The notes beneath the pieces are model-generated. The model was not told the origin of the DNA, searched no databases, and was given only the letters and a program-made list of their open reading frames with translations. 64,000 bases of DNA from Phaeosaccion multiseriatum (Eukaryota > Protista > Ochrophyta, other classes), in assembly GCA_965112735.1 (NCBI GenBank), contig OZ218955.1, positions 2,790,001 to 2,854,000 of the forward strand, written 5' to 3'. Shown in pieces: positions 1 to 64,000 of the stretch. The number at the start of each line of letters is the position of its first letter. Position 1 is the first letter of the stretch. Position numbers and translations under genes: made by a program.

Positions 1-1397
1 TTCTGCAGCCGAGCCCGCTCCTTCTGCTGCACCTGCTCCTCCGTCAGCGGCTTGAGGTTGGGGGGAGGCGTCGTGGAGCTGCTTGTGGAGCTGCTCGCCA
101 AGCCCCAGTCCTTCTCGAAGTCCCTGACGAGCCCGTCGAACATGGTCGAGAAAGAGTCCTCGATTTCGAGGCGGGCCCTCTCCGCCTTCTCCGCCCTCTC
201 CAAGCGCTCCTTGATGGCCTTCTCCCTCCTCTCCTCGGCCTCCTGCCGGGCTGCAGCTTGCTTCGCCGCCTCCACGCGAGCGGCGATCTGCCTGTTGGTA
301 TCGTCGATCTGCTGCTCCCTCTGCTGCAGCTGCTGCGTCAAGTCCGTCTTCTCCTCGCTGCTCATTGCGCCCCACCCGCCCACCTTGGGCAGCACCACCG
401 TGAGCTTCCTGGCGCCGCCCTCCTCCTCCGACCACTCCGTGGACAAGCTCTGCTCCCACTGCACCTTGAGCTCTGCGTCCGACTGTGACTCCTCCTCCTT
501 GGAGACAGACACGGGCGAGCCCGCCGAAGCAGTCTCTACCTCCGCCGTGATGGTGGCGCTGGCTGTCTCGGTGGTGCTGGGGGCGTCGTCTCTCCTCTCT
601 GCGCTCGGCTCTTGCACCTCCCTGTAGAGCTCCAGTCCCTCCGGCAGCTCGAACGCCTGAGAGAAGGAGCGCTGCACCGTTCGCGTGACCTGCTGCTGCT
701 CCTCGCGCCAGTGCTGGTAGGGGCCGCTACCGAAGATGAGCTGGGCCATGAGGTCCGAGTCCGTCGTGTAGGGTCTCATCACCGTGCGGCTCTGGCGCTC
801 CTCCTCCGTGGTGCCGACCTGGACATTGAGGTAGCGTGCTCCGGGCGCGCCCTCCAGAGTGACCTGCACGTCACCCTCGGCCACCCCTCCGGCCGCAGGT
901 GTGTCCACGCGAGGCTGGGTCGAATCGCTCTGCTGGTCCTCCTCCTGATGCTCCTCCTTCTGCTCGTCCTTCTGCCCCTCGGCCTGCTGCTGCTTGTTGG
1001 TGGCGGGTGCTGGGAAGGTGAAGGAGACACGAATCTCCGAGTCCGATTCCTCGATCTTGGGGCTCGACAGCACTCCCTCAATAGGGTGCTGCTGCTCCTG
1101 CTGCTGTTGCTTCTTCGTCTCCTGCTGCCTCCTGTACTGCCTCGGAGCGGGGGCTACACACGGACCGAAGGCGAAGCCTAGGTCTCTGCCTGAGAGCAGG
1201 GAAGGCGAAATGCTCAATCTCCTCCTCGGGTTATCGCACAGGCCCATCTGCGGGCTCTGTTGCCTCTGCCTCTGCTGCCGCCATCGCTGCTCCCGCTGGC
1301 GGTGCCTCGCCGGGCCGGAGGGCGCGGTGATGAAGGCAGCGGCAGGGAATAGATGCGAGCGGGCTCCTCCCATGCTGCTGCTGATATAGTACACCAT
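1..1397 (-). CDS. Large HSP20/alpha-crystallin family protein, copy A (3' end runs off the window)
   Basis: ATG at 1397 opens MVYYISSSMGG...QQHPIEGVLSSPKIEE, open to the window edge. Bases 1..~1108 are a near-identical reverse complement of ~2082..3190 (copy B). Confidence 0.85.
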   Translation of the reverse strand, partial: MVYYISSSMGGARSHLFPAAAFITAPSGPARHRQREQRWRQQRQRQQSPQMGLCDNPRRRLSISPSLLSGRDLGFAFGPCVAPAPRQYRRQQETKKQQQQEQQHPIEGVLSSPKIEESDSEIRVSFTFPAPATNKQQQAEGQKDEQKEEHQEEDQQSDSTQPRVDTPAAGGVAEGDVQVTLEGAPGARYLNVQVGTTEEERQSRTVMRPYTTDSDLMAQLIFGSGPYQHWREEQQQVTRTVQRSFSQAFELPEGLELYREVQEPSAERRDDAPSTTETASATITAEVETASAGSPVSVSKEEESQSDAELKVQWEQSLSTEWSEEEGGARKLTVVLPKVGGWGAMSSEEKTDLTQQLQQREQQIDDTNRQIAARVEAAKQAAARQEAEERREKAIKERLERAEKAERARLEIEDSFSTMFDGLVRDFEKDWGLASSSTSSSTTPPPNLKPLTEEQVQQKERARLQ

Positions 1398-1460
1398 TTC
1401 TTCTTGTTCGTTTGTTTCGTTGTTTGTGAGCCCATTGCTTCGTCTTCATCTTCCCCTTTT

Positions 1461-1509
1461 TTCTGGATTGATCTCGAACTTATTAAGTGCCATCTCGAAC
1501 GATCTAGAT
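1461..1509. promoter_or_regulatory. Two heat-shock-element-like arrays in the bidirectional promoter
   Basis: TTCtgGATtgATCtcGAA (1461-1478) and ATCtcGAAcgATCtaGAT (1492-1509) are four-unit alternating nGA(A/T)n arrays with canonical 2-nt spacing, lying between two HSP20 genes. Confidence 0.6.
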
Positions 1510-1721
1510 GCGTGTGTTGGTTCTCTGACTCACAGATGGCAGGGAATGTTATTTGTTTTTCTTCTGATTTCCCATGGGAGATTCCACGTGGAGACGATTA
1601 AGACACATGACACCTTTTCATTTCCTCACAACACATCCTTCATTGGACAAGCAACACATCTTTCTTTCCTCACGAACCTCCTCATACTAACGCGGTAGTA
1701 CGCAGAAATTAAAAGCACAAC

Positions 1722-3548
1722 ATGGGCTTCAGCGGGCACCCGATGCCAGCAGGCTACATGCTCTCGCCCAGTGCAGCGGCGCTTCTTCCCCCATCCCTCG
1801 GGAACGGGGCCGCCTTTATCAGCATGAGCATGCCCTGTGGCTCGTTCGAGTGCCAACAGGAGAGGCGTCAGCAGCAGCGGGTCCGGGAACAGCAGCGGCG
1901 GCGACTGTGGGAGGAGCAGCGGCGATACGGAGGCGGGCCTCGCGGAGTCAGCTTCGAGGTGGGCTCCAGCCCGCGCCAGTGGAAGCAGAGGCAACAGCGG
2001 AACGGGGCGCTTTGGGAGCCTTTCATGACCCGCGCTCTTCGCGACATCGAGACCCAGCTCCCTCCTATGCGGCAGCGGCAGCAACAGCAGCAGGAGCAGC
2101 AGCACCCTGTTGAGGGAGTGCTGTCGAGCCCCAAGATCGAGGAATCGGACTCGGAGATTCGTGTCTCCTTCACCTTCCCAGCACCCGCCACCAACAAGCA
2201 GCAGCAGGCCGAGGGGCAGAAGGACGAGCAGAAGGAGGAGCATCAGGAGGAGGACCAGCAGAGCGATTCGACCCAGCCTCGCGTGGACACACCTGCGGCC
2301 GGAGGGGTGGCCGAGGGTGACGTTCAGGTCACTCTGGAGGGCGCGCCCGGAGCACGCTACCTCAATGTCCAGGTCGGCACCACGGAGGAGGAGCGCCAGA
2401 GCCGCACGGTGATGAGGCCCTACACGACGGACTCGGACCTCATGGCCCAGCTCATCTTCGGCAGCGGCCCCTACCAGCACTGGCGCGAGGAGCAGCAGCA
2501 GGTCACGCGAACGGTGCAGCGCTCCTTCTCTCAGGCGTTCGAGCTGCCGGAGGGACTGGAGCTCTACAGGGAGGTGCAAGAGCCGAGCGCAGAGGGGAGA
2601 GACGACGCCCCCAGCACCACCGAGACAGCCAGCGCCACCATCACGGCGGAGGTAGAGACTGCTTCGGCGGGCTCGCCCGTGTCTGTCTCCAAGGAGGAGG
2701 AGTCACAGTCGGACGCAGAGCTCAAGGTGCAGTGGGAGCAGAGCTTGTCCACGGAGTGGTCGGAGGAGGAGGGCGGCGCCAGGAAGCTCACGGTGGTGCT
2801 GCCCAAGGTGGGCGGGTGGGGCGCCATGAGCAGCGAGGAGAAGGCGGACTTGACGCAGCAGCTGCAGCAGAGGGAGCAGCAGATCGACGATACCAACAGG
2901 CAGATCACCGCTCGTGTGGAGGCGGCGAAGCAAGCTGCAGCCCGGCAGGAGGCCGAGGAGAGGAGGGAGAAGGCCATCAAGGAGCGCTTGGAGAGGGCGG
3001 AGAAGGCGGAGAGGGCCCGCCTCGAAATCGAGGACTCTTTCTCGACCATGTTCGACGGGCTCGTCAGGGACTTCGAGAAGGACTGGGGCTTGGCGAGCAG
3101 CTCCACAAGCAGCTCCACGACGCCTCCCCCCAACCTCAAGCCGCTGACGGAGGAGCAGGTGCAGCAGAAGGAGCGGGCTCGGCTGCAGAAGGTTCTCGCG
3201 GCCAGACGCGCAGAGATGTACGTGGAGATCGCACCTCGCAAGGAGGAGGGGTACGCGGCGAAGGTGTTCCTTCCGGAGGGGCTGGAGAAGGAGGACGTGA
3301 CCATCAAGCTTGAGGAGGACAACGCCACTTTGGTCATCACGGCGACTCACCGTCAGCAGCAGCAGGAGGGCGAGGAGGGGCAGGGTGCGGCGGTGAGGTC
3401 CAGAGAGCGCCGCCTCAGGCTCGCCAAGGACGCCGACGTGGGCGCCATCAGCGCGTCCTTCGTGCAGGGAGAGGCGGGTGAGGGAGGGCCGGAGGCTCTG
3501 AGCGTCACGGTGCCCAAGATGAAGCCCAGGACAATCACCATCCAGTGA
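1722..3548 (+). CDS. Large (608 aa) intronless HSP20-family protein with two alpha-crystallin-like domains, copy B
   Basis: C-terminal ACD: AKVFLPEGLEKEDVTIKL..LVITA..RRLRLAKDADVGAISASF..LSVTVPK, followed by the IxI tail RTITIQ. Internal ACD-like elements: IEESDSEIRVSFTFP, GDVQVTL, RSFSQAFELPE, LTVVLPK. Confidence 0.85.
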   Translation: MGFSGHPMPAGYMLSPSAAALLPPSLGNGAAFISMSMPCGSFECQQERRQQQRVREQQRRRLWEEQRRYGGGPRGVSFEVGSSPRQWKQRQQRNGALWEPFMTRALRDIETQLPPMRQRQQQQQEQQHPVEGVLSSPKIEESDSEIRVSFTFPAPATNKQQQAEGQKDEQKEEHQEEDQQSDSTQPRVDTPAAGGVAEGDVQVTLEGAPGARYLNVQVGTTEEERQSRTVMRPYTTDSDLMAQLIFGSGPYQHWREEQQQVTRTVQRSFSQAFELPEGLELYREVQEPSAEGRDDAPSTTETASATITAEVETASAGSPVSVSKEEESQSDAELKVQWEQSLSTEWSEEEGGARKLTVVLPKVGGWGAMSSEEKADLTQQLQQREQQIDDTNRQITARVEAAKQAAARQEAEERREKAIKERLERAEKAERARLEIEDSFSTMFDGLVRDFEKDWGLASSSTSSSTTPPPNLKPLTEEQVQQKERARLQKVLAARRAEMYVEIAPRKEEGYAAKVFLPEGLEKEDVTIKLEEDNATLVITATHRQQQQEGEEGQGAAVRSRERRLRLAKDADVGAISASFVQGEAGEGGPEALSVTVPKMKPRTITIQ

Positions 3549-4319
3549 GGGGAGGAGCTTTGCTTGTACAGTAGGGTAGGGTCGGATAGGGAAGAGTATA
3601 GTACGGGAGCACACACTTTTTGTATATAGACTACGATAGGGGAGGAGAAGCAAAACTTCTTTATAATCGACGATGTTTCATTTCTCTTTTCCTTCCTCTT
3701 TTACTACAACTGCTTTCAAGCTTCAGTGACGACTGAAAAAACTGGATGCCCAAATGCCCGACACAAACTCAGACTCCTGAAAGTAAGCTTGCCTCTTTTG
3801 CCGGCCATTTTAGTTCCCGCCCCCCCTCCCCTCCTTTCCCTCGGGCCCCTCCTGTCCCTTCCCTCGTCGCCGTGCATATGAGAGGTGAGACAGTCAATAG
3901 CGTACCCTTGCCCCCCCACCCCCATCCCCTACCCTTTCTACTCTATAGTGTCCCTCAAGCTGTAGGAGGACGGTCACGGCGGTCGCGGAATGTGGTGTGC
4001 TGTCCCATACTGAGCCAGCGCTTCCGATCTTGACGGTCTCTCTCCGCCAAAGTAGCCCTCTCACGTTCATTTCAGTTGTGCCCCGTTGCCTAGTCTGCGC
4101 AGTCTCTTCTCGCCTTCCCTTGTCTCATTCCTTCCTCTTTTCCTCTCTTCTGCGTTCGGCATGTTGTAGAAAATCATCAAATCAAAGCATCTCCTGCGCC
4201 GGCTTCCCTGTTTTTCGCGCCTCAATTACGCAGCCTCACAGTAACTCCCTGTCCCCCTCCCTGCGTCACGCCTCCTCTCCTGCACAAACCCCCTCTCGCT
4301 TGCCTCTCCTTCGTTTTTT

Positions 4320-5100
4320 GTTTTGTTTTTCAAAGTAGTGCTGTGTAGCTTTCGCTGCTACGCAGTCAAAATCATTCGCATGAGGCTATTGAAGCTCTCG
4401 CTGCTGCGCTGCACCGTCTCTTTCCATCTTCACCAAAATGCCATAGGGCTCCATAAAGTGCAGAATTCTCCTTCTCCGAAAAGCACTGCTGAAGCTCCCT
4501 CGCCGCTGTACGGTCTCTTTACAAGGCCAGAGCCGCACGGCCATTCGCACGTACGGGGCTCATTCTCCTTCTCCGAAATGTAGTGCTGTAGCTCTCGCTG
4601 CTGTACCGTTTCTCTCCCCATCAAGATCTCGCTGGCTCCATAATGGAAGGGAGGATCTTTCGCTTTCCCTACAACTGTACAGCCGCAGCAGCAGGACTTC
4701 CCAGGGTCAAAGCGGGCGCCGATGCATCTTCAGCGCCCGAGGACGCTGGGGCCTCACTGGTCGGGGTCGTGGCGGCGCTGGGGCTGCTGCTGGTGGATTT
4801 GGCAACCAGTGCGGCCGAGCGGGCCTTCTTGTCGAACGGGGAGGGCGGAGTGGGAAGGAAGTTATACTTGGACCGTCCCGTGGGAGTCCCTGTCCTCTCC
4901 TTCGGCGAGCGTGTGTGCTGCTTAGCGTTCGAGACGTACTTTTGGGATCGCAAAGGCATGTTTGAAGGCCAAGAGCTCTCTTTCTCAGTCGCAGTACCGC
5001 GGCTTCTCCTTAAATACTATCCTCGCCTCCACTCCTTGATGGTGGAAGGGGGGTACTGCTGCTGCTGTTGATGGCGGCGATTGTGTGAGATACTGTGAGC
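4320..5100 (-). pseudogene. Decayed coding-like segment with 3-4 internal repeats (ETVQQRELQHY.SEKEN)
   Basis: The minus strand repeats the motif GRETVQQRELQHYISEKEN / ETVQRRELQQCFSEKEN in shifting frames with stops. Confidence 0.3.
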
Positions 5101-5489
5101 TTCAGCTTCTTTCGTACTACAGGCTGCTGCTGTTGATGGCGGCGTTGTGGAGCTAAACCCCCGAACACACGGGCATCAATCCAGAAGTTTGGCCTAAAAG
5201 TAACAGCCCAAAAGGAACATCCCCTTGGGTCGTTGACTTACGTTCGTCGTCATGCTTCTCTTGAGTTTGGCATCTTTTGAAAGCCGCCCTTCTTACGATC
5301 AAACGCGAGCAAGAACAGGGCTGCAATCTTGTGCTCTGCCCTCACTACATGAGGACTGGTTTTGACGCTGCTGGAGGCGACAGAAGGAAGACGTCGGGTT
5401 GCAAGAGAGGGGAAAGGGCTGAGACGAGAAGGGGGGGCGAGCCAGGAGGAGGAGAGGGAGGGACAAGGGGGGAGGGCCAGGAGAGCAGG

Positions 5490-8400
5490 ATGGACGGTCT
5501 CCGGAAGGTCTCGCGTCGAAGGGCGCTGCCTAGAGGAGCCGGGCCCGTGGTGTTGGCCGTGCTTGCCATGGCTGGTCTGGGCCAGGCCTTCGTCGGCCCG
5601 TCCTCTAGCTTGCCTCATGCACACAAGGCCCTTTCCGGTGCTTGTCCGAAGAGCAGGAAGTGCAGACTCGATAGTGGGGTTTGTCGGGGCACCACCACCA
5701 CCACCAGCACCAGCAACAGCAGCAGCAGGGACAGCAGTGTTGGAAGTGGCGGCGGGGCAAAGGTCCCCAGGAGGATGCGCAGCTTCATGAGAAGGGGGAA
5801 GGGAGGGGGTAGCGAAAGAGGTGGTAGGAGCAATCGGGCAAGACTGCAAGCCGCAGCAGCATCGATTGCTGGATTTGGGGATGGACCAGGAGAAGCAGCA
5901 GGAGCATCGCCGGGAGCATCAACAGCAGTAGCAGGAGGAGAAGGAGGAGAAAGGTCGGGTGCTACCGCACAGCAGGATTATGACGAAAGTGACGGGATGA
6001 GGGGGCTGGGCATCGGCGGGGGGGTTGTAGCGGACTTTCAGCCGAGGAAGACGCGTGGACCCTTCAAAATGTTCCAGGTGAGGGACATTCTGTGGTGTGC
6101 CTGTTTCACCTGACACCGGGTGGGGACGGGAGTGCAGGGTGTGAGGAGAGGAGAGTAGTACAAGGTGTCAGGAGGTGCTAAGGCGTGGGGCGAAGCCACG
6201 AGGCGAACCTCTGTATCAGACGATGGCAGCCTGCGACCTCGCTAGGGAGGGGGAGGGTGGGGGCAGGCATCGAAAATGCTTGTACTTAGTGAGCCTCTTC
6301 CTCTCTGTCGTACCGACACACACCACCCTCCCCCCCCCCCCCCCTGTTGTTGTTCTAACACAGCTGTATTGGCAATACGTCGAGTGGCTGTGGCGCAGCA
6401 CCTCGATGTACCATCTTGACGCGGACCTCAAGATGGTGGGAGTGGCAGACAGAGTCCTTGGGGCAGTCAGGTAAGCCAATGAGGTTGGAGAAGTGGGTGG
6501 GTGGATGGCAAGGCCACTCGTCCCTTGTGTGACCCGGAGTTTATATGACTGACTGACTGACTGACTGATTGATTGATTGATTGAGTAACGGACTGACTGG
6601 TGAACCTGGCATGTGGCGTGACCTCTTGCCCCGCTCCCTTCTCCCTCGCCTCTCCCAAGCAGATCTGTGGAGGGCCTGGACCGGGATGTTGGCGACCGTC
6701 TGCGTACGAGCGATCTGAAGGACCGATTCGAGGCCACTGTCAGCGCCACACAGGTACGCACGCACGGACAAGCACGCCCCCGCAGATGGAGCGAGCCATT
6801 GTACTAGGCCATCCAGTGCCACCCCCCTCTTTCCCTCTCCATCATCCACTATGCGGGCATCCCTTGCCCCCACCGGACTCATGCAACGACGGCGGCGTGA
6901 CTCACGCACACACACACGTCACACACGCACATACATACACACGTATAGGCTCTGAAGGAAGGTGCCCTGCAGTTGAACGAGACGCAGCAGCGCCAGAAGG
7001 ATGAGCAAGAGAAGCTCAAAGCCGCGGCAGAAGCTGAAGCCAAGGAGGCCCGCGTCAAGCGTAAGGGCAGGAAGGGCAGCAAGAGCTTCAATCTGGCCAG
7101 TCGCATTCGCACGGGCTGTCTCATGGGTGAGTAGTGCGGGTAGGGTAGCCGTTGGTGGTACAGTAGCACCAGCAGCTATTGGTGGTCGAAGGCAATAGAC
7201 GGCTGGGCAGGATGGGTTGTGCTGTTGTGTTTCCTTCCCTGTGGGCCTCTTCTATCACTCTCAACTTCGCGAAGGGGTGGGTTGCACACTGAGACTGAAG
7301 TTGGATGCTCCGTGCCCGGTGTCTTTCCTCCTCCCTCCCTGCGCTTCTTTGCCCCTGCTCCTCCCTCCCTCCCTCCCTCCCTTAGGGATCATTGTGACAT
7401 TGTGGATCTTCAGCGGAGACACCGTCTTCGCCACGGGCTTCTTCTTGCAGGTACCGTATCGGATCCTACCCTGGTATCTATCTGCTCGCACTCCTTCCCT
7501 CCCTCCCTCACCCTCACCCTTCGCCCCACCACCACACACCACTCCGCCACACCCTCGCATGACATCTCCCCCCCCTCCCTGCCTGCCTGTCTCAGGCCAT
7601 GCTGGGTCAGCTTGAGTACTTCCGCCTTGTGATGCAGAAGGGTCACTTGCCCGCCCGCCGCATCTCGGCAGTGACCACCGTGTGTCTCTTCGCCTTCGCC
7701 TGTTGGCTGCCCGCATTCCATAGTCAGGTGAGACGTAAAAAGTATAGCGTGCGTGCGTGTGTGCGTGTGTCACCCACCTGTTGCTGCTGTATCACTAACT
7801 GGTTAACCTGCTGCTGCTGCTGCTGCTGCTGCTCACATCGAACCCGACCACTTCATGTGTGCGTGCGTGCGTTCGTGCAGGTGCTCCCTAATGCCGGTTT
7901 CTGCATCATGGCGTACTTCCTGTGCCTGCGCCGACGGCCCGCCACCATCGGAGACATCAGCACGACCTTCATGGGCGTGTTCTACTCCGCTTACATGCCC
8001 TCTTTCTGGGTCAGGCTGCGCTGTCTGCCGGAGGTGAGGGAGGGAGCAAGGGACGAGGAGGAGGTGACCCCACCATCCACTGCCATCACCTGCCGCTGAC
8101 CTCGGTCTTGCAGGCGCCGCCTTCCATGGCTGCACACTTCCTCACATGCCCCTCTTCTCTGCCATTCATCCCCCCGCCCCTCTCCCTTCTCCCTCCTCCC
8201 TCCCATCCCCTACTCCCCCCTTCCTCGACCATCAGGTGGCCCCGACCAAGCTGCTGGCCGTAGCCAAGCTCTCAGCGCTTTGGCCGAGCTGGGCCCCCAA
8301 GCTCATTCCGCCTCCCGACCTGTGGACTCAGGGAGGTGAGCCACGAGTGAGGAGGCCCTGCGTGTGAGGTGTGGGCGTGTGTGGTGGGGTTCCTCCTTGT

Positions 8401-8772
8401 CTTGCCGCTGCTGGTGCTGGTGCTGCTGGTGCTGCTGGTGCTGCTGCTGCTGTCCCTGGTGCTCTCACTGCTGTGAAGGAGCATGGCATGGACTTGCGTG
8501 CAGCTCTGCTCTGCTCTGCACCTTTCTCTGATGTGTGGTCCTTCGTACGTCTCTCCCCCCCCCGCCTCCCATCGGCAGCAATGATTACCTTCTGGACCTA
8601 TCTGAGCATTGTCTCTGCGGACGTGGGGGCATACTTTGTAGGTAAGGATCTTCTTCGTTGGCAAGAGAGGCTGCTGGAGGAGAGGGTTTCCTGCACCAAT
8701 CACACACACACGCAGACTCACACACGCACGCAGACTCACTCACACACACACTCAACTCACTCTCTCTTTCTT

Positions 8773-8829
<57 letters not shown>

Positions 8830-9133
8830 CAAGTCGCTGGGCAAGACCAAGCTGTCCAAATACAGCCCCAGCGCAGGCTACGCCTCTCCTAACAAGACCG
8901 TCGAGGGGCTGCTTGGCGGCTGTGCAGCCTGCATGGCCGTCTCCTCCCTCGGGGCCTGGACTATTAACTGGCCGCTTTGGTGGTTGAGCGGGTCGCTGTA
9001 TGGGGTCATGCTGTGTGCAGTCGGCCTGGTGGGTGACCTTACGGCCTCCATGTTCAAAAGAGATGCCGGCTTTAAGGACTCAGGAAACCTCCTGCCGGGA
9101 CACGGAGGCTACCTAGACCGGTGAGAAGGTCCC

Positions 9134-9164
<31 letters not shown>

Positions 9165-9415
9165 ATATGCCCGAATGCCTCTGTCTGTCTGTCTGTCTGT
9201 CTGTCCTCTCTCGTCTTCCCTCTTCTCTTCTCTTCTCTCCTCTCCTCCTCCTCCTCCTCCTCCTCACCCCTCTCCCCCCCCCATTGCGCCGCGCCCCCCC
9301 CCACAGAGTGGATAGCTACGTGTTCACGGCGCCTCCGGCTTACCTCTTCGCCACGGTGTGCCTGCCTCTGTTCGCAAGATTGGCCCGATACATGGCGCGG
9401 CTGTCCCCCGCATAA
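5490..9415 (+). CDS. cdsA: Phosphatidate cytidylyltransferase (CDP-DAG synthase), plastid-targeted, ~11 exons
   Basis: Spliced motifs [19 protein letters not shown] and [33 protein letters not shown] match the CTP_transf_1 signature. N-terminal signal peptide ends GQA|FVGP (ASAFAP-like). GT-AG exons approx 5490-6077, 6364-6470, 6663-6752, 6949-7127, 7386-7450, 7596-7727, 7881-8033, 8236-8335, 8579-8641, 8829-9120, 9307-9415. Confidence 0.92.
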
Positions 9416-10108
9416 CCAGCAAAGCACTTACATACACCGACTCGTACCCTCGATGCGTACAACGGAGGTCCGTCTCTGCTGGAGCGGACGGAGTGGAGAG
9501 CCGATCTCCTCTCCGTTTATCGTGGACTTGGGGGGGGGGGAAAGCCCTCTCGGCTTTGGGCCTTTTGAATAGATGGCAGCAGACGGGATATAAGCACACG
9601 CTTGGACGCTTTGAGTGAGTTTGAGTTATCAGACTCTTTCGATATTTTCTCCACCTCTCACCTCTTTTGACACTCAGGAGGTCTATTAATCTGGAACTGA
9701 ATGGTGAAGTTGCACCTCAGCTCTCCAACAGCGGTAGGGCAGCGTCCTTAAAAGTGAGGAATGTAGAAAGCACGGATAAAGAATAGATAGAGCGAGAGAG
9801 TAGAACTGTAAGGAGGAGCGAAAGAGCTTCCCCAGTGCATACGCTTTAATAAAAGGAAAAGGAGATTTAAAACACTGCTCGTACGTAATGGTGTCCCAAC
9901 TATAGTATACTGCTCCAGTCCTATGGCACGGGCATGAAACTGTCACTCTCGTGACGTCCTCTGACCGCACCCGACCGGGCGAGGGAGTGATTGATGGCGT
10001 AGTGCGTCTGCTTCCCACTTGCAGCTGCCTCTCTAATCCTCAACGCCTCCCCTCACCCGCACAAGCCGTGCGTTACAAGCACAAAAAGAAAAAATACGGC
10101 CCTACCTC

Positions 10109-10147
10109 TTTGCTACTGCCCCTACTGCTGCTGGTGCTGCTGCTACC

Positions 10148-10198
<51 letters not shown>

Positions 10199-10228
10199 AC
10201 CCCTACTACTGCTGCTGCTGCTGCTGCT
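10109..10228. repeat. (CTG/CTA)n microsatellite
   Basis: Visible directly; produces a spurious poly-Leu ORF. Confidence 0.85.
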
Positions 10229-10347
10229 TCACCCCCTCATGTCGCCTCCATAGCTCAGTTTCTCACCGTTGTCTTGCCGTTTGGCCCCTCACTCCTTCGC
10301 ACTGGAACGAACGGACGCCGTCCATCCACTGCCATCCTCCATCCCCA

Positions 10348-12444
10348 TTACACGAAGGGTGCCATATCCGTACCCCCCTCTGCCCCCCGCAGGTCCTCCC
10401 TCCCCCCGCCCCTACTCAGGTAGGCCCTCGCAAGCCCAGTCACAGCCCCGGGTGCTGATGGACGTGGCGCCGTACTGCTGCCTCCGTTGGCCACGGGGGA
10501 GAAGCTCACCTGCGCCACATCGTCGGGATGGAAGTGGAATCGGCTACCCGCATCGTGCCCGGCGTCGGAGCACTTGTCCATGTCCACAAAGCAGTCGCTG
10601 TCCTCCTCCTCCTCGTCGTCCTCCTCTCTTAGCATGCCATTCTCGTGCATGCCCCCATGCGTGGCCCGGTGTGGATGCGTTATCCCGCCCTCTTCGTCCA
10701 CGCACACCTCCCCGTCGTCGCCGTAGAGGAAGGCCTCTTCTTCTTCGTCTCCTTCGCCGTCGCCAATCCAGTTCTTTTGTACGCTGAAGGGGTTGAGCCC
10801 ATTCTTCAGCGCCCTCAGCACCCTCCCCCCTTGCACGATGAAGGACACATCTTCCTCTTTGACAAAGTAGATGGGCGTCACACGAGTGAGCAAAGCCACA
10901 GGGGCCGCCATGCAGAAACACACCACCATGTTGAGAATGTTGAGCACAAAGGCGCTCGCCATTTCGTTGCTCATCCAAAATTGGTCTTGGGTCTTGACCA
11001 GGCTCACACAGAGAGGCACGTTGATTAAGGAGGAGATGGAGGCGAGGAGCAGCATGCCGGCACAGCCGTACCCGAAGAGCTTGACGTGGCGATAGGCCGA
11101 CACAATTCCAGACAGCCCCGCGATGATGGTGCTCAGTAGCCCCAGGATGGCAAAACCCCGCAGCATCCTGAACTCTTTGCAGAAAGACGAACTGGCTCGG
11201 CAGTCTTGCTGCAGATGCAGGTCCCAGGTAAAGGACACTGGGCCACTGCTGAAGCCGTCCTCCTCTTCTCCGCCCTCATAGGAATACTCGAATCTCCACC
11301 ACGCCACGTAGAGAATGGCAAGCTGAAGGCAGATGGGCAAGGTTGCGCCCAAGCCGAAAACCCAGTGGCGACGGCTCTTGATCTGGTGGTGGTGAGGATG
11401 ATGGAACAGAAGGGAGGAGCGAGCGAGAGGAAGGAAGGAATGAAGGGAAGAGAAAGGAGGAAACACAAAAAACGTCAGCATCAACCAAATAAAATTCGCC
11501 TCACCCCATCCCCCGCTCTTGACGTTCGTCCCTTCCTCCGTCTCGCTGTGCAGGGGTGGGGTGGGGTGGGGTGGGTTTCATCTGCCTCCCCCTTCCGTGA
11601 GGTGCGTTTCATCTGTCTTCCTAGTACCCTTGCGTATGCTTACCTCTCCAATGGGGCCCTCCTCCTTCTCCACGCCCGCCATGTGGTCAAAGTCGTCGTA
11701 GGCATCCTCCAGCTCCTTTCCTCCTCCTCCTCCATCCAGGCCATCCTTCCCCCCATCAGCCACACCCACTTGACTCGCATCTCCTCCGCTGAACTTCCTG
11801 GCGGGGTATGGCGTCGTTGATCCTCGCGCTGGCAAGGGTCGCGAGGATCGAGACGAGGGTAGAGGGGCGTTGAGATCGAGGGCCACGTTGACAGACAAGC
11901 TCCGCCCCCGCCCGGGTGAGTTGTACAGAAATGAGGGGGCCCTGCTGCTTCGCATTGAGGGCGCTCGGCTTGCGCGGCTTCTGGTAGAGTACAGCCCCTG
12001 CTCTCGCATGGAGGGTTCTCGACTTCTCCCAGCACGGGTCGGACCCTCTGGCACTTCGAAGGAAGCGTGCCTGTTGGTTCTCTGCTTGGTCTTGTGCTGC
12101 GCCGTCCGCGCGCCTCCGATGATTGGAGGTGGCTGGGTCCTGGGCAGATGCGTGGGCAACTGCTCGTCCACCATGCTCCCCGTCTCGCTGTGCGTGTCAA
12201 AGGCATCAAAGTTCTTTGCAAAGCTCTCCTCCGGGATCATGCCGCGGTGCCTCCTGTTGGGGGCTCGATACGCGCTGTGGGCGCTCACAAAGCCCTCATC
12301 CCCGCCTTCTGTGCTGCCGCTGTCATTACTTCCGAGGCTGGCGCTGTTAAAAATTGTAGTGCTGACGCTAGTGCTGTTTGTGCCGAAGTCGCTCTCATTG
12401 TTCTGCTCCTTCTCCCCCCCATTTTTCCCTACGCCCGGAGCCAT
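10348..12444 (-). CDS. Claudin/PMP22-like 4-TM membrane protein with long disordered N-terminus, paralogue 1 (exons 12444-11644, 11382-10348)
   Basis: Phase-0 GT-AG intron joins KEEGPIGE|IKSRRH. Four hydrophobic helices; first loop WWRF...WDLHLQQDC....FC. Clear paralogue at 19438-21068. Confidence 0.75.
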
Positions 12445-13069
12445 TGTGCTCCCCCTTGTCCTCCTCTTGCCTCAAGCCGATGCGACTGCAAGCAAAGCGA
12501 CGCTCGCCCCCGCACGAATCCTGCTGATGCGGAGGAAATTCAAAGTTTTTGTTCGCTGATTGGGCTTTGCTGCAGTTCCCCTCCGGTCCCCCCACCACGC
12601 CCTTCTCGCTCTCAGCCCCTGTTCCTACTACTGTAAAGGTGTGCCCCTTGCCGGCGCTGCTGCGGCTGCTGCGAGCTCCGATTTTTGTTTCGCCTCTGAT
12701 CGGGTTCTTCTCCCTTCCACCAGGGCCTGTGTACCCTGTTCCCGCTCCAGCAGCAAATGCAACCCCCCCCCCAAATGAAGGGCGTTAAACTGCGACACAG
12801 CGGGGCGCACCAGGACTGTGTGAGAAAACTAGCGTGGGTTGCAATGCACACGTGCTCTCTTCCTTGTTGTTGTTTCTTGTTGTTGCTGTGTATATCTTTG
12901 TGTTGTTGCTTGTCTCTCTCGACAGAGAGATGAGAGCTCCGACCGAGTTCGCTTTGACGTAGCCGCGCGGCATGGAGAACAAAAATTTGTCCCCACGTCA
13001 TTGAAAGAATTCGGCTCACAGGTTGCCATCGTTCTAAATGACCCGCATCAATCGTAAATACCCCAATTT

Positions 13070-16000
13070 TTTAAACCGGGTGGGTTTGGAGCTTACAGGA
13101 GGAGTTTTGGGCGTCCGGTAGGTCGGGTCGGATAGCCGGTCGGGTGCAGGTCGGGTCGAAGGGTTGGGGTGGTCGGGTCAAGGTCCGAAGAGGTTGGTCG
13201 AAGGTCCGAACGGGTCAATGAAACGGGTCACTGGCACGGGTGGTTGGTAGTGGTTGCTTGGTTGGCTGGGGGTTGGCTGGGGGTTGAGGGTTGGTGGGGG
13301 TGTGCCGGGGGCTGGGGCTGCTGCTGCGTGCTGTGGAGTACGCCACTCGCTCATGCCACATCGGAAACCTGAGGCATCGTTTCATCACCCGGTGTTTTTG
13401 TTTTTTTTTATTTATTTTTTTCACCGGTGCCTCCTTTCTTTCTTTTTCTTCGCTGGCTGCCTCTCACTTGTTGGCTCCTTGCTTGGCCGGCTCCCTCTCT
13501 TTTGCTTTCTCTCTTCCTTTCTCTCCCTGACCTCTCGCGCATAGCTTGCTGTTTACGCCGCCCTGAGGTGTTGAAAGTCAGTATTATGTCAATGGCCCAG
13601 GCCCAGGCAAATACGGTGAGAAAAGGTGTGTCGAAAGAAGGGTGGTCGTTTAGGATGGCTCAGGGATAAAGCTAATAGAGACAAGGCTGGCTGCCTGGCT
13701 GGCTTTGGGGTTTATCTATCATGTGGAGAGCAGCCAAGCAACGTGACAATTTTAGTAGCCTAGCTAGAGGCCGAGGAAAGACACAATGCATGTGACTGGT
13801 GAGAGTGAGGCGTAGATGTTGACAAGGAGAGGAGGAAAGGAGCGAGGAGGGAGGAGCCCCTGCCTCCTTCCCTGTGTATCACCAACTCCCTCAGCTCTTG
13901 CAAGCAAGACCTGTTGAACAGTGGCAAAGAAAGCAAGCTTCACCTCAAGGTCGGAAACTCTCGCTGGGCAGCGGGGGTGCCCGGCCGGGATCGCAGTGGA
14001 TGGGGAGGGGGGATGGCAGTGGATGGGGCGGGTGAGAACATCTATCGATCACGGATGACGTCACGCTGGCGCATCGAAAGTTTGCTGAGCACCGCGAGGA
14101 AGTGAGGGAGTTGGTCATACAAAACGGGACAAGGGGAGAGCGAGGGAGGGAGAGATTGTGACTGATCCATCGATTCGTCGATGGCCAATCTATCCATTGC
14201 CATCGATTGGCCGATTCATCCATTGCCGTCCATGGACTGTCATGGATTAACCGATTCATCCATTGCCATCGACTGAGCTTATAATCCATTGCCATCCATC
14301 GACTGCCATCCATCTATTGATTGCCATCCCTCACCATCTCCCTCCTTCCCTCTCCCTCCGCCACCCACCCTATACGCACGCATACACACATACACAAACA
14401 CTCAAAACACACACACGTACGTACACACACAGGCACATTCTACTCGCTCGACACTTCGCCGCTCTCGTCCTGGCTGGCTGCGACGCTGCAACAAGAAGAG
14501 CTCTCAGCAAGGAACATCATTCCAACGTCCTGATCACGGCGCCCTTCTCGGGAGCATCAGCCGCAGCACCAGGGACAACACTTGAAACTTTTTCTTGCTC
14601 CTTCCTCGGGGGTGGCTGGGCCTTTTCTTCGGCAAGCCCAGGGGGTCGACTCAATGTGGCGCACCTTTACGGGGGCCGCAACATCTCCGTCTTTCATGTG
14701 AGGAGGAGGGGATAGCAGTGGATGGTAGTGGGTGGTAGTGGATGGGGAGGGGGGGGGGTGGGGCTAGGGTTGAGGTGGAGGAGGAGGAGGAGGAGGAGGA
14801 GGAGGAGGAGGAGGAGGAGGAGGAGAAAGAGGAGGAGGAGGAGGAGGAGGAGGAGGAGGAGGAGGAGGAGGAGGAGGAGGAGGAGGAGGAGGAGGAGGAG
14901 GAGGAGGAGGAGGAGGAGGAGGAGGAGGAGGAGGAGGAGGAGGAGGAGGAGGAGGAGGAGGAGGAGGAGGAGGAGGAGGAGGAGGAGGAGGAGGAGGAGG
15001 AGGAGGAGGAGGAGGAGGAGGAGGAGGAGGAGGAGGAGGAGGAGGAGGAGGAGGAGGAGGAGGAGGAGGAGGAGGAGGAGGAGGAGGAGGAGGAGGAGGA
15101 GGAGGAGGAGGAGGAGGAGGAGGAGGAGGAGGAGGAGGAGGAGGAGGAGGAGGAGGAGGAGGAGGAGGAGGAGGAGGAGGAGGAGGAGGAGGAGGAGGAG
15201 GAGGAGGAGGAGGAGGAGGAGGAGGAGGAGGAGGAGGAGGAGGAGGAGGAGGAGGAGGAGGAGGAGGAGGAGGAGGAGGAGGAGGAGGAGGAGGAGGAGG
15301 AGGAGGACGAGGACGAGGAGGAGGAGGAGGAGGAGGAGGAGGAGGAGGAGGAGGAGGACGAGGACGAGGACGAGGATAGGAAGGAATGTGTAGTGTGTAG
15401 CTATGTGTGTGTCTCTGTATGTGAGCGTGAGTGTGTGTGTATGTGTGCTTTTCATTGGGTATGTGTGCACGCGTGTGTGTGTGCGTATGTATGGCTAGGT
15501 ATGGTTGGGTGTGCGGGTGCGCATTTGCATGTGTGTATGTGTGTGTGTGTGTGTGTGTGTGTATTCTTCCTCGCGTCTTTTGTCTCTCTCTTCTATCCAA
15601 GAGGTGGGTGCAATTAGGCAGGGTGGAGGAGGATTGTGCCTCCATCCAGTGCCATACCCCATCTGCTCCTGTTCCCACCCCTCTGACTTCATCACCTACC
15701 TTCCACCATCCCCATTCCCTCCCATCCATTCCCAGCCGCCCATCCTCTCCCTCCCTCCCTCTCCTTCCCTCCACTGCCATCCTCCACGCCCCTCCCATTC
15801 ACTGCCATCACTCAGGACATGCAGAGAGTACACGAGGTCCCTGTGAAGGCTTCTTCGACCTCACTCTGTGGTGCTGCATGTGCTGTGCTCCCTCCCCTCC
15901 CGCTCCAGAGTGTGGATGGTGCTAGATGGCAACGTCGCTGGAAATGAACAGGTGAGGTTAATCTACCTGGCTGTTGATTAGGACGCCGGCAGGGTCTTCA

Positions 16001-18900
16001 TGCCATATTCCCATGAAGCCCACCCCGAATGGGCCCACGCCTCTGTCCCTTCCCTTCATGCACATGGCCTCTGCGCTACCGGTGGGTGCGTTGGGCTCAT
16101 AAAGGGGAGACCAGAGACCACGAGGGTGTCCCGGAAACGCGAACACCTTAAAATAAAACCTGTCTTGGAACTTCTCTCTGAGCTCCGAGCTGCTAGTCCC
16201 CGGGTCCTGTGTGTGGTGATGGAGGGTTTGCTGGTAGGAGCGAGGGGAATGAATCAAGAGGGACGGCCAGGGGAGAGGGGTCATGGACGTGCATCGGCTT
16301 GGCTTCGCAGTTATCAAATCAATCATTCCTCGGCTGCTGGCCATGCTTCAGGACGGCCGTGGCCGTGGATGGTGATGATGGATTGTTGGCTCGTCCTCCC
16401 TCCCTCGGTCTCGCTCGCTCGCTCGCTCGCTCACCTCAGGAGTTTTGAACTTCCATTGCAAATTCACGCCGACGGAGTCAGCCTTCCAGCTCTATCCTGG
16501 CGGCCCAAGGAATCCTAATTGAAGAGCAATGGGATCCATATAGCGAAAGCGCTTGTTTGCACCTCGCTTCTTCCGAGGCTTGGAAAGAGTGAGCGCATCG
16601 ATCATCGTCCTCAAGCTGAGGAGGGAGGTCAGCACCCCCGCCAGTACTTGCCAGTCCTTCCTTCTCCTGGAAAGCGGCCTGGCTGGGCGGGAAGAGCGAA
16701 GCGGCAATCAAGGAGAAAAGATCTTCAAGGGAAAAAAAATTGCTGCTGGCTGCTGGATGCTCCTGCTACTGCTTGCTCGCTTGGTCGTGAAGGAGATGGG
16801 ACCCACCCAGCCATGGCACCATCATCCTAGAGCTTCTGGCTCTGGGCCGGCAGAAAAGACCGAACGAAAGGAGAAAAAGGGGCAAAAGAAATCATTGACT
16901 TAATACATGGCTCATGGCAATGGATGGTGACATGGTCGTGATCGTCCTTTTTTTTCCCTCTTGTTCCAAACCTTCTGTTGAGGGCATCGCGGTACCGCAG
17001 CGGCTACGCACCACAGAGCAGGAGCCTTAGCACCCTAAGGAGGCCATGGATATGCAGGAAGGCGCGGGGAGCTGCGGTTTGGGGTTACTTTTGGACGTTT
17101 GCTGAGCCCACTCAACATTCAAAATTCCTCTCCGTCGTTCAACCACGGGCTTCCCCCACCTCTCAGTATTCGCACGGCTGCGCGCCACAGATCAGCAAGG
17201 ACTCAAGAGCACATGGAGGAAGCATAAGGAGCCGTCAGTAGCGGTGGGAAGTGGATCTTTTTTCCCCTTCCACACCCTGCCCCTCCCCACCCCGCCCGCC
17301 TCTCTCAGCTCAGTCTCGCTCCAAGGGCACAAGGTAAGACAAAGTCTACAGCAGAACAGCGCGGCGCGATATATACGAATCAATGGGGACTGGGGCAGGG
17401 GGGGCGAGCGTGGGAAGTGCTGGGGGCGGGGGGATAGCCTACTTTGCCCCTGCAAATTCTCACGACACCCCCTCTTTCCGCCCCCTTCTCACTCTCCTCA
17501 GGAGAAAGCAGCAGCCGCAGCAACAGCAGCAGGGGAATAGCTACCGACAGCAGGTGTGGAAACCTCAGCGAGCCGCGGGGAAGCCCTCGAACGGAGGGAT
17601 GGGGTGTGTGGGGCCACTTGAGGGCATTCTGGAGGACCCAGAAAAGGCACACCGATGCCTCGTACCAGCAAGCAACAGGCAGCGGCGGCGGTAGCAGCAG
17701 CACCAGCAGCAAGCAGCATGTAGCGGGCAGCCGCAGGCAACGGGCAGCAGCCATCACAACAACTAGTGGGATGGTGGGGAGTGCGTCGGGGGGATGTGTG
17801 TGGGAAAAGCATCGAAGGGCGCAGAGGCGTCCTCCTCCGACAAAAGCAATTGCCGTACCTGCCTGCTGCGCTCTGGGGGATTTCTTCCGGAAAACTCTGC
17901 TCAGTCGGCTCCCTGACGAGAATCAAGAGGCGCTGAAGGGGCTCTTGGAAGAGGTGGCAAACAAGTAAGGTCAAGATTCATCAAGGGCATTTGATGCGAA
18001 CCAAGCGCATGCACAGAATGAGAGGATTCCCGAGCAGAAGGGGAAGGCAGAGAAAGGACCCTTCACACAGTGCAGGAGGAAGGTTGTTGTGCAGAGACGT
18101 CATGTGGCAGGCATACGAGGACGTATGTCCCCCACACCACCTCCATAATCACGTGACTTGCTTGACTTCAATCACCATCAAAGACGCACTGCAAGCGAGA
18201 CTTAGCTACAGCGACAGCCCCTTAGATCTCTCCGCCTGCCTCCTCCTACTGAATGTATCGCTGCTGTGCTGCTCGTCCTCCTCCCCCTTGGTCTTCGTCT
18301 CTCCCATCCTGCTCAGCTGCGCCGCCGTCAGATCCATCTCCTCCTCCACCACTACCTCCTCCTCTTACTCCTCCTCCTACTCCGCCTCCCATGAGGAGTC
18401 ACATGAGGAGGTAACGGCTGCCTTCTCCATCGTCTCCATTATAGAGGAAGTCTTGACCCTCCCCCTCCTCCACCTCCTCCTCCGCCGCCTCCTCCTCGTC
18501 CTCATCCTCCTCATAGTCCACATACAAGCCATGCATAGCCATCTCGCTACCACCGCCGCTCTGGCTGGCCGCTCGCAGGACCTGCCCCAGTCACGCACGG
18601 CCTCGCTCCTCCCCCCCACAGCCACGGCCGAAGCAACCTGCTGCAAAGCAACCTCCTGACCATCTCCTGCGGCCATGCTGAGCGAGCATAGCCAGGAGGT
18701 CCAAGTGCTCGTCCTTCAGCTGCTGGAGCTCCTCCTTGACTTCTGGGATCTCTCCCCCCAACCATCCATTGCCATCTCCTCCTCTCTCTCCTCCTCCGGC
18801 CAGGAGCCTGAGCTCGGTCATTCTGTCCTTCTGGTCAAACTTCCCCCCGCAGGCCCAGCCCTACCGTATCCCCTCTCTCCGTTCGCCTGATGGTATATTC
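13070..18900. pseudogene. Decayed gene-fragment block, possibly a degenerate mobile element
   Basis: Many stop- or frameshift-broken coding-like pieces. A phase-compatible GT-AG pair on the minus strand (...WKFKTPE|DPGTSSSELREKFQDRFYFKVF) has in-frame TAG/TGA upstream. A GGTCG/CGGGTC repeat cluster sits at the left edge. Confidence 0.35.
14778..15375 (+). repeat. ~600 bp nearly pure (GAG)n trinucleotide tract (~200 units)
   Basis: Visible directly; a few GAC/AAA interruptions near the ends. Confidence 0.97.
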
Positions 18901-19437
18901 GTACATTCCGTCTTGTGAAGCATAGCTGCCCAACTCCTCGCTCCCCCTTGAGACCCAATATTTACCATAACAGAATATGCGAATGTCCATCCAATAATAA
19001 TAAGGTGTCTTGGGGGGGGGGACGCTCAGTCCTTCTGTTCCGTGGGTACAGCTTGACTACCCGAGCAGCCGTGTGCACAGGTGACAAGGAACGGCTAACG
19101 CCGACACGTATGCCATACGTTGGGCAATGGGCAATGAGTGGCCATTCAAGAGGGAGAATTGATGATATTTCTGTGTGAGAGGATTTGGGCTGTTTTTGGA
19201 ATGAAACTTGTCGAAAACGTCATAAAGATGGTGGTGGGGGCCTGTACGAGTCTCTCAAACATTTTGTAATTTCATCACACGCACCCAGGTAATCAAACCC
19301 CCCCACCTCCCCACACTAGCGTCTGTCCGAGGAAGGTAGACTTGCATCAGCAGAAGAGAGAGAGAGACAAGGAGTTGCAAGGCCCCAAGCGAGCCAGATT
19401 CGGGAAGCGCGCTAGTCCCACACACATCACAAAAATT

Positions 19438-21068
19438 ATGTCTTCTGAACACGTCCGTGGGCCGAGTGGAGGGGATGAGATGGCTGATGTTGCGCGAATG
19501 GGGTCGGGACGCCCTGGGATGCCGGATCGCGTGCACAGTGAGCGCACGGTCGATGCCTCGACCGGCGTGCTCGTGGACAGTCCAGTGTCTGCCGCAGTGT
19601 CTGCCGACGACAGCAGCACCAGCACTTCGGCCGGCAACGGGCAGACGGCCACAACGACTACTGGGGCCTTCCTGGGGGACTTCACGGCGTCCCAGCGCAT
19701 GCCATGGCTGCGCAAGACCGGCCCTAGCGGCTCGTCCTCGAACGTGGTGGAGTCCAACCTTCCGCGCCGCCTGCCGTCCTTCAGCGGCCCTAGTACAGCC
19801 AACTCCACGACCGGCGTTGAACTGCCCTCCTACCGAAACGCTGGAGGAGGCGCACACTCCACCTATTCCTACTCCCGCTCGCAGTACGCCGGCTCCCATG
19901 TCGGGTCCATGGCCCCCTCTACGAGCTCCAACGTCGTGCTCAGCTTCTCCATGGATATGATGAACAACAAGCCCTACACCATGGCCACGCCCATGAACGG
20001 CAGCGTGGCGGGAGGCCCGGCCAGGAGCGCCCGCGTGGCCAGCTTCAGGGACGGCAGCACCGTGCTGGGGGAGGACGACGAGGACATGGCAGCCGTAGCG
20101 CCCATGATGAAGGAGGAGGGACCGCTGGGCGAGGTGAGCAAGCGGCGTTGGACGTGGGGGAACATGAAGGGACAAAACGGCAGCGGGGTGGAGAAGGCAC
20201 TTTGTATTATTTTTTACCTCACACATTTCACTCACCCCACACACTTTTGCTTTCCTTCCCTCCCCCTCAGCTCAAGTCCAAGCGCCACTTGCTGCTGGGC
20301 ATGGGCCTGCTGGTGCCCTTCCTCCTCGAGGCCATAGCGCTAAGCATCGAGTGGTGGGTGTTCCGCTACCGCTTCACGCAGGACTCGGAGACCACCACCT
20401 ACGACTGGTCTCTCGACCTCAGCCAGGACTGCAACACCAGCAGCGGCTTCTGTCAGCAGTACGATGCCGTGCGCTCGTGCGTGTACCTTGCCCTCGTTGG
20501 CATTGTTGTGGCGTCGGTCAGCTCGATGCTGGCCGCCTACAGGCACGTCAAGACATTCGGATACGGAGCTGCCGGGGCGCTCCTCTTTGCGTTTGCGTGC
20601 GCCTTGGCAGCCACCTCCGTCTTCACGAAAATGGTCTCTGACCAGCAGGAGTATTGGTCCAGCGACGACAGCTCGTACGGCTACGCGCTCAACGCCGTCG
20701 TTATGGTGACGTGCCTCGTGTTTGCCCTGCCCCTCCTCATCTTCACCCGGCGAACGGAGATTTACTTTGAGCACGAGAAGGATCTAACCCTCAAGGTCAA
20801 GGGTGGACAGCTCATGCGACTGATGAAGAAGACGGGCCGAAAGGGCATGCCCTTCCATCTTGGCAGGCAGTGGGTGCCGCTCGCCGATGTGGGCGGAGAG
20901 GGAGGTAGTGTGGTGAGCGGTGGCATGGAGGGGGCCATGCAGCAGCAACCGCTCTTCAACAAAACCTCCGGCATCGACGAGGGAAGCGACAGCGATGACG
21001 ATACCGTAGCCCGACCAGGAGGTATGATGGGAGAGGACGCAGATTTCGACGATATCGAAGTGGCGTAA
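19438..21068 (+). CDS. Claudin/PMP22-like 4-TM membrane protein, paralogue 2 (exons 19438-20133, 20271-21068)
   Basis: Intron in the same position and phase as paralogue 1 (KEEGPLGE|LKSKRH). Shared motifs WW.F.Y, W.L.L.QDC..SS.FC, AYRHVK.FGYG.AG and IYF..E.D....V.GG. Confidence 0.78.
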
Positions 21069-22107
21069 GTGTGCGCACACATACTCAAATCACGGCGGGT
21101 AGAGCTTCCGGTCGATCATATCACATCACAAGAGAGAGCGGGGCTCGATTATATAGAGCCCTCTTTTTGATCACATAGAACTGCCATTGAGGTCTCTTGG
21201 TGATTCTCGCCGTGGCCTGGGCCACGATAGGGAAAAGCAAGAGTGGCACGGCTTGTCAATGTGTGACAGGCCAATGCCTCTCAACTCGTGGATGAGTGGG
21301 CCTCAGTGGGCAGGCGCGCATCATACAATTATTTAAAAAACCACAACCAGAGTGAGTTTTTCCGGCACTTCCGGAGATCGCTTTGGGGGGGCGGGGGGGG
21401 GATGGGGTTGTATCAAAGTGGGTGGGATGTAGTTAACTACAAAATACTATGTTGTCAAACAAATCAAAGACCCAACCAGCCCACCCCCCCCCCCCCCCCC
21501 ATTGTTCAAGGTTCAATTCATTCCGTTATTTCTTCTCAATGTGATTGCACCGCCGCCACAAACAAATCGACTCGGAGCGAGCAGCAGCCTACCTACTCCA
21601 CTACTCTACGACTCACCACCTCCCCTGTACACCCACACCCATCCCCATACCTATCTCTATCTACCCCTTACGCTTACCCCCGCCCGCCCCGCCTCACTCG
21701 TCGCTCCTTTGTGAAGCTCAACCCGCCCTGCCCCCCTCAGTCCGCGCGTTCCATCCGTCCACTGCTCCATCCATCCACTGCTGCCATCCATCCACTGCTG
21801 CCATCCATTTATTCATCCTTCCACTGCCATCCATCCCGTGCGTCCCTTCCATCCAGTTGCCGCCCTGGCTCCCATGGGTCACAAAAAAAATGAAATAAAA
21901 CATTGTCGCTGGCCCCCAGATCGCACTCATCCCGTCCCTTCTCGTCGGTCCGTACATAACCCACGATTCACCGCAAGCTCACGTATTGCTTGCTTGCCAG
22001 CTTGCTGTGCTAGACATACACGTGTGTGGTCAGAGGCTTGGCTCTGCCAGATGATAAGACTGGGTACTGGGCACATGGTTTTGACCGTCTTGTACCTCTC
22101 GTCTCTC

Positions 22108-27979
<5,872 letters not shown>

Positions 27980-28914
27980 CTGCGAGCACGTCAAGCAGCA
28001 ACGACAAGGGAGGGTGTGGGTTCCGAGGGAAGAGAGAGGAAGGTGCGGGCAATTAATTGCAGGGGAGGAGAGCAGCAGGAAGGGGTTATACGGGCATTTG
28101 CAGAGAAGGAGGGCAACGCAACGTCTGATGTTGGGCCTAATCGTGAGATTCGGCACTCTGTCAGACAGAGGCGGAGCGTGGCGGAAATGGAGGCAGACAC
28201 ACAAGTTCAGCTCAGGAATGAGGAGAAAAAAAGCTGGGGAGCACGAGAGCGGCAGCAGCAGAGATGGGGGCAAACACGACGAGACGGTAGGGGAGAGAGG
28301 ACTAGAGAACAGTTCCGACACGTAAGGCAGGCCTTGTGCCTGCTGTCTCGCACGAACCCGCCTCCCACAAACATTACTCAACCCCCCTGAAACAAAACAG
28401 GCTCTGCTGACGTACTGAAGACATCACGAAGCAGGCAAAGATCATAGCAGAACGACGCGAACAGAGGCAAGGGGAACAGAACACAGCACTCACGAAGCCA
28501 TAGTCCGTCCTGTCCGGTGAGAGAGGAGAGCGTGGAAAAGGGGAGGGAAGAGAGGATGGAAGGAGACAAAGAAAAAAGAGTAGAGCATCGAGTTTTCAAA
28601 TAGACATACGCAATTTTATTGACTTATCCATGAGTGGCTGATTCGGCCCTCCCCCCTTACATACCCCCCTCTCCTTGCCTCTGTCTGTCGCTGTATAGCC
28701 TATCAGTAAGGATAGGCGCCACTCCATGGGCGATACAGTATCTCTGTCAATGGTTTAGCCGTATAGCGAAAGGCTCTTTGACGTCCTGGGCTTTTGTCTT
28801 CTCACAATTTCTTTTTCTGTACATTAATTCTGGCGCCCTTGGTCTGCACGCGTGGATGCAAAATAGAGGCCAAAGGAGCTGAAGGAGGCGGCTCCCAGCC
28901 GTAGCAACACCACC

Positions 28915-31900
28915 ATGAGGCGTTTGGGGTTGGGGAGGAGGAGTTCAGGGGGGGATACACCCAAAACTGGAACAGGAGGCATAGGGCGGAAGGAGGGCCT
29001 AGAAGTACGACCACCAGAGACACCACGAACAATGCGGGCAAAGTCCAAGAGCTTCAGCCTGGGTAGCAGCATCCACAAAGGTTTCGCCAACCTCAGCAGG
29101 CCCAGCACGCCCCGTGCCCCCCCCCCTGTGCAAAACTGGTGGGAGAGCCTCAGCCGACGCGGAGCTCGGATGGGGAGGAAGGAGGCCTTGGCGGAGGGAG
29201 AGGCCTGCAGGGCGGACGAAAGCGTCGTTACTGCCGCCCAGGTGGAGATAGGTGAGGTGAAGCCCTAACCCGGACCCTAACCCTGACCCTTGCCCCATAC
29301 ACGGACACCCCGAACCCCTACACCCTCATCCTGACACGATTTCTGCCGGGACATGGGTGGGCATCCTTCTAATGAAGTGTACTGTTTGTTACCCATTTCA
29401 ACTTATTCATCCCGTGGCCTTGGAATGGCACTGTGTCTCTCTCTCCCTCCCACCCACCCCCCCTCGGTGCTCCTGTGCTGTACACTCCTCGTCTGCTACA
29501 GTGACTCAATCTTGGCGCCGTCTGAGTACCTGCGGTACCTCCGCCTACCGTGTAGGGAAGACTTCCGGGACCATCGCACCGCGCCAACAAGAGGAGGAGG
29601 CCCTTGCCCTAAGTAAGAACGCCTCAGAAACGAACAACGCGAAGGACACGGAAGAGCGGGGAGGGTTGGACAGGGACCCTGGGATGGCGGAGAGAGGACG
29701 AGAAGCGGGGACAGTCTCAGGCTTTGGGTCCGTAGCTACGGGCGGCTCAGGCTCCTCAGAGGCCTTGAATGGTAGCAGCAGCAGGAGGAGGGGCAGGAGG
29801 AAAAGCAGAAGTAGGAGGAGCAGCAGCAGCAGTACCAGCAGCAGCAGCAGCGCCGGCAGGAGCAGCCGAGCAGCAGCAGCAGCAGTCGCTTTGGCCAAGT
29901 CCAAACAGAGAGCACCGCCACCGGAGATCACAGGTAGGAGAGAGAAGCACAAGAACCGCCCCACACAGACACAGACTGCTACACACAAACCCCCTCTAGA
30001 CGCGTTGGGGGGTAGAGGGGGGGAGGGAAGGGAGGGAGGGGAGGGGGGAGGGCACCTTGGCTTGACTTGGTCACTTGCTTGAGGGTGTGGTGATCCTGCT
30101 CCTGTCGGTGGTGTGCAAGTGCGCATAAGTGGACCCAAGCGGACACAAAGTGGACACAAAGTGGACACTAGTGGATTCACAATTGCTATGGGTTGCGAAG
30201 TTTGTGCAGGGCATGTAACCGTCGGAGAGGATGGGGATTGGTGGATGGGCGTGTAGAGTGGAGTGGCACGGAGCGAGACCGCATAGAGCAAGCGTAGAGC
30301 AAGGGCGCCCTTTGAGTTGGAGTGGGAGTCGGAGGGGGCGTACGAGTGTGAGTGTGCGTTTCAGTGTGCGATTGCGGTGGCCTTGCCAACGCAACTTCTT
30401 TTGGGCCTCTCTCTCTCTCCTTTTTCTTGTTCTTTTTTTTTTAACTTGAAACTCTCTCTCCCTCTGTCCCCCCTCTCTCCATGTCCTTCTTTTTTGTTGA
30501 CTTCACACCTCTCTCCACCGCCATCTCGTCACACCCGCCATCGCGCAGTCAACTCCAACCCCATCCCCAGGCCCCCCCCCGGGTTTGTCAGCAAGCGCCT
30601 CCCGAGTCACTCTCCGATGGCAATCGATGACGACAGCAGCAGTGAGGAGGAGGAGGAGGAGGAGGAGGAGGAGGAGGATGGCGACGGCGCAGGTCCTGAC
30701 AGCACCACCAACAGCAGCACCAGCGACAAGGCGCCCCTTGCCACCCCAAAGGGCAGGGGTGACAAGATTGGCGCTGGCGACTACGCAGATTCCGACAGCT
30801 GCACGCCGCCCATGTCTCCGCCCCTGCCACCACTGCCGCCCCCGACGGGCAAGACACCCTTGGTGAGACCAATCAGGAGATGGCGTCTCACCTCCTTCCT
30901 TTTTTAAATGAACCTTCCTCCTAAGACCTTTGCTTTCTCCCTCCAGCCATTGTGCGTTGTACGGGCCTGGCCTTCAGAGTCTTCTTCTCCCCCCCCCCCC
31001 CCCCATCTCTGCTCTCTCTTCTCTCTCTCTCTGTCGTACTCTCTCTCCCTCTCTGAATCTCTCTGTCGGTGCCCTGCTCTCTCTTTTATCTTTATTTCAT
31101 ACGCTGTGTCCCCCTCTGACTCTCCCTCTCTTTCCCTCCCTCCATTCCCCACCTAAAGGCTTGGTTCTACGAAGTGTTCTTCGCGTACCTGATCCAGCAA
31201 GAGTGGTGGGCTGAAACGGTGAAGGAGAGGCTCAGTCTCAAACAGAAATCCAAATTCCTCGGCCTGCTCGTCGGAAACCTCCTGCGGGTGGAGGTCGTCG
31301 AGCCAAAGGAGGAGGGGGTACTCACAGATGGTGGCGTAGAGTCAAAGGAGGCAGAGGAGGCCGGACAAGAGACGAAGCATGTCCCCATTCCACCTTCATC
31401 CCAACTGTCCCGTGCCTCGGATTCGACGTCATCGCCTTCTCCTGGAGCTGCACCTGTTGGTAGTACGGCTGCTACTGCCGCTGCCAAGAAGACGGCCAAG
31501 GTGGTGTCTCGTGAACTTCAACTTGAAGCTGCGGAGTTCAACTTTTCACTGGGCCTCATGCCGAAGCACTGTGCCGGAGTCAGCAAGGCCATCATGGTGG
31601 GTGGGGTGGGGGTGGGGCCCGATTTTTGTTTGGATCTCCCTCTTACACGTGTTCTTTACTCTCTGTCTGTGTGTATGTCTCCCTCTCTTTCTGTGTGTGT
31701 GCTTCTTTGTTCGATCTCTCTGTGTGTGTGCGTGTGTGTATGTGTAATGCGTGTATGTACACGTTTTTGTGACGTCATAACATTGTGCCACCACAGCTCT
31801 CAGCGCAGTACTGCGTTGGCCCCGAGGAATGGACTCCCGAGGTGTCCCAGGGGTGGAAGGTGGTGACGGAGACTTACGCAACACGGATGGAGCCGCTCGC

Positions 31901-33166
31901 AGAGTTCGTGGTCAGGGAGGTGAGGGAGAGAGGGAGAGCGGAGAGGAGGAGGGGGGGGGGGAGGGAGAGACGGGGAGGTGAGGCAGAGGGAGAGGTGAGA
32001 GGAGGAGGGGGGGGAGAGAGAAAGCGGGGGGGAGAGCAGAGGGCGGAGAGTGAGTGTGAGAGAGAGCGAGATAGAGAGAGAGGGGGGGGGGGGGGGAGAG
32101 CTGAGGATGGAGGGGGGAGGGGGAGAACAGAGGGGAGAGAAAGAGAGAGAAGGAGAAGCTTTCCATCCCTTTCATCCCCCTCCATCCCCCCTCTCCATTC
32201 CATTCCCATCTCACTCTCCTCCCCCCCTTCCCTTCCATCGCAGGCGGAGGAGAAGGTTAGAGTGGACAGCGGCGTGCGGCGGGCGTCGGCACCGGCGCCT
32301 GCGATTCGCACATTATCATCCGAGAGCCACTTCGAACAAGGAGAGGGAGGAGGAGGGGCAACAGGAGGAGCAGGAGGAGGAGGAACGGAAGGAGACAGGA
32401 GCCTGACTATTAGCACGGAGTCGACCCAGGGGGGTGCTGCAGGTGCCTCCTCCAATACGTCGTCTTCCAAGAGCAGTCAAGGGGGCAAGAGCGACAAAAG
32501 CGGATGGCTGCAGCTGGCACAGATGAGCCGGTCGTCCCGCAGGACCACCTCTGCAGTGGTGGGAGAAGAGCAGCAGGGAGACAATGTGTCGCAAACGGGG
32601 TCGACCAAGGGGGCTACGCTGAAGAGCCCGGAGGAGCTCATGGAGTGGTTGAATATGGGCGAGACGCGCGTGAAGGCCTACCGGTGAGTCATTCAGTCAT
32701 TCAGTCATTCAGTCAGTCAGTCAGTCAGTCAGTCATTCAGTCATTCAGTCATTCAGTCATTCAGTCATTCAGTCAGTCTGACAGTCAGCCAGTCAGTCAC
32801 CCTTCCGCCGTTCCCTGCCCTTCTCCTTGGTCTTCGATTGTTTTTTTTTGGTCTCTGTCTTAACTCTCTTACTTACGTACGCGTCTTGTCGTTTCGTTTC
32901 TACACACACCACTCTCGCTGTCGTCCATATGCTGCCATCCATTCATCCATCCACACAGTGTCTTGACCGGTGGTGGGCTGGACGAATCCGCCACCGCCGG
33001 AGAGCGTCGCCAATTGGGAGGCAAAGCGCAAGATTGGAGGGTGCAGCCAATGCGTTTCGGTCCGTTTTCCACCAAAGCGAGCAAGGAAGTGTGGAAGCAG
33101 CGGCAGCAGCAGCGCCGCAGAGGACCACCGGACCTTCCCACCCCGGGGGGGCGGATGTTTGGTTGA
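28915..33166 (+). CDS. Globin-fold protein with long low-complexity inserts, proximal His absent (7 exons)
   Basis: Frame-consistent GT-AG exons 28915-29251, 29502-29933, 30549-30862, 31159-31596, 31797-31919, 32244-32683, 32959-33166. Globin-like helices: A VTAAQVEIVTQSWRRL, B AWFYEVFFAYL, G/H GLMPKHCAGVSKAIMLSAQYCVGPEEWTPEVSQGWKVVTETYATRM. Confidence 0.7.
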
Positions 33167-33226
33167 AGGGTGGAGTGGGGGGATGGCAGCAGAGGGGGTG
33201 ATGTGCCATTTGGACGATGAAAGCTG

Positions 33227-33271
<45 letters not shown>

Positions 33272-34213
33272 GTATTTCAAGCAGAACTGTGGCAATACAC
33301 AGACCAAAGAGAGAGCGCTGAGCACACGAACAAGTCAAGCTGTGTCAACACACGCTCACCAGCTGAGAGCGGACAGAGAGAGAGGGAGAGGGGAGAGAAT
33401 GAGGTAGGAGAGAATGAGAGAGGAGAGAGAGAGGGGAGAGAGAAGCTAGAGCGAGAGAAGCGAAAGCGAGATGTAGAGGTTTCCCCAAACCCGAAAACGT
33501 ATTTTCATTACCGTGACCGTCCAGGGAGGGTCAGGCAGCACACACTTGGGCATACAGAACATTTCCAGCATGTATAACGCGGAAAACAAGACAACAAAGA
33601 CAGCGAGAGCGTGACGTGTAGTGTAAGTACGTACGTACTATCTAGTAGCAGGGAAGGAGATCGTCCAGAAGTACGTCGTATCATTTAGGAGGAAGAAAGA
33701 AGAAAAAACGGAAGTAGTAGTACCATCTTGTAGCAGGAAGAAGAAGAAAAGACCTTCTGATAGGAACAAGTAATTAGTACTATTGTATAGTACTATCTCT
33801 ATATGTGGACATTGTTTCATTCATCAATCGCGGCGTTCTTGCTTTGGGACTTCGGCCACTTCAGAGAGAGGGAGAGGGATAAATCGGAAGAGAAAAAGAC
33901 AGAGAGTGCGTGACGAAAAACCGGTCGCATGTGTTTTTCTTTCGTTCTGTTTTTATCCCGCAACTGCTTGTTTCTTTCTTTCATTAAACGGGTGTTACTA
34001 CTGAGATCCGAAGGCGAGCAAGACACACCACCTGAGTTTACCCATATACCTGGGTGTACGCATACACAGCGTAAATTGAAACTGTTGCGTGCTGAGAGTG
34101 GTAGTTGAGCTCGGCAGCAGAGCGCCAAGGGCCCATCCTCCACCCCCCTCCCTCCTTCCTTCTCTCCCCTCTCCCTCTCCGCTCCGATGTATAACCCCCG
34201 TGACACCGTTGTC

Positions 34214-34249
<36 letters not shown>

Positions 34250-34581
34250 GTATCATGAACTGCTGCTGTTGCTGCAGCTGGCCTCCCTCATCCCTCCTTC
34301 CCATCCCTTCGGCACCTCTCGCGTGTCAAAGTGCACAGGGGCAAGGAAGGATCCACGCGCCTTTGAAATCTCTCTCTCTCTCTGGGAGGAAGGTAGGAAA
34401 GAAGGAGAGCGACTGATGGGCCTCCCCGCATCCGCAGATGACAAACAGGGTGGGCCTTCGTCCCTTCCCTGTACAGGCCTCCTGCCCATACGCCTTCCAC
34501 TGACCCATATGCCTGCCCTCAAGAGCCCCACTGGGCGGTGCGAGGCTTTGTAATACTGTGCTATATCACCAACTGCTGTGC

Positions 34582-36382
34582 TCAGCTGTCGCGCTTGTCC
34601 TTGGTCCTGTTCGTGACGAACTGCACGCCCTGGGCCTCTGGGTACTCACGCATCACATGCATTCTGATGAAGGACTGGCACAACAGGCAAGAGCAGAGAG
34701 AGGGGGGGGGAGGGGAGAAAGAGGGGAGGAAGTGAGGGGGGAGAAGGAGGAGGGAGAGGGAGAGGGAGAGAGGGGGGGGGGGGGAGAAAGAGGGAAGTTC
34801 AGTCTCCGTACAAAAGAACAGGATGAAAACAAACACGAAGGAGGGGGGCGAGAGGTGCGAGTGCCCGTCCGGGGCAAGGAGATGCAAGCTGGAAGCATAT
34901 GGGGGGAGTCGGGCGTCAGTGCACTGAGTGCTTAGTGAGGAGTGCTCCTCCCCACCCCAGCCCCCCCCCCCTACACACACACGCACCCTCACCCCACCTA
35001 CCTCACCCTGCCACCACCACCACCCGAACCACCATCACAGCCGCCATTCACTTCCTTCCTCCCTCCCTCCCTCCCTCCCTCCCTCCCTCCCTCCCTCCCT
35101 CCCTCCCTCCCTTCCGCTCTCCCTTCCTCACCTCGGCACCAAGCTTGTAGCAGATCTGCGCGTCATATCGGAAGGTGAAAACGTCGTTGGTGGTGTCCAC
35201 GAGGATGGCGGCTCCCCCGCACATCTTGATGGACTCTTTAATCTTGTCCCGCGCCTGTTTTATGTTGTTTCGTTTTCGGGGAAGGAGAGCACAGAAGTGC
35301 ACACACACAGACACACACGCACCCACACACACACACGCACCCACACACACATACACACCCACGCACCCACCCACATACACACACACGCGCGCGCGTAACG
35401 TACCACAGAGGGAGACACAAGAGGGTACACAAACGCACACACACAGACACACACACACACACGCACACACACACGCACACATCACACACACATGCACACG
35501 CGTTGTTTTAAGCGTACGAGCGAGAGTGCGAGCAAAGCGCACCGTATCGAACCCCCCACTCCGCCCCCCCCCCCCCCCTCCATTTTCTGTAACGCAAGCT
35601 GCTCTCTCTTCTCCCCGTCCGCGGCCCCAACCCACCCCCCACCCCTCGCTACCACCACGCTTACGTACCACAGGGTCGACCACGCCGACGAGATCTTCGT
35701 CCACGGGGTGGAAGTGGTGAACCAACGGAGTGCCGTCCTCCTCCAGCTCGACCTCCTCCCCCCCCTTGGAGCCCGTGTGCGGTCGCTCCCCCCGCTCCTT
35801 GCGCTTCATTCGAAGGGCCTTGAGGGCCGATCGGTATTCATCCACTTCCTCTCGAGTGTGGTACTCGAGAGTGGGGTCCCTAGGCGTCTCTATGATCCAC
35901 TCATCCTCTGGCAGCCGCTCGAACTCCCTGGCCTCTGGCACATACATGAACTCTTTTTGCTCGCCTTGCTCTTGTTCTTCTGCTTGCTCTTCAGCATCCC
36001 CCTCCTGCGGCAGTTGCCAGAGCGTAGCCCAGTCAATCTCATCCTCCTCTTCCTCCTCCTCCTGCTCCATCTCCTCCTCCTCCTCTCCCTCCTCCTCCTC
36101 CTCCTCCTCCTCCTCCACGTCTACCCACTCAAATTCCCCTTCATCCTCGTCTGGTCCCATTAGCACCTCCACATCACCTTCATCCCGCAGTGAAAGGCCC
36201 ATCACATGCACTCGCCTCGCCTGCTGCGGCGGCGAAGGAGAGATGTGCCGCTGTTGATGCATCATCTGCCTACTCACTGCGGCTGGTGGTGCAAACATGA
36301 ACCCATTTACTCCGTCCTTGTCGCTGCCACACACGCAGCAGAGCACCAGTAGAGGAGCCCCTCCCCCCAGCACTCCCAGCAT
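34582..36382 (-). CDS. Probable plastid-targeted acidic protein with a C-terminal degenerate NifU-C-like domain (exons 36382-35669, 35254-35132, 34674-34582)
   Basis: Hydrophobic leader ending VNG|FMFAP, Glu-rich middle, and tail ARDKIKESIKMCGGAAILVD...FTFRY...HVMREYPEAQGVQFV. Phase-0 splices are consistent. Confidence 0.6.
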
Positions 36383-36653
36383 GATCCCACACGTGCACTT
36401 GGCGCTTGCTGGTGTCTTTGGGTGTGGGGCGTCCCTCCGTCCGGCTGACCGGATTATGTCAACGAATAATTGAGTTTCGTTTTCATGGCCCGTTTCCCGC
36501 CGACACGATACCGACAAACCGAACAGCGCCGAAAGGCGTTAGACGCCATGGGCATGGGCAGTGTGGCAATAACTCTGGGGGGGGGGAAGGGGGGAATACC
36601 TGCCCGGCCAAGACGAGGAGGACGCTCGCGCTATTGGTAGCACGAAGAGAGGG

Positions 36654-38620
36654 ATGATGGACTCCGCTCTCCAGGAGGAGCAAAATACCGCGGTGATGCT
36701 TGTCTTTGTCTCGTGTGGTTACGAGAGTACAGACCCAATTTTTGAGGAGCCCTTCCAATCGCGCGATGAGCTGAACGTCGATGACACGGGCTCAGTCACC
36801 ATTCTGGCCCCTTGGTGCAAGCCCAAGTCAAAAGGTCAAGCTCCATCCATGGGAAGAAGAATCTTTCGATCTGTCATGGTTTTCTCCTTGGGAAGGCAGG
36901 GGGGGCGTGGTCTGCCATTTCACTTGTTACCCTTTTCGTCCCTCCCTATCTCCCTTCGTCCTCACCGCCGGCCTGCTTGCCATCCCAGGCGGGAGGGGAC
37001 CCATCCCTGTGGAGATCGCTCATGTCCCGAACCTCAGAGAGCTCACTCTCAGCAACCACGGCCTCCGCGGTGAGTCAGAGTCAGTGTAAGTCAGCAGTGG
37101 TACATCCGTCTGGTGGTGGTGGTGCTGCTGCTTTCACCGGCACTCAAACGCCTCTAGAGAAGAGACGCTTTCAACCTCCGCCTCTCCTCGGCTTACCCCC
37201 AACCCTTCAAACCCATTTGCTTACCACGTTACCACCAGGGGTGCTTCCCCGCGAGCTTGGGCGGCTTGTCAAGCTCAAAGTCTTGCATCTTCAGAGCAAC
37301 ACGCTGTCGGGTGAGTGAAGAGGGTGGTCTGTCTCTCTCTCTCCCTCTCTCTTTCCCCCATGTCTCTCTCCCCTCTCTCTCCCTCTCTCTTTCTTTCCCC
37401 CATGTCTCTCTCCCCTCTCTCTCTCTCCCTCCTTCTACCTTCCCCATCTCTCGGGAATGAGGGAGTCAAGAGGGCGGGTACCTCTGTATTGCCCGTATGC
37501 TCTCCGATGGGATGGGGGCCAACAAAACCCCCCCAAAAAAAAGTCCTCCATCCCTTCCCTTCCCGTTCCTCCCCCTCACCCTCTCCGCCCCGCCCCCCGC
37601 CCCTTTCCCTGCACAGGGCCCATTCCCGTTGAGCTCGGAAACCTCCCTAAGCTCACAGAGCTCTATCTCAACGACAACAACCTCTCAGGTAAAGGACAAA
37701 AGGGCTCAAAGGGGTGTGTCACGGTCTGGTCCGGTCCTGGCGTGCCCATACACTGTACAAGACAACAAAACGACACCACAACAACACAACGACAACACAG
37801 CAACACAGCGAAACAACACAACCACAACCACAGCATCCCCTTTACATATGTCACTTGTGTGAGGCATCGCTGCCCGCTGTGCTGTGCGCGGCTCCAGAGG
37901 GAGTGGGGCCATTGACCAAAGGGCTCGCGTCGCCCACAGATGGCAGCGTATGGCAGCGTATGGCAGCGTGTTTTTGGCGGGATGCTTGCTCTACTCTTGT
38001 TGGCGCAGTCGCATTGTCCCTACGCAGCCCTTCTTTGTGAGAGTAACCTCCTCCCCCTCTCTCTGTTCCTCTCCTTCCCTCCCTCCCTCCCTCCCTCCCT
38101 CCCTCCCTCCCTCCCTCCCTCCCTCCCTCCCTCCCTCCCTCCCTCCCTCCCTCCCTCCCTCCATCTCCCTCTCTCTCTACCGCCCTTCCTCCCTCCCTCT
38201 GTCCCCGTTTCTCTCCCTCGCTCCCACGCACCCCCCTCCCTCTGTCTCACACACGCACACACACACTCATACACTCACACATAAACTCCCTCGCGCTGTC
38301 CTCTCTCCCTCCGTCCAGGGCCCATCCCCGAGGAGGTTGGGCGCTTGAGCAGGTTGACGCACCTCAGCCTCGGCAAAAACAAGCTATCAGGTAATATTAT
38401 ATTACGTAATATTGAATGAGTGAGAGGAGGGAGGAGGCACTGCCCCTCCTTCTTTCTCTCTCTCTCACACACTCTCTCTCATCTCTCTCTCACACACTCT
38501 CTCTCATCTCTCTCTCTCACACACTCTCTCTCACACACTCTCTCTCATCTCTCTCTCTCTCACACACTCTCTCTCATCTCTCTCTCTCTCTCATCTCTCT
38601 CACACACACTCTCTCATCTC

Positions 38621-38653
<33 letters not shown>

Positions 38654-38984
38654 TCTTCTCTTGCATTGCCTTACTTTGGCTTCGAAGAGAGTTCGGGGGG
38701 GGGGGGGGGTGGGTGGGTGGGGGGCCTGCACCCTCCATTCCTTGCCCGCTTGCCCTGTCCCTACTTTAACGCCCCTCCTCTTCACCATGACTTGCTCATC
38801 CTCACTGACTTAAGCATAATCACTGACTTACTCATACTCACTCCGCCCCGACTCCCCTCGCCCCTACCCCACCCCGCTGCTGTGTGACCCTCTGCCTTAC
38901 ATCTCCCGGTGTGGCCGCATGCCCCACACCACACCACACCACACCACACTCCTCCTCCTCCTCCTCCTCCTCCTCCTCCTCCTC

Positions 38985-39018
<34 letters not shown>

Positions 39019-41807
39019 TAGGGGAGATACCCAGCTCCGTGGGACGTCTGATCAAATTGATGCACTTGAGTCTCGACAATAACAAGCTGACCGGTCAGTG
39101 AATGAGTGAATGATTGAGTGAGTGAATGATTGAGTGAGTGAGTGAGTGAATGAGTGAATGATTGAGTGAGTGAGTGTGTGAGTGAGTGAGTGAGTGAGTG
39201 AGTGTGTGAGTGAGTGAGTGAGTGTGTGAGTGGGTGACGGTGTAAGTGAATCATTACGTGAGTGAGTGAGTGAGTGAATGAGTGAGTGAATGATTGATTG
39301 AGTGAGTGAGTGAGTGAGTGAGTGAGTGAGTGAGTGAGTGGGTGAGTGTGTGACGGTGTAAGTGAATCATTACGTGAGTGAGTGAGTGAGTGAGTGAGTG
39401 AGTGAATGAGTGAATGAGTGAGTGAATGATTGATTGAGTGAGTGAGTGAGTGAGTGAGTGAGTGAGTGAGTGAGTGAGTGAGTGAGTGAGTGAGTGAGTA
39501 GTGAGTAAGTGAGTGAGTGAGTGAATCGGCGAGTAAGTTAAATTATAGAGCACACGGGCTCGGTATTGAGTGAGTGATTCAGTGGATGCGTACTGTAAAC
39601 ACGCATCCATTTTCGCTTCATTGCCTCTTGCTCCTTACTTCACAGGGGAAATCCCTCAGGAACTGGGCAGGCTTATGTCATTGAAAGAGCTGTTCCTGGA
39701 GAACAACGGCCTCACCGGTACGTAGTTAGTAGGAAGGAGTAAGAAGGGCTGGGAGGGGAGGAGGTTTGTAGTAAGTCAATGGGTCAGGGGGGAGGTGTGG
39801 TGTCTGCCAAACAGGCCGCCCCAAGTCTTCTCTCTGCCTGCCCGAGGGTGACGTGGTGGCCGGCGCTTCAACTTGTCCTGTCCTGTCCTCTCCGTCTGCG
39901 CCGCTTCATCGCCTCCCCGTCCCCCTCCTCTCCTTTCTCTTTTTCTCTCTCCTCCTCCTCTCCCCTCTCCGTCTGCGCCGCTTCATCGCCTCCCCGTTCC
40001 CCTCCTCTCTCCTCTCCAGGATCCTTTCCGTCTGCCCTGAGGGACCTCCCCCTTCTGCAGGAGCGATGTTCCCTCCCTCAACTCGAGCGCGTCGGCCTCA
40101 GCGGTAACGCCTCTCCGGTGAGCTCTCAATTGAGTTTCAGTTTCGGTGTATTGGCCTCAATGAATATCCTTCCCTCCTTTGTCTCTCATCCTCCGTCTCT
40201 CCCCCGCTCTCCCTCCCTCCCTCCCTTCCTCCCCCCCCCCCCTCTCACTGCCTCTCCCTCTCCCTTCCCCCTCCCTCTCGTCCCTCTCCCTCTCTTCCCT
40301 CCCTCCCTCCCTCTTCTCCGTCCCTCCCTCCCTCCCTTTCCCTCCCTCTCTCCCCTCAGAACCCATCCCTTCGGAGCTGCAAGTACTCGCTGTTGTTGTG
40401 GAGCCGCCCCCAGTCCTCCCCTCGGGTAAGTGGGCCGAGGCGTTGGATGGAAGCACATGAGCCATGTATTAACCATGAGTATGAACCATAAGGGGCAAGC
40501 AAATCGAAGCATGGGGGGGCAGCAGGGGCAGCAGGGGCAGCAGGGGCAGCAGCAGCTCGCGGTTCCCTTCCGTTCCCTTTCCTTCTCTTGCCTTCCTCTC
40601 CCCTTCCCAAGTGCGACCTCTGGTAACTGAGTGCACCGCCTCCACTGCTATTGCTCCTCACGTCTCACGACTTACGACTGGCTGGTCATCTGTACTTGCA
40701 CAGGCATAAAGGGCTCTTCTTGGCCGCCTCTTTCGTCCTCCTCCTCGTCGTCGTCATCTGATGCGGATGGTGCTGATGTTGGTACTACGGTACAGGCCTC
40801 CTTGTCCGCCAACAAGAGTGATGATGGCGGTGCAGAGGGGTCCCCTGAACGAACCGCCTCCCTCGCCGCCATAGATTGGGCCACCCCCCCCAAGGGCAGC
40901 CCCCCCAAGGACAGCAAGGAAGCGACTGGCGCCTACCTGCTCGCGGCTCGGCAGTGTGGCTGGGACGACCACGTCACGATCAACGTACAGCAGGAGGAGC
41001 CGCCTCAGCAAGGGAGGGAAGCACAGCAGGGAGAGCCGCAGAGCACGTACATGTATGAGCTGTGGTTCCCTCTGGAGCTGACAAACTCAGACTACGTGCA
41101 GAGGATTATGGGCATGCTCGGAGGGGCGTTGCTGCCGGCCTATCTCGAGGCGGTGGGGGAGGAGCACGGGGCGGAGAGGATGAAGGCGTACAGCTTCAGT
41201 GGGTACACCGGAGGGGGTTGGGGCGCTTTGGCCACCGTGAAGGATGAGGAGATGGATGTCTACCTTATCATGGAGCACATTGAACAGAACATACGTGAGT
41301 GAGTGCTTTGTGTGGGTGCGTGGGTGGGTGCGTGTAGTACATCAGTGGTTGGGTGGGTTGGTGGGTGGGTGGGTAGGTGGGCATCGTAACTAAATGTCCC
41401 CTGTTTGTGATCTTCAGCCGTCTTACCAACCCCATCCACTGCCATTCACTGCCATCCCCCACCCCCGAAATGTAGACCTCTACGCCCAACCATCTATGCT
41501 TGGCCAATGTGCGGCGAGTTTAAGGTCCAAAGCGGCCTTCGTGCGAGAGGCTCGCCACCAACTGGCGCACGCACACACACACGCGCACACACACGCCCAT
41601 GCGTCTCCCGAGACGAGTATGACCCGGGCCTTTGTGACGGAAACCTTCGCCCTTGCTACCTCGCTCGTGGCCGCCGCTCGGCTCCCAGGGGGGGCATTGA
41701 AGCAGAACCTTTTGCGGCTCAAGAAGCAGTACAAAGACCACCAGGCGTGGCGGGAGCAGCGGGGACAGCCCAGGCCCAAGCGAGCCTCATTTGAAATTGC
41801 TTTTTAA
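36654..41807 (+). CDS. Leucine-rich repeat protein (GxIPxELGxLxxLxxLxLxxNxLS type), one LRR per exon, with an unidentified C-terminal domain
   Basis: Phase-1 exons 36654-36834 and 36989-37069; 72-bp exons 37239-37310, 37617-37688, 38319-38390, 39022-39093 and 39646-39717; then 40020-40103/40117, 40360-40425, 40704-41294 and 41476-41807. Confidence 0.85.
39097..39525. repeat. (GAGT)n/(GAAT)n tetranucleotide array with a duplicated ~115 bp unit, intronic
   Basis: Visible directly; gtgacggtgtaagtgaatcattac occurs twice. Confidence 0.85.
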
Positions 41808-42013
41808 TTTTAATGTTAAAAAAAAATAATTCCATAATTAATTACATTATTTACCACAGCCTCTGTCACCACCCCACAAGGCTGCACCCACCCTTACGCT
41901 ACCCCTTCCGCTCCTCTCCACCGCTCATACTCCCCTCCTGCCCGCTCCCCCGCGCCTGCCCGCCCTCCCTCCAACCCACGCTATCTCTCATGGTGCCCCC
42001 CTGTGTGTTTCAT

Positions 42014-43096
42014 TCATTTCAGTCTGGCAAACAGGGAGGCCTCTCTCCTGCTCCCTTTCTGCTCCCCCCGCCCACCCAAGAGGGGTTTGCACATATCCTC
42101 TGCAGCCCGCAGCTCCAGTCCCTCTCCCAGGCCCAGCCCCATGCGATCCGCAGCAGCCTCGACGGCCGGAACTGAAACTGAATCTGAAACTGCACCGGCC
42201 GTGAGCTGCAACTGGCTGCCGCAGCCAGAGGTCGTGCCCGTCACGGCTAGAATCAATCCCCCGGCACCAGTCGCCTTCGTCGTCGCCCCTCTCTCCCTCT
42301 TCCTCGCGCCGGCCGGATCGATCACAACGCTCTTGCTGCCACTGCTGCTAAGGTTCATCTCGCTCACGGAGAGAAGTCCGCCCCGCATGTGCAGGGGTTG
42401 GTTCTCTCCATCCTCCTCCTCCTCCTCCTCCTCCTCCTCCTCCTCCTCCTCCTCCTCCTTCCTCTCCTCCTGCTGCTCCTCCTCCTCCCCCTCCTCCTCC
42501 TCCTCCTCCTCCCTTCTCTTCTCCCACTCCAAGTCCGCTCTAACCTCCTCCAGCGCTCGACTATAGTCCCACATGGCGCTCTGTAGATAGAATGTGCACT
42601 CCTTGGGGCCGAGGCCGCTCTCGGAGCAGAGCTTCACCACCTTCACCTCTTCGTTCATGGGTTGAGATCGAGTGTGAGCCTCATCGGGGGCGAGGCGGTT
42701 TGGTACCACAAGCACTCTGGCGTGTGTGTGTGTGTGTGTGTGTGTGTGCGAAGGTGGAGGAGGGGAGGACGCGTGGGTGTGGAGAAGGGGGAGGAGGGGA
42801 GGGACGTGCAACAGATGGGGACATGTATGGGAAGAAGGGAGAGAGTGGGGGGGGGGGGGGAGGAAGGGGGAGAGGGAGAGGAAGAGGGATGGAGAGAGGA
42901 GAGAAGACAGTAGAGGAGAAGGGGGAGAGAGCAGGAGGGAGTGGAGGGGCGCCACGAGAGACAGGAAGAAGGAAGAGGTTAGGAGGAGTGTGAACATACA
43001 CCGCGTGGGACAGACGCGCACAAGGTTGACTGCAAGGAACCCTACCGTGCCTCATCAGACCTGGCAAGTCTTTGACCTCGGCCGTACCTCCCTCCC

Positions 43097-43143
<47 letters not shown>

Positions 43144-43358
43144 CCTCTTCTCCCTGATCCATCTCCGTCCCTCCTCCTCCTCTCTCTCCATCTCTGCGTC
43201 TCCCTCATCCCCCTCCTCTTCCTCCTCCTCCTCCTCCTCCCCCTCCTCCTCCTCCTCCTCCTCCTCCGCCTCCTCCTCCTCCTCCTCCTCCTCCTCCTCC
43301 TCTCTCTCTCTAGTACAAGTAATCCTCCCTCTCAAGCACCAAACAAGCCCCTGACCAC

Positions 43359-43389
<31 letters not shown>

Positions 43390-44347
43390 GCAGAGTCGGA
43401 AGTGATCTCCAAAGAACTTGTTGAGCTTCTGCAGCTCCTTCTTGCTCACACGGTAGCGCTGAGAGGTCGCGCAGGGGAGAGAGAAATGAGCATCGAGAGA
43501 CGCATTGGGAGTACAGACAGAAGTTAGTTTCTCCTCTTCCTCCAACCCTCCTCCTCCTCGTCGTCCCCCTCCCCTTCCTCCTCCTCCTCGGCCTCCTCCT
43601 CCTCCTCCTCCTCCTTCCCCTCCTCCTCCTCCTCCTCCTCCTCCTCCTCCTCCTCCTCCTCTTCCTCCTCCTCCTTCTCCTACTTCCTCGGTGTAGCGGA
43701 TGGTACCCACCATGCATATTCCTGTCAGTGTGTCCTCAGGCATTACCACATGCTCAAAGAAGGGCTGTGGTGGGGTGGGGCAGGACGAGGATGCCTGGGC
43801 CTGCGGTGAAGGGCTCCCTGCACCACACAAGACAAGAATGGGCGGGGGTGGATGAAAATGGACATGTCCGGGCGCGGGGAAGGCAGTGCGGGAGTGGGTG
43901 TGGTGGGTGATTTCCCTAGAGGAACAGCACTGGAGGAGTGCGAAAGGGCTCCATCTGGGGCTATAATCTTGATCACGCACCATCTTCAGGTGCATGCATT
44001 GGTGCGACCCCGCTCTCCACGGATCCCTGGGGACCCAGCGGCACCGCCCCTTGTGTACCTTGCAGCTCCCAGTCACCGCTGTCGAGCCTGATCCATTGCA
44101 GCCCGGGAGGGGGTGGGGGAAGTGGCTTCGAGAGTGCCTTGTAGTCTATGGGAGATTTTTGATGTCCAGCAGCAAGCAAAGGAAGAGAGGATTACAGGAA
44201 GGGCTGACATGAGGGCAGAGGGAGGGTTCAAGTTAACACTTTTCCCCTACACCCCCCCCCCCGCTCTTTCTCCCCTCTTTCTCCAGCCTGTTTCTTCTCT
44301 CTCAGTCTTCTCTATCACCCTATCTCTCTCTTCCCACCGCTCTCTCG

Positions 44348-44426
<79 letters not shown>

Positions 44427-44635
44427 TCTTTCTTTCTTTCTTCCTCCCTAGAAGGGGGCGAGGAGCGCCCCTTGGAGGCTCAGACTCTCTGGTTCTATCC
44501 CTCTATCCTTCTCTCTCCCTCTAGCTCTTTGTTCTGTTTCTTTTTTTCTCTGACTCAACTCAACTAACTCATTCACTCACCTACAACGGGAGGGAGATCG
44601 ATATGTTTTTGCCGCCGCAAACCCACGATCATCAT
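42014..44635 (-). CDS. LysM-domain protein with UBA-like helical module and acidic tail (exons 44635-44581, 44145-43981, 43817-43711, ~43458-43389, 42716-42014)
   Basis: LysM: EHVVMPEDTLTGICM|RYRVSKKELQKLN...R|VLVVP, followed by GLGPKECTFYLQSAMWDYSRAL. Splice phases are consistent. Confidence 0.8.
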
Positions 44636-44864
44636 CTTGAGGGTTCCACGCGACCCTTCAGTTCACGAATTCTCTTTCTTCTCCTCTTCAGCGCCTTCTC
44701 CTGTCCTCACGGAGCTATTGCTTTCAAAGAAACAAAGGTTTTCACGTTTGGTTTTTTTTGCCAACCTGTGATGATTCCATTTTCCCTTTTTCCTTTTTCT
44801 ATTTGCTTGCTTGCTTGGTTCGTCCTACGCCATTGCAACTCAGCCATCGCGTCGAAGTGGAGGT

Positions 44865-51175
<6,311 letters not shown>

Positions 51176-51839
51176 GAGTTTAGAGCTTCGATCGTGTCTC
51201 TCTTTGGAGTAGCCATTGGTGGATGATGGATTCAATGGATGATGGCTCGCTAAAAGTAATAAAATTTCAGTTTCTTCTTCTTTCTCCACCTCACACTTGC
51301 TTCCTCCTCCACAAGAGTGTGCTTACAACTTCTGTTTTGCCCTTCAGCCTCCAAGGTATATTGTGTGGGAATAGAGCAGGAGTGGCAAGGGTACTGGCCC
51401 CGGCACGTCGCCGGCGGCTGCGATTGCTATTGCATCAAGTCATGCGATATTGAATCTTCTGCATGTCCCGTCCAGAGCTGGCCCTCTTGCGGATGTTGTG
51501 ATGTACAGGGTAGTCGGTGCAATGCAGTAGCAGCAGCAGGCGCGAGTGTGCATTGCCTTTTTCCAGGGATCCAACCCTGATATGTGTTCTCGTGATTAGC
51601 TTTTGCCAACCTGCTTGTTGCCCCATTGTTTTCCCCAGGAGGAGTGCTCTTGCGTGTTAGTGTGTGCTTGGGAAGGACCATCGGCGCTCAAGCTATGTGC
51701 GCCACTGGACTGATCACCCCCCCTCCTCTCTCCTTGTATTACATCTGAATGTTCTATTGACTGCTCTGGCATCCCTTTTTTTTTTGTTCTGAGGATGCAA
51801 TCCCCCCCTCCATCCATCCATCCCCTCCTCCAGATAAAC

Positions 51840-54800
51840 ATGGCGACCTCTAAGCCTATGCTGGCGGTTCTCTTCCTGGCCTGGTACGGATTCAACCTTT
51901 TCTACAACATCTCCAACAAGCAGGTGTGGAGAGGAAGAAGCCCAAACCAGAACCCACTTTGTTCCAGCACACACCCTCACGAGAATTGCGAGAACCTCGG
52001 GGGGGGGGGGGGGAAGGAGGAGGAAGGATGGCACTGGGGCCAAGGCCCTTCGTGAGACTCATGAATGATAATGAGTGTGCAGATCTCCCGACAGGAACTC
52101 TACTACTCCAATTGACCACTCGTGTATGTCATGTCTGCTGCTCTCCCCCCCGTGTGCGGCTCCTCCCTCAGGTTGCCAAGGTGCTGGACCTCCCATGGAC
52201 GCTATCCGCGTGCCAGATGCTCGTAGGTGAGGGAGGGGTGAGGCCCACTTAACTGATGAGAGGGTGTGAAGGAGAGAGGGGAGGAGCTGGACATTTGCCG
52301 CCCTCTGCTTCTTCTCTGTGCCTTTTGTTTCCTTCTGTGGTTTAACTGTTGCGCACCACAAACACTACCTCCAGGCGACCCCTCCCCTCCCCTCCCCTCC
52401 CCCTTTCTGATCACTGGGGCAACACTGTTCCATCCAATTGCGACTGAAGTATCCCACTGATGGGCTTCTCTGGTCGAAGCACCACCTACCTCACCTCCGC
52501 CCCCCGCTCCCCTATGAACCCGTTCCACCTCCAACCCCCCCACCCTCTTCTTGTCCACCCCCCCCCCCTCGTTGCACCCCCACCCCCAGGCCTGCTGTAC
52601 ATCATCCCCTCGTGGATATTGGGCATGCAAAAGCCCCCCAAGCTGAGCTTCGCTGAGGCTGGAAATGTGAGCTAAACGCCCCTCCTCATCCTCTTTCTCC
52701 CCCATCCTACTCCGGCCCTCGTCCTCCTCGTCCTCCTCGTCCTGCTCGTCATCCTCGTCCTCCTCCTCGTCCTCCTCCTCGTCCTCCTCCTCCTCCTCCT
52801 CCTCCTCCTCCTCCTCCTCCTCCTCCTCCTCCTCCTCCTCATCATCATCATCATCATCCTCCTCCTTCTCCTCATCGTCCTCCTCCTCCTCCTCATCATC
52901 ATCATCGTCCTCCTCCTCCTCCTTCTCCTCGTCCTCCTTCTCTTCCTATTCTCCATAGTACTCCATCCGCGCCTCTACTTCTGCCCCTGAATCGCCCCCC
53001 TCTGCTCCGACGACCTCCACGCTCCTGACCGTTCTCTCACCCTCGCTCTCGCGGCTCTCTCTCTCACACACACACTCTCGCTCTCTCGGCTCTGTCTCCT
53101 CTCTCACTCACTCACTGTCTCCCTCTGACTCGCTCTCCTCCGCCTCTCCACTGTACTTCCCTCTCCTCTCCCCTCCTGCCCTGCCCTGGAATGCCATCAG
53201 CTGCTGCACATCGCCGTTCTCCACGCTGGCGGCCACTTGGCGGCGGTCATGAGCATGTTCGCAGGTGAGGACAGAGGGAGTAAGGTAGTGAGTGCTTATG
53301 TCAGTGAGTGAGAGAGTGAGTGCTTATGTCAGCGAGTGAGCGAGTGAGCGAGTGAGTGAGTGAGTGAGTGAGTCGAGTGACGGATCGAGGGAGGGAGGGA
53401 AAGAGACGGGGTGAGTAGGTACCAACTGGAGCTATCTTTCGTCCCTTCTCCAAGTCTCCAAGTACACGGCGGGGACGGGCGCAGCCGAGGCAGAGAGAGA
53501 GAGAGTGTAGAGCCTTCTGCCCGAAAGAGCGTTTGCTTCCCTCAATGTGCTCACTGTGCTCACTGTCTATGGGCGGTCCTGATCATTTTATGTAGTCTTA
53601 TATAGTGTTATGTACTTGCTGCCTCTCTCGGGTGCTGATCATGTTATGTACTCTTACATAGTGTTATGTACTTGCTGCCTCTCTCGGGTCCTGATCATGT
53701 TGTTTGCTGCCTCTCTCGGCCGCCCCTACACCCCCCCCCCCCTCTCTTCAATCTTGTCTCTACTCTGCCTGGTCCGGACCCACTCATCAACCAATCAATC
53801 ATGTGTTAGGCGCCGTTTCCTTCACGCACATTATTAAGGTGAGGGAGCGTGTGGTAGGGTGTGTAGGGAAATGAAGGAAAAGCTTTTCTTCTCGTGTCTC
53901 CAATTATCTTCTAGGGAGGGAGCGTTGTGGGGGGGAAATGTATGTGGAGGGAGGCGTCACCCCCCCTCCCCTCCTGCCCTGCCCTGCCCTGCCCTGCCCT
54001 GCCCTGCCCTCCCCTCCTACCGCTAGAAACATGCCTGAGACCTACCTACTACTGCCTGTCCAAATGCCTGTCCATATGTCTCCCCATATGCCTGCGCACA
54101 CGACTGACCGTACCCCTCTCCATAACCTTCTCCCCCTCACCCCCACCCGCACCCCCTTCCTCCTTCCCTCCCCCCTTCCCTTAGGCCTCGGAGCCGGTAG
54201 TGGGCACCCTCATCGGTCCTTTGTTCGGCAGCCCCATCAAACTGAACTTTGCCAACCTCTGTCTGCTGCCCATCGTGGGGGGCGTGGCCTTCGCCGCCAT
54301 GAAGCCCGGACAGGGCCTCGACCTTGCGCAGCTCGCCACCTACGCCTCCGGTGAGTGGAGGGAGTGCAGGGGGAGGAAGTGAGGGAGGGACCCACGCACA
54401 CACTTACACACACATACACACACACGCATCTTGGCCGATGATAGTACACAAAATATACGCTCTGCAGCCCTCAAGAAGGGGGCGATGTAGACTCATTTAC
54501 TCTCCAATTAGTCCTCTAGAGGCCTCGCAGATGTGTGTGTAGTTGTGTGTGTGTGTGTGTTTCAGAGTCACGCCATGTCATTGGTACCGCTGTCTGTCGT
54601 TCTGTTCTGCCCCTTGTCTCACCCAACTCTCCCCCTCCCTGTCTCTCGCCCGATCCCACGCCACCCCACCCTCACCCCCCCCCCCCCCCCACAGCCATGG
54701 CTATGGCGTCCAATGTGGCCTTCGCCTTCCGCGGCTGCTTCTCCAAGCAGGTTAGAGAAGGAGGACTGCGTGACTGGCTGACTGACTGACTGACTGACTG

Positions 54801-55090
54801 ACTGACTGAGTATGACTTTCTGACTGGCTGGCTGACTGACTGACTGACTGACTGAGAATGACTATCTGACTGGCTGACTGAGAATGACTATCTGACTGGC
54901 TGACTGACTGACTGGCTGGCTGGCTGATTGACTGACTGAGCGACCAATTGACTGGCTGACTGGCGGCCTTCCTCCCGCCCCTCTACCCTTCCTTCCTTCC
55001 TGACTGCCGTCCTGCCGTCCTCCTGCCTTACGGCCTTCCTTTCTGACCTTCCCTCCTTCCCTCCGTCCCTTCCACTCCCCGATTCACAAA

Positions 55091-55132
<42 letters not shown>

Positions 55133-55804
55133 CAGGTCATGACCCCTGCCTTCAAGACCGAGAAGAACATGACCCCCTCCAACACGTACGCCGTGCTGAC
55201 CATCATCTCCTGCTTCATCCTCGTGCCCCTGGCCTTCGTCATGGAGGGTGACCTCATCGCCGACAAGTGGGCCAAGGTGGAGGACCAGACCTTCGTGCTG
55301 AAGCAGTCGCTGCTGTGCGGGGCATGCTACTACGCTTACAACGAGATGGGCTACCGCGTGCTCGGGGAGCTTGATGCCGTGTCCACCGCCGTCGGAAACA
55401 CCATCAAGTGAGTACAATTACGGGGCATGGTGATTATATTATGTCAATGATATGTTGCATGTGGTTATGTAACGTCCCATGTTGTATGTGATGGGTGTGT
55501 GTTGATGTGTGTAGGTAGGTGTCTCTCATCTCATCTTTTCTTACCTTATCTTATCTTATCTTATCGTATCTTGTCTCTTATCCGTCCTCCTCCTCCCTCC
55601 CTCCCCTCCTTTCCTCCTCCTCCTCCCCCCCCTTCCCCCTCCTCCCCCCTCAGGCGTGTGGTGATCATGGCGGGCTCAGTGCTGCTGCTTGGCGAGGACA
55701 TGAACAGCAACAAGCTCATTGGTGCTTCTGTGGCCGTCCTCGGAACCCTGGCTTATTCCGTGGCCAAGGCCCAAGGAGCCGCACCCAAGGCCAAGGCGTC
55801 TTAA
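51840..55804 (+). CDS. TPT: Triose-phosphate/phosphate translocator family protein (plastid phosphate translocator), ~9 exons
   Basis: WYGFNLFYNISNK, HAGGHLAAV.SMFAGAVSFTHIIKASEP, AMASNVAFAFR and YNEMGYRVLGELDAVSTAVGNTIKRVVIM. Confidence 0.9.
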
Positions 55805-57048
55805 GCCAATGAAGCATGAACGAATCAATGTACCGGACTACATGAATACACGGGCATATGGGCAGCAGCAGCAGTAGCAGCGGCGGCAGCAGCAGCGGCG
55901 GTGACTTTGGTAGAAGGATGGGACGAGATTTGTGGTGTGAGGGATGGGATGACGGGCGGGAAACCGGCCAGGGGATGGACTGGCGACTACGGACGGGGCT
56001 GCTCCTCTTGCTCCTCAATGCGAGAGAGAAAAGGAAGGGAGGGGGTGAGGAGGGGAGGGAAAAGGGTGGGGGTTGAGGGCCTGGCTGGGCGGCCGCATGG
56101 CTTTACGGGTACGACAGTTGGGCGTGCGGGTACAACAAATGGCTTGCCGCTGCGGCACGAGACCATTTTGATACCGCTTTGTGCGGAGGGAGGTATGCTC
56201 GTAAGATAGAGGGGAGGTTGGGTGGTTACTGTATCGCAGGATAGGTGGGGAGGGGGCAGGACGGAAGGGGGGGGGTGACGTTAAATGAAGTGAGTGAAGA
56301 GTAGGAGGGGGGCGGGGAGGGGAAGGAGGCAGCAGTAGGTACTTAGTACTACGTATTTTTAGTTAGTTTAACTGGCGACAGTAGAGGTAGGGGACACACA
56401 CTACACACGCAATATTTTCCTTAGTATGACAGTTACTGATAGAACCACTGTGTACACCCAAACGCTGTTCGCCACTCGCCACGCCCCCCACTACCCATGA
56501 GGGCACAACGTAAGTGTAGAAAGACTTACAACCTGCTTGACGTCACCTTGCCTTCAGCGGTGGTCCTATTTCTAGCCAGTGCGATGCCGATCCCCCTTCT
56601 GTGCTGTGCGGGGAGACTCTCCAAAAGCGGTGTAGGAGCAATCGTGTGCTCTTGGCGGGTGACCGATCGGACACGCTGGTCAATGAAATGTCACCCTGGG
56701 CCGGGAGCCAACGAATGAATGACTGCACCTTCACCGCTACTGCCGAGAGCCTACAGCACAGACAGCACGAGGCACAAGCCACCCACTAGTCACCTGCGGC
56801 ATCGCATTACAATGCCTTTGTTGCACATGTCCTTTCGGAAACAGCCCTCTCACGTAAAGCAGAAGCACAAGCAGCAAGGCACCACGAAGAGCAGAGCTGG
56901 GAGCTAGGAGGTCTTTCCCATCGTGGCTTTACGGCAAGCCAGCGGGGCATCAACAGCGACGCTAAGAACGTCCTAGCTCTGCTGTTAGTGGTGCCTTGCA
57001 GCTCATGCCTGCTCCCACTGGTTTTGCTGCTGCTTGCTGCTGCTCCCG

Positions 57049-57389
57049 TCAATCCAGGTCTTCGTCGTCGAAGTCGTCCTTCAAGGGCGTGTCGGTGTAC
57101 TGGGTGTGCAGCAGGTTCTGCAGAACTTGAGCCCTCTCGTAGCCCTCCGTCAGACCGTGGCCGAACCCAGCCAAGTCCATAGACTGCGGGAGAGAGCGAG
57201 AGGGGGGGACCAGTCAGGCAAAGTCACTCCACCCCGCGTTCCTCCTCCCCAACCTCTTGCTTTGCATCTTCTCACCTCCCCATCTCCTCCTCTCCGGTCT
57301 GATCTGCGAAGCGACTGCCTATCCTGCCCCTTCATACTCGGTCCTGAAGGTCCTCCGCGCCCCATCATCATACTTGAGGGGATCATCAT
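57049..57389 (-). CDS. 82-aa acidic-tailed microprotein, COP9 signalosome subunit 9 (CSNAP)-like (exons 57389-57276, 57183-57049)
   Basis: A phase-0 GT-AG splice gives MMIPSS...GGDGE|SMDLAG...LHTQYTDTPLKDDFDDEDLD*. The F/D-rich C-terminus resembles CSNAP (recalled as ..HADFFNDFEDLFDDDDIQ). Confidence 0.5.
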
Positions 57390-58035
57390 CTTGCTTTCTG
57401 CTTGTTGCGGGGCACGCGAGCGGAACTTTTAGGCACTGGGAGGGGGGTTGGGAAATGATAATGGCGCGCACCAAGAACGCGCCGAGTCACCATATGGCAC
57501 AGCAGAGTCAGTACTACGCCGGGATGGCTTCACTCATTCTGAAGCCCCCGCATCCAAGACAGAGCAATAATATGGGGGGAGAGTTGGGGGTGGGGGGGGG
57601 TGGAGAAAGAGTATTTCCTCACCGTCGTGCATTTGCCGGTCTTTGCCTCGCCTGCCGCCGGGGCGCACCATCCTCCTCCGCTTATTGATCTTAACTAAAG
57701 ATGCGGGAACAAGCTAAACAAGGAAGCTTTGGGACAAAAGAGAGAGGAGGAAAGGTGAAAAAAAATGGGAAGGTGCACGTCAGGTGCCATCCATTCATGA
57801 CTTACGAGGCGGGCCCTAATAAAATTACTATTTCTGATTTCCCCTTTTCTCCTCGCTCTCTCTCTCTCACGATCCTCTTACACAACGCGCAGGACCGTGC
57901 GTTGAATTGATTAGCAGGTTGGCAGTGCGTGTAAGAGGACGGACGTGGAGTCCTTCAGTATTCGATCAAAAGAACGAGCCTCGTCTTTTCCCGCTTGCGC
58001 GCTCCCTCCCCCCTCTGGATACCCTCTCTGCGCCC

Positions 58036-58071
58036 ATGGCTGGTGACCGAGCCAGAGGGAGGCGACTTTGA
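58036..58071 (+). promoter_or_regulatory. Short uORF (MAGDRARGRRL*) upstream of the ODC-like gene
   Basis: cccATGG start at 58036, TGA ending at 58071, 28 nt before the in-frame main ATG at 58100. Confidence 0.4.
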
Positions 58072-58099
58072 TCGACAGTTCCCCTGCCCACACCCTTCT

Positions 58100-62658
<4,559 letters not shown>

Positions 62659-62669
62659 GTACGTGAGGG

Positions 62670-63295
62670 CATACAGCAGTTGGTCATACAGCCCCACGCT
62701 TGTACGGGCCACACTGCAGTTGGTTATACAGCCCCACGCTTGTACAGCCACACAGCAGTTGGTCATACAGCCACAGCAGTTGGTCATACAGCCACACAGC
62801 AGTTGGTCATGCAGCCTCACGCTTGTACAGGCCACACAGCAGTTGGTCATACAGCCCCACGCTTGTACAGCCACACAGCAGTTGGTCATACAGCCACAGC
62901 AGTTGGTCATACAGCCACACAGCAGTTGGTCATGCAGCCTCACGCTTGTACAGGCCACACAGCAGTTGGTCATACAGCCCCACCCTTGTACAGGCCACAC
63001 CGCAGTTGGTCATACAGCCCCACCACGCTTGTACAGGCCACACAGCAGTTGGTTATCCAGCCCCACGCCTGTACAGGCCACACTGCAGTTGGTCATACAG
63101 CCCCACGCCTGTACAGGCCACACAGCAGTTGGTCATACAGCCCCACGCTTGTACAGGCCACACCGCAGTTGGTCATACAGCCCCACGCTTGTACAGGCCA
63201 CACCGCAGTTGGTCATACAGCCTCACGCTTGTACAGGCCACACAGCAGTTGGTCATACAGCCCCACGCTTGTACAGGCCACACCGCAGTTGGTTT
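62670..63295 (+). repeat. Minisatellite, ~38-bp unit (CACAGCAGTTGGTCATACAGCCCCACGCTTGTACAGGC), ~16 copies
   Basis: Visible directly; starts just after the ODC-like stop codon and produces spurious ORFs in several frames. Confidence 0.93.
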
Positions 63296-63591
63296 CTCCA
63301 GCCACAGCCAAGGAGGACAAGGAGGGCTGAGGGGAGAGAGACGCCCGCGAGAAGGACGAGATACACGCAGGAGAGAAGGCACACACTTTGCCCCTGACAT
63401 AAATTACTCTTAATTCTATTTTTTTAGTAAAAAATTAAAAAATGTATAATTAAAGGTATTCAAGGGGGGGTTTCCCCCTTAAACTTATTACTGAGTCACA
63501 AATGGCGGTGCAGTGCGTGTGACCCAGCTGGGCCCCCGTCGTATTGAGTACAATACCGGTCGTAAGTACGCGCGCTTAACCACCTTCTCTG

Positions 63592-63632
<41 letters not shown>

Positions 63633-64000
63633 CGAACGTCAATCCTCCGCGCAGTCCCCCACACGTTTACTGTACGCCGTCCCCAGTTTATCAGGCCACC
63701 TCTTACACCCTACGCCATACGCACTCTCCTCCTCTTCCTCGCTCCTCCCTCGCCTCTCTCTCTCCCCTACTCTCTCTCTCTCCACCCTCGCCCCCCCCCC
63801 CTCTCTCTCTACGCGCGTGCCTCCTCCTCCTCCTCTCTCTACACGTTCGTCTCCTCCTCCTGCTCTCTCCACGCGCTCGCCTTCTCTTTCTCTTTCTCTT
63901 CGCGCTACGCTCGCTTCCTTTCGCTCCCTCTCCCTCTCCCTCTCTCTAGGCGGTCGCCTCCTTCACCTCTCCCTCCTTTGCCTCCCCCTCATTCCCGCCA

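Follow-up and report, generated by a model that had tools for sequence, protein, structure and literature searches.

Does the locus at positions 28915-33166 of the window, i.e. of the whole stretch of 64,000 nucleotides from Phaeosaccion multiseriatum analysed here, encode what is left of a globin, taken apart by disordered sequence and no longer able to hold haem? The earlier note had proposed this for a seven-exon gene on the + strand, and its exons could be reproduced: all six introns have GT..AG borders, with a pyrimidine tract before most of the acceptors, the phases are compatible, and the frames join into 763 codons whose lone stop is terminal. Exon 1 (28915-29251, +) has 112 codons plus 1 base, consists to 79% of polar or small residues and ends at the donor TAG/GTGAGG (the slash marks the splice border). 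Exon 2 (29502-29933, +), which begins at the acceptor CTGCTACAG/T after a pyrimidine tract, is 88% polar or small; past its opening motif it is Ser/Arg/Gly/Ala-rich low complexity, including an (AGC)n tandem repeat at 29774-29885. Exon 3 (30549-30862, +; third-position GC 0.80) is acidic, Pro/Ser-rich low complexity with a (GAG)n tract. Exons 4 (31159-31596, +) and 5 (31797-31919, +; 41 codons, third-position GC 0.80) are followed by intron 5 (31920-32243, +), made up of 324 nt of purine-rich GA repeats with a long pyrimidine tract before CAG/G; this intron is stop-free and in frame, so that read-through would be an alternative possibility. Exon 6 (32244-32683, +) is Gly/Ser/Thr-rich low complexity with a terminal hydrophobic stretch at residues 124-146, and exon 7 (32959-33166, +) encodes a basic, polar tail that ends in the TGA stop. 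Apart from the short stretch that closes exon 6, hydrophobic sequence in the protein is confined to its helical blocks, and the DNA encoding those blocks has coding-type periodicity, with a second-position GC of 0.27-0.46 and a third-position GC of 0.65-0.80. The open frame itself is no independent evidence for the model, because the splice sites had been picked to preserve it. Long stop-free ORFs run on both strands at this locus, arising from low-complexity repeats, and the only four sequencing runs that contain the locus, all from one sample, are genomic, with contigs that run colinearly through the introns.

As the comparator we used a 15-sequence FHb/SDgb profile of the flavohaemoglobin type, built from 14 plasmid-borne FHb/SDgb genes and compared with single exons by hhalign. 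PMC1457004 reports that the 3/3 globins of stramenopiles are single-domain globins of an FHb-like kind, which makes this the right comparator. A word search with the globin domain of Hmp had returned near-identical enterobacterial fragments only, so the plasmid-borne genes were used; a second plasmid search added little further diversity.

All of the motifs previously quoted for this gene are found in the spliced model. The A-helix-like motif VTAAQVEI/V/TQSWRRL is split by intron 1, with VTAAQVEI (29227-29250) closing exon 1 and (V)TQSWRRL (29502-29524) opening exon 2. About 247 low-complexity residues, in agreement with the spacer of about 240 residues that had been described, separate it from the B-like motif TPL/AWFYEVFFAYL, which spans intron 3 such that TPL, at the end of exon 3, directly precedes the B-like helix. 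The B-, C- and E-like helices occupy the first 43 codons of exon 4 (31159-31287, +; GC at positions 1/2/3 of 0.56/0.30/0.77), where the motif KQKSKFLGLLVGNLL is also present, and AlphaFold, given exon 4 alone, predicts helices at residues 2-13, 15-24 and 27-42. Ungapped scoring places FYEVFFA on profile columns 28-34, with the Tyr at 31168-31170 on Tyr29 (B10), and the Gln at 31243-31245 (Gln29 of exon 4) on Gln53 (E7). The resulting spacing from B10 to E7 is 25, against 24 in the profile, which fits the short CD region of FHbs, and the objection that there is no room for a CD region was rejected on this ground. Phe CD1 is absent, as had been said: its profile column, 43, falls on Ala18 of exon 4, just after Trp16 and Trp17.

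The tail of exon 4 (31489-31596, +) comprises an F-helix-like segment and the first part of G, with SLGLMPKH following an Asn. The top hhalign match of exon 4 covers profile columns 82-102 and sets this Asn (AAC, 31540-31542) on the invariant His85, agreeing with the earlier placement of Asn at F8, and an invariant proximal His at F8 is a criterion for 3/3 globins (PMC1457004). No His is available at F8, the only ones in exon 4 being at residue 74, in the insert that separates E from F, and at residue 137, in PKH, with none in exon 5; His137 coincides with a His that the profile conserves but that is not the ligand. In the AlphaFold model of exon 4 alone the F-like helix stops at residue 130, two past the Asn. 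The motif EFNFSLGLMPKHC is present too and is followed by the helix of exon 5, an exon that carries the remainder of G, a GH corner (GPEEW) and the H-like helix (TPEVSQGW..., with Trp at 31854-31856). Its top hhalign match covers profile columns 112-125, and AlphaFold on exon 5 alone gives a helix at residues 14-36, pLDDT 72, starting at the TPE motif. Taken together, the single-exon models (pLDDT 52 and 72) contain helices only, and these fall within the segments aligned to B, C, E, F and H. The profile alignment matches SLGLMPKH to the FG-G motif and TPEV...W to the GH-H motif, with 7 residues from F8 to the G2 Pro (7 in the profile) and 31 from G2 to the H8 Trp (30 in the profile). A six-frame translation of the window, 113,403 residues in all, contains each of the patterns SLG[ILV]xPxH and TPE[ILV]xxxW, picked post hoc, a single time, in both cases within this gene. 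Among the haem-related residues, His F8 is replaced in the alignment by Asn, Tyr G5 by Cys, Phe CD1 by Ala and Tyr H12 by Thr. Glu H23 is unaligned; Tyr B10, Gln E7 and the structural residues Val G8, Trp H8 and Ala H16 are kept. Five of the eight invariant columns of the profile are unkept.

How far, then, do these placements rise above chance? The best hhalign pieces of exons 4 and 5 have a P of about 0.02-0.03 each, the hhalign pieces overall ranging over 0.02-0.1, and the two matches are contiguous over the splice junction, which falls between profile columns 103 and 104. Their junction-constrained sum of 16.6 bits is the highest of all 49 combinations of exon tail and exon head and was equalled in 29 of 3000 shuffles (P about 0.01), and a colinear chain of exon 4 and exon 5 was equalled in 128 of 2000 (P 0.064), all of these P values being flattered because the locus had been chosen for these very motifs. 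The B-to-H alignment originally drawn reaches about 9 raw bits in total before gap costs, and its B-E part contributes nothing; the score of the F-H region was equalled by 10 of 2268 background windows of 75 residues. Among the hits of a HMMER scan over all six frames of the window, the pieces come 29th and about 319th, and 15 globins searched against it by tblastn gave noise only. Low HMMER scores had been considered as a refutation of a globin, a conclusion that we rejected, since each piece pays the entry cost of a local alignment and the E. coli DosC control fails too. DosC, which carries the annotation of an oxygen-sensing, globin-coupled enzyme, reached P 0.055 with the same profile; a profile that misses this distant control makes negative profile results uninformative. 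Buried helix positions were mapped by hand through the profile alignment. At the 33 plus 3 such positions that PMC1457004 lists, about 24 of the 36 residues are hydrophobic against about 17 expected from composition, which given the freedom of the alignment is not significant. The resemblance of the motifs thus appears weak and not clearly above chance in the tests run. What the earlier note had read from the letters stands as to exons, phases, quoted motifs and the AAC codon, and its globin reading stands as to placement, with the profile putting the Asn on F8, SLGLMPKH on FG-G and TPEV...W on GH-H; the splicing is a predicted one, and the tests of the motifs, at P 0.01-0.06, neither establish the globin reading nor refute it.

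Searches of databases returned no relative and no family. Exon by exon, Pfam gave no globin, and exons 4 and 5 matched no family even at E<=10, a negative that is limited by the HMMER filters, which discard most weak matches; exon 6 matched no Pfam family and exon 7 had a match at chance level only (DUF4170, E 0.1). No signalling output domain and no RsbR-type or photoglobin Pfam family was found in any exon. With exons 4 and 5, phmmer against PDB sequences found no globin, only chance or low-complexity matches (a WD40 designer repeat and DnaJ2), and protein-language-model look-alikes of the two exons were unrelated clusters below 0.9, without a globin among them. For exon 4, a word search had no match, phmmer against 1.84 billion representatives had two, both within the low-complexity insert region, and a metagenome scan found no relative; the protein itself is absent from that 1.84-billion-protein library. 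With no relatives from the word, phmmer and metagenome searches, there is no evidence of conservation. The divergently transcribed neighbour, previously named as a GGAT and suggested, speculatively, to be co-regulated with this gene, matched aminotransferase class I/II once, below threshold (18.6 bits, cut-off 19.7), and the GGAT identity was not obtained.

It is a serious possibility, somewhat short of even, that the resemblance is fortuitous, and that the locus encodes an orphan, mostly disordered protein with a few amphipathic helices of no globin ancestry, whose motifs were found by looking for them. All the objective statistics are marginal, the pieces do not exceed the six-frame background of the window, the databases searched hold no family, structure or relative, and in a genome of 68 Mb, with roughly 10^5 exon junctions, chance by itself would very often produce a junction at P 0.01. 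Chance would nevertheless have to account for five blocks in the correct order and at near-canonical spacing, for F-G and G-H alignments that meet exactly at a splice junction, the best of the 49 control junctions, and for ordered parts that sum to the length of one globin domain. The residues matched are moreover those of FHb-family motifs (Tyr B10, Gln E7, SLGxxPxH and TPExxxxW), and the negative tests are underpowered, as DosC illustrates.

A second alternative concerns the 67-codon stretch between E and F (31288-31488, +), which could be coding, though disordered, or else a 201-nt intron that keeps the frame and has gone unrecognised. This is a question of gene structure, independent of that of the fold. 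The insert had been put at about 60 residues, and 64-67 residues do separate the E-like and F-like motifs; AlphaFold leaves residues 43-106 of exon 4 without structure. If the stretch were an intron, the core from B to H would be compact and the A helix alone would be set apart by low-complexity exons, an arrangement that we consider possible, if on the doubtful side. The third-position GC of the insert, 0.51 overall and 0.25-0.45 at 31384-31460, is like that of the introns (0.47-0.57 GC), the other exons having 0.66-0.80. There is an in-frame GT..AG pair, CGG/GTGGAG ... GCCAAG/AAG, with a C-rich tract before AAG, which would define an intron of the same length as intron 4 with a donor that resembles that of intron 4, although this donor deviates at +5 from the local GTGAG/GTAGG pattern. 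Removing the insert brings the distance from Gln to Asn to 32, the same as from Gln53 to His85 in the profile, but a spacing of 30-34 is given by 7 of the 23 in-frame GT..AG pairs, and the exact fit is therefore unremarkable. Against an intron, too, is the absence of a stop over 67 codons, the chance likelihood of which is about 0.09 at the local base composition.

That the model describes no functional gene, but instead a decaying pseudogene or a stretch of stop-poor low-complexity sequence through which it was over-extended, would agree with the lack of expression evidence from four purely genomic runs, the repeat-derived ORFs on both strands, the stop-free intron 5 and the failure of the searches to find relatives, but is improbable in view of six GT..AG introns with pyrimidine tracts before most acceptors, a clear coding periodicity in the helix-coding blocks and a model free of frameshifts and internal stops.

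Returning to the globin remnant, we consider a degenerate globin-derived domain in this gene, judged from its sequence, to be very nearly an even prospect. The locus would most likely code for a lineage-specific, largely disordered protein. Its only ordered parts, about 140 residues in a split A-like helix and three blocks (B-C-E, F-G and G-H), would be what remains of a 3-on-3 globin domain of the flavohaemoglobin type (F family). The residues responsible for holding and tuning the haem would be gone from this remnant, and several structural ones retained. If it folds at all, it would do so as a small helical module, free of haem, between long Ser/Glu/Gly/Pro-rich linkers, and by analogy with the non-haem globin sensor domains of bacteria it may act in binding or sensing and not in oxygen carriage. 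The full proposal, that a eukaryote has a 3/3 globin-fold domain without haem, derived from an FHb-like stramenopile globin, with the core kept and every haem-holding residue lost, and serving as a binding or sensing module within a disordered protein, we hold to be rather unlikely; no haem-less eukaryotic 3/3 globin-fold domain was found in the literature searched. If it is true, eukaryotic globins too can lose their haem and be re-used, and the gene would be a natural case of a small fold enduring large disordered insertions. If the resemblance is due to chance, this is an ordinary lineage-specific disordered protein, and a warning against naming a globin on the strength of short globin-like motifs alone. 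Non-haem globin folds as such have already been described, in bacteria (RsbR-type sensors and photoglobin) and in the phycobiliproteins.

Of the known systems, the F-family 3/3 globins (E. coli Hmp, and the single-domain globins of stramenopiles, PMC1457004) have the same block order and length as the blocks here and share with this gene Tyr B10, Gln E7, the SLG-x-x-P-x-H after F and the T-P-E-x(4)-W that opens H. The gene differs from them in its Asn F8, Cys G5 and Thr H12, in having no Phe CD1 and an unaligned Glu H23, in the roughly 247 residues between A and B and the 67 residues (or intron) between E and F, and in not being recognised as a globin by any database search, exon by exon. Androglobin (PMC9249397, PMC11077535), as would be the case here, has a globin domain inside a large chimeric eukaryotic protein, interrupted by foreign sequence. 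Its globin is circularly permuted, stands beside other domains, is conserved across metazoans and is reported to stabilise haem atypically (PMC11077535), whereas the blocks of this gene follow the normal A-to-H order, with no other domain in any exon and no relatives in the databases searched. Globin-like sensors without haem are known from bacteria, namely the N-domain of RsbR, the sensor domain of the Bacillus anthracis sporulation inhibitor and photoglobin, and the phycobiliproteins have non-haem globin folds as well (PMC7475203, PMC8717448). The bacterial sensors are compact, with folds solved or confidently modelled and an output domain attached, whereas the present gene is eukaryotic, lacks an output domain and is known from its sequence; Pfam, exon by exon, gave no sequence relation between them. 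In these sensors the globin fold persists without haem as a sensing or binding module, and they would be the model for the core of this gene if it folds.

Stramenopile 3/3 globins have been reported as single-domain globins close to flavohaemoglobins (PMC1457004). The exons of the candidate gene, modelled on the + strand with GT..AG borders, were aligned with A1, a profile alignment comprising the E. coli Hmp globin domain and 14 plasmid-borne flavohaemoglobin or single-domain globin domains (35-66% identity to Hmp). The top hhalign match of exon 4 (31159-31596) placed columns 82-102 on AEFNFSLGLMPKHCAGVSKAI, with P 0.1 when all of the exon was aligned and 0.022 when only the last 34 residues were, and that of exon 5 (31797-31919) placed columns 112-125 on EEWTPEVSQGWKVV with P 0.032. 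Although found independently, the two matches abut where exons 4 and 5 join: exon 4 ends on column 103 and exon 5 begins on column 104. The AAC at 31540-31542 does encode the Asn that the earlier note had proposed in place of His F8, and hhalign sets it on the invariant His85 of A1; the residues of the E-like and F-like helices include no His. By ungapped scoring, FYEVFFA lies on columns 28-34 with its Tyr on Tyr29 (B10), and Gln29 of exon 4 lies on Gln53 (E7). The spacings in the candidate versus A1 are 25 and 24 from Tyr to Gln, 7 and 7 from Asn to the G2 Pro, and 31 and 30 between the G2 Pro and the H8 Trp; thus the helix register proposed in the earlier note is also the one that an unbiased aligner prefers. 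The short CD region likewise fits flavohaemoglobins. All the motifs quoted in the earlier note are present: TPL ends exon 3 (30549-30862), AWFYEVFFAYL starts exon 4, and the A-like motif is created by splicing of intron 1 between exons 1 (28915-29251) and 2 (29502-29933), with a Val codon divided 1+2 over the junction. The patterns SLG[ILV]xPxH and TPE[ILV]xxxW, composed after the gene was seen, each occur only in the candidate gene among the 113,403 six-frame residues of the window. What is directly observed is confined to how the motifs are laid out and to the lack of a His at the aligned F8 position. We tentatively read the ordered blocks as a remnant of a flavohaemoglobin-like globin domain, a reading to which we give only just less than an even chance.

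A chance resemblance within an orphan disordered protein is a serious alternative, to which we give nearly the same probability as to the globin reading. The statistical support for the globin alignment is not strong. The exon 4 and 5 alignments, when forced to meet at the junction, give 16.6 bits (a sum, as for the chain statistic, of separate exon-wise alignments), a total that 29 of 3000 shuffles and 10 of 2268 background 75-residue windows taken from the same DNA window also reached; the junction is the best of the gene's 49 exon-tail/exon-head combinations, the second scoring 15.3. The score of a free colinear chain of the two exons was reached in 128 of 2000 shuffles, and the B-to-H alignment totals ~9 raw bits with gap costs not yet deducted, its B-E part being net zero. 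When the window was scanned in six frames with HMMER, or searched by tblastn with 15 globins, the locus was not prominent. As a control, the N-terminal domain of E. coli DosC, a protein annotated as a diguanylate cyclase whose N-terminal part we take to be a haem-binding sensor globin, scored 16.9 against A1 (P 0.055), barely exceeding each 14-21-residue candidate piece; the test is therefore underpowered and its negatives do not refute the globin reading, nor do its positives establish it. The database searches were all run on single exons. Pfam gave no family for exons 1, 2, 4, 5 and 6 (32244-32683) and chance-level matches only for exons 3 and 7 (32959-33166); phmmer against all PDB sequences gave no globin for exon 4 or 5, a word search with exon 4 gave no match, and phmmer against 1.84 billion representatives gave two matches, both limited to the low-complexity insert in exon 4. 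A metagenome scan found no relative, and the language-model look-alikes were unrelated proteins. The candidate protein is an orphan across the databases searched, so conservation is unusable as evidence.

AlphaFold, run on single exons without an alignment, predicted helices at residues 2-13, 15-24, 27-42 and 107-130 of exon 4 (mean pLDDT 52), with no structure at residues 43-106, and one helix at residues 14-36 of exon 5 (pLDDT 72). These coincide with the segments aligned as B, C, E, F and H; the F-like helix stops two residues past the Asn, and the TPE motif marks the start of the H-like helix. Over the whole protein, hydrophobic segments are limited to the helix blocks and a single stretch where exon 6 ends, and the blocks with the A-like motif total ~140 residues, which matches a single globin domain in size. 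Predicted helices and block sizes fit a globin but do not identify one.

The segment of 67 codons that separates the E-like block from the F-like one (31288-31488) may itself be an intron missed in the earlier note, which we consider a fair possibility but less likely than not. Its third-position GC is 0.51, falling to 0.25-0.45 around 31384-31460, versus 0.66-0.80 in the other exons and an overall GC of 0.47-0.57 in introns. An in-frame GT..AG pair (CGG/GTGGAG ... GCCAAG/AAG) would excise exactly 201 nt, the length of intron 4, and set the Gln and Asn 32 apart, which is the profile spacing; however, the segment contains no in-frame stop, the candidate donor is an imperfect one, and similar spacing would result from 7 of the 23 in-frame GT..AG pairs available. 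Were it an intron, the B-to-H core would be compact, and the description of helices scattered by inserts would hold for the A helix only.

It is unlikely that the seven-exon model represents no functional gene: the open frame alone is weak evidence, since the junctions had been picked to preserve it and low-complexity repeats yield long stop-free ORFs on both strands, but the model has GT..AG at all introns, compatible phases and 763 codons ending in a single stop, the intron 1 acceptor is the sole AG behind a long pyrimidine tract and hence a natural junction, and GC at codon positions 1/2/3 is of coding type in the putative helix blocks, with 0.56/0.30/0.77 in codons 1-43 of exon 4 and 0.63/0.46/0.80 in exon 5. 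The only public runs with the locus, four from one sample (X1-X4), give contigs continuous through the introns and so represent genomic DNA, uninformative on splicing or expression. Contigs of X4 only carry 1-2-base deletions at 28948 (in a G run of exon 1, where it would shift the frame after the first ATG), 29457, 31939, 32186 and 32221 and three substitutions in exon 7 (33140-33145); these appear to be errors in X4, as X1-X3, from the same sample, match the window. Intron 5 (31920-32243) measures 324 nt, a length divisible by 3, with purine-rich GA repeats and no in-frame stop, and its retention would insert 108 Arg/Gly/Glu-rich residues with the frame kept. Over its GA-rich repeat (31997-32153) and the (AGC)n tract of exon 2 (29774-29885), contig depth in the runs is hundreds-fold in excess and false joints are numerous, which marks both as dispersed low-complexity repeats of this genome. 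An 8-bp microsatellite (AGTCATTC, ~14.6 copies) occupies 32687-32799, three bases past the intron 6 donor, and no run contig among those listed covers 32683-32806; at 33229-33270, 63 nt downstream of the stop codon and presumably in the 3' UTR, is a perfect (CA)21 microsatellite. The divergent minus-strand neighbour upstream (24000-27250), whose introns hold GGATGGAT-type repeats translating as WMDG/HPSI runs in two frames, has one exon that matches aminotransferase class I/II below threshold (18.6 bits, cut-off 19.7); its proposed identity as GGAT is tentative, and co-regulation with the candidate gene is speculation.

If the ordered blocks are indeed a flavohaemoglobin-like remnant, it would no longer have the residues that hold haem, namely His F8, Phe CD1, Tyr G5 and Tyr H12, while retaining the structural Val G8, Trp H8 and Ala H16, together with Tyr B10 and Gln E7. 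With no His in the E-like and F-like helices, such a domain would be unable to ligate haem iron normally, and its role, if any, may be binding or sensing as a module free of haem, tethered by long disordered segments. The candidate can thereby be likened to the bacterial non-haem globin domains, which serve as binding and sensing modules (PMC7475203, PMC8717448); here we infer homology to globins, fold, haem loss and function.
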